The notes under the pieces were generated by a model. That model ran no database searches. It was not told the origin of the DNA and worked only from the letters and a program-made list of their open reading frames with translations. Source: Phallusia mammillata (taxonomy: Eukaryota). From it: a DNA stretch of 64,000 nucleotides. The DNA lies in NCBI GenBank assembly GCA_965637545.1, contig OZ281500.1, forward strand, positions 19,592,001 to 19,656,000, in the 5' to 3' direction. The translations under genes and the position numbers were made by a program. Shown piece by piece: positions 1-64,000 of this stretch (within the stretch, counting starts at the first letter, position 1; each line of letters starts with the position of its first letter).

Positions 1-465
1 CCCTCACTACTAAGATCACATAAAACGTGTAAACCCTATACACTTTTCTAAACGTATGTCAAAATGTAGAAAAATCAAGCAAGATCAGTGGGAACTGTCT
101 GTTTCTAACGGGTGTCCAAATTAAAACACGTCAGGAACTCGCGATATAAAACGGGATTTAAATTAACTTTAAAGACCGTGACCCTCCTGATACTTTAACA
201 CCATGCATTCACCAAAGTTCGTTCTTATGCGAGCGCAAAAATCGCGGCAGTACATCATCTTTATGGACAGTAATTGGCACGTGCAAGACGCGAAGCGACT
301 CCCTTAATACAGTCGTGTGTGTGGGGAAAACACCACGCCTCAGGGAAAAATGAAAACAACCACACCAGATAAGTATTTGGGCGTGGATATTCATCTGGCA
401 GCTGCCAATCATCAAAAGGAAAGACAGCAAGTCAGTTTAATGATCAATTCAACATGTTTGCTAAA

Positions 466-3400
466 ATGAATTTCTGGTTATTTGCTGCTTGTGTGTTTAT
501 TTTAAATTTGACCTGTAGCCAAGCTTTGAATTCAGGTAAGTAGCATAGTTTTGATATAAATTTATTTGAATATAATACATGTTCATGACAAAAGTATGCC
601 AAGTTTATTAGAGCCAGGTAGTTTTTCAACAGTTTGCTAACGTACGTTTTTTGTCCAGATTGTCGATGTTGGGAAAATCCAATCTTTCGTGTTTCTTGTC
701 CCTCTGGTGATTCGCTGGACGAAACCTCCTGTCGGCAGGCGGGCTGTTGCTATGACGACCAGACTCTAACTTATCACTGGCCGAGGCCAAAATGTTACAT
801 GAAAAAAGGTTTGACTCCCTTAAACCATGTAGGCTAAATAGTGAAACGTGACAAAGGTGTTGCAATTAAGAGAGAAATGCTATTTTGTACTGCAGGCTGT
901 CTAAGTACTCTTCATCACGTAAACTGTAGTCTAATATAACAGTCTGGTGATACTTTTTGCAGGAACTTGCCCGAAAGATGAAAAGTGTATTGTGTATAGC
1001 GGACGGGAGGTTTGTGGACACAGAGCAATGGGAAGGACTTTGTGTGAGATGAAGAGATGTTGTTTTGATAACAGCCAATATCCATTTTGCTACAAACCGA
1101 AAGGTAGGTTTAATCAATATAGTCTACTCTAGGCTACTATTTTTTGCAAGCTCGCACGAAGTTTGGCAAATCGAAACGCACATACGCAAAAAGGATTCAA
1201 AAATTTGTACAATTGTTAACCTGAAACTCATTAAGACAAAACTGGTGGATATATGCCCAAGTGCCCAGATAAACTATATCAATAGGCCATTCTTGATGAT
1301 AAATAACACAGGTTATCATTTTAAACGACAACACTGGAGAGCAGTCTGTTGCCCAAAGTCTAAAATACTACTTTGTGAGATCATGGATATTAAAACTGCG
1401 TTGTAGCTACAAGACATAATAATTACTCTGATTTATTTCAATGATTTTCGCAAAATCAAAAAGACCCACGATTTTCGTCCACTAATTTGAATTTCTCAGC
1501 TGAAACATTGTTGTATTTTTGTTGTGCTGTGTCAAAATAACTAGCAAAGGAATTTAACATTGTTGCAAGTTGGCGACACGCGACATGTTTAAACAACTCT
1601 GCGCTGCGATAATCCCACTTGACTCCAGTCCACCCTACAAACACAAATTTACACAAAACATTGTTTCTAATGCAAAATCTAGCGATGAACCGACAAGACC
1701 CTTCAGAACCTTGGCGCGTGCCATCCCTATTCTAAACAATACGAGTTAATCCCGCCTAGAACAAAGCAAGTGCCCCGAGACGCGGAGACGCAATAGCCCC
1801 GCGACACTTGTTTTTTGCGTAAACTACTTTGAATAATGCACGCCACGAAAATTTTATGTGGTTTCAACAATCTATCACAGCGGTACCAACTACATCATTC
1901 ACCACACGTACGAGCACGTTTACAATCCCAACAACAGCAGCAACTACAACTTCAATCCTGACGTCACCAACAACAGTTTTCTCAACATCGTATCGTCCTG
2001 CACCTTCGACGACAAGGCCAACAGCAAGCACCATCACCGCGACACTTACGTCACGATTTTCCACAATGACCTCTCAGTTTTCCACTTTGACGTCATCGCC
2101 AACCACTATGACGTCATCTTCAGCGTTGCCTACGTCACGACCACCATTTACGTATCTCGGCGGTCCGTTTGGATTCTATCAGATTGGGAATATGCTGATG
2201 TATTCTGAATGTCCGAGGGTAGGCAACGAGTCATGTTTGGACGGTTCCGTCACGGATGAGTAAGTTTGTTACTGGACTTGAGCAAAGATTAGTTTATGTG
2301 TCGATTAAGTAGAGCAGGGGTCGGCGACCTTTTTTGTACTGCGGACCGTTTTTAAAACTGAAATTTGTATTCCATACCTACACTCAAATTTTAAACAAAC
2401 TTTTCATTAAAAAAACAAACTTTTAAAAACGAGTTCAGCACCTGATTTCTCAGGCGGAGAATGCACTTATAGTATAACTTTTATCGCTGTTTGGCCGTAA
2501 TCCGTGTGTGAGACATGTTACCGATTTAATTATGTGTCTTCGTCAGGTCTAATTGCACACGGAACTACTGCTGCTGGAACAAGGAGCTTGTCGGCAGCAC
2601 TTACGACCCCTGCTACAGACCTTCTATTCGCGTTATTAACTGGCCTGACCCTGGTGCGTATATTAGCGCTAAAAGTAACCACAAGTACTGATCGCTACAT
2701 AACTAATAATTTAGTGATTTTGCTCACTCGTACTAATGTAACTGCGATGGATAAAGTGCTTTTGCTTGCTTGTAAAATCTGAGGTTATTTTTTAGGAATT
2801 AAGTAAAAATAATATGCTGCGAATAGCAATGTTTGTTGAACACTTTGTACCAGAACAACGCGGTTTTATCTAGCTTTTAATGTTAAAACTGCAACACAAC
2901 ACAATACCAGTTTATTAGACAACTGCGTCCACAGTTTCATGTCGATTATATAGAACATAGCATTATAAAACTGCTTTTCGAGGCTATGCAAAGATATTCA
3001 TTACCGAAAAAAGCATGACTTCATGATCTTATTAAACTGACGAATACTTCAATTTCCATATTTCATTGCTTTTCCAGGAAAGAACCAAACTGAGCTGCCA
3101 AAATGGACGCCATGGACCCCGTGGTCGAGTTGCATGGGTCAGCCTTGTCGCGTTGGAATACGAACGCGGGAACGGACTTGTGAGAATAAAACACCAGCAT
3201 TAGCTTGTACAGGATTCGGAGCTGACTTCGAACAGTGTGAAGCTCCATGTCCGAAAAAGTGGGGTCCATGGACAGCATGGTCGGGTTGTGATGTAAAATG
3301 CGGACCTGGTATCACAACAAGGCGACGTTCGTGTGTAGATGACGGTAAGATTGGACCTAATGCAAAAAACATTTTGTTGATAATATGATATTACATACAT

Positions 3401-5266
3401 GGGATCAGCACTGAAGCGTTCATACAGACCAGCGATTACGGCACACTCGTATATAAATCATAGCTAAATACGGGGCAGGCAATTCGACTTTCGACGGTAT
3501 CACCACAAAGCATGTGTAGCTCAGTTTGGAGAGGGCTAGTCCCTAAAAGGCCCCTGTCGTTGGTTTGAATCCCACCACGTGTTAAGTTTTACTGGCCTAC
3601 GCCTTGCTAAGTGGGAATGCTTGGCAACCGACTGATTCGTTATGAGGCTTTCAATATAGGCCTGGCGCACTATGACATAAATATATTTTAAAATCTTTGT
3701 GTCAAGCGTTTTACTATGTCTTTGACTTTAAGCTAAGGAGTACTTTCAAGGTCGTTGGTTTTTGTTTTGTTTAAAATATTTATTTGTTGACAAAGTCTTA
3801 TTTTGACTTTGTTTTGCTTTTTCAGGAGGAAGTATTGTTTCCAACACCGGTTGTCCACAGGGTAGCCTTGCTGCAAGGGAATCCCTTCCATGCCAGACCG
3901 ACTTTTGCACGAATTGGTCTCCGTGGATTACAGGCCCATGCTCAAGTTCATGCGGCAGAGGCATCAGAAATAACACGCGGTTCGTTGACAGACTTGGTTG
4001 TAGGATTTGTGTTGTATTATCAGAATGTCTCCCCAAAAAACGTGTAATTAAAACAGGGGTATCCAAACTTTATTTAATGGGGGCAATTTTTATCAAGTGA
4101 AGATGCCCGCTAGCCATCTTTTTTGTGCGAAGTTTTTAACCGTAGAATTAGAACACAAATATACGGAATTTAAGGAAATTGTTGGAATTTATTGCGTCAG
4201 CACCATGTATACATCCTTTTTACCGGAAAATAAAGTTCCATGGATAGCTTTTGCGTGAAGTTGCAAGTCGCCAATATTCAAAAACTTAATCTAAACTACG
4301 ACGGGCCATACGCAACACAATTTGAAATACACGTGCGGGCCACGTGAAATGCCGCCGCGGGCCGTACTTTGGACGCCCCTGGTTTTTTCTTTTCACAACG
4401 GTAATACATTTCTCGTTATGGTAAAATCATTTTCACGGTGATATTGGCAACACTTATCACCATGTGATAACTTTAACACTTAGGTTTTCAAAAAACTTAA
4501 ACAAAACTTACACACAGAATATGTTTTGGTGAATCGTCGCGAAAATCTCCCACAAGCTGTAATTACGTCACTGCTTTGTGCGATGACGTGCCATGTCCTC
4601 TATCCACTCCCTCAAATCCCGAGTGGGGTCCGTGGACACCGTGGAGTCGGTGTTCTGAACCTTGTGGAACCGGTACCCGATCTAGAATCAGAATGTGTTA
4701 TGATAGCGTCAATGGGGAACCGGTTTCAACTGGTTCGAAGCCATATTGTGACAATGGGCCCGGGTTCCAAGTAGATGGATGTAACACAGGTAAAAAAGCT
4801 TTTTATAACTCGTTTTTCGTGTAAAAAAGCTTGTGTAAAAAAATCTCTTGTGTGTAAAAATAAAAATAAAAAATTACCCAAGAGCGTGCATGCATGTACT
4901 TTATTTGATTGTTAATATTAAATACTATTTATCGCGTACTTTTCAACAATACCTTCTGTCATTGTAAGTACAGATCAGACCTTAAAAATTGCGCAATAGA
5001 ATATATTCCACACATATACACAAGCTCTCTGGCAACTTAGTTTGGAACCAAGCTACTTTTTAAGTCTGTTCCTAATGTTTTTAAACACAATGTTCTGTTT
5101 CGCAGGCTTTTGCTCGGCTTGGTCGAGTTGGTCTTCAGGTTCATCGCTCTGCAGCGCCTCATGCGGAATCACAGAATCGCGTTCGTGCGTAGGAAGTGAG
5201 GCCGTGATGTCACCGTTTGTTTGTTTCAAGCGAACTGTGAGATGTGCGACGGAAGCTTGTGCCTGA
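466..5266 (+). CDS. Secreted trefoil(P-domain)x3 + Thr/Ser-rich mucin segment + thrombospondin type-1 x5 protein (about 566 aa, 9 exons)
   Basis: Exons 466-535, 659-808, 963-1103, 1881-2259, 2547-2653, 3078-3344, 3826-3979, 4518-4789, 5106-5266. All junctions are GT-AG and phase-consistent, total 1701 nt (in-frame upstream ATG at 454). Signal peptide MNFWLFAACVFILNLTCSQA. Trefoil patterns RVSC..C..GCCYD..PKCY, REVCG..C..RCCFD..PFCY, and a third split by an intron, ECPRVGNESC..SNCTRNYCCW..PCY. PTS exon. Five WxxWxxC..C..R.R.C TSP1 repeats. Confidence 0.9.
3400..3582 (+). repeat. Repeat containing a tRNA-like segment (SINE-like, family C)
   Basis: 3510-3582 has A-box-like TAGCTCAGTTTGG and B-box-like GGTTTGAATCCC. 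Flanking sequence is shared with 15225-15450, and the GGGATCAGC.CTGAAGCG module is shared with 17115-17128 and 40695-40715. Confidence 0.6.
4054..4381. mobile_element. Non-autonomous DNA transposon (MITE, CAGGGG termini)
   Basis: Termini CAGGGGTATCCAAA and TTTGGACGCCCCTG are imperfect inverted repeats. No clear TSD. Confidence 0.6.
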
Positions 5267-5307
5267 TTTTGTTTAATTTATTTGCGCCTTTGTTTTTGTA
5301 TTACTGC

Positions 5308-5313
5308 AATAAA
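5308..5313 (+). promoter_or_regulatory. Polyadenylation signal of trefoil/TSP1 gene
   Basis: AATAAA 42 nt after the stop codon at 5266. Confidence 0.6.
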
Positions 5314-6009
5314 ACTTCCCAATGTCTTTGTGTTTCTTGAGGTTGTCTTTTGTGCACTACTTTCTTTAAAAAAGTATGTGCCACATTTGAAGAGTAGCAC
5401 TTCACGCCAAACTCGTGTGCCGCGAAAGTGTACGTTATAAAAAAAAAACTTAAGAAAACAAGATATTGTTTCATCACAGATTTAAACTTTGCCTCAGGCT
5501 GGCAATAAAGTGACTTTGCTCAATCAAAAACGAAAAAAACACACATACGTTTTTCTAATGCTGTCACTTGCATTTTAAGCTGCGCTTTAAGTGTGACTTG
5601 AGTGAAAAAAGGTTTCAGAACTGATTCATGCTTAATTAATTTACTCTTTGGGGGTTACATTTGCCTTTTCATAAAACAGGTAACAATTCATTTGTTTCAA
5701 TATACCAATGCACACAATAGACCTGTATTGTCTGTCGATCAAACCGCTATTTCGTGCTAAGGGTCGGATGAAAAACAATCGATGTTATACGCGGGCGTTG
5801 CAGAAAAACAGGCAAACAAACAGCCTGGAAGAGGAAGCTGTCTTCCTGTACAACTCATCCAAAGGGTTATTGTTTTATCTGTATTATCCTGTTTTGTACT
5901 CTTTGGTTCCACTGAAAACCTGTGAATAATTCACCTGTAGGCTTACGTGGCCTGTTGTGTATCCTGTTGTTTTAATGTTGCGAACGTTTAGTTTGATTAG
6001 ACACGCCCG

Positions 6010-6117
6010 CTGTTAGGACAGACACGGACCCGAAGATAAACTTCATTGGTGACTTGCGTTTGAAGTAAGTTCTTGTAATGTAGGCTACGAGTTGTAATTT
6101 TTTGTCATTACAGTGAG
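6010..6117 (+). other. 5' UTR exon(s) of the CysD/VWD gene, including a candidate 4-nt microexon
   Basis: Donor GAA|GTAAGT at 6064/6065. Acceptor TTTTTTGTCATTACAG (6113), then TGAG (6114-6117), then GTAAGT. Acceptor TTCCAG at 6316, just before ATG 6325. The 5' boundary is approximate. Confidence 0.5.
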
Positions 6118-6324
6118 GTAAGTAGGCTAATTGTATCTAATATTCTGATCGTGTGTTTGCGACATTTGCTTAATTGTTCTACTTCACCAAACCCAGTAAA
6201 ATTTTGTTATTTTTGCATTAAAAAATACATTAAGTGTTTCTTACAAAACATATCAAGTGACATATCGAGTGTTTCAAACTCTGACAACAGTTTAATTTTA
6301 TGTTTTTGTTTTCCAGTCAACAAA

Positions 6325-9300
6325 ATGAGAAAGTGGATGAGTGCAGTGCTGGTGTTGGCTTCGCTTTTCGGTGCTGATGCACAGAGATTTGACCCCACCA
6401 CGCTACCCCGTAAAAGAGTGTTTGTATTTGTAGCTAAATTATGTGTAGCTAAAATCAACTAAAAATCTGTGTTTTGTGCTTAAAACTAGTGACGCTGAAA
6501 AGGTTCGGGCCGAAACCGAATATTCGGCCACGAGGCGGAATAATTTCGGCCGAATCAGGCCGAACCTAAAATCCCCTTTCTTATGGATGTTTCAAATGAA
6601 CCTTGTGTTATTGATACAAGTAGCCTGAACTCAATTTTGACAAACTAATATCACTTTCACAATGTGTAGGCCTAAGCTTTACTAAACATCTAATACTTTT
6701 GCAGACAACGTGGCTCGTATTTTATAGATACAACAAATAGTTAATTTATGACGTTTCGTATGGGCGAAAATGAAACCTAAGGCCTTAAATCCATGCAATA
6801 AAAAAGTTCGGTGTCCGCCGTATTTTAAAAAAATTTGGGCCGAAACCGAAATAACTGGAAAACAATGGATTCGGCTGAAATGTTTCGGCCAACCGAAACT
6901 TCGGGGCATCACTACTTAAAACGTTCCACATCAACGGAACAATACAAGGGGTTCTTTATATTTTGCGAGTTAGTTTTAATAAAACATTTGCATTGAGACT
7001 AAACACCCTTTATCAGATAAAGTTGATGATCAGATGTTATTAATGTTTATTGTTTTATTGCGCAAAGTCTGTCCGACCGCCACCGCCGCATCGTGTGTGG
7101 ACAGATTCTGCACCGATGAATGTCCGGCTTATCCTGATGCATTCTGTTACAAAAGGGGTTGTGATGGAAATTGCGACTTGGCGGAATTTTTTATCAATGG
7201 AGTCAAGCTTGACCCTAAAATGTGCGAAGGTAAAATCATAGTCTTTACATACATACATAGAATCTATGGGCGAATTTAACAAAGAAATACCTTTAAAGTC
7301 ATTTCCATCAGCCAATTTGATCCTTAGTTCCATGATATTGCTGCAAATAGTTTTTAATGCTCTTTAATTCTTATTGCTTTGCAGTCGCAATAGAAATTAA
7401 ACCCACAAACAAGCAACAAATACGAGATTAGCCATGCGTCACGATTTGCAATGGCGCGTAAAACGATTTGTTAGTTGTTTAACGAGCAGTCCACAGGAAA
7501 GTTCTCACGTATATATTGCGCTGTACTCATAATTTGCTTAGAAACGCATGAGAATCGCTGCAATAACACGTTTTTGAAAAACCCACACGTCTCTGCGGAC
7601 CAATTAATTTTGTTTAAAGACATTTATGTATATGTTCTTTCACCAAGCAAAAATAACTGAACATGCATTTTGGTCCTAAATCGGTCACCGGTTGCACACT
7701 TTTGGCTTGGAATATTTCGTTTTGACATCAGTTAAACTTTCATAAATCAAAACCATTTAAGGTAAATAGTTTAGAGCCCAAAAACAATCAAAGAAATCAT
7801 TTAGGAGCTCTTTCGGTTCAAACACAAACCAAAAATCAATTTTTTAAAGAAACCTGCGCTGGAAAGTGGACGCCATGGTTAGACCGTGACAACCCTGGTG
7901 GTGTTGGGGATTTTGAAACCTTAGTGGAACTTCGTAAAGAGAGACCTGAGGTTATTTGTGATCGACCTTCTCTGATCCAAGCACAAACTCTTACCGGAGT
8001 TCCGGCAGGCCTTACTGGCCAAGTAACCTACAAATCTCTGACAGACGGATTTAAGTGCATAAATAATGACAACAAAGGACAATGCTTGGACTACAGGGTT
8101 CGCTTTTGCTGTGAAGACAGTAAGTAAAATAATAATGTGACATAATCAGAAATAAAATGATCACAACTATAAATCCTTCAAACACTTTTATCATGTAACC
8201 ATCTCTTGAAGCTTTTTTAATGTAGTTTTTGTGCCTAAAAGTTGTAAATATTCTTAACTAGTTAAATTAAATGTAAAAAAAAACTAGTGGGCCAAAAATC
8301 CCTAAAACCCAAAAGATTCATAACATTGACCATTTCTTTTCCCAACAGTTCCCCAATGCCCAGACAAAGCATGGACACAATTTTTCAATCGTGATCGCCC
8401 ATCATTAACATGTGATTGTGAAACCCTAAGCGATTTAAGAAGAGAATACCCTGACAAAATATGTGACAAACCAACAGCAATTGATGTAAGGGTATCAGCA
8501 ACGAATGAGCCCTATACCACAGCGGGCCAAGTGATAGCCCATGCTGATCCACAGAATGGTTTTCGTTGTAACAACGTCGGCCAGACATGCTTGGATTATA
8601 AAGTCCGATTTTGCTGCCCAGAAGGTAAGTTTTTAATGGGTAATATGGACCAAAACATCAATAGCAAAGTAAAGCTCATATCAGAACAAAATATTCTGGA
8701 TAGATTTAAAATTGGTAGTGTTTGTGGTATTCAGTATTGTTAAAGATGGTTAAGTGTAAAGGGTTAGATAAATAACTATATCTTGCAGGTGTTTAACACA
8801 GATATATATTGACCCAATTAATAAGCATGTGCAATTGATTAACTTGTAGCCAAAACACATTAATCAATGTGAGTAATATTAGCTTTTTATGGTGTTTAAC
8901 AATGTGGGCTTTTTCATTATGCCCAGTTTTAAACCATTTTTTTTTCCTTTAGTACCACCACCAACATGTGAAAAGGATGGATGGACACCTTGGCTCAATG
9001 TTGATGACCCCACTGGAGATTGCGATTGTGAAAGTACAAATGCTATTCGAGAGTAAGCAAATGTTTCATATAAATTTCTGATTTTTATCAACTAGTTTTT
9101 GACATAAAAATGTACTTTTTAACAGATCGGAATAAAATCTTTACAGTCTGATATTGTTATATAGTTCCTTTTTTTGAACTCCTTAGCTTTAACAGTGGTT
9201 AGCTCATTAGCATTATAAGAAACTAATGCTTTTTTTGTTTCATTGCAGCGCATATGGTGACCTACTGTGCAAAAACCCAACAGCTATCGATGCTAGAGTG

Positions 9301-12300
9301 AGTACTACAAAGGAAAGTTATTTGACTGTAAACCAGGATCTCACTATTAATGTGAAAAATGGTCTCAAATGTACCAACATTAATCAGGACTGCCATGATT
9401 ATGAAGTTCGCTATTGTTGCCCCAACCGTAAGTGCCGGAAATGTGCTGTTTTTTGTTGAAAAGCAGTAATAAAATGTTTGTGATTTAAGTTGCAACAGTT
9501 CCAATAACCACAAACAAATAAAAAAATACTAATCCCAAATGAAGCCCTTTGAATTTGAGTTTAATTTAAGGTATTAGAGTATTTTAATTTTAAATGTGAT
9601 TAGCATTGGTTATGTACTAGAATACGTCGGAAAAATCTTAGCTGGATTACATACTTTTATCATTACCAAAATAGTTTTAAATACAGAAATATAGATAGAT
9701 ACAAAAATTGCCATAAAATTTTTAAATCATATTCTTTTAGATACCATTCCGGAACCTGAATGTAAAAATGGAAAATGGACTCAATTTTACAATCGAGATC
9801 GTCCTAGTGGTGAAGGAGATTATGAGATTCTATCTGAACTTTTGGAGTTGGCACCAGAGGACATTTGCAATAATCCCACTAACGTAGATGTCCAAGTGGT
9901 CGCCACAGGGGCCAGTTACTTGACCGCTGGGCAAAATGTGGTCATCGACCCACACACAGGCTTCTATTGTGTAAATGACCATCAGAATGGCGAATTTTGC
10001 CAAGATTATCAAATCCGATTTTGCTGTCCAGATGGTAAGAATATCCAAAAACTTTTTTTGTAATTGTCTGTTATAAGAGCTAGGCTTTTTACCATGTGAT
10101 TACAGCTTTAAAACTGACCTTAAAATCAAACCACGAAACAAAAAATTTGTTTCTCCTGAAAATATCTCTTAAAGTTAGTTCCTTACTTTACACTTTGTTT
10201 CTAACCCTATCCCAGTCACATTGTTTTATATATTTTTTTAAATAACTGTGTTTGTGATGCTCTAGGACAGTGGTTCACAACTAGGGCTCATTGGGTCACG
10301 GGTGTAGGTACACCAGAAACACCCACTAAAAGTCATTTTTCTTTTTTGAAGCACATAAGTAAGTGTGTCGAATAAATTTGTTCCATAATTAAATTGACTA
10401 TTTCACACACTATTTGTCTATATTGAGGTTTGTCACGATTACGGGTTTTTGTTTACTCTATTCGACCTGTTTAAACCTAAAATTAGTACCAAATTCCAAC
10501 ACCAGTTTGCCATTTACATTTTTAAGGGGGCCACAAGTCTTACAGGGTTACCTGAAAGGGGCCTCGAAACCCAAATGTTACTTTTATAGGGCCACGGTCC
10601 ACGAAAGGTTGAGAACCACTGCTCTAGGAGTTTAGCAAACTTTGTGAATTGTGAGTTTTTATATTAGCACCGCTAAACGGAAAAAACTAAAATCAGTAAC
10701 TTGTGTTTGCAGAATGTGACGAGCCCAAGTGCACTGACGGTGATTGGACGCAGTTCTACGACATTGATGATGCAGACGGGGATTGTGACTGTGAACTTAT
10801 TGATCACATTAACGCCGTTTCAAAGAAAAAAGTCTGTCTCAACCCAACGGCTATAGACGCTCGCTTGTTAAACGGTGATGATTACACCACGGCAAACCAG
10901 GACGTTCATATTAGCTTGGATGATGGCTTCGCTTGCTACAACAGCGAAGACCAGAAATGCTGCGACTATAAAGTCAGATTTTGCTGCCCGAAACGTAAGT
11001 TTGTGTGCTTAGTGTGACCAAATATTTTGGTCATGCACGATTATGTTGTTTTGTACACTTGGTTTTCCTGATTTGGCACCGTCACGCGCATTTCTTATCT
11101 CTTGTGCTATTTGGTTTGTGGCACGTTGTTAGCATTCCCTTCCTTTGCCTGTAGGGCTACACGAGTTGCGCTGATTGGCCTGGAATGCGCTGCTTTACCA
11201 ATCAGGCACTTACAAAAGCAACTTCTGCTATGTAAACAGGCTTTTTCTCTGACGCGTGTAACGCGAGGTGTTGGTTAGTTAAAGTTCGCCACGTGTTGTT
11301 GCATTTTATCATGTAGCTACTTTTATCGCTGTTGATTTTATGGTTTTTAATAAAGTTGCGCTGTCCAAAATTAAACCAGTGCGCGGCATCTTTGGCTTTG
11401 GTGGTGAGCCGTCATTGCAGGGTTCGGGCCTAGAATAATTCCGTAACATTAGTGTCTATTTTTCAAGTAAGCGCAAGAAGGCTTTAGTAGTAGGTAAACT
11501 GTAGAATAATTTTAGTAAAGTATAAATCCACTACCTGGGTCACAATAATTTTCACGATAGGGTAGGTAGAACATAATCCAACAAGCTGTCTAAACAGACG
11601 CTTAAAACAAAACAAAAAGATGAAAAAATATTTGTCCTGGCAATTCCTTGCCATGGCAGATAACTGTTTTCTCTATAACGCAGTAGTAATTTTCCACTAA
11701 CCCTTTTTACCACTTTTCCAACGAACAGGTGAGGTGCAGTGCATTGATGGTAAATGGACGCAGTTCTATGATTCGGACGATCCGGCTGGTACCAATATGG
11801 GAGACGTCGAATTGATCAGCAATACGAATGTAACATGTCGTCCGACTAACATGGACGTCACGTTGCTCAATGGCGCCCCTTACGAGACGACAGGCGAGAC
11901 GGTGCACATAGCTTTTCCAATCAACTTCAAATGTGTGGATGCCGAACAGGACGATAAATCGTGTGAGGACTATAAAGTCCGTTATTGCTGCCCAGAAAAA
12001 GGTATATGGTGTGTAGTATTACTTTTCTTGTACTACTTAACGTATACTCTAAATATGGTTTAGTAGTGAAATACATTTGTCCATGATAAGAAAACTAACA
12101 GACTTTAATCTGGAAATAATGTTTTCAACACCGCCAATTGCAGTTTCTTTTGTTTGCAAGCAATATATTTAGTTTTTTAATAAAAAAAGGTTTTTTGTTG
12201 GTTTGTGTTACAAGAAATAGTATAGTACTTGGCTGATAGAAATGGTGGTATTTGTATTTTAATCATAAATACATGCACTATGGCCATAACTACATGCACT

Positions 12301-15300
12301 TTTGACCAGAAATACATGCACCATGCCTCTAAATACATGCACTATGATTTTATTTGTATTTTTGCAGAGCCAGAACCGGGACCAGTGCATTGGTGCACGG
12401 CTTGGGGAGATCCTCACTACACTACATTTGATGGACGGGCTTACGACTTCCAAGGGAACTGTCTGTACAATTTCGCTTCTACTATTACACCACAATGGAA
12501 AATGGGACAGCCCAGGTTCTCAGTATGGGTAAGCTAAGTGTAAATGTTTATTTTTTCGATTTCTCGATTTGAAAATTTGTTTAAAGAAACTGAAAGTCCA
12601 TTTCACAGAAACTTTCGACAAATAGCAACTTCTACTTGTAGCTAAGAATTAGGGTATAGGAATAAATGAAGATTTAGTTAAGACAGTCAATTACTAAAAT
12701 GCTCCGTTAACTACTGTAAATAACGAGCTAGGACAGTGAATATCAACATTGCATAGGCCGTGACACCTTTTAAGTGTAAACCAAACTCGAAAGCCTTAAA
12801 ATGGCTTTTGGGCGAAGTAAGCCTACATCCGTGGCCCACCAGAATATAGCTCGTACCGTTAATGGAGTTATTTTCTACTTGATGAAATAAAGAGTTTTCC
12901 AGGGTTAATAGGGTCTCTAATGTGGCTGGTTTTCGTCACGTGGCCTTGTTCGTTTTTTTTTTTTGGACAAGTCAAATCAGAGAGGTTCGGCAAGATTTCC
13001 CTATTCTTTCTGTGTACTTGAAGCACTAAACGTGTCGTTTTTTTATTTCAGACTGAAAACAGACCGTGTGGTACCGCGGTGACGTGTATACGAACTGTCC
13101 ATATTGGCTACTTCGGTAGGGAAATTATATTCCGTCCCAGCGGTGTGGTTGAGGTAAACATGTTTTGTAACGGCTACATTATAGTTCATACGGTCGATTT
13201 CTCGGCGTCAGTTGCACTAACAAGACCTTATAGGTCGTGTGCACTGTCATAAAAAGTTTTTCTAATTTACCAATTGTTGTGTTAACGGGTTCCAAAGTAG
13301 TAAACATTTTTCATATTAATGAAATCTCCTTTCAAGTAAAGCAACTGCGACGATTCGGGGTCATTAAAATCAGATCAAGAAAATTCAGCGTGAAAACTAC
13401 TAAATCTGTCGCTGTGTATTAAGTAGTATTGATATTTGAAAAACGCAATATTAAATTTTAATAATTTTCCGATTGATAAACGTACAGTACAAAACCATTA
13501 ACATCTTGTGTCACTTTTGTAAACCTTGCTTTTGCGGATTTTAAACGCTTTTCTGGTTGCTGCAGTTGAATGGACACGGGTTATCATTGCCCTACACCGA
13601 CGCGTTCTATCCATTCGAGATTCAGAATCTTCCAAGTGGCGATGTGGCACTTTTAGCCGATAATTTTGTAGTTTTGTTTGACGGAAGGCACACACTGAAA
13701 GTCGGCATTCGTGAAGTCTACATGAACCATGTCACCGGTAAGTGTAAAATTTGTTTACACTTTCAGTTGGTAGAAATTAACAAACTGTTAAAATACCTGG
13801 TTGCCTTAAAAACGCTGCTTCGATAAGCACAACATACAGTGAGTGTGTAATACTCCCAATATTAGCGAGATTAAAAGTTTATAAATATTCAATTTTCAGG
13901 TTAGAAGTAGCTAATCCAACCAAAACAGTTGACAAAAATGCTTTTACGGCAGTGGTCTTGTAAAGCTTTGTGTTGCCAAACTTATCTTGTCGCTCTATTT
14001 CATTATAAATACACTACTTTTTATCAGCCACTCCGAACAAATTGCAAACGCTTCTACTTAGAGGACTGTTACTGTAATATAAATTGTGCAGTTGACCGTC
14101 CCTATTTCTGACATATTTGCTAGCAAAGATGTAAAACGCATGTTACAATACTGTTGGATAAAATTTCGTCAAAGTGTATTTGTATTAAACTACATATTAA
14201 TTTGCGTGAATTTTTTTTAAAGTGACGGGATATTTTCGCCAAATGATTAACAACAGGATAATAGAGTCAAATTTACAAATGTTTTTATGGTCTTGTTAGT
14301 GATATGCTAATTTTTAGGTCTTTGCGCCAACTTTAACGGCGACAATACTGATGAATTTACTGTGGAGGGCGCCATTACCAGCATCAACGAATTTGGTGAA
14401 AGCCACGCCTTAGAATCAGGGTAAGTATAAAACGTACACTAAAACAGCGGTTGTACATTAACATGATTGTAAACACGTTATGTAATGTGCTGTCTAATGC
14501 GCTCAGTATCCCTTAAAATGTGATTTGCATGTAACAGCCAATTTGTGTTGTTGTTGTTTTTTGGCGAATTCAGCTGTTTTTACAGACCATATTTTAAGTT
14601 GTAAAGCGTTTCAAGACTAACTAATGGGCATTTTAAACAAGCGTGCGTTTAAAGTTAACCTAATCAGTAGTTTAGGGCTTATGGTAATAAAGCTACAAAT
14701 GGCATTTATTTCATTAGGAGTTTTAAGCTGTCTCAAACCCGACTTTTTAGGTCCTAAATAAAGCCCTGAAGATATATTGAGGTAAATAATGAAAAAAAAA
14801 TGTTGCCGAGATTTTCTAAGCTTGAACTTAACCTTACAATCCTGGCCCAACTTATATTTAGCATGGGTTAAGAGGCTAATATGCCTTGACAAATGTAGCT
14901 TTAGTGGTTGTTCACACAGCGCTTTTTACCATACTTTTAAACCAGAGTTGTAAACGGGCCCAAAGCTGAAACGTATTTGCACAAGCCTGTTTAGACAGTT
15001 TAATTGGCAGGACTATACACGAATGATAACAAACAAGACTAAACAGACAAAGGCAACATACGCGATGAACAATTGTAGACAATGGTTTAAAAAAGACGTT
15101 TTACGTTTGTTGGGCAAATCACAGTACGCCAGGCCCTTTGAAGGCGCCATACCGAATCAGCCGGTCACCAAGCATTCACCACCATATATATATATATTTG
15201 GCAAGGCGTAGGCTAGAAAAATCTAGCCTGCGGTGGGATTCGAACCCACGACAGGACTCGCGCTTTACGAACTGAGTTACGCAGGCTCAGTGGATAATCC

Positions 15301-18300
15301 GCCGAAAGTTGAATCACAAGCACCGCTGCCTGCCTCGTATGCTGCACATGTCAGCTTCGCAGTAGTGGATCGCCAGGTTGACCAGTATCAGTTAAGATGA
15401 ACCTAAATTCATAACTGGGATCAGCCCTGAAGCGTCTATGCAGACCAGCGAACGTTTTTTGGGCGTTATGTTTGGTCCAGAAACTAGTTACTTAACTAGG
15501 TTAATTACGGATACAGAAGGAAAGGCATGAAATAGGCCGTTTTCTAATAAAAAAAATATCCAAGCCCAAATCCGGTCCGTCTTACAACTCTGATCCTTTA
15601 GCGCTTTCAGAATGTCTTCAACATTTTTTCAGTTTAACTGTTACAGCAGAAACTTATCTAATCGCTTATTTCATTAACAGCTGTCCGACCCTGGGCCCAC
15701 AACCTCAATGTCCTCGCGACCGACTTCCTGCTGCTCATCAGGCTTGCGGAACTCTGATGCAACATCCATGTTTCGCGAGATGTCTGGCCCAGTTACAAAA
15801 CCCCGGCGTAGACGCTCTAATGAAAGTATGATCTTAGATTTTTTTGTTCAAAACCATAGTGACGTTTTTTTTCTCATTTGAAGTTTGTCCATGCACTTTT
15901 GGCATGAAATGTTTGATGGATTTGGATGCAACTTTTACAGGTGGTTGATATAGTTAGGTAGATGTGCCATTTGTTTTGTTTGACTCGTTAACCCCACCCC
16001 GCTAGCCCCCTAAAATGGGTGTTTAAATTTGTTCATTTTAACAACGTTCAAATTGGAGGAAGTTTGGACAGTTTGTTTATTTTGCTGTCGATTGTTATGT
16101 TTCACCCTGTAACTTCTGTAGCCTTAAGACTTACCTTGTTAGCCCCCAAAATGGGTGAATTTTTTAAACAATGTCCAAATTAGCTAAAATTTGAATAGTT
16201 TGTTGATTTTGCCATTTATAGGTGTTGATTATTGTGTATCAGCCTGTAGCTCCAATATGCAGACTTTTAACAATGTCTAAATTGCATAGCAATAAAGCCT
16301 GAAATGCATTATGTACAACATTGCGTGTCTGGGGACCCATGAGTTTCTGCCTGCAGAAATAAACCAATATTATAAAAAAATGTTGGCAAATATGGGGCCC
16401 AATTTGAAGTAAGTATAGAGAATACATTAACGTTTTGAACTATGGTATAGTGTATGTGCAAGGGCAAAATGTGCTAGACGAATTTTAATTGCTGTTATTC
16501 GATTGCAGGCATGTATATTTGACCACTGCCTTATGGATGACGCCCAGGAAGCATTGATTGCAACACAGGCTGCGATATCATTGTCTTGTTTTGCGGAAAA
16601 TTTACCGGTTTGCCACAACGATACAGGCGAGTGCCAATGCATTAAATTAACCAGTTACATTTTTTTCGATTTATAGTAACTATACGATTGTAAACTTTAG
16701 AAAAATTATATGCTTGTTCGTGCTATATAACGTTAAAAACGCTAAGGCTCTAAGTCAGTGGTTCTCAAACTTTTTTATTGTCGGGGCCAAATGGTATTTT
16801 TTTAAGTGTGTAGGGAGCCGCAAAAAATCGAAACCTTGAGAAAATCACTAAAGATTATTACTTTGAAAGCTAAAATAGCAATGTTTGGTGGTTTTCTGAG
16901 GTCTGGTGCGAGCCGCAAAATAAGTAGTTGGGAGCCGCATGCGGCCCCGAAAACCGAGTTTGAGAACCACTGCTCTAAGTGGTTCTTTACCTTTTTGGTG
17001 TACTCCTCAAAATTCAACTACCACTGGCAAATTTTCCCAGTTGTTGCTTTTTATGGTGATGTTTTGTGCTGCACATTATAAATAATTGTCTTTAATTGCT
17101 TAAAAATAGTTTGCTTCAGGGCTGATCCCAATGTAAACATATCAAGGGTGGTTTGTGTTTTGATTTGTATAGTGGCTTGTGCTGAACTTCCGGGATCACA
17201 TTTTGAGCGATGCCTTCCGCCAAAACATTGCATTCCAACCTGCCAAAACCCAGAGGCCGTGTTAGGTGACGATTGTGACACTGGAGATTGTGAAGAAGGT
17301 TAGCCAGCCAATTTTCTTACTGCAAATGTTAACATCTATCTTAAAGTCGGTCAGGATTTGTTTACTATTTATTGGTCCCCTTTCCTAAAAAGGAATCACC
17401 TTGAGTTTATTCAATCTTTTTTTTCTTTCCTGAATGAAATGTTTAATGGATTTGGATGAAATTTCACAGATGAGAGCCATGTAGATGTGTCATTTGTTTT
17501 GTTTGACTCAATAGCCCAAAATTTTACCCCACCCTTACACCCCCTCTAGTCCTATCGGGTGGATTTTTAAACAATTTCCTAATGGATTTAAATTTAAATA
17601 GCTTTCAGGCATTTTCCATTTGGAGATATCCACTGTTGTGCCCTGTAGCCCTATTATTTACCCTAGTAGCCTCCTAAAATGTGTGAATTTTTAACCCATG
17701 TCTGATTTGAATGGAACACTTGCAGTTTTAATTGGACTTGTAGCCAACTCGTCCCGGAAACTTGCTTTTGTTTGTGGTACAACTGGGTATACGTTGCAAC
17801 ATGATGTTTTTACCAAAAAAATAACTCTCAATCTTACTACTCACTCACTCATTCACTCACTCACTCACTCACTCACTCGAGTTAATTATGAAATGTTTTG
17901 GTAGGTTGCGTTTGTCCGGAAGGTACTCTGATTGACACTCAATCGAACCAATGTGTCAATGAAACCGAATGTATCTGCCACTTACCACCATACTCATCTG
18001 GGGTGAGTACGTCGTTCCCAATCACTTTGATAAGCAGTTACACTGAAAATGTTTACCACTTACTATTGTCGAGACTCAATATCACCTTTAGTCGTTCATT
18101 TACAATCAGTAACCATGTATTGTATACATATTTGTGGCTTGCCTGGGATACAAAGGCTCGCCTACTTTGTATATTATTTTCTGGAGCAAATCCATGCGAT
18201 TTAAAATGTAATGTTGGTTAATGCAAAAAGTATGCCGAAATATAACTTAGCTCTGCTACAATGCTATCTAAAAACCCAGCAACTCAATAACACCAAGAAT

Positions 18301-18620
18301 GCGTTCCTTGCAGTAGGGAGCTCATTTGCCATTTAAGTTAAACATTTATAACACAGCGAATTTTGCACGCAGGAGCCTTTTATCCTGGATGATTGCACCA
18401 GAGCGTGTGTATGCCAAGGTGGTAGATTGATCTGCGAACCGTTCAATTGTGAGGGCGAATGTGTGCGCAATATGTGCCTGATAGGTGAGCATTTTCTATT
18501 TTTCCACTTTCCTACACAAAGCAGGAGAATGTCTATTTGATCCAACTTTTGGCCTATCAACGTAAAAGTATGAAGTGTTTTTTTATCTATTTAACAGGAT
18601 ATATTATTAATTTGGAATAA
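6325..18620 (+). CDS. Secreted mucin-related protein: signal peptide, Cys-rich module, 6x CysD (WxxW), VWD (GDPH), C8, TIL, TILa (about 1026 aa, 19 coding exons)
   Basis: Exons 6325-6409, 7068-7229, 7850-8119, 8349-8624, 8953-9052, 9249-9427, 9741-10034, 10713-10994, 11729-12001, 12368-12528, 13052-13153, 13566-13737, 14318-14420, 15681-15825, 16509-16626, 17173-17298, 17905-18002, 18373-18484, 18598-18620; total 3081 nt, phase-consistent. CysD pattern W-T-x-[WF]..D.P..GD.E..C..P..C.DY.VR.CC six times. VWD CTAWGDPHYTTFDG..GLCANFNG. TIL and TILa cysteine spacing. The last exon and one GC donor are less certain. Confidence 0.9.
6487..6914. mobile_element. hAT-type MITE (TAGTGA..TCACTA termini, internal CCGAA sub-terminal repeats)
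   Basis: TIRs TAGTGACG / CATCACTA. Perfect 8-bp TSD CTTAAAAC at 6479-6486 and 6915-6922. Confidence 0.85.
10268..10621. mobile_element. hAT (Buster/Charlie-like) MITE
   Basis: CAGTGGTTCACAA / TTGAGAACCACTG termini. Perfect TSD CTCTAGGA. Confidence 0.9.
11013..11448 (+). mobile_element. Solo LTR
   Basis: TGTGAC...GTAACA termini, 4-bp TSD TTAG, internal AATAAA and opposed CCAAT boxes. Starts 18 nt downstream of an exon donor. Confidence 0.65.
12267..12346 (+). repeat. Minisatellite, 4 copies of about 21 bp (AAATACATGCACTATG core)
   Basis: Direct tandem copies are visible just upstream of the acceptor at 12367. Confidence 0.85.
15225..15450 (-). repeat. tRNA-derived SINE-like repeat (family C)
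   Basis: Minus strand 15287-15225 reads AGCCTGCG TAACTCAGTTCGTAAAGCG..GTGGGTTCGAATCCCAC CGCAGGCT: acceptor, D and T arms but no proper anticodon arm. Confidence 0.7.
15904..16230 (+). repeat. Dispersed intronic repeat, copy 1 (copy 2 at about 17434-17700)
   Basis: ATGAAATGTTT.ATGGATTTGGATG..GTAGATGTG.CATTTGTTTTGTTTGACTC is shared between the copies. Internal CCCCTAAAATGGGTG sub-repeats. Boundaries approximate. Confidence 0.7.
16756..16972. mobile_element. hAT (Buster/Charlie-like) MITE
   Basis: CAGTGGTTCTCAAACT / AGTTTGAGAACCACTG perfect TIR. TSD CTCTAAGT. Confidence 0.92.
17434..17700 (+). repeat. Dispersed intronic repeat, copy 2
   Basis: Collinear similarity to 15904-16230. Confidence 0.7.
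17839..17878 (+). repeat. (ACTC)n microsatellite
   Basis: About 10 units with one substitution. Confidence 0.9.
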
Positions 18621-19145
18621 TTTTCCCATATTGCTTCATTTAAACGTAAAAAACGTGTATCCAAATTTTGCACGAAGTTTAAAAAGAAATAAAAACCAGC
18701 ATTTTGTGCTTAACTCAATCTTATTTTTGTTAAGATACCTTTTAAACTCGTGGATCAGTTCAATAAATGGAGGTGCTCATACCTTCACCAACCATGTGGG
18801 AATTTTTTGTTCGTCTCTTTTGTCTCGTGACCGTCGAAGGAGTTCAACCGCGACCGTTATTTTCTGCGATTTTGTCAAACTCCACAAAGATAAGCCAAAG
18901 CACATCATTGAATCGCATTTGTCTTATGACGTGTACCAACTGTATTGGTGACGTCACTTTTGTTTCACGTATTGTGTTTGTGTAAATCATGTGATTTTAT
19001 GAATCTCATTACTAAGTTGAAGTTTCATGATGTCAAACAACCTTTTTTCGCCTTTCTAATTTTATGTGATGAAATGCTATTAAAAGATATATAGTCGGTT
19101 TTTACAAAAGCGTTGTTATGACCAATACTGCAGAAAGACTCAGGC

Positions 19146-19268
19146 CAGGGTTGTAAGCCGGCTCAAACTCGAACTCTCAAAAATAAAGTTTAGACAAGTT
19201 GGTTAATTTTCGAAATAAACGAAAAAAGTATTAACTTAGGCCCGAACCCGGCCCGACTTACAGCTCTG
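19146..19268. mobile_element. Short MITE (CAGGGTTGTAAG / CTTACAGCTCTG)
   Basis: Imperfect terminal inverted repeats with GGCCCG sub-terminal motifs. TSD is poor. Confidence 0.5.
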
Positions 19269-19834
19269 ACGCAGAGAGTAACAATAAACGCTTCTTAAAA
19301 CAGTTGAGAAATTGAAAAATAAATAGTTGTACAAATTAAACAGCGGAATGCTAAACACTGACAGTATTGCAAAAGTTAGCTTGGCTAATTTGGCTCAGTA
19401 TCTTTTCGCGGCATGTTTAGCCATATGCAAAGCAAAGCCACCTAATCCGAAATGCAGTGAACTTGATGATTAGAAAAACACAAATTTGTAATATTTTTTC
19501 TCAATTTTGGTGCTTTAAAGTATATCAATACTAATATTTCGAAAAAAAAATTGAAAACCATTGAGCTCCTGTAATTGTCAAATCACAGTTTAAAAGCGTC
19601 TGTCATAAAATATAAGTTAATGTGCCAATGTGCGCAAAATTTGTACCTCCAGACTACTGTTTCTTTCACGGGGTTCGAACCCAGGACGCTCCCGGGGACG
19701 AATCCCGATCAAGGTTGTGGCTCTAAACTACGGTTTTTATCGACGTTTTGTCACTTTGTTTTTGCTAATTTCCCTCGGTTGAACACCCTGTTTTGTGTTA
19801 TACGAACGATTGTGTTAGCAAGTGTGCCATTACC

Positions 19835-19871
19835 CTGAAGAACACGCCCCGAATAAGACGTCAAAACGTCG
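19835..19871 (+). ncRNA. Degenerate minimal hammerhead motif (family A)
   Basis: CATTACC-CTGAAGA...GACGTC-AAAA-CGTCG resembles the 40301-40343 copy, but GAAA is changed to AAAA and stem II is disrupted. Confidence 0.45.
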
Positions 19872-20112
19872 GATTAATCACACATACGATTGCGGGTTGA
19901 GCAGAAAAAAGGTGATGAAATTTGCCTGGCAACAACACTGTATTTATACAAAAACGAGAAGTACACTGAATCGAACATCATTTTTCCCATGAGCAAGATT
20001 TATTTTAAATAATTATTATGGTTTTTAATGAATTTATATTTAGGTTGTTAATCATTTCATGAATTTGGTTTTAAATGCTATATCCAAGGTAAGATTTCCA
20101 CATACATGAGAT

Positions 20113-20230
20113 GGCACAAGAGAGCAAGATTTAATAAATGATTCCTCACTACAACTACAGAGTTAAATGCAAATATGTCTTCCATTTTACACAGCACTAC
20201 TTTCAGTAAAGTCAAAATATGTCAAACCAA
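20113..20230 (-). pseudogene. Decayed fragment of the MS4A-like TM4 exon and its intron
   Basis: Exact matches GGCACAAGAGAGCAA (20113 vs 22318) and TTTTACACAGCACT (20185 vs 22395) are collinear. The remnant reads VVLCK vs AVLCK with an internal deletion and no donor. Confidence 0.65.
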
Positions 20231-20914
20231 ATCGGTTTAAGACAAAAATCATCCACGCCTCACACTGAAAAAAATGCGTTTTTTTCCCGTTGGCGTGGTA
20301 CGCTCCGACAAAAAATGCGCAAAGCGTGTGTGTAATCAACGCCTTTTCTGTGTGGCAATTTGTGGTGCTTCCAGTGGACTTTTGATGCTAGTTGTGTTAA
20401 GTCTTGTAAATTCTAAGGTGTGGACTATTTTATACTTATTATCACAGGCCAGAATTTTCAGGTAGTCTAATCCGTTTTCGTGAAGATGTCATGAATTGGA
20501 ATGCGTTTAAGTCAAATGATGTACAATCTTGGACAACAAAACTGAAAGAAATATGAGTTTTGTGGACTGATAGTACAAAGCGGACCAAAGTAAAATTGGA
20601 TTCTATATACAAACATTATGGAAGATTAACATGTCGTTGTAAGTGTTTTGCTCGCCATTTTATAGTATGGTCATAAATATATTATTACTGGCTATATATT
20701 ACTGTACGTATCAGTTTTTGCTGTTTTACATTGCAGTAAGTGTATAATATTACACTACTTAAAAAAATTCGTTCGCGATTTAACGTCACTTTCCCGGTTT
20801 TTTAGTGTTTTTACGCATTTAGGGTATTATACCACTACAAATAAATGAGAAAGTGTTTTTGTTTGTAGCCTGTTTACTTTTTATTTCATTTTAAATATGT
20901 TCTCTGTGTTCCAG

Positions 20915-21531
20915 TTGTCATCCAAAATGCGAAAACGGTTGACCGCGGTGTTCATGGTGACTTTATTGTTTGAAGTTGACCCCGCTACGTTGCCCCAACC
21001 TGTTGAGCCTTTTGAACCTGTTTTAACCTTTGAACCTTTTGATCCATCCAAGCAACCCCGTAACAGAGTTTTTGGCAACAAAGTTTTATGGTAAGTTGTG
21101 TAAATATACTTTTATGTCTTGTGCAGGTCAACTTCAGTTTGGCCTTTTGTGAAAATTCTGTTAAAGTTTTATTTCCATAGCTGCTCCTGTCGATTTGTTG
21201 CTATGGAGATTGCGATTTAACCGAATTTTTTATTGGTGAAGTCAAACTTGAACCCGACATGTGTGAAGGTAAATTTCAAACAATTTTTTTTTACTTTATT
21301 AACCTGTTTTGGATCGTGGACGCCGTGGTCTGAACTTGATGAGCCTAGCTGCTATGGTGATTTTGAAACCTCCCTGAACAGATCTGTGACAACCCCATCG
21401 GAATTGACGTATACGTCTCAATTCGACCGAAATACCAGTGAGGGTAATTCACCAGATTCTAACTGATGAATTTTGGTGTGAACACGAACGGTGGTCAGTG
21501 TTTAGACTACAAGGTCCGCTATTGCTTCTAA
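20915..21531 (+). pseudogene. Truncated, frameshifted copy of the 5' part (first three coding exons) of the CysD/VWD gene
   Basis: MRKRLTAV..FDPSKQPR vs MRKWMSAV..FDPTTLPR. CDLTEFFIGEVKLEPDMCEG vs CDLAEFFINGVKLDPKMCEG. CysD remnant WTPW..GDFET..ICDNP..QCLDYKVRYCF has frameshifts and stops, a lost acceptor AG and phase mismatches. Confidence 0.85.
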
Positions 21532-22181
21532 AATTTTGTTCTCATCGGCGTATTGATAACGGTTTAAGTCCGAACATATGTTTAGACTTGTAATTTTGGT
21601 AAACAGATTTGTAACCACCCTAAACCACCCTTTCAGATATTTTGTTCATGCTGAAATGTATGAGTTTTTGTTTTCATTTCAATAGGTAGATTTATGCTTG
21701 TTGTAATGCGGTATATTGCTAAAAAATCGTTCCTGGTTTTCTACATAACATCTAACACTTTTTTTCACTATGTCCAATAAGCACACTGTTTGTAGCGGTT
21801 TATATTGACAACAAAAAACATAGGTAAAAACCGTTGGCCATAGGAAGCAGAAAATGAAAAAATAATCAGTTGTATAATATAGACAACGCAATGCAAAAAC
21901 AATGCCATCATCATAAAAGTTATGCCAATGTTTTACCAAATGCAATACTGTAAAAAGGCGAATTCTATAGCAGCGAAAAGAAAGCCAAAACAGAACGAAC
22001 TTTACAATAAATAAAAAATGCGCATTGAAAAACACTGTACATCAAGGAAACGGCAGCAACGTGAATTTCGAATAATTTCTTCAGGGCGAAATAATTGTGC
22101 CCATATTTTCATCATTTTTTTTAATTTTTAAGCTTAAATGAGTGACTCTAGTAAAACTGGATGACACCAAATCAGATTTCG

Positions 22182-25100
22182 TTAAACCACATGAGCGAGA
22201 ATAAGGTTTACGGGCTTTGACGCATCTGCATCTAAACTGTCATTTGTTCCGACCTGCAACAAAATAAAAAATAAAATTTACGAATCTCTGAAACAAGAAT
22301 TTAACTAGTCCCAAGTGGGCACAAGAGAGCAATGTTTATTGATGTGAATTTCAATTGGTGCGACTTACCTCTTTTGATGTCAACATGCTTTCTCTTTTAC
22401 ACAGCACTGCTCCCATAATGGTCAGGACTATTTCAGTCAGAGCAAACATGCAGAGGACGATGTGAAGACAGATTGCCGACTATAACAAATATAGAAATGT
22501 TAGGAAGGTCAACCACGGAACACATAATGTGGAAAAAAGCAAATATGGATGTGCCATCTCTCTGTAAATCTGTGAACCGTTGGCGCGAATATCTAAAAGT
22601 CTGAGACGAAACGCAATGTACCCAAGAAGCCGTAAAAAGCTTGCCCTGATGATGGCATGAGCATTTATCGAAACGTTTAAATAATAAAGCATGTCACTTT
22701 TTACGTCTATTTGGACCGTTATTTTCCTCGTTAAACTGTTGAACAGATCCATGCAGATAGTGTATTAAGCTGTTGTTCATAAAGCGCCCATTACCTTTAT
22801 TCAAGGATTTGATCCCAGATCGCTTCCCAGTACATGGCCCTTTGGGTCAAGCACTTTGCCCCGAGCCTGAAGTTAAGGCCCAAACCCCACCCGAAACCGA
22901 AACCCATTATTTTTTTCATAAAAATCCCGAATTAGTCCAGAAGAAATCCAGAAAGTCGGTGAAATGATGGCACAAATGAGGCCGAGTGTGGTGTCTGGCC
23001 CAAATTTAGCCCGTTTTGTTCAAGCCCATGCTGACTTACAGTTTTAGTTCGGGTAATTGCGACCATATATATGTTTAAACTCATATGAACGTGCCAAACT
23101 GAAGGCAGCACCGTGGTGCGATAATCATGTCCTGGAATACCAAAGATTCGGCCCGAAGCGGAGGTGTGACGGGAATGTGCTTGGATTAAAGCGGATGTGC
23201 TGCAGGCAATTGTCGCATTAGAAGCATTCTATAGTAAATCTCTGTTTGACGTCACGTAAAATGCGAAAAGTGCAATTGTACGTGTGAACAATTTTGCAAG
23301 CGCGTCAAGACTTTCAAAATATTTGGTTGAAGGATAAAACATATTTTTGCTAGTTGAGGACTTTGGTGCTTAAATCTGATTGAAACTCTGTGGATTAGCT
23401 TTTCTGTATTGATCTACCATACCTCCACTTTTTGAATATGTTCTGCTTTGAAATTTCTTTGTCCTCTGAGGGCATTTAAATGAATCCCTTTTGCACTTTT
23501 TACTTTGTTTAATTAGGCATAACAAACATTTCAATACACCACCAGTTATTGTAATAGCAGCTCTTATGACGGCGTAGAGTCGTAGACATACATTATGAGC
23601 TGTATGTATTACAAAGTGGATTATATTTGGTAATTGGGTTAGTCAAGTATTTGTTGAGAAGTTGCAGACTATTCTCATATCTTTACACAAAAAGTCCTGT
23701 TTACGTCTATGGTGGGCCTTCCTACGTAAATGACACAAATAGTTCAAATTTGCATGGAGTATTCACTGAATCGATGTTATAATCACATTTGTAGGCAAAA
23801 ATTATAATTCATGAAACAAATCGTGACATTCAACACGAGGCCTGGGGCAACAGACGCTTCGCGAAATCTTGTGTCAAGCAAGTTCGATGTTAATTAGGCG
23901 GTCGAATACCGTAAATATCACGAGAACGCTTGAATCACCCGGGGCGTTTATTTAATTGCCGCTACATATTGAAGATCGCTACATCAAAAAACGCTATGCT
24001 GGGAATTGGCACTGCTTAAACTGGTATACCGCATGAGCTTAAACCGAATATTTTAGTTCACTATCTTATGCCTTAATCCAGTGTTTTTTAAACTTTATTG
24101 CAAGAACAACATTTGAATTCTTGTTTTTTCATAAAAAGCCACACAAACATTTTTATTTTTTGAAAAGGCTACAAAATTCTGCATAAACACAGCAAATGTC
24201 GTTTTACAGTTTGTTACTCGCATCCTAATGGTTTCTTGCAATATTCGTTCGTTCTATTGGTAAAAACAATTTGGCTTTTTCAAAGAAATTCTTTTTGCTT
24301 GTTTGGAACAACGCCCAGATGAACAAAAGTTTTAAAACTGTTTTCAACTAAAAGACGTTTTAAAACAAAAAACTGTTGTTGGTTTAACTGTGGTTCTCGG
24401 GGAGCCATTATTCGCAACCCTGCGCTTAAAATCTGTTTCCTCTTGATTTTAGTTGTTGCGGAAAAATGCAACTCCAGGTTAATCAAGTGTAAAGTGCCCA
24501 GACACTTGCAACACCTTCAAATGTTGTCACCACAAACTTCGTTCCCGTTTACAAAACAACGCCCAAAAAGGTTAAGTGTGTTTTCTGGCATCGTCTACTC
24601 GGCTTGGTTATGCTGCCGACTGAATGTAGAAACTGCCATATTCTAATTGTTGCGGTTTTTCTTACCGGATTGTCTGCTTCGTCGCTGATAAGCATTGCAA
24701 GTTCAACAGATTCCACGGCAAGCATGAGAACACCAAAGTAAACGCTTGTTGCTGCAAAAGCCACCATGACCTGGGCAAAAACAAAAGTAGAAATATTATT
24801 GTCATTAGAAATAATTTTGAAAAAAGGGCAAGTGTCCGACTTTATACAGTGCATATTTATTTCTGTTAGATTTTAGGTTTTCTTACCCGAAACGGCCGCG
24901 TCATGTTGGAAGATGTAAAGTTTAGTCCAGACATCAAAATAAACTGCAACAATAATCGAAACACAATTAAAAAACAAATTTAAAAATGTTGTGTAAAACA
25001 CTTTGACATTTATGCACTATTTATGTTTTAAAATGAAACATAATGGCTGTCTGTCGAATTGTGATTATTATAACGCCAGGCAGTTAAATTTGTCTAACAT

Positions 25101-26394
25101 GGCATTTCAAGTCCGTTTCTAGAATATTTCACTTTCTTTGTCTGAATATGGATGCATACAAGTTGCCAAAAATGTTCTTGGCCTGACTGTTAAATTGTTC
25201 ATTCTAAATTTTAACTTTGGGGCCTAATTGGCACTTTAAAGTTCGAGACCAGTTCAGGCATCAAATCTAGGATTCGCATGCAACAGCTTTAGTTGTAACT
25301 TACGAAGGCTGAACACCAAATTCCGCTGCCCGCCGAGCTTCTGTGTATTTCAACGGTGAGAGGAATTGATATAACGATGCACAGCAAGGCAATCACCAAC
25401 TGAGTGATCTAGAATAAGGCGGGAAATCATAAAGGTAAGGGAATCATACAAATCAATATTTGAGGCCCTAATGTTCTAAATGCGCTGCTAAAAGTTAACG
25501 TTTGAAGTAAAAACGCTTGGTGGGTTATCTGCCTTTTACAGTGTAAACTGTAAACCAACAACAAATGTAAGTTATCTTTATCATGTATCTTCAAATAGTT
25601 TTCAAATTGACGAAGACAAATTAGTTTGAAATCAACCGTAACAACCCATTCATAAAAAATCCCCAAGTCATGTTGCCTGACAGGAAACAAAAACACACAA
25701 TGACGTCACACGGCACAACCGCGTGCGCAATCATGCGTGGCTTATTAGCGAAGCGACTCAACTCAAGTAGCAATAGTTATTGGGTGTCAGTCCAGGTATT
25801 TCAAGCTAGGAGTCTGTCACGCGGTAAACTACAACCTGTCAGAGGGTTTTCCGTTTTCCCCAAATTATATGCTATGAATTTTTGTACTTGGTCGTGCATA
25901 AAGTGAAATTTAAAGCCGTTTCAAAATTATGATCCTAGTGTCAAACTTTTACAACCAAAAATCGATTTGCCACAGAGAAAATTATCTATTTAGATCAAAG
26001 ATTTAGGTTATGCTAGGAAAAATATAAACAATCTGCCTTTCAACAAAAATTAGCCTACTTCAATAGCAATAAAGGCAGACACATAATCATCTTTATCGAT
26101 TACATACGCATAAAAAGCAAAACTCTTTTTGTGTTGAAAGTAATGTTTAACTTGACTGGACAAGCAAAAACTTACTCCAATTTTACGCATTTTGTAAAAA
26201 TACGGTCCACGGACAGTTTCTCTGCTCTCATCGCCTTCAAACGACAGCTCATCCATGTTTTGGTCCAACAACACTTGGTCAGCACTGTCATCTTTACGAG
26301 GAATTTCAGTAAGTTTGTCAGAGGGAAGAGATGAACCACCGCTTGTCCCCGAAGAGCTGGATGTTTGGCTGGTACTTGGCGAAGAACTGGACAT
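22182..26394 (-). CDS. MS4A/CD20-like four-transmembrane protein (about 222 aa, 6 coding exons)
   Basis: Exons 26394-26176, 25408-25304, 24943-24887, 24770-24666, 22479-22369, 22253-22182, all phase 0. Features: KIG|ITQLVIALLCIVISIP (TM1), GSGIWCSAF|FILMSG (TM2), VMVAFAATSVYFGVLML (TM3), LCMFALTEIVLTIMGAVLCK (TM4 with the conserved Glu). Confidence 0.8.
22646..22677 (+). ncRNA. Minimal hammerhead motif, partly degenerate (family B)
   Basis: CTGATGA-T-GGCATGAGCATTTATC-GAAA-CGTT. The core is intact, stem II has one mismatch and stem I is poor. Confidence 0.55.
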
Positions 26395-26741
26395 TACTGC
26401 TATATCAGCTACTATACGTGTTACAGCAAATTGTCTAATACCCTGTAAAATAATTGGTGACAACCGAGAATGTAAGTAGTGTTTGAGAGATTTGTTTTAG
26501 TCAATTATTCTCAAAGGCTGGCTTACAATATCATTACACGTAATCTCCAATCAAATTGATGGAAATAACAAGTCAATGATGCATAAACATTAATGCCTGT
26601 GATAAGAGGAAATAGAGTACTTGGACAAGCCACAATTTCAAGGGACAGATAAAATACACATTTAAAAATTATTAAAACACTATACACGGTTTAATTGGGA
26701 ATATAACAGCCCAAATAAAAAGCGACATACTGTGTTATTCA

Positions 26742-26773
26742 AACGTTTCGGTAAAAGCTAACGCCATTATCAG
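26742..26773 (-). ncRNA. Degenerate hammerhead motif (family B)
   Basis: Minus strand CTGATAA-T-GGCGTTAGCTTTTACC-GAAA-CGTT, with a G8-to-A change. Confidence 0.45.
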
Positions 26774-29539
26774 TGATACGTGAAATTTCTCGTCACTGCT
26801 GCGCACCGTTTTATCAATCTTTATGTGAATCAAGTAAATTGTTAAAAACGAGTGTAACTGATGTGACCCCTCATATTACTGAAATGACATGAACATTTGC
26901 CGTTTTGAGTAATACTGCACTGCGCTTTTTACGTATATTTGGGCCATCATATGTCCCTTGCTAAACTTAAATAACAAAAATTTAAATCATAAACTGCTAA
27001 AACAATATATTCTAGCGATACTGTTACACTTTTTTATCTTGCTTGTTTTATGGGGCTTAAGTTTACCTTTCAAACACGCTAACAAAAGACTCAAAGTTTG
27101 CCGAAACCATGCACCACAGCCAAGTGTTATGGTCGAACTGTTTTCCTACATATTAAGATATAACACACTTTCAATGTACTCTGTCTTCACGTATTTGTTA
27201 CGTAACAACAATCAGGCATTCTTTAAAACAGGGCAAAAATCGGAAAGTTTACCTTTAAGCGAGGTATGATTACCTTAAATATCGTTTTCCTACCTGTTTT
27301 GACCAATTAAAACCAAAATTGTTTTGGTAACACTGCGGCATCCCTAACCAGAAACTTTGTAGAAAGCAAACGTACCACAAAAGCCTTGGAAAGAAACTCT
27401 ACACCTTTGTGACGTAACAACTCCGCCTCAATGACGTCATTGCCGCGTTCCATGGCACTTAGTAAATTGACTGATAGACTTAAGATTCATAAACATTATC
27501 GCCGATGCCTTGTTACCGAGAGAAAGCGTAAGGTTACAGAGCAGTGTTTGCAAAACGTTTTGAACCAATTCTTACATCGGCTAACGTCTGAAAATCCAAC
27601 AATAATCCAACAATAAGGTATATAAATAACCGAACTCTCAGGAAAGGGTTTCGGTATAAAGCCAGACTAACCACGCAATAAACGTCAACGTATCGAGACA
27701 AAGGCTTTGCGAACGTGACCTGTTAACCGTATTGTGGACAACCAATAGATTTTATTTTAGCACTAGAACAACAAAAATACCCAATAATCGCATCAAGGTA
27801 CAATCGAACGACAATTACAAATATGCCGCAACATTACTATCACGTTTGTATTTAGACAGGGTTTTTTCCGTGCACGTACAAATCAATTTCTCCCCAGCTC
27901 TGTTTAGGCTCCCAGACCGCGGCGATTTAACAAAAGCTGTCAGGTTAGACGCAGCTAAGCGGTAAACGGAGCCATTAGCACCGCGCCTCGTACAGCCTTC
28001 ATGTGACGTTATCTCGTTAACGATGGTATCTTTTGACCTTAACACGACCTTCGGATGTGATACCGAACGGCAAGAAAATGTAATGAGATTACAGAAAAAT
28101 GCAGACGCATTCTGGGTGCACCGATTTAACCTAGTTAATATATGCATAATAAATCTGTGTACACTAAAACTTTCATTTCTAAAAGTACCTCACTTTTGCT
28201 TTTGGTACAGCCTCAAACATGTTAAGCAGTTATTTTTTCTAATCCCTTCATAAGCTTGTTTGTGTATTACGCGGTTTTCTGGCCTCAAATACTTTCTCTC
28301 AAGGAAAAGTACATGTAGCCTTTCGCCAAAGCAATCACAGATTTGACACTAGAGATACAATTTAACCACAATACACACAGCACCATGTAACAGTTCCTTT
28401 TGAACTAGCCATAAATTCAAAGTTCAACTTGAAGTGATTTGCGACTGACAAAAAAATTCAAACCATCTTTTCTTAAAAACGATCAACAAAGTATGCGAGA
28501 ACGCGTATTATAACCAACCTTTTTGCACTCCACACACCAGCTTTAAATCGACAACATTCCAAAATTGTCTTAGCCGGTAACACTTTTCCAACTCCAAAGA
28601 CAACGGGCAAAACAATTCCAAGTACCAATACAGCTTAACAGTTGAGAACACAAAAATACCGCAAACGCTTACATGGTGCATACCACTAACTTGATCACAT
28701 CCCGCAAAAATCTGAGTGATTTGCTTTAACGTTTACCCTACAAAAGCCCAATTACGGGAAATGGGCTGAATTTAGAAGGGTGTTTTGAACGCTTCGTACA
28801 CAGTCGTTCCATTTATCACACCAATCTGCTAACAGCCTACTCTTAGTGTTGGGGAACCGCAATGCAATGTAAATATACTTTACAGGCCAAAGGTTTTCGA
28901 ACGACCTGACAATGGAAATTTGCGCAGGCACGCTTATTTGTTTTACGTCGGATGATTGGAATGAAAATCACCGTACTTGGTTCCTTACCGCTACGATTCC
29001 AATTGCTTTGGACCTAACAGTTGAATTTCTGTGCTAAGGTGTTCGCAAGTAGTATTTCTTACTGGAAAAAAATAACTTCGGCTTATCCAAAACGAACAAG
29101 TTAAGCTCCGTTAAGTAACAACCCAGGGCGAACAACAGAACAACAAAAACTCTAGCAAAGCCGCCCTTTTCATCACAAATAATGCTTTCGCAGCTGGTGG
29201 TGGCAAACCGCTGACGCCTAAAAGGCCTGTAAGCTTAGTTACCTTGCCTTCCGTGCAAGCAATTACTCCTTACAAAACCGAAAATAACAGCAGGCTACCA
29301 TTTAAAACCGCGTTGTTCTGTTTTTAACCGAGCGTAAGCGGCTGGGTTCTTCGAAAAACATATCTTTGTGAGCCGATTTGATTTACTTGTGGTTAAGCCT
29401 GTCAAGAAACGTTCGTAGGGTCGTTGAGTTTGCGCACTTGGCAATGATATACGGCGTAAGATTGAAGGTCGTGTATACTGAGGTCCTATGCAAATACACA
29501 ATGATGCCAATGACGACAGGCTCTTGCAACCCATCTGTG

Positions 29540-29908
29540 ACCTCAGCTACTATTTCATCAGCGAAACGGCGTAGGTTGTCAAGTTTAAGTGCAAAGCTGG
29601 CCGTAACTCATTTGCGGTGATACGTCGAAACATTTCTCTACCGCACACCCCTTTGCGTTTCCAGCAGCAAAAATTTTTGTTGATTATAACCGGAAAGGAG
29701 TAAAACTGGCCGATTTCCTTCTCGAAATTGTTGGTGCACAGTACACACCTTAAACCTGCATCTCTTTACAAACTAGATTTGCAAGAGGATTGCACGATAT
29801 GCCATTATCCTGATGTAGGCGTCTTGTACAAAAAGGTCAATTATTTACAATAAAAACTGCTGGAATAGCAATACCCGTTTACAAAGTATGCCTGGCAGCA
29901 ATAGCTTA
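29540..29908 (+). mobile_element. Decayed Penelope-like element 3' end (possible GIY-YIG remnant + broken hammerhead + tail)
   Basis: 29800-29875 matches the 40297-40376 hammerhead unit, with the GAAA side deleted. 29887-29908 is the exact reverse complement of 40221-40242. The upstream translation C..YYFISETA(R)RL..SKHF is only loosely GIY-YIG-like. Confidence 0.55.
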
Positions 29909-30035
29909 ATTGCTGTATCTCTTTAGTTGCTTGTCGTTTTTACAAAGATACTACTTTGCCAGCAACAATATAACTAAATTTTTAACAAAGTGGCCAAATT
30001 CACAACATCAATCAACAAATTGAAAACCAATTTAA

Positions 30036-32016
30036 CTAGCCGCGTTCATTCAGGCTCGCTTCACGACCTTTCCTTAATTCGACTGAAACTAGCGCCTCAA
30101 TCAATGATCTTAAAATTTTCTCTCGCGAGCCCTGGGCAAGAAAAGCCCCAATTTCGTCACTAAATCGTCAACAGCTTACTCAGCGCATGCCACAATAGTT
30201 TTAAGTCTCGCTGTTTCAACAGCACTAACAGAAACTCAAGCAACAATAGTTTAAGGTGTCAGGTGCCCAACGACCCAAAGCCCGGATTTCTGCTTCGGTT
30301 CAACTCTTACCTGCTCACCGTATCGACCGAATGCAATGATTTGCACGTGTTCGGTCAAAAATTGTATTTTTTTGCGTCAACGCGCTGGAGATGATTTGCC
30401 ATTTCCGTTCTAGCGGAAAAAGTTCATAAGTGGACTGCTGCAAGTCTAAGAGTGCTGTCAACATTAACAAAAAATTACATTAAAAGACTGCGCATTTTCT
30501 TTACAAAAACCTTTTGAATTTATTATGTGAGAATTTGCATTTCTATGCTGGTGAAGATTTGACATTTCCTTTCCAGTGATGAAGTGGAAAAATGTCAAAT
30601 TTTGGGGTCCGACTTGTGCAGTGGCTGAGGAGTGCTTTTACATGTGACAAAAATACACAGCACAATAACGCCCTACCGCGCATTGCCCTTTTAAAATATT
30701 ACATACAGAGACAGGTGGCCACTCAACCATATACTTTTCAGTAAGCCCAAACATACCTATGAGCTATGACATGAATTGTCAGATTTTCCGGGTCTTAACT
30801 TTCTAGTGTAGCTAGTTTCTGTGATTTTGTGAGTGATGGGAGGCAATTTTTACTACTGCATTGTAAACCGTTCGCGCCTTGAGCAAATATTGTGATAAAC
30901 TGGAAAATTGTCAAAAGCGAAAACATTTCGGGGAAATCAACTTTGTATAAGTTTGCGGATAAACTCTAGACTTAAATTTGAATAAGGTGTCAATTACCTA
31001 TATCAAAATTATATACATATCTTAAAAAAATAGGTTAAGGTCCACTCTACAGTATATTTCGCACTAAGGTTGATCAAAACAATGGTGCACAAAAGCTTCT
31101 AAGGCTAGCCTGTATTTTATATTGACTAAAAGGAATACACCGCCATTAAACTAACTTTGTCTCTCAACGAAACCAACTTGTACCGAAACTCCGTTGTGGT
31201 TTTGTCTTTCAAAACTGCTTGCCCTAATTTTATCTTATCGTGTATCTCAAATAAGCGTAACACACTATCAGTGGTTCCCCAACTTTTTTAAAGAGAGTCC
31301 TCTGCAATTTATTTAAGGAATCGCGGACTAAGCTGAACATAATGTCTAAGTTTAGCTATACATATACCCAAATATAGTCTTTTCTATAGTTTGGAAACCG
31401 CTGAACTATAAAAAGGGATTTGTAACTAAACCCTACAACTGGCAACAAACGTTTTTTTACGAAAACAGTAAAACACTTTCCCATGCTGGCCAAATTGCAA
31501 GACATAAACCTAATGAAACAAGCAGCTATGTAATATCTTTCTTGCAATTTTCATCTACAAGACTCTCCATACAATTAACAGTTTAAAGAGTATGCCACAC
31601 TTGGCTATCAACAAGCACCTTTTCTACAACAGCCCAAACCAAACTTTTAACCAACTTAGACATACTTTCGCCTATGTATGTGGTCCCTAAAGCTTCAAGT
31701 ACATAGAGTCGGCTTTACTCTGCAGCTTAGAACATCGTAGCGGACAAGCTTTCAAACTTGATTAGGTCTCTACAACTTAACCCGCTCGTTCGTGCTTGAG
31801 CTCAACACTTGACGCCTGGTTGACGCTTTCAAAAGCCGGCTGTAATCTGGCCTTTACCGTCGAGTCCCAAGGCTTGTTTTGGAGTGACAAATGGAGATCG
31901 ACTTGAGGCAAAGGAATGTGGGCAATTACAAGCCGCGGAGTGATAAGGCTCTGATAAGACGTCGTGGAAATGGAGGTGGCAAACACGGAAACGCCCTTAG
32001 CGCGTTTAACCAACAG
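30036..32016 (-). CDS. Unknown, predicted helical protein; 3' exons of a gene whose start is unresolved
   Basis: Exons 32016-31782 (phase 0 to 1; an internal acceptor is possible), 30454-30319 (1 to 2), 30159-30036 (2 to stop) join into one open frame ..LQPAFESVNQASSVELKHERAALLDLQQSTYELFPLERKWQIISSAL..IRDEIGAFLAQGSREKILRSLIEALVSVELRKG... There is no AG for more than 80 nt before the 32017 acceptor. Confidence 0.5.
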
Positions 32017-33995
32017 CTGAACGGAGATTAAAGATGTGGTGATGATAGCGGAAAAAAATCAAACGGTTTTGTATCAGTCCGTTGTTAGTTAGGTATGTCC
32101 TTCACTGTAAATTATGCTGCAACAATCATCACTTAGTTAAAAGTTTAAGGACACAATAAATATATATTGCTTGCGCTGTTCAATATGTGTGAACAAACAC
32201 AAATGCGCCAAAAAGACCAATATTAACGGATACGGATCAATTATCTGAACTTAAAAATAAACTTAACCATGCACAATTTGGTAAAATATTACTAACGAAA
32301 GTTAGCGATAACAACCTTATCTTTACTCTAATTACTGCTAAATCAGCCCATATGTTAAACATGAGCTGCTTTTTACTAGCTCTGGCTTTCACTGCTTATC
32401 AAACCTACACTCACCGAAGGATAATGTTTACCATTGCACTTGTCAACGCCATCGAATCAAACTGGATCGAAATGTATATTGAAACACGGGCGTTCCTGTT
32501 GAAAGACGCGACCAAAAATGCCTTTAGCGAAAAGGTAAAACCGTTTCATATAAATCGATATTGGTGTGGATAATTGTTGACCTACTCTACGACGACTCGA
32601 GTCATTACACAATACCTTTGTCCTTGATATATTTACATTCGAAATATACCCTTACCCTTTTTATGCTTGCATTTGAAATCTACCCTTTGGCATTGTTAGG
32701 ATCATTTGCCTAGCAACGCAGTAAACATTTTTTTATATTCCGGAAAGGCCTATGTTTGAAAAACTGCAGTGGCAAACAAATGAAGTCACATCGTAATGCT
32801 GCTTCGGTCGAATAATCATGTAAAACAATGCATTCGGTCTGTTAAAAACAAAAGACAAGAAACGCTCTACTAAACAAATAAAATGTTAAATCTATGAGGA
32901 ATATCTACATACATACGTAACATATTTCACAACTCATACGAAAAGTCTGTTGCAACAACACCGGTTTTGGCATAGTTTAGATCCCGAGTAGGTCTATAAA
33001 ATTTTCAGTTTCGCTGAAGTTAATATCACAAAAAAGTCATAAAAGTAAGCTTTAAAACAGCAACAAAACAAACACGGAATATCAGAAAAGCAATTGATTT
33101 TGAAAATTGCACTTACATTCATACATTTACAGGATATGCATATAATAAGACGCATTGGGTAATAGTCAGTTTTTTTGTGCAGGGACACAGAAGGAATAAT
33201 CAACGCATCACTTGGGCTAAAATTTGCCGTAAATGTCTATGTAAAGACTAGTCTTTGAGCAAAACGATCGGATAAAATTCCCGTTAAACGTTTTTAATTT
33301 AAGCTTTTAGGCCTAACGATTTTGGGCACGTAGCTCCTAACCGAAAATACGCTTTTGTGTTTCTATTGATTGCCGCAGCCGTGTTTGGGCAACAACGGCA
33401 CCCTGTTGACCTGTGGTTTAAACGTCGTGTCGGGTCGCTTTAAAACTAAAGCTGTTTGGTTACTCCTATTTGTGAAAAGGAAATTGAAATTTAAGAATGG
33501 GATTTATGGAAGCAAATATTTTAATTTGAGTTGCTACTTTTGGCGTTTGCGATTTAAAGGCAAATTGTACAATGGTTTAAACAATATTTTTCCCCCAAAA
33601 AATAGCGGCATTAGCGTTTTCCAACAGCCAGGCTTTCCTATGCTTTAAACTTTCTTTGGGTTGTAATTATTTGTTACAAGATTTTTAAACACAAAATCAA
33701 GGCGTGGATTTTTATGAAAATGTATTGTAATTGCAAACTTACTGCTTAGGTTTACAGAACAGGTTAAAATTTGGCTACGGTAAATTGTAAATATATCACT
33801 TATTTGGATAAAAATGCTTTGTTTCATGATTTTAGCCGAAATGTAAGCCTAAAACGGAACCAAAAACAATTTTCCATAATTCAATTCTCTTATTGGCCAA
33901 AGTTGAAAAACCAAAACATTTTTTATTGCACATTCCAGCACCAGAATACATTTTACGCAGTGAACAAAAAACACCATAGCCATTGCTTCTCTATT

Positions 33996-36900
33996 TCACG
34001 CTCCAGGTTTTTTGGGTTTCCGTCGTTTCTTTGTCCTCGTGTTATTTGTCTTGCGCTCATCCGCCGTCGTAAACGTGATTCCCTGCGCATAATTTTCAGC
34101 GTAAAAGCAAACCACAGAAAAACATCTGTGGTGCGGAGTCCAATGTCTGGCAAATTTACGCGTGTGGTAAATTGATCGCCTATGACTACACTGAACCATT
34201 ACAAGGCTTACGGATGAAAACAACAGTGTCTTGCTGAAAATCGGAGCAACAGATTACGGTTTACGTCAGTGGTTTCCAACCTTTATCGACGAATTCCTCT
34301 CTTACCAATTCAATCATTTTCATTCCTCCCTAATAGACTACATTGTAGATGCTAAACCTTACAAAGACATTTAAAAATTGGATAATTTATCTAATTCTTG
34401 GGTTATATTCCCAATTGTCAATTTACAAACCATATGTACAAGCATTTTAAAAACGTGATTCATCGAGCAATCCATGCTACTAAACACTGACCTGTCGATC
34501 CAGATAATCCAAAAGGTCGTTGGCGTTGCAAGAAAACGTAGCTTCCTTCAGTAAAGCCTTAAACCTGCTTAAGTATATCGGTTTGTATCGCAAAATGTCG
34601 CGGTACAACAACACGTCATTGGTGATGACGTCGTGCATTAGCAAATCCAGCTCATCAGGGCCAGACGGTTTCAGCTTTTTCGTTTTGTGTTTCGATTGGG
34701 TGGGTTGTTGCTCTGGGGCGCCCTCTAGGTCTGACGTGCTTGTAGCACAAGGGATAAAGTGTGTCGTGTGAAGGTCTTCGATTTCACTGTAAGCGATAGA
34801 GCGACATCAAGAGAAAATTTACTTCTTGGTCAAGACTAAGGTTACTAGACGTCCGGAATTTACGCGTAAAATCTGTGTCCGAAAATATTTTTTTTAAATA
34901 CTTCTAATTAATGTCCTGAATTTTAGCGTCTAGTAACCTAACCTACATAGTTCAGACCTTTTTTTTTCTGGGGGAAAAGGTTTTTCGTTTTACCTATTGT
35001 CTGTGCAGTTGCTTGATGCAGCCTACACAGATGCAATCAGCATGAGTTTTAGCCTAAATGCGATTTGGTGTGTTTTTTTTTTATCTCGATAGTAATGTCA
35101 TTTTGCAAAAGAAACGGGACTATTTTGGTTGGTACCGTACAACAACAAGGTTAATAACTGAATATAACGCAAACTTTGCGTCGCCAAGCAAATTTTTTGA
35201 AAACCTCCAAAATTTTGCTATATGGTAACCCTATATTCTGGACTGAATGCAACGGCAGATAAGAATTAGGCCTACCCAATTTTACAACCAAATCATAGGT
35301 AAAAATGTTTTATATGCCAAGATGAACATATGCGGCAATGCGTGGGAGATTGGCTTGGTTCTGTATTACGTCCTAAAGCTTAGTGTGGTATAATCGGTTT
35401 TGCTTTGACAAATCAATTAAAAAAGCTAGATTAACTGGTGGGTGACAGTACACCTACCTTCCTTCATTGCCCACTTCTTCATCCGATGAATCCACGTTAA
35501 ACACTTCTGCAACTGCAACAACAAAAAACGCCACTAAAGAGATATCGTATTTCTAAACCAGTCAAATTACTTGTTTGCAACCTCTATGGATGCAAGCTTA
35601 TTTTTGTACGTTTTTAGGTTTGTAACATACCAAGATTTATTTGCCGAGCTACAGCCATTGACACGAATTTTTTAAACGTTTCTGAGACATTGGTATGAAT
35701 TTAATAACTGCAATATAGGTAAATAAACTGTACACAAAGAACAGTTGTTATAAAGCAGTGGTTCTTAACCTTTTTCATTGCTGCACCCCTTTTAAATCAC
35801 CAACCATTTTTCGCACCCCCTTCTGTAATTGTATTCGTATAGAATAGACCTAACCAACCTTAATGATTCAGCATCCCCGCACCCCCTAGGCACAGTTCTC
35901 GCACTCCTGGTTAAGAACCCCTGCTATAAAGTGTATTTGTGTCCTCTATTTTGTCAAAACCTTGTCCATCAACACAATCACAAATCTTGAGGCATAAGCT
36001 TTATTTTGGTCAAAGACAGCCGCAGTTGTTACAACGAACAGAAAAGAATCATAGAAAAAGAAAAGCTTCGTCAAAAACAAGTTCTAGAGGGTCAAAACAT
36101 AAGCCACGTCGTTGCATGGTACACTAGAAGGGAAGACACTACATGAATCAAAAATCATTGCCAATTTTGGCTAACCAATCTATGATGCCAATAGTGAGGG
36201 ATTGAGCCTGACCATTACTCGGTACACCGTGGGAAGTATGTCAAACATTTGATGTTGGAATGGTGCTATCGTTTCGTCGTTCACTACGCAGTTGGATAAT
36301 GCCTCCACTATTACTTGTTGTTTGTCCGAACACAAACTGTAAAATACAAAGACATGCATTTAGTCATAAATAAGCTACATAGAGTAAACACTGATTGAAG
36401 TTTGATCTATCTTGGTACACTACTAGTCCATACAGCCTATATCTGGTCACCAGAGAACCATAAGTTTAGGCTCGGTCTTTCAGTTGTCATGACGTGAATT
36501 TAAAGCAAGCCCAATTTTACCGTCGTTTACCTGCTTGCAAAGATATCACAAAGCATTCTACATAACAAAAAAATGCAATTGGGTGTCTCGCCCAAAAAAA
36601 TGCAAACGCTACTAGCGATTAAAAACCCGCCACACGATGTCGAAAACTAGCCCAATTGGGCGGGAAAACCGCCACCCTGGCAATACTGCATGCTTGTTTA
36701 TTTCGTAAAGCTAAAATTCTAATGCAGCTACTAGAAATACAGGCTACAGTACATGCTAAGGGCCCCAGCTGGGTTTAAACCATTTTTATCAGTTAAACAA
36801 AACCAAAGCCGTACGTCTCTGACATCAGACAGATAGTGCTCATTTAATAACCTGCTAAGTGTGGATACAAAGTAAACACGGTTTAACATATGATCCATAC

Positions 36901-39900
36901 CTGGCTAGTACAGTGAACTCAGGATTGTAGTGCGGTGAACCTGGCGTGACGCTGTTGAGCCACTTCTGAACGTCTGCACTTGAACCACGTGGTGTCCCCC
37001 TTGAGCACTCCCTGGCCCGCTGTAGCGCTTTCAACATCGTGCCGTTCTCGCGCATCCCGGTAAGCGCACGACGGATTAGTTCCTCGAATTCTGAGAAAAA
37101 GAAAGGAACAGTTTTGGAATTCTGGATATTTTTATTATGTTGTTAAAACGCAGGTAACCTTCTGCCATCTAAAAAGGTAATGAGGGGATTTGGAAAAGTG
37201 GTTTTCGTTTTTCATAGCCAGCGTAAGTAATTTGCACTTCAAGTAACATAAAACCTTTCAATCAGGTATTTACTCTATTTAACCACTTTTTACAGATTTA
37301 GGTACTCATACAGATGCAAAAAAAAAATCGATTTCGGCATTATTCATTATGAATTTTACATGCAATAATAAATTGTTTAAAAACACATGGTTGAAATTAC
37401 TGCTTTTTAACCGGTTACTCCCAACAATTTGTGTGTCATAATGTGACTACAGTAAACGTTAAATATCGTATTACCAGCTGCAATAGTTAGGCCTAATAAG
37501 TCGAAACAATATGACATATCTACAGCCAAATTACTGACTTCGAAAACTCAAAGGGTCTATTGTTTTAAAGCAGGCCAAAAATAAATCTAGTCCTACCTTG
37601 AAAGCATGGTTTAACCCAGTGGTTCTTAACCGGTGGGAAATTTAATGTTTTCGGAGGGAAATTATGTAAGCTTGAAAAGAGCAAACTCGGGCTCGATGGT
37701 CGAAACCGGCTTTGAATTAACCGTTGAAAGCTACATTACTACAAATTTTCTGCAACAACATGTAAGATTGATTTAGCCAAGGTTTACAAGACACATACAA
37801 GTCCAAAGACCGTTTGTTACATCACAGACAAGACTGAAACCATCAATGACTTTGCTGTTGTGCGCGAATAGAAGCCTTTCCTTTGTAGATTGTGATGCAA
37901 AAAATGACTAATGCAAGCACAGCAAGATCGACCTTTAGGATCCAGACCAAAGCGCTCCACAAAATTATGTCATTTAAAGAATATTTTTTTGTAAACATGA
38001 TTATAAAAATAACAGAGGGGGAAATTCGAAGTTGGTGATTGACTTTAGTGGGAAACCACACTAAAAAGGTTAAGAACCACTGGTTTAACCATACACAACC
38101 CACCCACCTGCTGTTGTCAAGCTCTCCAGGGCCTGTATCGCTCTTCGGGTGTGCTGCTCAGTTTTCATGATCTGTACTCGATCTAGTCAGTATAACAGAG
38201 CACAGCTCACTTATAAAGTCGTTACCTGTTATATAACGCCTACCAAGCGATGAGTGCAATGCGTGCAGTAGAATAACGCTCACAGCAAGCGAAACAGCTG
38301 CGACTGGGCGATTGCTCTTTGCACAGAGGGCGAGGAAATGCGTGGTGCCGTAGCACAAAATTACCAACCAACGGAACAGGCCATAGACACTATCGCACGC
38401 TGGTTTAATGCAAACTGTTACAGCCGCTATACTGTGAGTAAAATTATCCTGCTATTTCACACTAACGCGATTCACGAATAATTTTCGCACTAAAATCGTT
38501 TAATGCAGTGCGTTTTCCTATACCGCCCAGCAGTTGGCATTTCAAAACGCTTGTCAGTACAGATTGCATAAAACGAATTCGCCAAGCAATAAATCGACAA
38601 CAGTAATTGCAACCAAATGCTTGTGAAACTAGTAATTCTTAAACTGTCTGCCGGGACATACTTGTACGCCGTGAGAGATTTTCAAGTGTGTCGCTTTGCT
38701 TATTTAAAAGTGCAACTTTTTGTGGTGCTTGAGGACTTAATGGCGAAATACAGACATGCACAACAGCATTAAAAGCTCATTTTTTCGTTTTAATAAAAGA
38801 AGTCATCTATGTCATCAAAAAAGTTGCAAATTAACCTTCTTTGGACAACTATTGTGAAAGTGTGCCACAGAAAAAAGTTTAGCTTGTTAATGCACCACAT
38901 GCTTGACAAGTTTGAGAACCACTGGCTTAAAAAATTAAGTGACAATTTGTGGGGTTATAACGTATGGCAATGTCAACAGGAAACAGTTTAAAGATTATTT
39001 CATTGTTTCTTACTTGGACATGCCAAAGCAGGTCTGCTATCGTCGCTGTCAGATTCCACAACTTGCACCACTTTGTTGTGACGAGTTTTCACATTCGTAG
39101 GTGTATCGCTAGGGGGCGCTACATAACACAAATGAAATTTTCTAGAGAGCATTGAAATTTCAAAACACCGCCACAAATTACGTACAGACACAAAAGATCA
39201 GTTTTTTTTACTCAAGAATATAACATCCATAAACCTGGTCACAGTATACTCAATGTGAGGTAAGCGCGTGATAATTGAAAATGGTAAAAAAACCTTCATA
39301 CCCTGTATTTTTGCAGTGACGTTATTGGCACTGGTTTCTTCCTCGTCAGATGATATCACTTGGTGGCGGTATGCGTACAACTCTTTCAACTTGACCTTCA
39401 GTTTCTTCTTGCCAAGTGTTCGCTTGAGACCCATCTTTTGTCCCTAAACATTTCGTTTCAAAAATAAAATGCTGATCTCAGGCATTATTTTATATTTCGC
39501 TAAATCTGAAAACAAATTTAAGAAATGTATTGCGTTAACACGAGTTTAGTCACATTACGACATTACACTAAGGCAGTGGTTCTCAAACTGTGGTACGCCG
39601 GAACTTTTCAGGTGGTACGCGAGTAAAATTCTGTGATACCTAATTTAAGTTCAATTTAAAATTGCACCTCAACTGACCCAACTGATCAGCCCTGGTTTAG
39701 GCGATACTCGTGGTTTGGACAGTCTTTTGAAATTGCTAAATACGCTAAGTCGGTTCGAGAAAGTAGGCTTATTTCTAACGCTCTATTGAAACCGGGTTTA
39801 GGTCAGTGGCCTTCAACCTCAAAGGGATCCGCGAGATGGTTTCAGGGGTTCCATGCAGGCAAATATGTTTAGTATCATTTACCAACAGAAAAATATATTT

Positions 39901-42900
39901 AAGTTTCTCCACCGTTTTTACAATCCTGCATACAAATGCAAACTATTGATCACCCCTTAATTGGGCCAGAAACACTGAACAGTTACTTTTTGTGATTGTT
40001 TTTCCGATTGTGACATCATAACACACGTGGTCAAAAGACTTTATAGGACAAGTGTTATGTCAAGTTAAATAAATATACCAGAAAATGTATCAATTTGTTG
40101 TGTTGGCCGCTACAATACAGAAACTTCTTCGAAATTAAAGGACTGTGAAGGTGAATGAAAATGCTTCAAAAGCAGAATAACGTATAATGCAAGAAACGAG
40201 AAACATAAAAAGACCTGAAATAAGCTATTGCTGCCAGGCATAATGTATGACCATACATATATTGCTCATCCAGCAGGAAATTTGTCCTGCAAGTTATGTC
40301 ATTATCCTGATGAAGGCGTCTTGTATAGGACGTCGAAACGTCGATTGTTTACAATAAAACTGCTGGATGAGCAATACTTGGTCATAAAAAGACCTGTTGG
40401 TAATTACGTTGGGGGTCCGCAGACTTAAGATTTATAAAAGGGGTCCGTGACTACAAAATGGTTGGGAACCACTGGTTTAGGTGGTACGCCGCGATAGAAA
40501 AAGTTGTCAGGTGGTACGCGATCCGTATAAGTTTGAGAAACACTGCACTAAGGCTTTAAATCAAGATTTTTTTTCAGCGTGTGCCTTGCCATATTGGAAT
40601 GCTTGGGAAAACAGGTTGATTCGGTATACCGCCTTTAATAGTGCTGGCGTAATATGATTTATATATGAGTGCGTCGAGATCGCTTGCCTTAAAAGACGCT
40701 TCAGGGCTGATACCAGTAAGAGTGTATTCATCTCAGCTAGACTAAGGCATTGACCTATGAGATTGGGTTAGCTTTCATATACTTACAAGAAAAGATACAA
40801 AAAACAAATGGGTAAAAGGTACCTGTTTGACAATATTCGGTGTGTCCATGTCGCTGTAGTTCAGCATCGGCGTAAAAGGGACGTTTACGATCGAACGACG
40901 AGGTTTTCGGACAGGGACAGGAGTTTTGAAATTCGAGGGTTCTGGGGCGTCAACGGCTCCAGTCACGTGACCCACTGCAGCTGAGAGCAGCACAGAATCG
41001 TTGACGGAGAAATCAAACACGGGGGATGGGTCTGCGGGTGTTTTTATGTGGTCGGGCGGATCCCGAAATTTATATTTGGATGTGACTGGTTGTGAAAAGC
41101 TTGTTACAAACACTTCATCTTCAGGGGTGGCAACTTTGGCCGGCTGCGATTGCATCACGTCATCAGTGATGTCATCGATGTCCCTGACGTCATATTGGGA
41201 ATCAGAGTTGCACGGTCGCGGTTTTAACATCGGGGAGTTGAAGAGGTTTGGATGAGGGCTATGCGATGCGATAGACGAGAAGTCGTGAATGTCTGCGGGA
41301 GTGTCGTGCGCTGACACTGGAGGGCGCGTTGTTGACGATGGCGATTTTGGGGTGCTGCCGGTCATCCGACGAAACTTATGTCGGTTGCCTGGCAACGGGG
41401 TAAAATGTGCCGATCTGCGTTTGCTCGAAACCAAGGGACGGAATTCTTTATCCGGGACATTTGCGTTGGAACATGTAGCCTTGTCTACGTCACTGTCAAC
41501 GTTGGTGACGTAGATACGTTCGGTTTCGTCATCGTCCATTCGTATCTCTATGGATTCGTCAAGGCGACTTCGGAAATCTGTTAGACGTACTGTTGGGGAA
41601 CCCCCGCGAATAGAACCGCTGCAAGGGACTGGAGAGTCGTGAAAAAGATCGTCATCAGATGGAACAAACGAAGCAGGGGTTGGTTGGAAGTTGTGAGGCT
41701 GGGTTTCATCGCAGCTATCTGTAACACAGCAAAAAGATCGTTATTAAATGAAGATAAACGTAGAGTAGGCTAAACCTCGCTTAAACCGGATTTTGTTAAA
41801 CCGGATGTTAGCCTAATTCGGAGAAAACTTGAGGTATAAATGATTTGTAGTGTGGTAAGGCTTTAACTAATCGACATCGGTTAATCCAGATCTTAGCCTA
41901 ATCTGACATTTGTTTGTGTAATCGGGTCTGTATTAATTAAGGTTTCATCCGACATTACATCTACATGTCACGTTTATTTTCAACGGCAGAAAAAATTGAA
42001 ACAAAGTTACAATCAAAATGGATCCATTTAAGAAAGTAATCAACAAAAAATCAAAACCACGTACCAACTGGTTCGTCAAACTGCGACGCATTTTTTCTCT
42101 GTTCGTTATTGCATCCAAGTCGCTGGTACAACTCTTCTGCCTGCAATTTTGATATTTTCTTTAGCGACCCGGTGTAGATATGGTCAAATAAACATAGCAT
42201 CTCTTCTCTGTCGCAGCGCTGCATGTAATATATGCCACCCACACTTCCGTTCTCAAACACCTGCAGAGGCAAACATGACAAAGTCAATATTTACATACAC
42301 TGGCAATGGCTACAATTTAGCCTGGAAATGAAATCTTCATGTAAGTCAATTGTAGTAGGTGTGAATCTTTATGTAACTTATGACCACTGCTTGGCTACAT
42401 CACTGAATTCAATATGCAACGCAAAAGGCAATATGCAACGCAAAAGTGCAAATAGGGTGACCAAATGTTTAAAATTGAAATCACAAAACAGTAGATGAAA
42501 TAACAATTTCATGAGGAAAAGCGCATGAGTTTTTACAGTTGTCCTGATTTTTGGTGAATTGCATCTTAGGTTTTTTGACAAAGAAAAGATTTTCACCTAC
42601 GATAACTATGTACAAAAGACAATCAAAGGTTTCAGTTTTTTGAACTTTTTGTACTTGTTAAAGGTTTTTGAACACAAAATGGATGCTTATCCCTTTTTCA
42701 TGCTTACCTGTAACAGAGCAGGCATTCGACACAACAGAATGCATTTGTGCACAGCAATATCATCAGCACGGTCGTCATTAAATCTCAATGTCAAATCACT
42801 GTATGACTGGCAGTTCACAAGTTTGGAATAGTCTTGCTGAATCAATGAGTAACTTTCAGCCCTTGTTTCACCAAATGACGTGCCACTTATATTGGTTTGG

Positions 42901-45900
42901 TTGTTTTCTGTAGTTACTGCATGGTTTGATGCCATTTCTTCGCTTAGTTGATAGCTGTTGTTGTTATTGTTTTGTGGTGTCTCTGGTAAAATGTTACTAG
43001 TGTTTGTCCAAATAGGTTCTGATTGTGGATCCTCTTCATCAGACTGGAAAAAGTAAATTAAATATGGTAAAGTATGTTTAACTACTAATACATTTTATAT
43101 TAATACAATAGTTAATATATGCTACAAAAATAAACACTATTAAACTTCAAACTAAAATAAGTTACTCCTGCATTCAGATATAGCCACTTGGTAACCAGGA
43201 TAAGTAACAATAACAGACAATGGCCAAGATGGTTGAAAGGCTAATACGAAGGCCTTATACCCATAAGCTTACATGGTTTGAAGCATACTACAACTAAACC
43301 TAGCATAGATGCAGTGAGGCAGAAAGTTCGACAGTGCATTCATTGTAACCGTTGTTATCCCACCCACCAAGTATATATACACCACACATACAACAAACCA
43401 CCAACGACTTACAGCAGTAATATTAAGTTTCATATCATCTTCATGTTTATCAAAACTTGTTTCTGGAATAGCATGTTCAACAGTTGAGCCTCCCCCAAGT
43501 TCAATAAGTTGTTGCAAAGTTGAGTCTACATTGTCATCATTGTCAATCACCTTTAAAGACAAGTGTTATCCCTCTGATATGCTGTTTTGTATAGATTTAT
43601 ATCAGATGCATTATTAGCTAAAAAAATCTGAGTTACATGTTTGAATTGCACCATAAACATAGAACAGCATGTACACTCCTAGTTCATAACCTGTCTGGTT
43701 TCCGGTTAAAACAGATTTCCTTTCAAAAAATTTGGGCTGTTTACTGTGATTATAGTGACCCAAATTGGCGTATGCTTTATTATTTAAATCCTTCGACAAA
43801 TGCTCATGCCATCATCAGGGATATAAGGGGTCACACTAATTACACCCATTTTGTGGGCTGTGCCTGTGACACTACAATTAAAGTAAATTACTGTCAGTGA
43901 CCATTTCACAGTGCACCAAAATTCACACACAAAAATTCTGAGTACTGAATAAAAAAGTTGGGGACCCTCTGGATTAATTAAAGTGCTTAAATGCTCATTT
44001 TTTACCAGTGTTTCTACACATCCTGTGATTAATTACACACTGTAATAGTGTTGGCATAAGTGGACAGAAACCAAACTATACAATACCTGATAAAGCAATT
44101 CTTTGTCTTCAATGGCATCAGGACAATCAGGAATATTTTCTGGGATATCTACAGCCCTTTTCGGTGCTGGTGAATCAAACTGTGTGAGCAGGCCGGATAC
44201 TCGGTAATCTACAGAACATGAACTCTTTCCACCACTCAAGCCCCATTTGCTGTTTGCAATAGATTGGAACTTATTGGACACGGGTGCATGCTCCTCATTG
44301 GCCTGCGAAACAATGGCATGTTGTTATGATTGACTTTAATTATCAGTATTACATGTAGCAACATCCTTTCAATAAAATCAGTTGCCACATACTATGTGAA
44401 GCAATACATGAAACTTATTAAGCATCATGTTTTAACAACATTTAAATTCAAGAGAAATACAACATATATTTACTGAATCAATTTCGTTTGCTTGTTTTAT
44501 GTCTGTTTGGTCATCAGTTCCATTGGCAAATCCTTTTTCACTAAAGGTAGATTGTGGTAAAACAACAAATGGTTTCAGATCATCTGTGGCTTCTGGCGTG
44601 TCCTTCAAACTGTTGTCTGAATGTTTTTCCCATTTACTTGCCAATGGTATTACTGGTGTGCAAGGAACCTCACAGTCATTAGCTTTAAACACAAAAGCTC
44701 TATTTGGCAACAAGGTGTAACTTAAATGTCAAAAATCCTTCCTGTTGAGTCTAAAACCAGCAGAATTTAATGCTCTTGCTGCCATGAAGGGTGTAAATAC
44801 TTGTAAATATAGTACAGTAAAAGTACTCTTTCCAAACAGTTGAACATGGTTTAGATAAATGACTATGTAAATTTTATGCAAAACAATGTACGTTTTTTTG
44901 GATTTATATGCATGACATGCTATGATTAACAATTAACAACAGTTTTATTACTTGAAGTTGCTGCATCATCAGATTTTCCAATCATTTGTGCCAGTTTAGT
45001 TTCCAAAGCAGCTTTTCTAGTAGCTGGACTATCCTGGAGCATTACAGGCACTCCAATTTCTTTTTTTCTGTAGAAATAAACAACTATTAAGTAAAAAAAA
45101 TGTTTTACATCCAAAATCAATAATAATATACCTTAATTTTTCTTCTCTTTTTGAGCGTTTTCTTTCATCATCCTCTGACTTAGACAAAGCTTTAGCTACC
45201 TGTAGCATAAAATAAATAATTTACCTCTGAACCACGTTTTTGGCGTCAGAGGTTTTAGTGGGATTAGGATATGGGGTCGTACTCTTTCAATGCAAGGATT
45301 TTTATCCAACTCAGTCTAATTTCTGGTGTCCTTATGAACACAGTAAAAGTGTACCTTTTACTGGTGAATCACGTAAAAGCCCAATAAATGGACCCTTAGA
45401 CATGCACAGATGTAATTGGCACCAGAAATTGCAACTTTTAGTTGTAGGCTTTATAGATACCAGTGTTCTGAGAGATTCTGAGTAACTACCAGAAAAAAAT
45501 CCTAGGAGCCAAAGTTGGCGCCCTAGTACTACTATGTGTAGGTCCTTATACCATCCAATGCTGCATTAAGGAAATGACACATTCTTTGATTTGCATTCCA
45601 GTAAAAATTAGTTTCATTGCACAGACCGTGAAACTACTTATTAAACATTCACTGTGTGTTCCTGAGTTTACACAAAATGATTATTTTTTCAAACACAACG
45701 GTTATTCTTAACAGTTTAATATAATTTACACACTTGTAAAATTTCATCCTCTGCATTCCTGGGTACTTTTGCAGTTCTTTTTCTTCTTTCTCTTTTTTCT
45801 TTGCCAGCTTTCTAAAATGAAATGCAATTAAAACAATTTGGAAAGGTTTAAAGAATCAAAAAACCTACAGAACTTGATGGCCCAGTGCACGACTGTACAT

Positions 45901-47183
45901 GCCGTTTTAAACCTCCCTTAGTCTTCAGTGTTTTTCCACATTTTGAACAAGTATTAGGATCAGATTGAGAAGCATTTCCTGACACCTTTAACTGCTTTAG
46001 TCTTATTTTCGGTGTACTTCTGTTCGGTGATTGACTAGTACCAAAGTTGTTGTTGTCAAGACACCTTGTGCAATTAAAAAAACAGTTAAACCAAAACAGC
46101 ATACTCAAAACAGTTTTGGAGGCTTTGAGATTTGTTAGAAAAGCAATAAACCATCCATTAAGCGCCTTTCAATAAATAGCATGTTCACACTTTATTGGTC
46201 TTTACACTCTTTAACCAGCGTTTCTAACAGAACAAAATTATACAGACAAAAGCTTCTTTGTGTGAAATATGCATTTGTTGGGACCTAAGTGCAATGTGTT
46301 TGCAGCTTTGACATGTCCAATCATGAAACTAATTTTGTGCCTTTATTGGTTGTAAATGGCATACAATACATCAACTGCGAACATTTCACAAAGCAAAAAC
46401 TTTTACTGATATATGTTATCATATCCAAACCAGTTGTCACCAGTAAAATCCTAGATGTAAAGGTGATTTTAATTTAACTAAAACATTTACCTACCTGTTG
46501 ACATGGGATTGTCTAGCAGATAAAGTACGCCCAGCCAAGTCTTTGTGACAACTCGGGCAAGGCACCTTGCCTCTTTTTATCTCGTCATTATTCCCTTGCT
46601 TAAAGTAAGAAGATGTCACTGGTTCGTCACCAACTTTTTCAACATTTTTTTTATCTTTGCTTGGACAGGTCTCACAATGATCTTGGTAACTTTTAACATC
46701 AACCAATTTTCCACAGTGTCCACATGTTAGTTTCCTTTCAATTCTTAGCTTTAAATCCTTCTTTGATGCAAAATTTTCTGCCATGCAGTTTATGTAATGT
46801 GTCTTACATTCTTCAGCTGGTATCTTCTTAGAACAAATCTTACAAAAACCGCCTGGTGAATAATTTTTATCAGTTTCTTGGGATACCGGTAAGCAAACAT
46901 CTTTATTAAGATTTTCTTTTTGCTCAACATTTAGAGGAACTGCTTCTTTATTATGCCTTTCTTCAGTGACACCACTATCATCACTTAAGTCAGGTATCCC
47001 TGAAAGTGTGTCATTGTTTTGAGTTGAGGATTGTGGAATATTGTTGTGGTAATCCTTTGGTATATTTGGTGTGTCTGAATCATTTTTATTTGCCAGTGGT
47101 GATATGATTCTCCTTTTTCTTGACAAAAACAGTTTTTTCTTTGACAGGCTGGGCAACTCAAAAGCTTCCATTGAGTCATCCAT
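33996..47183 (-). CDS. SLX4: Structure-specific endonuclease scaffold SLX4 (FANCP/BTBD12) homolog, about 1273 aa, 16 coding exons
   Basis: Exons 47183-46495, 46064-45869, 45811-45734, 45199-45132, 45067-44952, 44682-44474, 44302-44087, 43550-43413, 43043-42708, 42260-42065, 41718-40823, 39443-39302, 39118-39014, 35512-35458, 34786-34492, 34082-33996; total 3822 nt, phase-consistent. Domains: UBZ fingers, EDEILQVAKALSKSE and LQDSPATR motifs, MLR (KWGLS..DYRV), BTB (SDL..VHKCILLCR), SAP (TPMLNYSDMDTP..KLKELYAYRHQ), SBD (LYRDILRYKPI..LLDYLDRQGITFTTA). Confidence 0.93.
35756..35923. mobile_element. hAT MITE
   Basis: CAGTGGTTCTTAACC / GGTTAAGAACCCCTG termini. TSD TTATAAAG / CTATAAAG. Confidence 0.85.
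36180..38168 (-). CDS. Unknown 135-aa protein, spliced gene nested in SLX4 intron 13 (same strand)
   Basis: Exons 38168(38182)-38108, 37090-36901, 36336-36180 have canonical splice sites and phases 1 and 2, forming one ORF: MKTEQHTRRAIQALESL..EFEELIRRAL..KWLNSVTPGSPHYNPEFTVLARLC..VYRVMVRLNPSLLAS*. Candidate upstream exons at 38448-38226 and >=38662. The start codon is uncertain. Confidence 0.65.
37617..38082. mobile_element. hAT MITE in an intron of the nested gene
   Basis: CAGTGGTTCTTAACC / GGTTAAGAACCACTG perfect TIR. TSD GTTTAACC. Confidence 0.92.
40218..40382 (+). mobile_element. 165-bp hammerhead-containing non-autonomous retro-insertion (Penelope-like or retrozyme-like)
   Basis: Flanked by the 14-bp direct repeat CATAAAAAGACCTG (40204-40217 and 40383-40396). 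Internal 17-bp perfect inverted repeat (40260-40276 / 40360-40376). AATAAA at 40353. Confidence 0.8.
40301..40348 (+). ncRNA. Intact minimal type I hammerhead ribozyme motif
   Basis: CTGATGA (40307-40313), an extra A, 8-bp stem II GGCGTCTT/AGGACGTC with a GTAT loop, GAAA (40335-40338), palindromic ACGT stem III, GUC triplet (cleavage predicted after C40342), short stem I ATC/GAT. Confidence 0.8.
43788..43818 (-). ncRNA. Degenerate hammerhead motif (family B)
   Basis: Minus strand CTGATGA-T-GGCATGAGCATTTGTC-GAAG. Shares TTTAAATAATAAAGCAT downstream with the 22646 copy. Confidence 0.5.
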
Positions 47184-47733
47184 GTTGTACAATTATTGCA
47201 CAGATTTATTAAAACTTTTCTGAATTTCAACACTACTATTACTCATAGTAACAGTAACCTTCCGGTTGTAGGCTGTTGTACAGAACAAACGTCTAAAATT
47301 GTCAGAACTCCGAGTTTAAAGAGAAATAACCCACGGGATGCACACAAAAACGCTAAATTAATGTAAAAGCGGCTTGCACTCATGTGTCTCAATTAAAAAT
47401 CATAACTGCAACACAATATAGCTTTCTAGTTTATGATTTGCATTTTGCGAATCTGAAGGAACAACAATAAAGCCACGAGTCTCGCGCCGTTTATGGAGGG
47501 GAATTCCCGAATAAAATTGTAATATTTATTAATGATTAATTTTTAAATTCTATAGCCATCGCTGTTTTCTTTTTCTAGAATGGCAAAGTTTTTGAGTCAA
47601 GAAGACTATTAATCAGGCCAGAACCACTAATGCTACCATACACTATTAAAACTTTACAGTTTTCAACTTTTCGGTTGAGAAAATTTTAAGTCAGTTCGAG
47701 TAGGCCTACTGCTTGTGTAGCCTACGCTTAAAA

Positions 47734-48047
47734 CAGTGGTTCTCAACTCGTTTCAGGCCATGGACCACCGGCCCAGTAAAAATAATATCGTGAACCATTT
47801 CATTCTAGACTCTAGAATCTAGAGCAAGTTGGGGTAACGCATACGAAACAACCGTTTGGACTTAACATAATCCTTTGAAACTAATTTTTAGGAGGTGAAA
47901 TAAATTTTTAACAGGTAACATTTTGGTACTCCTTTAACATGTAATATGCAATCCACTCTAGTTTATCACTTAATTTAGTGGACGTCCTGTGGACCACCCA
48001 AAAAGTCATCATGGACCACTAGTGGAACCAGCAGTTGAGAACCACTT
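47734..48047. mobile_element. hAT MITE (same family as 60464-60754)
   Basis: CAGTGGTTCTCAACT termini with extensive identity to 60464-60754. Confidence 0.85.
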
Positions 48048-49561
48048 ACCTGAAAGCTGTGGGCAATAAAAATCAAAGATAAAGATGGTCTGTAACCGTG
48101 GCTTTCTTGAATGACTTTTGGGACATCCTGCTCGACCTTCCTTCCGTTGAAGTGTATGTACATATGGTAATTCCTGCCAAACGGGTAGTATCCTATTGCT
48201 TATAACTTAAGACTTAAACAAACAGCATCCAAGCCTGCTTCATATACTTGCAAATTTATTATTTCACAAAACAATGCATCACATTTCCAGTTCTTTCGAA
48301 ACGTTGTTACGCCAAAAGCATTACGAAAGCAAGTAATCGGGGATAAGTGAGTATAGCGCCACCCAGAGGCTGGCTTATGAAATAGAATCAATTCATTAGC
48401 GGCATTCTGCGGCACGTACCGGGGCACACACAACAACGCCCAGTAGTCAATAGTAACGATGCAAGGCAGATGTGTGGTATATGTACAGCACAAAAACAGG
48501 GCATTCAATTTCAGAGTCACAATCTCACATAAGCAGTCAGTCTCGACATTATTGGGCGGTGTGCTCTAAAGTTTTGGCAGTCACGAGAGGCCCTTGTTGG
48601 TGTTTTAAGACCAATACATACATGAGGGAATTACATGAGGCCAATTATCGCCCAAAGCAGGTGTACTACGTCATGATTACGCGGGGTTAGACTTCTAAAG
48701 TTTTTGATCAAGTCAAAATAAAAGTGCGAGTAATCAATAGATTTGGAATGATTTTACTTGTTTGGAAGTGAAGTGAAAAAACGCTACGGTGAAATTGGAA
48801 AAAGTCGAATTAATAAACAAAAAAGTAGATATAAAGTGGGTATATAGAATACGCTAAACATAGGCGTTGTTCAAATGACAACTTTTAAATCCAGGCGCAA
48901 ACCATAAAGCAAAACAATTTTTTTCCAAAAAAAGCACTTAACTAGGACATTTTTTTCAAATTTACAACTAAATGGTTCCTGTATAGTCTATAACTTCGGG
49001 AATCAATTTTTATAAATGTCTTTTACGCAGTCATGTCTTCAATTGTACGTCTGGAATTAAAGGTCACCATCGGAACAGAACGCTGTATAAGAGCATGGAC
49101 TCGGCTCCGTAACACATATACACAACGACATATAATTGCCATGTGTCGATGGTAATAGTAATGCACTGCGCACATAAATGCCTCAAAAAATGCACAAAAA
49201 CCACTTTTTGTTAGGTCAGAATTTTTACACTACACTGATTTGCCAGGGACCTCATATTGGCCCACACAGAAAATCGCAAAATGTTGCGGGTAATCAACAA
49301 AGCGTAAAAACTGACCAAGCGTGAACGCAAGAACGTTACGCCCCTGATACCGCAGAGTACTTTTTATCATAGAACAAACAAAACAGCGCTATCGTTAAGG
49401 AATGTGGCGTATATAAGGTTAAGTGGTGGGCTAACTGTGCCCTGCTACGGAAGCTTGAAACTGTGTAGGGATTACATAAGCCCGGCAAAAGACCAAATAA
49501 CTTTCCGATTCCAATTTGTCAAATCACTTTGCTCCGTGAACAGTGTTCAGTGGCAGATGCT

Positions 49562-52500
49562 TTAACTGGTTTCGCTTTTCTCTTGTTCAATGGCTGCAAA
49601 AAAATAGCACAATTATTGTCTTGAAAGTTACTTGTATATACTACATAGACAAGTGGTTTCCAACCGGGGGGAATTTTAAAACTTTCGGGGAGGAATTTAT
49701 TGTAAGTTGTACATGTGGTTTGTAAATAGACACTTCAGCTCTGGGAATGTAATCTGTGGAGTTGAAACAAGACCTAATTTTAAATGATCTTTGTATGCTT
49801 AAGCAACTACTATGTAGTCTATTGGGATGTTTTACGTTTTTAAGTGAGAAATTCGCCGAGTTGGGAACCACTGACATAGGCCTTTAGTTGAGATTTCCCT
49901 TTTCGACATGTAAAAGACTTGTATGTACAAGCGTGATATTAAAAAGGTCGAAGTTTACGACAATCCATAGAAGATAATGCTTAAAGTTTGCAGAGGAAAT
50001 ATAGCTGTCGCCACAAAACCTGAATACGAGACCCAAAGTATACACCAGGTGCAGAAAACGAGTTGTTTGCATACGTGTCGTATTCGGCTAAATTTGAAAA
50101 CTGCCTGGCGGGAAGTAAAACGTTTCTAAAGCAACAACGTTTTTTCGCATCCCTGCTCATTCTATTGGGTTAAAATACAAAATATAGCACCATCTCTCCA
50201 TATATCGCCCTGTATGCTACTTACTGGGTCTCTTTAATTTTTATATGGGAACATTTAACTTATTATTTGTTTAGCGTCTTTATCACTTGCATTGGTTTGT
50301 GGTTTACCTCTTAGCAGAGAACTTGCTATAATGAAAAGCTATCTGATGAAAGGCATTTTGTCAAACACGTGGGCTTTAATACCTGACGGGCAATAATCGC
50401 TTGGGCGAGCGTTTTACCCAGCGACCTAGCCCAGAAAGCAAACACGGAAATGCCGGCCAAAGATTGCAGGCCACGCCAAAACGCGATTCGTTGTTTGTCC
50501 GACTCGCAAAGAGACGCTCTTCTGCGACATGTGGGCTGAACAGTGTAAATAGCCTCACGGTGGAAAGCAATCAAGGCTGCTTGTGTACATAAGCGTGCAG
50601 TGTCTAGCGGTTTCGGACTGTGTCACGACTGGCGCCGTTTGGGAAAAGTGAAAATCAGTGCCTTGATTGTGAAGTTTGTCTATACTCTAGGACCCTAGGT
50701 GCTTTATATGAGATTCACCATTGCTGGTAAGATACTTACTCTCTTTTGTCGGCAATGGATTCTTCTCGACAGTTTCAATGTGCTGGAGCGATTCGCGTTT
50801 GAACAAATTGATGTTCTCAATTGTCTTCTCTTGGGCAATATCTGCATACATCAGTAAAATTGTAATTAAACCAATTGTGCCAACAAAAACACAATATCAA
50901 GTGTGTATGTACTGGAAACTGGAATTTTGTCAGCAAAATCGTCATGAAAGCATCAACTGGCACCTTCTCTTACGAATCATGACAAGCCGGCCTCCCTGTT
51001 TTCCAGTAACAGGGAGTATGCTATCGGTACACCACACTCTTCTACGAATCAGTTGTTATAAAATCACGTCTGTATGCCCCATGAAAAAACATGCCATGTA
51101 ATCAGATAGCGTCTTAAGTTAAACATTACAGTTGTCGCAAATTTTCAGACATTCAGACGGGCGAAAGAACAAAGGCAGCCTTTCCAGGAGACAAAATCAA
51201 CATATGACGTCACCACACTATGACGTCATAAACTTACCGGGACCGCTTGGCAGGGGGTTCTTCACCTCTGGCTCAACGTGTTTGAGACTCTCCTTGCAAA
51301 CAGACGCGGCCTGCAGTGGGACGCGCTCCCTGGCAATGTCTGAAACGCATAAGGAGTAACATGTTGAAAATATGCCCGGAATTGCGCCTTGGTCAATTTT
51401 TGTTATGGGTTGGCGTGCTGGGTTGAATGTGTGTTTACTTGTGTGGCTGAGGTCACCGGGCCCAACGATTTGTCAAGCTCTGTTTTCGGTATAGCGAAAT
51501 CAGGAAGTCTCAGTTAATTTCCTTTGTTGTGTAAGAACGATTGACCTTTTTAACAGGTAAGACGCGCTGTCATTTCAGAAGCGATTTAAAATTTAAGAAC
51601 TCTCTCCAAAGATGGAAAATATGTTCTGACATTGTAATTAGGCTTTAACATGGACATGTACAGTACAAAGGATGTACACATTTGCTTGTTCGGCATGTTC
51701 ATGATTTTCCATTTGTTTTAAAGTGCTACTGACATAGCCGTAGGCCCTTGAAGGCTAGATGGGCCAAAACCGCAAATTATACTGCAGTAATATACTGTCG
51801 GATATTGCCTTTGTTTCCGTCGGTTATAAAAATGATGGTACATTTATCCTGGTTCGTTTGTGATGTACGATTTGTTTGTTTATATTGGTCCATTGTTTTA
51901 ATTTGTTGCCGGAATTCAAGTGATGTACACACATTTAAATACGCGACTTAGGCCTGTTTTATTATTAAAAAGGTGTAAATAATACTGGTACAATTGGCAG
52001 GAGAATTTTTTTAGGCAACAGCTTTGTGAAAGAACTGATGCCAACTAAAGACCTCTTTACATTACAGGCAAAAACCGTCTTAAGTTTTCGTATCAACGTT
52101 AAACTGCTTAGTGCGGGTTTTTACACAAAGTGCTGTGCGTATAAGAAGCGTATAATTGTTGCTGCATAATAACAGGAAAGCAGAAAATGACAAAGCCGCG
52201 CTGCTTGCTACGGACAAGCCGGTTCTTAAGCCATGCCACAACACAGCATACGCGGAGAACATATACTAAACGGTGCGGATAACAGATAGGCAAGCCAGCG
52301 CCGCTATGCAGCCGGAAGGCATATTGTCGCTGCTATCGGCACGGCGAACCTATTATCACAGTATTTGGTTTCCCAGCAGAGCGCCGCCTGTGCGTAAGTG
52401 TTTGAAATGAGCTTGTACCACAGAAAAGGCTTGTGAATTGGTGGAAATGTTACCACATGACATATCTAACGTTTATGTAGAAAATTTCCATTTGACATGT

Positions 52501-55500
52501 CAATCGAGGTGTATTACTACCAATACGACGTGTTTTGACACAGAAATGTCTAAGACCATATGCTCACTTCACACAACTATTGTATTACTTCAGCAAGTTG
52601 TTGTTCTATCCTTAAACTTACCCTCCTGACTAGGCAGCGTTGTCTTCTCTACTGTGTCGACGTGCTTCATTTGAGCTTGGTCGAATTGAGCAGCTTCTTG
52701 ACGCACTTTCTCATCGGAGATTTCTAAAACAATACAACGGAAGCTGATCAACCAAATTTTGCATTTACATTTTTCCTCAGCTTTTCGAAACCGGTCTTGC
52801 ATATTGAAACCAGTTTTTTTGGAAAGTTCTAGCTATTGAATTTAACTGCCTAAATATTTCGCGCAACACCATACTAGTCATTTATTTTCCACAAGCAGAA
52901 ATAAGAAGCGTGTCTTTGATGAGTAAAACATGCTTGTAGCTCAAGGCAAACACAGCCTAAGTGGCTTGAATATGTATCTTACGTGCTGTGGTGGGCAGTG
53001 CTTGTTTTTCTGCCGTCTCGGCATGTTTCAAGTTGGTTTTGTCGAAAGCAGAGATTCCTGACATATCTGGTTTGTCCGACATGATGACTTCTTCGACTTT
53101 AGGTGGTTCCTGCACACAAACAAGCCTTCCTTGCAATATTCAACAAAATATCATGCATCTTAGGTTTACGTGGTTTGGAAAGACAGACAAAACAATTTAA
53201 AAAAGAAACTAAAAGTGCACGGGCATACTTTTTATATGGTTTACACTTTTTTACTGCCTTGAACTTTATTACAGAACCAATGACTGTTGCCTTGTCTAAT
53301 ACAAAATATTTACAGGCTTTATTGGCGGTGAACGATCAGCACAATAACATTCTATTGCTAGACAAATTCGCACGACTGTTGTTGCTTTACAAGTTTACAA
53401 GTTACAACACCCACAATATTTGCTTTCGGGAGGAGCTGATAAAGAGTGGAGAAAAACATCATGAGTGGAGCTTAACGTTTACCTCGCTGTTACGTCATAA
53501 ACCAAGACAACAATCAACATCCGAATAATAACAGCACGCTCAAAGTTTAATAAGTCAATCTTCCAATACACGCATACAATTATGACCAGTTAAACCTAAT
53601 AAAACAGAACCTAACCAAGTTATCCTAAACTAATTTGAGTTATAGGCCTACAATTCCACATTTCGATAACAATGGTGGTTCACATAAGGGCTTAAAAAAA
53701 CTACTGTAAAATGGAACTATTTTTACCTCGGATTGCTGTGGTTCTTCTTCGACAGGCTTTGCTTCCTCAGTCTGTTCAGCTGGCGTCTCTTCCTCTGTTT
53801 TTACCTCTTCAACTGCTGACTGCTCAACGGTTGCTGGAGTTTCTGCTGGAGCTTCAGGTTCACTCTTTTGTGGCTCTGCCTCTGGGCTTTGTTCTTCTTG
53901 GGTTTGTTCGGCAGGGGCTTCTTCTACTGGAGCCTCTGCTGGTGCTTGTTCTGGTGCTTGGTCTTCAGTCTTTGCTTGATTTTCGCCTGATGCTGGGTCA
54001 GCGTTACCTTCGCCTTCGGGTTTCTTTTTATTTTTACCTCCTAAAAACGGAAGACAACGGGGTGGTTAAACAGCTAGAAACTATGTAGCAAAGTAGGCCA
54101 AAATGTTTTGAGCGAAAATTTCGACTTGGTAGCATGGAAACTTCCATCAATCTCCTACAATGCTGTTCGCAAGCACAAATACCAAGGCTTGTGACTAGAT
54201 TAAACAGGTTTTATCATAATTTATAGCTACGAAACAAATCCTATTGCACTTTGCACAGTCTGTTGCTTTTTACGACTGACAGAGAGCACAAAAAACACTG
54301 AGCTGCATTTTTTAAAACGTTTTGCTTTTGCCTTACATCCGCAACCAAGCAACATCACCATGCTCACGACTTATTGGTGCTACGTTAAGTAAACCGGTAA
54401 ACCTTAGATCCCATACAAGCGTTAAAGCGTAACCCGTTCGAGCCTGTTGTACTGACTTCCTGCTGCGTGAAAGGAATCGCGAACATAAATCGGCACCAGC
54501 GCACCTCTAAATGCTACCTACGACCAACTGAGGAGCCAAATATGAGATGAGCAAAGTCGTTTCTCCTATTTCCCACCAACGAAATGAGTAAAAAAGAAAG
54601 GTAGCGAGGCCTCAAGGTACCGGTCCATTAGCCATTACATCAGCGGATGCGAAAGAAAGGACTTTAGTGGCCACCCGGGCTCCAATATATATCACGTGAC
54701 AAGCAATTACCAACACATAATCGCACGGTGGTATGGCGGAACTAGTCGCCGTGCAAGAAATTAATTGCACACTGGATATCCTAATACACGACGAAGCCGC
54801 ATAATTAACGAATGTGCTTATCTGGGTCACTGACTATACATTTCCAGCGAAATTACAATTGCAAATCCATTTCACACACTTAAGAACACACCATCACTTA
54901 ACACTTGTTTGCTAAAACGCTCTGGTTTAAAATGTGACTCTCTGAAAGCAATGAACAATTTCAACAAACGTTAGTTGATCTTCTCTCACAACCATAGCGA
55001 CTAACGGACTATGATAGTCACTCCGGAGGCAGCTTTCCTGTTGAATCATTGTGAAAACGAGAAATACCCACAATCGTATACAGTCGTTTGCCTATGCGCG
55101 TCCAATATGGTGTCTGCAATGTTTGCACAGAGCACAGCAAATAAAACGGGCGCGGCCAAGCTAGAAAACTTTTAACGTTCAACTAAATTCCAACGATGGT
55201 AACTGTTTTACACAACATTTAACGATAACTTTTGGCGCGTTTTTTTGGCCAGGTAGTCAATCATTTACTTTCTGCGCACAGAAACACTCTTTCCTTGTGA
55301 ACCGATTGCTGTTTTTGGCAACCTAATCTTACTAAAATATCGCCCTTAATATTCACTGGATATAAACATCGCTTGTACAGTACCAGCGGCAACACTATAC
55401 AGCTTTATCGAATGCTCATAAAACTGGAAAGTCTTGCACAATTGGCCATGTAAGTCTGCGATGTCAACAAGGTTCAATGGGCCTTGTAACTCAACAACAG

Positions 55501-58500
55501 TGTTGTTAAAATGGATCCCGTTGCCATTAAGCCCTTCAAAGTAGAGGCTAATTGCGTGCAAAAGCATTTAAGCCTGTAGTTTTATTCCGGTTCTATTGCG
55601 TCTAATTTGTTTAGTTTTAATTTTACGAGTCCATACATTACGGCTGTCATGCAATTTTCCATTTCCTGTCATTCATTAAACGTTACATGTTTCTGCATAT
55701 TGCAGATAACGTTTCAAGCTACTAACGTTTAGTAGACGCGAAATGTCACACAAAATTGTTACAATCATAATATTTTTATATTGCCACTTCTAGTTACAGG
55801 ATAATAAAAAGCTGCCAACCAACGTTAACCAGTTACCAAGTGGTATATATAGCTGGCAAATATCAGCATATGTTGCCAAATAACAAAGTAAGGAGAAACA
55901 TATCACGCCGCCCCGAACAATACAGTTATTTACCAAGGGCTGTGTTACGTTACCCTGCATTATGTCATTTCATTTTGCCAAATATATCTTATTACGCCAC
56001 CAACAATGTATAAATAAATAAACAAACAAACGTACTTCGGTAGGCAAAGTCTACTAGAGACTGCAACCAAAAAGCAGCAGTATTCTAAGTTTAATTGTAA
56101 CACAATAATACATTGTATAACGTCACAATACCAAAACAATGATATAAGACCACTAACTTTCAACCACTACAAGCGCAGTCAGTTGGCAGCACTGCACGGC
56201 TAAAACAGCCCTGCTATAACCAACAGCAATTTTAAGCCGCCTGGAGCGAGGTAACGCGCATTCCTGTGGCTAAAAATACTGAAGCTTCTTCCCAAAAAGG
56301 CTTTTTTTGCCTAGCTTTCACGCGCAGCACCAGGGGTTGGTTTGCTCCCGCTATCACTGAAATTGGACGCTTCGCTGCATAAGTAATATCGACCACGCTG
56401 AGTGGCCCCATCATTTGTAGATTATGTTGATTTTGCTAAGAGTCACTTAAACTGTTGAGGCGCAGTTACTGATGGCTGCTGGATTCTGCTTAATTGGATG
56501 AAATCTTTTGATAAGGACAACTATTAAAACCCTATTTCCTATTTTGTTGGAACATACATAAGCTTTATACGTCTAAAACTCGAAGTAGAAAGGCAGTGGG
56601 TTACCTTGCCAAAAAACACCTATATATTAAGCTTTGCTTCCGTATGCATAACAAGAATTCAAAACATACATAAAGCCGGCAAAAAAAGTCTGGACCATAA
56701 ATCGGCGTTGAAAAAATAAATTTGAACACAATGCCATCCAAGCGTTAGCTTCACGGTGACATCATAGCATAGACGGGCCTAACCAAGCACCTCAAAAGGG
56801 AGTTGAAGAGAAGACTGAGCTTGAATCGCAGAGTAGTGTGCAACACCAAATTTGGGTTCAAGAGAAATTTCAAGCGGTTGCTTGCGTCACAGCATATTTT
56901 AAGCCTTGACTGAGCGACAAGCGGTTTTGAAAGCATACGATTGCGGGCCTTGTTTGAACATAATAATCAATTTCAATCAGAAAGTTGGTAGAACAACAAT
57001 TTTGCGGTGTATTTTAGTTGTTATGCGAAATGTTAAATCGTAAAATACAGGTTTTCAACTTCTACAAAACGGCGTACAATTGTAAAAAAAAAACATTGCA
57101 AAGTTGTTCAGATCCCAATAAACAGAAATAGTTTCTACTTGCTATGATACTATTTTTACAGGAGGCCTACATACAAAAGTAACCGAAGTATACAATAAAA
57201 AGTTTGTGGCCATCTTTATCACGTTAACTACTTAATTTAATAGTTTTCATTTTGACAGGAGTATACATTTATGGTAATGTGAAACAGGTTATTTCGCGTC
57301 AAAAATAACGTGCGCATTAACGTCTTATTGCGTTAAAAATATTTGCAGATTTCGGACGCTTGGTGACACTACAGAGACGAAGAACACAAATTTATCAGTA
57401 CAGAGTCTACAGACGAAACGCGCTTGCAAGCAATTTGCCAACCGAGCAGCTAGCTGTAGTAGCGATGAGTGCGAAAAATAGTTCCATTTTTTCAAGAAAG
57501 TTTGCGGTTGGGTAAAAAGGTTTACGTTGGTAGGTGTCTAATGATAGTTAACAACGTTGGTGTAGTTTTGACAACAATTCTTGGATTTTAAACAAAATCG
57601 ACCATCCCCCAGAAACAATTGCACAAAAAACGAGATTCCAGCGATACTATATCGAAGAGCAATTTTCCGGCTAAGCCATGCGAAAAACCATTGCGTAAGT
57701 GAAGATAGTATTTTTTCACATGACCGAACGGAACGCAAAACATACGTGACATATTTTAGTTAGGAGGTTAAATCTTCTGCGATCAGCGTAAAATTCATTT
57801 AACACGCCTAGATGGTCGCGCTTTACGCTTGATTAATTTTGGCGGCACAAAATCCAACAAAAAACGTGCAAAAAATCTGGTGCTTAATTGTGAGTACAAA
57901 ACGATTTTTTTGCAGCAGTTATTATTAATGATGAATGTTAATAGGACCTAATGTTACTTTTCCTGTGATTTTGTCGGCAGAGCATAGCTTGCGAGGTAAT
58001 GACTGCTTTATTTAAAGCAAAGTGAACATGTTCTTTTTAATGAAAGCGTTTAAGCCTACATGATGGTTAATAACAAGTCTTACACTTGGCACTATGGTAC
58101 ACCAACATTTACTTTTATTCAACAAATTATTTTGAAGAAAAAAACGCGCAAGCAGAAGGGACATAATGGTATTCAGACTTAGAAAGGATTTTGCAGGTGC
58201 CTATAATACAGAACAAAAATGTCAAACTAGCAGATTTGCAAATTGTCGAGACGATTTTATTAAAACGTTCCACAGCGGAATGAATTTCCACACTGACAGC
58301 GTCAAACGTTATGAATTATTTATCAGGGAAATACCGCAACACCTTTGACGACAAAATACACAGAGAGTCAATCGATGTCGAAAGTTTTGCAGCAACGTCA
58401 CAACAGAGTTACGTAATTATTGCGACATAGGCTATTTCGCGTGGCTTTATGCAACATTAAAACAAAAATGCAAGACTTCTTTAGTCATGAGATGAAGATT

Positions 58501-60140
58501 ATTATCTCCAAATTAGAAGGTCTAATCAACACACGGTCAAATAAGGTAAAAAATCTGAGAAAAGATTTTTAAAATTAAGCAAGGTCAAACTTTATAGCAT
58601 TTTTAAATAAAGCTATATTGGTACTTTAAGGTAAATTGTTGTTTCGATATTTTGTCAATTTAAACATTTTTATCTTGAATATAACCAACACATATCATTT
58701 TTCAAATAGTAATATATACAAGTCGTGGGAATAGGGTTAACATTTATACTTGTTTTGCTTGGTTCTATGCATCCTGTATCTTCTCACTGTTTCGTATAGC
58801 TGTTGCCGAAAGCCGCGAGGCTAGATTATCAGGTCTATCTGCTGAAAACTGTTTAACACGTAGGTGCGACCCAGACCTAACTGGTAATCAAATGTATGAT
58901 CTGCTTATCTGCATTAAATTAATATTCAATTATTACTTTCACTACAATGATCTAAATCAGTGATTCATATACTTTTTTTACATGCGTACCACTTGGAGAT
59001 TTCTTACCGAGCTCACATACCACACATGAATCAAACAATTAGTTTTTGAATCAAAATAAAGTATAGTATGCTTGCGTAACACAAGAAAGTCATTCACGAA
59101 CCACAGTTTTAAAACCACTAAACCTTATGATTGTAGACGAATCTGACCAACTGGTACTGTTAAGGACATTGTGTTTAAAACAAGGGTATGGGCGGATACC
59201 TGGAAGTATCTGTTACGGTTACATGGCAACCGGTAAAAAACACGTTTCCGGGATGCTAGGAAATGTAAACTTGACTCATCCATATTTCTCCTCGGACGTA
59301 ATCGGCGTTGAAAGTTTAGGTTACCCACTGGAGAGTCAAATGTACAACGATTCGTGTTTCATGCGTGCATCATTGCGTGATAGAAACCACTTTGACCTTA
59401 CAGATAACATGTCAGGTCAAAGTCGCATAATTTCTGGTAAATTCTGGTAAACCGGACATGTGCAAAAAGTTACTTGACACGCATGTTATGACATGGCCAA
59501 TTAAGCTGTAGCATATACACCATGTCGATATTGCACAAAAACCAAACAAAATTTGCAGTATACCGCCAATGAAGTGGCTTCTCATTTAACAGATAGACAC
59601 TTGAAAAACAGATACTGAAACAAAAACTGACAATCATTTTCTTTCCTGGTATAAGCATGTTCTAACGATGCCCAATTTTGTTGGAAACCCCCTCAAGAGT
59701 CATTTTCCGATATTCAAAATATATGTAGATAATTCGATAACATGGCGCCGTCGATATTCTAAAACCCCGTTAACAGTAAGAGTTAAGATAAGCTCAAGGG
59801 ATTTAAAAATGAACACTCTGAATGTGCATTACCAGAACAAAATACGTTGCGTTTATTGAGTGAATAAAAACGGTTCTGACAATAGGACACAAAAAGTTCG
59901 TTTATATTTATCAGATATAGCTGAAATGCCCAGGCAACTTACATATATGCAAAACATGCAAGAGTGAGTTACGTTTGTGGTTTATAAACTAAGCAGCGGT
60001 GCGAATTGGGTCTCAGTATTCACTTGTTACACAGCGAAAGTGAACGATTTATCCCTTCAGCTTATTTCATAAAACAAGCAAAAGCAAAACACAGACTTAC
60101 CTTCGGTCTTAGCCTTCTTGTTGCCGAAGAAATTTCCCAT
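49562..60140 (-). CDS. Four-repeat beta-thymosin (WH2-like) protein with an MG- start and a Glu/Ala/Pro-rich linker (about 272 aa)
   Basis: Exons 60140-60101 (MGNFFGNKKAKTE), 54040-53727 (acidic), 53109-52983 (..MSDKPDMSGISAFDKTNLKHAETAEKQALP), 52723-52622, 51339-51238, 50841-50740 (each 102 nt, one repeat), 49593-49562 (TIEQEKSETS*); total 819 nt, phase-consistent. The thymosin exons are certain; the link to the 60140 exon is inferred. Confidence 0.85.
49651..49873. mobile_element. hAT MITE (related to 37617-38082)
   Basis: AAGTGGTTTCCAAC / GTTGGGAACCACTG termini. TSD ACATAGAC / ACATAGGC. Confidence 0.7.
54337..54361 (-). CDS. Candidate alternative first coding exon (MVMLLGCG-C) of the thymosin gene
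   Basis: ATG at 54361 with a strong donor T|GTAAGG in phase 1. It is open only if spliced to the second AG of the TAGGAG tandem acceptor (exon starting 54037). Confidence 0.35.
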
Positions 60141-60463
60141 GACTAAAAGGAGTTCGTGCGCTTTGTATGAATATATGACACTTCTTCCGTAAATCGAGAG
60201 ACAATCTCAAACCGGGGTTCTTTGGCCTATTGTAATGCACCTGACCACTTTTACAGACGCAGCGTGCAGTGCCTACAGATGCCTTAAATGGGAACACTGG
60301 AAAGTAAAAACAATAGAATCATGTGAACTTTGCGGCCCACGTAATAAACCTGCTAGATTTACGTCCTAGAAAGGATGCTTCAGATTACACTGCAGTTGTT
60401 TTCTGTAGCAATTATTTCGGTGGGGCTATTTGCCGTCAAAAATATTTAAAAAACATCTTCAAC

Positions 60464-60754
60464 CAGTGGTTCTCAACTCGTTTCGGGCCATGGACCACCG
60501 GCCCAGTAAAAATAACGTCGTGGACCATTTCTTTTTGGAGCAAAATTAACGTACGCATACGAAACAACCATTCGGGCTCGAAACACAATTCTTTAAAACC
60601 GATTTTAAAGAAGTGAGATACAATTATAAACAGCTTACATTTTGATAGTCTTTCAATAAATGATATGCAATGGTATCTAATTTATCAACAAATCTAGTGG
60701 ACGTCCTGTGGACCACCCAAAAAGTCATCATGGACCACCAGTTGAGAACCACTG
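60464..60754. mobile_element. hAT MITE
   Basis: Perfect TIR CAGTGGTTCTCAACT. TSD TCTTCAAC / TCTTAAAC. Confidence 0.9.
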
Positions 60755-62543
60755 TCTTAAACCGTCAAGGGTGCATTTCTCATAAACAAAACAAGGGACA
60801 TACCCTACAATAATTAATATAGCGAATTGTCTCAGCAATAACTGGTACCGTGCGTTTTATGCAACGATATTTTGGCATAGACGACCCGAAGATCTTAAGG
60901 AATAGACGACCTTATGAGGAAATTCATTTGCCCATTTTAACGGTACAGGCCCATGTAAACATTTTCATGGATTAACGTCACTGGCACAAAAATAAATTAC
61001 GACATTATCTGGCTACGATCGTTAAACTGTCATGTGCTTTGTATTGCTGGCTGACGTCCGGTTGCACCATCGGCCCTAAATCATGCACCAACTGTTAACA
61101 TACAACTTTTTCTTTGTTTTGCAATTTGCATATGCAATACTGCTGTACGTAAACCTACACAAATGAACAACTCAATGTGGCTGAGCTGGTATAAACTCCT
61201 AACAAGCCATCGCAAAGCGACTCGTGTAAAATAGGTAAAAGGACATGCCTTTGGCTAAGTTTTTACATAATCTGAACATGTGGCCTGGTAGGATGCAAAC
61301 ATTACATCATTGACACCGAACAAGTTTTAACTCGTGATGGATATACATTACCTAATGGCTACCTGCTTGCACCCTTACACGCGTTTTTCATGTCTGTTTC
61401 GATCAACGCAAATCTCAGATATTTGGCTGTTGAAAGTCAGGGTTAAACCATTATGAGCAATTTCAAAGTCTAAAAACGTACTCTGAATTGGGCACCTGTT
61501 TTATACTGCTAATTCTTTGCTAAACTGAAAAAAGTATTGCGTAACTTGCTCCTTGTAATTTACAAAACACTTTAAGCGCCTACAGCTATCCAGTATATTG
61601 AATAAGAAGTGCCAACGTTGCTGCAGCACACCAGTCACATCACAACAAATCTGGCGCTCAATGATTTGGCCCAAATGCTGAATCGCTGCGTGTCAACGCA
61701 ATTTCCTGTGCAGCCAGGCTGCATGTTGAACTTGGTTACACACTGACCAGTCCCGAGTGTGTGTGTGAACGCTCTGTTAGTTTGTACAAGTTGTATCCGT
61801 TTACGGTGACCACTTGGGTAAGCTTTAGTGGCAACATGGCTTAGCATGTTTTACATACATTCCTACCCTGAGATAGTCAACGCACTAACATGGTTTTAAC
61901 TAACTTTTGAACAATTAAAGTTCCTGGTAAAAGCAATCATATCCATTTAGTGGTGCATTATTTCGCAACATAGGTTTAGAAGTGGAACATATGCTCGCAG
62001 CGACACAGACTTAACCAATGCGCACCACAATAGTTAAAGAACATTTGCAAGATTATATTTTAAACACTCCAGCATGCACATATTGACCTTAAGATAGTCA
62101 TATCAAGAACAAAAACTAAATTTTGTATTATTGGCTTTTGGTTTCTTTTAACTTTCCAACTTCATTTCTTGTTGTCGGAAAAAAACGCCTGTGTCAACAA
62201 ACGCGTAGTAAATAGCTAACTCCATCAGCAAACAACAAGCTACTGACAAACATTAGTTACCATATTCCATACGCATTCCACTGCTTGCTCAATAACAAGC
62301 CCAAACATATTTAAACGCGCGGCTATCTAAATCTGATTTAAACTGTAATTCACCAAATTCTGAAGTATAGCATTGTACTTAAATATAACACACACGACAA
62401 CACTGTCAAATAAATAAAGCCTTAAAACTAGTTTTAATAAAGGTCTCAGCACCCCAAGGCGAAATAAGACGCAAAAACAACTCTTTCTGTTTCTAACCAA
62501 GGCGTTTGCTCTATTGTGGGCATTCAGGCGTAGCGTCTGCTCT

Positions 62544-62559
62544 GTGACGTCGACGTCAC
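62544..62559. promoter_or_regulatory. Perfect 16-bp palindrome GTGACGTCGACGTCAC (overlapping CRE-like half sites)
   Basis: The sequence is self-complementary, with a full TGACGTCA nearby at 62689. It lies upstream of the minus-strand thymosin gene. Function is not shown. Confidence 0.3.
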
Positions 62560-64000
62560 GCAATCTACAAATCTCTCAAGCCAGAAAAAGAAACTTGACA
62601 GTGAGATCAAACCTCGTAGCAAAAAATAATGAAGCACAGCATTTTGTGCAGTGCTGAATTATTGATCATTCAAGATCCACGTGGTCTATGACGTCATACA
62701 ACACCACAGACCCGCGCCATGCTCTGGTCACGTAGATGTGAAAGAGACTTGTTTTGTTAATCGCGCTCCCAGCGTGTTCAGAGGCAATACACGTGGCAAA
62801 TCTCAATTACCCTTGGGGGTGACGACTAAAGGCGAGGTTTTTGTTGATTCAAAGGCGACACAAAGCCAAAGCCGTCATCCATAAATGCTCTGAGTGAGTC
62901 ATACACTTCACCAGTAATTTTTTTCAACAAAAAGGATGCCCAACAGTCTTCGGAACACACGAATATTGCGATATTTATTGGGATGTTTTTTGTCCATGGA
63001 ATATGACGCATATTTCCCATCCTTTGCAAGAGAGGTGGGTACAGTTGTAAAGCATTCGCTACATATTTGATGTACACATTGAAATTTTCAGTTGTTTGTA
63101 GCCTGCAGTCTTGTACAGTTGTAACGCAATCTCAACATAGGTAATGTACAACTCTAAAACTTATTAGTTCTTATAACCTGCAGTCTTGTATAAACAACCG
63201 GTACGCGGTTTTGTGCATGATGTTTCGCAATCTGCGCGTAATTATTTTAAATTTTAATCTCATACAAAGAAGTATTTATGCAAAGTTTAATTGGTGGCCT
63301 TAAGAGAGAAGCCTAAGGCGACAAATGGCGGGAATTGATATTCAGATTAAGCACCGCGTGGGCCCAAGTTCTTAAGCGTAATTACCGTAGATGTTAACAA
63401 AACAAAGTTAACAAAATTAAAAGCAATAATTTTGATATACAGCAGCACTATCTATCAGTATTACAAACGATATTTAATGGCAGAAATCGTGGGTGAAAGG
63501 TAATATGGCTGAACGGCTTGGAAATATAAAATATGTATCACACAACAACACAGCAATATTTTATGCGAAAGTTTTACTACCGCCTAAAGCGGACGTTCTA
63601 TAATTATCTTAAAATAAATATGACAGACCAATGCCACAGACTCCACAGACTTTCAAAATTAAGAGCATATGGTTGGCTGTTGCAGCGGAAAAAAACCCTA
63701 TTATTTTCGAGATATATATCGCACATGGCGGAATAGTTGTTGCTAAAATGGGCAAACATTGTTTAGCTTTAGTTACGTTTGACCGGAAAAACACCTTGCA
63801 TTTGCCACGCATTGTATTTTCTCTTGTGTTACAAATTGCTAACAGAAACAGGTAGCAACCATTTTTGGACGAAAAAAGAAAATGACTGACACAAACTGAT
63901 GTAAAGATTTTAGGCTACATGATAAAAGTTAGACAATTATATGAAAAATGCTGTGTTAACTGAAAAACATGACAAAACCACCACAGACAGCTAAAGATCA

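Follow-up and report, generated by a model that had tools for sequence, protein, structure and literature searches.

Introduction

SLX4 is a platform on which the structure-specific nucleases XPF-ERCC1, MUS81-EME1 and SLX1 are assembled, and the nuclease set carried by it decides the cutting of crosslinks, stalled forks and Holliday junctions. Engineered SLX4 mutants without the SLX1-binding domain (SBD) are used in the DNA-repair literature. Two RNA-level processes also bear on the locus described here: alternative last exons with intronic polyadenylation, which are a general mechanism in animals, and trans-splicing, which is established in tunicates. Searches of literature titles and abstracts found nothing relevant on a natural SLX4 isoform of the present kind, on SLX4 polyadenylation, on SLX4 in Ciona or on a Phallusia spliced leader.

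The window analyzed is a stretch of 64,000 nucleotides from Phallusia mammillata, and all positions below refer to it. Within an SLX4 gene on its minus strand, a set of three exons (E1, E2 and E3) was originally predicted to be either an independent nested gene, the reading put first, or an alternative SLX4 C-terminus. We conclude, with a probability of about 0.72, that E1-E3 form an alternative last-exon cassette within SLX4, the tail of which swaps out the SLX1-binding domain.

The host gene and its canonical end

The host was assigned to SLX4 because the Pfam Slx4 family (PF09494) matched the SBD exon (34492-34785, minus strand; 37.5 bits, above the cut-off of 24.8, with E 2.3e-9), an exon that is linked to the upstream exons by RNA joints. 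A second, ascidian-like species, represented by contigs L001-L004 from JGI metagenomes, was used for a genomic comparison at the DNA level ("species 2" below). The exons shared by both isoforms and those of the canonical branch are as follows:

39302..39445, minus strand: SLX4 exon with SAP-like motif (..GLKRTLGKKKLKVKLKELYAYRHQV..), common to both isoforms; joint 39302/39118 in four of four runs
39014..39118, minus strand: last exon common to both isoforms; the branch point is its phase-1 donor at 39014; frame checked
35458..35512, minus strand: acidic exon (..VDSSDEEV..) of 55 nt with which the canonical SBD branch opens; frame checked
34492..34786, minus strand: canonical SLX1-binding domain exon (Pfam Slx4 PF09494); 51% identity to species 2
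33996..34082, minus strand: final coding exon of the canonical branch, reading GITFTTADERK.. and closed by TGA; frame checked, kept in species 2

The remaining domains of the host were less distinct. Pfam SAP gave no match on 39198-39434; the SAP-like motif (..KLKVKLKELYAYRHQ..) is 62-63% identical to species 2, and is presumed to be a SAP from its resemblance to the motif of human SLX4. A partial upstream exon gave a weak BTB match (E 0.075), which is under the cut-off, and UBZ-type Cys/His motifs are visible in the ORF at 46491-47192, where Pfam gives none. The canonical branch ends in ..LDYLDRQGITFTT.., as other SLX4 proteins do.

A probable alternative set of terminal exons

Three exons with their own stop do lie between the SAP-side exon and the SBD exons, as had been predicted, and were borne out by translation, by RNA joints in all four runs and by species 2:

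38108..38182, minus strand: E1 of the alternative set, 75 nt, with phase 1 at both ends; its ATG at 38168-38166 would open an ORF of 135 aa
36901..37090, minus strand: E2 of the alternative set, 190 nt with 62 complete codons; joints in four of four runs
36180..36336, minus strand: coding part of E3, the terminal exon of the alternative set, with 51 complete codons and TAG at 36182-36180
35977..36179, minus strand: 3' UTR of the alternative isoform, with a single AATAAA at 36005-36000; contig ends at 35977 and 35987
37616..38083, no strand assigned: MITE-like insertion with inverted termini CCAGTGGTTCTTAACC, within the E1-E2 intron and outside the coding unit

All introns of the unit are GT-AG when read on the minus strand and checked by translation. 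Phase 1 is shared by the SLX4 donor (39014) and the E1 acceptor (38182), so that the fusion of SLX4 to E1 is in frame; translation upheld this earlier claim and gave the junction peptide ..ALACP-N-RVQIMKTEQ... Past the branch point both branches remain open, for 141 aa through E1-E3 and 146 aa through the SBD exons. The two contig ends in the 3' UTR suggest that the poly(A) site of the alternative isoform lies near them. MITEs and cassette exons do not overlap, and loose contig ends at 37993 and 38088 derive from other MITE copies.

Transcript evidence

The RNA evidence consists of assembled contigs of four runs from four studies; such contigs may miss rare forms and show neither 5' ends nor spliced leaders. 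The RNA status of the runs is a software guess, and they were accepted as RNA because their contigs carry spliced joints. In these contigs splicing from the donor at 39014 reaches either of two acceptors, 38182 or 35512. Each of the joints 39014>38182, 38108>37090 and 36901>36336 was present in all four runs, while the SBD branch was represented by 39014>35512 in two of the four (X7 and X17), by 35458>34786 in the same two, and by the joint to the canonical last exon (34491/34081, cut +1) in all four. Two contigs, X5#18 (1137 nt) and X1#7 (1470 nt), link E1 to 39014-39118 and 39302-39445 and continue upstream, and a loose contig end at 39445 reads into the large SLX4 exon.

The original prediction had also placed candidate non-coding exons upstream of E1 (donor at 38661, acceptor at 38448), with a 43-nt intron 38226>38182. 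This part was not confirmed: contig depth across 38187-38777 was zero in all four runs, which argues against an upstream exon or a transcription start there, and no such joint was found in any of them. Of the two junctions proposed for comparison, 39014>38182 was seen in every run and 38226>38182 was not seen in the contigs.

Mean contig depth was 64-390 over E2-E3 and 8-73 over the upstream SLX4 contigs, an excess of 3-8-fold in every run, although depth is a weak measure and the software warns against using it for ranking. The excess could reflect 3' bias or an additional shorter mRNA. By the same weak measure, the 3' end of the alternative isoform appears to be the more abundant of the two.

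A public protein, CAB3263123.1 (A0A6F9DJJ5; P0001 below), labelled "uncharacterized" in Phallusia mammillata, already contains the SLX4-tail fusion. It is colinear with five SLX4 exons plus E1-E3, E1 corresponding to its residues 453-477, and differs from the alternative coding sequence derived from the window by one residue.

Conservation in a second species

In species 2 the same order was found on contigs L001 and L004: SAP exon, phase-1 donor, E1, E2, E3 with its stop, and SBD exon. E2 is 190 nt long and E3 comprises 51 codons and a stop in both species, with identical splice phases and an identical stop position; identity is 44% for E2 and 61% for E3. In an unbiased comparison of ORFs, E2 (3e-16) and E3 (8e-19) were among just eight colinear conserved blocks, and in degree of conservation the cassette equalled the SAP and SBD exons. 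At codon positions 1, 2 and 3 the nucleotide identity was 0.60, 0.65 and 0.42 in E2 and 0.67, 0.76 and 0.37 in E3, and the other frames contain stops. Spliced joints or codon-level conservation had been named beforehand as what the prediction would stand or fall by; joints were found in all four runs, and dN/dS of E2/E3 against species 2 was 0.18-0.25. Judged from these substitution patterns, the cassette is under purifying selection. A scan of metagenomes with E3 matched contigs of species 2 alone.

The probable E1 homologue (L001 7609-7689) reads without a stop in the SLX4 phase as far as its final residues, ..IKAFETLTTE, compared with ..AIQALESLTTA in Phallusia; this assignment is based on similarity, with 51 of 2000 shuffles reaching its score, and is moderately supported. 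It contains no ATG.

The cassette is taken to be more than a chance product because its three joints occur in all four runs and its frame is conserved at codon level in species 2. The predicted alternative SLX4 C-terminus, with about 140 aa in place of the SLX1-binding domain, found support in the joint, in the contigs that reach upstream, in P0001, and in the layout and phases of species 2. We favor the alternative-tail reading because both joints and both open frames were observed, a public fusion protein exists, and layout, phases, lengths and stop are conserved.

Family and fold of the tail

The tail of 141 residues is predicted to be all-helical. No Pfam family was returned for E2 or E3, for the tail of 135 aa or for full-length P0001, even at E 10, and PDB sequences showed no meaningful match to E2, to E3 or to a profile built from the two species (best E 1.2). 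HMMER with E2 against 1.84 billion representatives retrieved just the Phallusia fusion and one fragment of species 2. A word search with the 135-aa tail, among candidates of 74-236 aa, yielded no stand-alone homologue and returned P0001 alone, as did searches with P0001 residues 452-592 and with the whole protein, the latter among candidates of 325-1036 aa; the candidates in all these searches were at most 1036 aa long.

AlphaFold2 on the shallow alignment gave an unusable model (pLDDT 44.7). A single-sequence model of P0001 residues 474-592 is a six-helix bundle (pLDDT 67.9, pTM 0.52), a level reached by one of five models. The best Foldseek match of the tail model in the PDB had E 1.6, and the best score in a wide VIA-align search was Z 4.7 (filovirus VP30 C-terminal domains), far under the quoted noise level for helical bundles. 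No fold was assigned from the AlphaFold2, Foldseek or VIA-align scores.

Alternative explanations

One possible explanation that retains a separate gene, and which we regard as unlikely though deserving of attention, is that 38182 serves mainly as a spliced-leader trans-splice site, of a sort common in tunicates. A short mRNA would then encode a stand-alone protein of 135 aa from the ATG at 38168, with the SLX4 fusion as a by-product or second product. The position of this ATG, 14 nt past the acceptor and with an A at -3, suits such a scheme, as does the excess depth over E2-E3 in every run; the absence of unspliced RNA upstream of 38182 from the contigs also fits a 5' end made by splicing. 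Against it, E1 of species 2 lacks the ATG even though its peptide has a conserved end and an open SLX4 phase, and in both species the acceptor agrees in phase with the SLX4 donor. The word search brought up no stand-alone homologue among proteins of 74-236 aa, the sole public protein found with the tail domain is the fusion, and no loose end at 38182 appears among those listed, the contigs being ones that drop short tips. As for an independent gene with non-coding exons of its own, neither contig cover upstream, nor a retained ATG, nor a stand-alone homologue in that size range was found. Of the two readings first proposed, the alternative C-terminus was thus supported and the independent gene with upstream exons was not.

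It is considerably less probable that the tail arose by internal duplication of the SLX1-binding domain and then diverged, in which case the isoform would still bind SLX1 or an SLX1 paralogue. Both modules are helical, C-terminal and of similar size, and hhalign aligned 19 columns with faint similarity (QMFDIL..YRVMVRLNP with LMHDVI..YRDILRYKP); however, the probability it returned was 0.2% (E 0.25), and Pfam Slx4 misses the tail even at E 10. The tail was rejected as an SBD paralogue on the hhalign result, there being no detectable profile similarity.

Splicing noise, with the cassette as cryptic terminal exons, derived for example from an exonised intron or repeat, and a product without a role, is the least credible explanation: it draws on the missing known domain, the lack of relatives beyond two species and the MITE insertions nearby, but exon lengths, phases and stop are conserved at 44-61% identity with a saturated third position and dN/dS of about 0.2, the cassette is as conserved as the SAP and SBD exons, its joints occur in all four studies, its exons are clear of MITEs, and an appeal to close kinship of species 2 is disfavored because synonymous sites are saturated.

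Discussion

Under the alternative-tail reading, the spliceosome would face two acceptors once the shared exon ending at 39014 has been reached. Use of the proximal one, 38182, would yield E1-E2-E3 with a stop codon (36180), an AATAAA (36005) and a transcript end near 35980; the distal one, 35512, would leave out about 3.5 kb and so include the exons of the SLX1-binding domain. The proximal isoform would keep the shared upstream exons, from the weak BTB-like match through the SAP-like motif, and carry a helical tail of 141 residues in place of the SBD tail of 146. Such a protein would, we infer, be unable to dock SLX1. Speculatively, its tail might be a protein-interaction module that brings in a different partner or regulates the scaffold, so that the choice of last exon would toggle SLX4 between SLX1-bound and SLX1-free forms.

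A broader and distinctly tentative proposal sees SLX4 of ascidians as a scaffold whose tail can be exchanged. A regulated choice between two conserved terminal cassettes would replace the dock for SLX1 by an orphan helical domain recruiting another partner, possibly a nuclease or regulator, to give an SLX1-free repair complex with a function of its own; the acceptor at 38182 might also release a free 15-kDa protein by trans-splicing. If true, a conserved natural isoform that trades its SLX1 dock for another conserved domain would mean that the nuclease set can be re-wired by RNA processing, and the orphan domain would give access to a new SLX4 partner in a chordate model that is tractable. For annotation, the "uncharacterized" Phallusia record can be amended to an SLX4 fusion, and the cassette should receive a separate-gene label only on 5'-end evidence.

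Compared with SLX4/BTBD12 (FANCP), the Phallusia host is alike in its weak BTB-like match, its SAP-like exon and its SBD exon above the Pfam gathering score, but adds a second conserved terminal cassette by which the SBD is removed and an orphan helical domain gained. The arrangement resembles alternative last exons in having one donor (39014), two acceptors (38182 and 35512) and a proximal cassette with its own stop, AATAAA and contig ends; here, however, the cassette spans three exons, and instead of a short truncating tail it codes for an entire conserved domain that is under purifying selection. An acceptor followed by a close ATG inside a host intron recalls the same-strand nested genes and operon-like units of tunicates that use spliced-leader trans-splicing, whereas in the present case cis-splicing to the SLX4 host donor was seen directly and the ATG is not conserved. 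Finally, as in the engineered SLX4 mutants without SBD, other partners would be kept while the SLX1 dock is gone; in Phallusia the loss would be natural, under the control of RNA processing and coupled to the gain of a new domain.

Structure of the proposed alternative SLX4 terminus

When the minus strand was read and translated, the exons E1, E2 and E3 were located where, and in the phases in which, the original prediction had placed them.

Exons of the two SLX4 branches in the window, and the cassette exons of species 2
38182 to 38108, - strand: E1, acceptor to donor, GT-AG borders, ATG at 38168
37090-36901, - strand: E2, GT-AG borders
36336-36180, - strand: E3, GT-AG borders, terminates in TAG
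35512-35458, - strand: canonical branch exon 1, 55 nt, acidic
34786-34492, - strand: canonical branch exon 2, carrying the SLX1-binding domain (SBD)
from 34082, - strand: canonical branch last exon, GITFTTADERK.. then stop
L001 7609-7689: species 2 E1, 81 nt, phase 1 at both ends
L001 8460-8649: species 2 E2, 190 nt, length exactly as in Phallusia
L001 8983-9139: species 2 E3, 51 full codons and stop, exactly as in Phallusia

Counted from the ATG at 38168, E1-E3 form an ORF of 135 codons; read from acceptor 38182, in phase with donor 39014 upstream, they encode 141 residues. Exon assembly after 39014 gave an open branch of 141 residues through E1-E3, and the canonical branch is also open (146 residues). 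The sole AATAAA past the E3 stop lies at 36005-36000, and RNA contigs of E3 pass the stop and terminate at 35977 and 35987, 13-23 nt beyond this signal.

In the host gene, exon 34786-34492 exceeded the gathering score of the Pfam family for the SLX1-binding domain of Slx4 (PF09494, E 2.3e-9), and the upstream ORFs display a weak BTB match and Cys/His zinc-finger-like motifs. Exon 39445-39302 encodes a basic helix that resembles the SAP motif of human SLX4, although Pfam did not confirm it as SAP.

Eight terminus matches in the window (0.01 expected) mark a MITE-like family whose inverted termini read CCAGTGGTTCTTAACC, with copies at 37616-38083 and 35755-35924 and termini also near 38910, 40460, 10607 and 60463. 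One copy occupies much of the E1-E2 intron and another lies just beyond the alternative poly(A) site; loose ends of RNA contigs at 37993 and 38088 show transcription of further copies elsewhere.

RNA evidence for both branches

Twenty public runs from the same organism contain parts of the window, and contigs assembled from four runs of four different studies, not raw reads, were aligned to 34050-39950. All four runs contained the joints 39302/39118, 39014>38182, 38108>37090 and 36901>36336, every one of them bounded by GT-AG; the second is one of the two junctions that the original prediction had named for checking. Contig X5#18 (1137 nt) spans E1, 39014-39118 and 39302-39445 and extends further upstream; X1#7 (1470 nt) spans the same exons and upstream sequence, plus 27 nt of E2. 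The loose end at 39445 enters a large exon ending ..DMDTPNIVK. Since the 39014>38182 joint was seen in every run and these contigs reach upstream SLX4, an SLX4-E1-E2-E3 fusion mRNA exists. The rival joint 39014>35512, followed by 35458>34786, was found in two of the four runs (X7 and X17), and the SBD exons had contig coverage in all four, indicating that both isoforms are made. Contigs averaged a depth of 64-390 over E2-E3, 8-73 over upstream SLX4 and 4-10 over the SBD exons, figures which cannot rank gene parts and from which we infer solely that transcripts with the alternative 3' end are not rare.

The fusion was also found in the public record. A HMMER search with E2 against 1.84 billion representatives matched two proteins, P0001 and P0002; full-length SLX4 proteins (>1036 aa) were covered only by this search of cluster representatives. 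P0001 (592 aa, E2 identity 100%; CAB3263123.1 / UniRef A0A6F9DJJ5), titled "uncharacterized protein LOC101243343 [Phallusia mammillata]", already joins SLX4 exons to E1-E3, being colinear with 42266-42060, 41719-40823, 39443-39302, 39118-39014, E1, E2 and E3. Compared with the alternative CDS derived from the window, it has a single residue change, in a shared SLX4 exon at 39074, where T on the + strand gives Lys (..TRHNKVVQ..) in the window and C gives Glu in all four RNA runs and P0001; this K/E difference is probably allelic. The transcript is already in public databases, unnamed there, and a literature search found no paper on an SLX4 isoform of this kind.

Conservation in a second species

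P0002, an 84-aa ORF fragment with 44% identity to E2, lies on the JGI metagenome contigs L001-L003 of a second ascidian-like species (species 2). Contig L004, 22 kb long and from the same organism, is 99.7% identical to L001. The order in species 2 is large SLX4 exon end, SAP exon, phase-1-donor exon, E1, E2, E3 and SBD exon. When all window ORFs of at least 15 codons in 33000-48000 were compared with L004, eight colinear conserved blocks stood on the gene strand amid scattered weak or overlapping-frame matches; E2 (3e-16) and E3 (8e-19) were among them, together with BTB, SAP and SBD. Between 39014 and 34800 this comparison gave no other conservation save two weak out-of-order matches (E about 0.01).

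Identity between the two species at codon positions 1/2/3 was 0.60/0.65/0.42 in E2 and 0.67/0.76/0.37 in E3, and 34 of the 59 identical E2-E3 residues are encoded by different codons. The dN/dS ratio, proposed earlier as a check, was 0.18 (ML) to 0.25 (NG86) with dS saturated, and the remaining two frames contain stops and reach about 24% identity. The codon-position pattern, the dN/dS and these stops together indicate purifying selection on the E2-E3 frame, and codon-level conservation is borne out in species 2.

The E1-E2 intron of species 2 carries one block twice, at about 7956-8020 and again at 8106-8170 (100% identical; L001 7950-8170), together with short repeats similar to CGCTCCTCTCCTTG. 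The 114-aa 'gene' that the metagenome pipeline annotated at this place is probably not a true gene.

SLX4 tail or separate gene

The original prediction had favored an independent transcript with upstream non-coding exons and a 43-nt intron; these are unsupported, as no contig in any of the four runs covers 38187-38777. A stand-alone mRNA beginning at acceptor 38182, which may coexist with the fusion, is kept as a live rival because the start codon in Phallusia E1 sits in a favorable context, contig depth is higher over E2-E3 than over upstream SLX4, and leader trans-splicing at 38182 would leave no trace in contigs; tunicates add a short leader to many mRNAs by trans-splicing. We consider it unlikely, however, in view of E1 itself. 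The E1 of species 2 has no stop in the SLX4 phase, and its peptide terminates in ..IKAFETLTTE, followed by a GTGAGT donor (Phallusia ..AIQALESLTTA); it contains no ATG, having Lys at the Phallusia Met position. Of 121 candidate exons with a compatible phase it gave the best match; its score was reached by 51 of 2000 shuffles, which lends the homology moderate support, bolstered by identical anchoring at the donor. That the E1 peptide is conserved even where it lacks its own start, and that the host donor is of phase 1 in both species, favors translation of E1 within the SLX4 protein. The E1 acceptor in species 2 is a tandem tttCAGCAG (L001 7603-7611) with sites 3 nt apart, by which one junction residue could be added or dropped.

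Proposed isoform choice and nature of the tail

In the cassette reading, which we prefer, donor 39014 would pair with either the proximal acceptor 38182 or the distal acceptor 35512. The former acceptor is in use; its pyrimidine tract is poor (..ctgttatactgactag) and that of the latter is strong (..gttttttgttgttgcag), which suggests that the cassette is included through regulation or through a kinetic, first-come order of splicing. The proximal choice would bring in a stop and poly(A) signal and exclude the SBD; judging by the role of that domain, the protein would not bind SLX1, but would keep the rest of the scaffold and gain a predicted helical module, possibly a protein-binding surface. 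The data directly show the RNA structures and the conservation; a partner switch between the isoforms is what we infer from them. SLX4 with such a cassette is so far found in two ascidian-like species, in species 2 as a prediction from metagenome contigs.

Family, PDB and sequence searches placed the tail in no family and matched it to no solved structure or related sequence, and its origin as an SBD duplicate was rejected, there being no detectable similarity. AlphaFold2 predicted an all-helical tail, unusable from a shallow alignment (pLDDT 44.7) and middling for P0001 residues 474-592 alone (six helices, pLDDT 67.9, pTM 0.52, a level reached by one of five models). The Foldseek search earlier named as a check was run on the predicted model and gave noise-level matches (best E 1.6), as did VIA-align (best Z 4.7). 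Among the motifs common to both species are ..ARxxxxGxxRGSSxD..W.N...PG...Y.PE..VL.. in E2 and ..PFQxxMFxILPxVYRVMxRLNP.. in E3. Within the latter, F-x-I-L-P is kept at window 36240-36226 (..MFDILP..) and L001 9071-9085 (..MFHILP..); this five-residue motif, located in a predicted helix, bears a loose likeness to the F/Y/H-x-L-x-P ligands of TRFH domains in telomere proteins.

What the first reader, a model, noticed from the sequence alone, without database searches (positions are those of the whole stretch)
49562..60140. Tetra-repeat beta-thymosin with an N-myristoylation-type start and a MARCKS/BASP1-like acidic arm
Seen: MGNFFGNKKAK, then a 104-codon Glu/Ala/Pro/Gln-rich exon starting GGKNKKKP, then four thymosin repeats (LKHAET, MKHVDT, LKHVEP, LQHIET). 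Established: multi-repeat beta-thymosins (ciboulot, tetrathymosin) are soluble actin-monomer binders, and MG plus a basic cluster is the membrane anchor used by BASP1 and MARCKS. Inference: a membrane-tethered actin-monomer delivery protein with a long flexible spacer, an architecture I do not recognise as described.
Basis: partly seen in the sequence, partly recalled or inferred. Interest (0 to 1): 0.78.

Follow-up and report, generated by a model that had tools for sequence, protein, structure and literature searches.

The report
Putatively lipid-anchored four-repeat beta-thymosin
This animal (reportedly tunicate) gene really makes one spliced mRNA that joins a myristoylation-type, lysine-rich start and a long acidic disordered arm to four actin-binding beta-thymosin repeats, a layout I found in no other thymosin protein, but the lipid anchor itself is only predicted.

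Summary
A seven-exon gene on the minus strand (CDS 60140 to 49562) encodes 272 residues:
- a start MGNFFGNKKAKTE;
- a 314-nt Glu/Ala/Pro/Gln-rich exon;
- four beta-thymosin repeats, one per phase-1 exon;
- a short TIEQEK tail.

Assembled transcripts from four independent studies each carry all five downstream junctions in one contig. Each then runs on into sequence that is the exact complement of exon 1.

The acidic exon is single-copy. A distant relative has it with the same splice sites. There, only the exon aligns, and changes pile up at third codon positions (dN/dS about 0.08). So the exon is translated and constrained.

The N-terminus fits the PROSITE myristoylation pattern but lacks the classical Ser/Thr6. 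It carries net +6 over 21 residues and is followed by an arm of net -29 that is predicted disordered. There is no sequence homology to BASP1, so the likeness is by analogy only.

None of 191 other thymosin-repeat proteins retrieved has such an N-terminal arm, but that sample was capped and biased.

Lipidation, membrane binding and actin delivery are inferred, not shown. Verdict: a real gene and a new variant of a known family, of moderate interest. This scan holds no such finding on other DNA.

The parts
60101..60321 (-). Exon 1. The 5'UTR runs from about 60141 to 60258-60321. The CDS is 60140-60101 and encodes MGNFFGNKKAKTE plus one base (phase 1).
   Evidence: ATG with G at -3 and G at +4, and an AG|GTAAGT donor. 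Loose ends of 156-219 nt behind 54042 in four runs are the reverse complement of this exon. RNA runs hold half the words of 60141-60420. An in-frame stop sits at 60207-60209 with no in-frame upstream ATG. The stretch is single-copy in the genome.
53727..54040 (-). Acidic exon of 314 nt. It opens with the basic run GGKNKKKP. The rest is rich in Glu, Ala, Pro and Gln; the exon holds 29 Glu, 16 Ala, 14 Pro and 11 Gln.
   Evidence: Present in the main transcript contig of all four runs. Single-copy in the genome. A relative's exon (P0001 / L014) is 63-67% identical with the same splice sites, and only the exon aligns. pN 0.19, pS 0.73. Mismatches at codon positions 1/2/3 are 21/17/49, p = 3e-5. 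AlphaFold2 mean pLDDT 54.5 with no regular structure. No Pfam family matched.
52983..53109 (-). Beta-thymosin repeat 1. It starts with EPPKVEEVI, then MSDKPD...LKHAET.
   Evidence: PF01290, 47.5 bits, E 1.5e-12. Matches thymosin beta-4 and beta-9 chains in the PDB (4pl8, 1hj0, 4pl7). Joint 53108/9 to 53726/7 in four runs.
52622..52723 (-). Beta-thymosin repeat 2 (MKHVDT), phase 1 at both ends.
   Evidence: PF01290, 34.2 bits. Joints in four runs.
51238..51339 (-). Beta-thymosin repeat 3 (LKHVEP), the most divergent. It has no Phe in the N-terminal helix region.
   Evidence: PF01290, 17.5 bits, below the 24.8 cut-off. Joints in four runs.
50740..50841 (-). Beta-thymosin repeat 4 (LQHIET).
   Evidence: PF01290, 28.9 bits. 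Joints in four runs.
49500..49593 (-). Terminal exon. The CDS is 49593-49562 (TIEQEKSETS, then stop), followed by the 3'UTR.
   Evidence: Acceptor after a T-rich tract. Joint 49593 to 50740 in four runs, and record lengths in table 8.

Best explanation
This is a real, expressed, seven-exon gene for a 272-residue, largely disordered protein with three modules.

1. Residues 1-21: Gly2 in an N-myristoyltransferase-compatible context (G-N-F-F-G-N), two Phe, and seven Lys (net +6). This is the 'myristate plus basic cluster' type of inner-leaflet anchor used by Src and BASP1.
2. Residues 22-127: a Glu/Ala/Pro/Gln-rich arm of net charge -29 that acts as a flexible spacer.
3. Residues 128-272: four beta-thymosin/WH2 repeats and a TIEQEK tail that bind actin monomers.

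The most likely working: the protein is myristoylated co-translationally. It sits reversibly on acidic-lipid membranes. There it holds several polymerisable or sequestered actin monomers within a few tens of nanometres of the membrane.

Shown here: the gene model, the splicing, the expression, the coding constraint on the acidic exon, and Thymosin family membership of repeats 1, 2 and 4.
Inferred: actin binding (from the family), and lipidation, membrane binding and any effect on actin assembly (from motifs).

My odds: gene model 0.97, actin binding 0.85, myristoylated 0.6, membrane-tethered actin-monomer function as a whole about 0.45.
For: - One contig per run in four runs from four studies joins the terminal exon, the four repeat exons and the acidic exon through five exact GT..AG joints. 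Each contig continues into the complement of exon 1.
- The acidic exon and exon 1 are single-copy, so a retrocopy cannot explain the intron-less contigs.
- The 5'UTR is contiguous with the genome, carries an in-frame stop and has no in-frame upstream ATG. The ATG has G at -3 and +4.
- Pfam Thymosin scores are above the cut-off for three of the four repeats, and repeat 1 matches solved thymosin beta-4 and beta-9 chains.
- PS00008 is met at Gly2. Net charge is +6 over residues 1-21 and -29 over residues 22-127.
- A relative keeps the exon, its splice phase and all four Lys of the exon's basic run. Introns are unalignable, dN/dS is about 0.08, and third-position changes are in excess with p = 3e-5.
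- The arm is predicted without structure.
- The literature states that MG is the absolute requirement for myristoylation and that Ser/Thr6 is neither sufficient nor critical (PMC4736023).
Against: - Nothing here tests lipidation. PS00008 is a permissive pattern, and position 6 is Gly rather than the classical Ser/Thr.
- Exon 1 could not be checked in any other species, so the key MG start has no conservation evidence.
- Repeat 3 is below the Pfam cut-off.
- A strongly acidic arm next to the basic cluster could neutralise it rather than leave it free for lipids.
- All runs laid were assembled contigs, which hide rare isoforms and say nothing about tissue or level.
- The RNA nature of the runs is the tool's guess, supported here only by the intron-less joints.
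Confidence: 0.5

Rival explanations
1. The long protein is made but is not lipidated. It is a soluble multi-repeat beta-thymosin whose acidic, disordered N-terminal arm tunes actin binding electrostatically or simply keeps the protein extended and soluble. The MG start is incidental.
For: The motif match is to a permissive pattern and Ser/Thr6 is missing (PMC4736023). WH2/beta-thymosin function is reported to depend on the electrostatic environment in which the domain binds actin (PMC4506460). The constraint measured applies to the acidic exon, not to exon 1.
Against: Gly2, Asn3, a small residue at position 6 and Lys at positions 8 and 9 all fit NMT preferences. Seven Lys and two Phe packed into 21 residues directly at a Gly2 start is the usual make-up of a membrane anchor. 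The Lys run at the start of exon 2 is fully conserved in the relative.
Confidence: 0.3
2. The basic N-terminus (KKAK ... KNKKKP) is a nuclear localisation signal, and the long isoform works in the nucleus. BASP1 also does so, and nuclear actin regulators exist.
For: KKAK fits the K-K/R-x-K/R monopartite pattern (sequence; the pattern is from my own knowledge). That BASP1 has a nuclear role is also my own knowledge and was not tested here.
Against: The cluster sits at the extreme N-terminus behind Gly2, where lipidation is the commoner use. Nothing else in the protein suggests a nuclear role. No tool result bears on it.
Confidence: 0.07
3. The functional product is the ordinary short thymosin starting at Met128 (MSDKPD). 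The upstream in-frame reading is a by-product of a long leader, as in many ORF calls on arthropod thymosin transcripts.
For: Several database thymosins carry long, non-conserved N-terminal extensions that look like translated leaders. One example is the P0192 cluster, whose members P0193 and P0194 start differently. MSDKPD is the canonical thymosin start.
Against: The acidic exon shows protein-level constraint in this frame between two species whose introns no longer align. The ATG at 60140 is the first in-frame ATG and sits in a strong context. No joint or loose end at 53109 points to another 5' exon in four runs.
Confidence: 0.05

Closest known systems
Multi-repeat beta-thymosins (Drosophila ciboulot, C. 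elegans tetrathymosin, insect and crustacean thymosin-repeat proteins; Pfam PF01290)
   Same: Tandem Thymosin repeats with an LKHxET-type motif, an EKNPLP linker and a TIEQEK tail. There are four repeats, as in tetrathymosin, and Pfam scores are significant. The repeats align in register with those of 191 database relatives.
   Different: Those proteins begin directly with the first repeat, or with short or non-acidic leaders. None of the 191 examined has an N-terminal extension of 40 or more residues with 20% or more Asp+Glu. None combines an MG start with five or more Lys/Arg in its first 21 residues. This protein has 127 extra residues with a lipidation-type start.
BASP1 (CAP-23/NAP-22), and more loosely MARCKS and GAP-43
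   Same: Gly2 start followed at once by a lysine cluster, then a long Glu/Ala/Pro-rich, hydrophobic-poor, disordered chain. The comparison with BASP1 rests on my knowledge of that protein.
   Different: No detectable sequence homology. Pfam BASP1 (PF05466) gives no match on the exon or in the whole genome at E up to 10. BASP1 has no actin-binding repeats. MARCKS keeps its basic effector domain far from the N-terminus.
Membrane-associated tandem-WH2 actin regulators (Spire, Cordon-bleu, WASP family)
   Same: Several WH2/beta-thymosin-type actin-monomer sites would be held at a membrane. This is the setting in which such domains feed or nucleate barbed-end growth (review PMC4506460).
   Different: Those proteins reach membranes through folded domains or partner proteins, not through a myristoyl-polybasic N-terminus. 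Their WH2 domains are short and lack the thymosin C-terminal half. No homology outside the repeat.
Plant THRUMIN1
   Same: An N-myristoylated, plasma-membrane-tethered actin-binding protein whose actin-binding part is an intrinsically disordered region containing a predicted WH2 motif (PMC8566215).
   Different: Unrelated in sequence. Its predicted WH2 motif proved dispensable. It bundles F-actin and has a glutaredoxin-like domain.

Membership tests
Beta-thymosin / Thymosin (Pfam PF01290) | Match to the family HMM above the gathering score (24.8 bits) | tested here: met
   Repeats 1, 2 and 4 score 47.5, 34.2 and 28.9 bits. Repeat 3 scores 17.5 bits, below the cut-off.
Beta-thymosin / Thymosin (Pfam PF01290) | An N-terminal amphipathic segment, then an LKKTET-type motif and an EKNPLP-type linker in each repeat | tested here: met
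   The motifs LKHAET, MKHVDT, LKHVEP and LQHIET, each followed by xEK..LP, lie in register. Repeat 1 aligns residue by residue with thymosin beta-4 and beta-9. Repeat 3 lacks the conserved Phe.
Beta-thymosin / Thymosin (Pfam PF01290) | Binds monomeric actin | not testable with these tools
   Inferred from family membership only. No complex prediction was run.
N-myristoylated proteins (NMT substrates) | Gly at position 2 of the true translation start | tested here: met
   ATG at 60140 followed by GGA. An in-frame stop lies upstream in a contiguous 5'UTR with no in-frame upstream ATG. Exon 1 is joined to the rest in four runs.
N-myristoylated proteins (NMT substrates) | PROSITE PS00008 pattern G-{EDRKHPFYW}-x(2)-[STAGCN]-{P} | tested here: met
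   GNFFGN matches. The pattern is permissive, so this is weak evidence.
N-myristoylated proteins (NMT substrates) | Classical consensus MGxxxS/T | tested here: not met
   Position 6 is Gly. Ser/Thr6 is reported to be neither sufficient nor critical (PMC4736023).
N-myristoylated proteins (NMT substrates) | Myristate actually attached, dependent on Gly2 | not testable with these tools
   Needs labelling with a myristate analogue and a G2A control.
BASP1 family (Pfam PF05466) | Sequence match to the family HMM | tested here: not met
   No Pfam family at E up to 1 on the acidic exon. No PF05466 match in the whole genome at E up to 10, although that search's controls rang nowhere either. The joined exon 1 plus exon 2 N-terminus could not be scanned, because no reference exists for it.
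BASP1 family (Pfam PF05466) | Myristoylation-type start, adjacent Lys cluster, and a long acidic Ala/Pro/Glu-rich disordered chain | tested here: met
   Composition and charge and a low-confidence, structure-free model. This is a likeness of design, not of descent.

The most novel reading that the evidence does not exclude
Tunicates may carry a lipid-anchored tandem beta-thymosin. This would be a myristoyl-polybasic, BASP1-like disordered arm that holds four actin-monomer sites at the inner face of the membrane. It would act as a membrane-proximal monomer feeder or nucleator, and would fill, by convergence, the role that BASP1/MARCKS-type proteins play in vertebrates. No BASP1 homologue was detected in this genome.
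Probability: 0.35. Interest if true: 0.7.

Novelty: new variant of a known kind. Interest (0 to 1): 0.5.

Why it matters
Beta-thymosins, including the multi-repeat ones, are treated as small soluble buffers or shuttles of actin monomers. A version with its own lipid anchor and a 100-residue tether would place that activity at the membrane, where barbed ends grow. It would be a simple natural test of how local monomer supply shapes actin assembly. It would also be a new example of the myristoyl-electrostatic design outside BASP1, MARCKS and Src. The gene is short, the predicted anchor is 21 residues long, and a single G2A change would test the idea.

Tried and rejected
- **Direct lay of the exon 1 to acidic-exon junction.** Not possible: the two sides are 6,062 bases apart and the limit is 6,000. 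The loose-end letters were used instead.
- **Whole 272-residue protein as a query.** The spliced protein has no reference and I did not type it. Full-length searches (homologues, encoding contigs, Pfam on the joined N-terminus, fold) were therefore left out.
- **Word search with the 59-residue open frame around repeat 1.** No candidate.
- **Exhaustive search with the acidic exon.** One hit only, P0001. Its contig, L014, holds neither exon 1 nor a thymosin exon, so the fusion could not be shown in the relative.
- **ESM Atlas on the acidic exon.** Only unnamed clusters below 0.9; uninformative.
- **BASP1 Pfam.** No match on the exon or in the genome.
- **Rfam on 48000-61500.** Nothing.
- **An alternative first exon for a short form in intron 2.** Low-depth contigs at 53328-53539 do not end at the only GT donor there (53482) and carry no joint. 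Rejected as evidence for a short isoform.
- **Lead P0192.** This arthropod-type thymosin ORF starts MGCSAKK. It was rejected because cluster members P0194 (MSSKGCSAKK) and P0193 start differently, so the extension is probably a translated leader.
- **Second profile search (A3).** It was dominated by its spider first row, so its ranking favours arthropods and says little about tunicates.
- **Supplement of the Ciona single-cell preprint** (probe sequence for 'Thymosin beta-related'). Not held.
Exon 1 is single-copy, so there is no link.
Full report
**What is in the sequence**

The minus strand between 60140 and 49562 carries seven open pieces that join in frame.
- Exon 1 (60140-60101) reads MGNFFGNKKAKTE and ends one base into the next codon, at an AG|GTAAGT donor.
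- The next exon (54040-53727, 314 nt) completes a Gly codon and reads GGKNKKKP. The rest of it is rich in Glu, Ala, Pro and Gln; the exon holds 29 Glu, 16 Ala, 14 Pro and 11 Gln.
- Four exons follow: 53109-52983, 52723-52622, 51339-51238 and 50841-50740. Each holds one beta-thymosin repeat. The last three are exactly 102 nt and are phase 1 at both ends.
- A terminal exon begins at 49593 and supplies TIEQEKSETS and the stop at 49562.

All introns are GT..AG with pyrimidine-rich acceptors. The CDS is 819 nt, 272 residues. The only correction is that exon 1 also encodes Thr-Glu.

**Is it more than chance**

Pfam Thymosin (PF01290, cut-off 24.8 bits) scores 47.5, 34.2, 17.5 and 28.9 bits for repeats 1 to 4. 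Repeat 3 is below the cut-off and lacks the conserved Phe. Repeat 1 aligns with solved thymosin beta-4 and beta-9 chains.

**Transcripts**

About fourteen small runs of this organism from four studies (P1-P4), guessed to be RNA, hold 0.32-0.39 of the sampled words of 52500-54100. This matches the exon share of that stretch, 0.34, only if the acidic exon is included. Two large runs, presumably DNA, hold all or nearly all of the words.

I laid four runs from four studies on 49500-55499. In each run a single contig of 1.3-2.3 kb carries all five joints:
- 49593|50740
- 50841|51238
- 51339|52622
- 52723|52983
- 53108|53726

All five skip CT..AC on the plus strand, which is GT..AG on the minus strand.

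Behind 54042, each contig continues for 156-219 letters. The first 30 of these are the exact reverse complement of exon 1 (…TTTCTTCGGCAACAAGAAGGCTAAGACCGA). The two bases by which the alignment overshoots the exon (54041-54042) are the AG shared by the end of exon 1 and the acceptor.

No other joint and no loose end at 53109 was reported. The long form is thus the only isoform assembled in these runs, although contigs can hide rare forms.

The acidic exon and exon 1 are each single-copy in the 240-Mb genome. A processed retrocopy therefore cannot explain the intron-less contigs.

**The start codon**

RNA runs hold half the words of 60141-60420. Together with the loose-end lengths, this puts the 5' ends at about 60258-60321, contiguous with the genome. 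In that leader an in-frame stop lies at 60207-60209, and there is no in-frame ATG. The only upstream ATG (60322) is out of frame, opens a 12-codon ORF, and lies at or beyond the longest contig end. The ATG at 60140 has G at -3 and G at +4. MGNFF… is therefore the N-terminus of the ORF.

**Is the acidic exon really coding**

An exhaustive HMMER search of 1.8 billion representative proteins with the acidic exon found one hit at E up to 0.001. This is P0001, a 140-residue ORF call on a 2.5-kb genomic contig of run DRR090687.

P0001 reads through the same acceptor (…ag|GAGGTAAG) and the same donor (TCCGAG|gt). The exon lies between them and is 63-67% identical in protein. At the DNA level only the exon aligns (L014 1601-1889 against window 54043-53725), and the flanking introns show nothing.

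Over 94 aligned codons:
- pN is 0.19 and pS is 0.73, giving dN/dS of about 0.08 with dS saturated.
- Mismatches at codon positions 1, 2 and 3 number 21, 17 and 49 (p = 3e-5).
- The length difference is 30 nt, a multiple of three.

The exon is therefore translated in this frame and is under purifying selection in two well-separated species. The first 25 residues, including all four Lys of the exon's basic run, are the best-kept part. The relative's contig reaches neither exon 1 nor a thymosin exon, so the fusion itself is shown only in this genome.

**Properties of the N-terminal 127 residues**

- Gly2 and its neighbours fit PROSITE PS00008 (GNFFGN).
- Residues 1-21 hold 7 Lys and one acidic residue (net +6), plus two Phe.
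- Residues 22-127 have net charge -29 and 7.5% hydrophobic residues.
- AlphaFold2, run on the two-sequence alignment, gives mean pLDDT 54.5, pTM 0.11 and no regular secondary structure. This fits a disordered arm, with the caveat that the alignment is shallow.

The classical MGxxxS/T consensus is not met, because position 6 is Gly. A paper on an experimentally proven atypical substrate states that MG is the absolute requirement and that Ser/Thr6 is neither sufficient nor critical (PMC4736023). From my own knowledge, Asn at position 3, a small residue at 6 and Lys at 8-9 are favourable, and Arf and Arl proteins (for example GNIFAN… and GGFFSS…) are myristoylated with bulky residues at positions 4-5. 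I put the odds of myristoylation at about 0.6.

**Relation to BASP1 and MARCKS**

The likeness is one of design: Gly2, an adjacent Lys cluster, then a long acidic Ala/Pro/Glu-rich chain. There is no sequence relationship. No Pfam family matches the acidic exon at E up to 1. The BASP1 model finds nothing in the whole genome at E up to 10, though that search's control genomes gave no signal either. The protein should not be filed as a BASP1 family member.

**Is the architecture known**

Two profile word-searches seeded with this gene's repeats and the genome's paralogous repeats returned 630 and 866 thymosin-repeat proteins within length windows of about 78-247 and 135-429 residues. The best 120 of each were listed.

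I mapped the repeats on all 191 distinct proteins obtained.
- None has an N-terminal extension of 40 or more residues with 20% or more Asp+Glu. This protein has 127 residues at 28%.
- None combines an MG start with five or more Lys/Arg among its first 21 residues.
- The long extensions that do occur are non-acidic and look like translated leaders.
- One tempting case, P0192 (MGCSAKK…), fell away because its cluster-mates start differently.

Full-text searches that combined beta-thymosin with myristoylation, BASP1 or WH2 found nothing describing such a protein.

Limits:
- Only the top 120 of each list were visible.
- The second profile was dominated by its spider first row.
- No tunicate protein was named in either list.
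- The full-length protein could not be used as a query.

**Context**

The genome has other thymosin-repeat exons on the same chromosome, at C7:2.18 Mb (one beginning with a canonical MATKPD start) and at C7:2.21 Mb. No copy of the acidic exon lies near them.

I did not test that. In Ciona, a 'beta-thymosin-like / Thymosin beta-related' gene is a standard marker of epidermal sensory neurons (PMC1481523; bioRxiv 10.1101/319327). Whether it is the orthologue is untested. If it is, a neuronal, BASP1-like thymosin would be a notable parallel.

**How it most likely works**

Shown: the mRNA, the ORF, the coding constraint and the thymosin repeats.

Inferred from the family: each good repeat binds an actin monomer through an N-terminal helix and the LKHxET motif. 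Multi-repeat members such as ciboulot act like profilin rather than as pure sequesterers (my knowledge; the general framework is in PMC4506460).

Inferred from motifs: myristate plus the Lys/Phe cluster holds the N-terminus on acidic inner-leaflet lipids, and the acidic arm projects the four actin sites away from the membrane.

The main rival is a soluble protein whose acidic arm only modulates actin binding. Minor rivals are a nuclear signal, and a short thymosin made from Met128. The last is disfavoured by the codon-position evidence.

**Verdict**

- Observation: confirmed.
- Interpretation: partly supported.
- Novelty: a new variant of a known family (multi-repeat beta-thymosin), not a new kind of system.
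- Interest: moderate (0.5). It would rise if Gly2 and the Lys cluster prove conserved, or if lipidation is shown.

Noticed in passing
L010:6735-6815, L010:7567-7659, L013:224-328, L013:1856-1948 (G000 C7 at about 2.18 and 2.21 Mb): Other beta-thymosin repeat exons lie on the same chromosome, 17 Mb away. One has a canonical MATKPDLSQVEQF... start, and there is a pair of near-duplicate repeats (…QFDKTKLNHTETEEKNTLPTKES). The acidic exon has no match anywhere else in the genome. Their gene models were not worked out.
   Followed up: partly
window 53328-53539 (intron between the acidic exon and repeat 1): Short low-depth contigs (206 and 153 nt, depth 3-4) occur in two of the four runs, with no joint and no Rfam match. 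They could be residual pre-mRNA or a small unannotated transcript. They do not fit a spliced alternative first exon.
   Followed up: partly
window 49707-49752 (intron between repeat 4 and the terminal exon): Short contig pieces with a summed depth of 70-90 occur in three runs, and unrelated sequence continues on both sides. This looks like a fragment of an expressed repeat or mobile element, not part of this gene.
   Followed up: no
window 53856: A>G on the plus strand in the contigs of two runs. It is the third position of Pro75 (CCT to CCC), so a synonymous polymorphism.
   Followed up: yes
window 60322 (minus strand): The only upstream ATG opens a 12-codon out-of-frame ORF at the very 5' edge of the longest transcript contig. 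It may lie upstream of most start sites.
   Followed up: partly
proteins P0192, P0193, P0194 (Logan transcript contigs of an unnamed, arthropod-like species): ORF calls on thymosin transcripts often extend upstream of the real start. One such extension mimics a dual-acylation start (MGCSAKK), but it is not kept in the sister sequences. This is a caution for anyone screening thymosins by N-terminal motif.
   Followed up: yes
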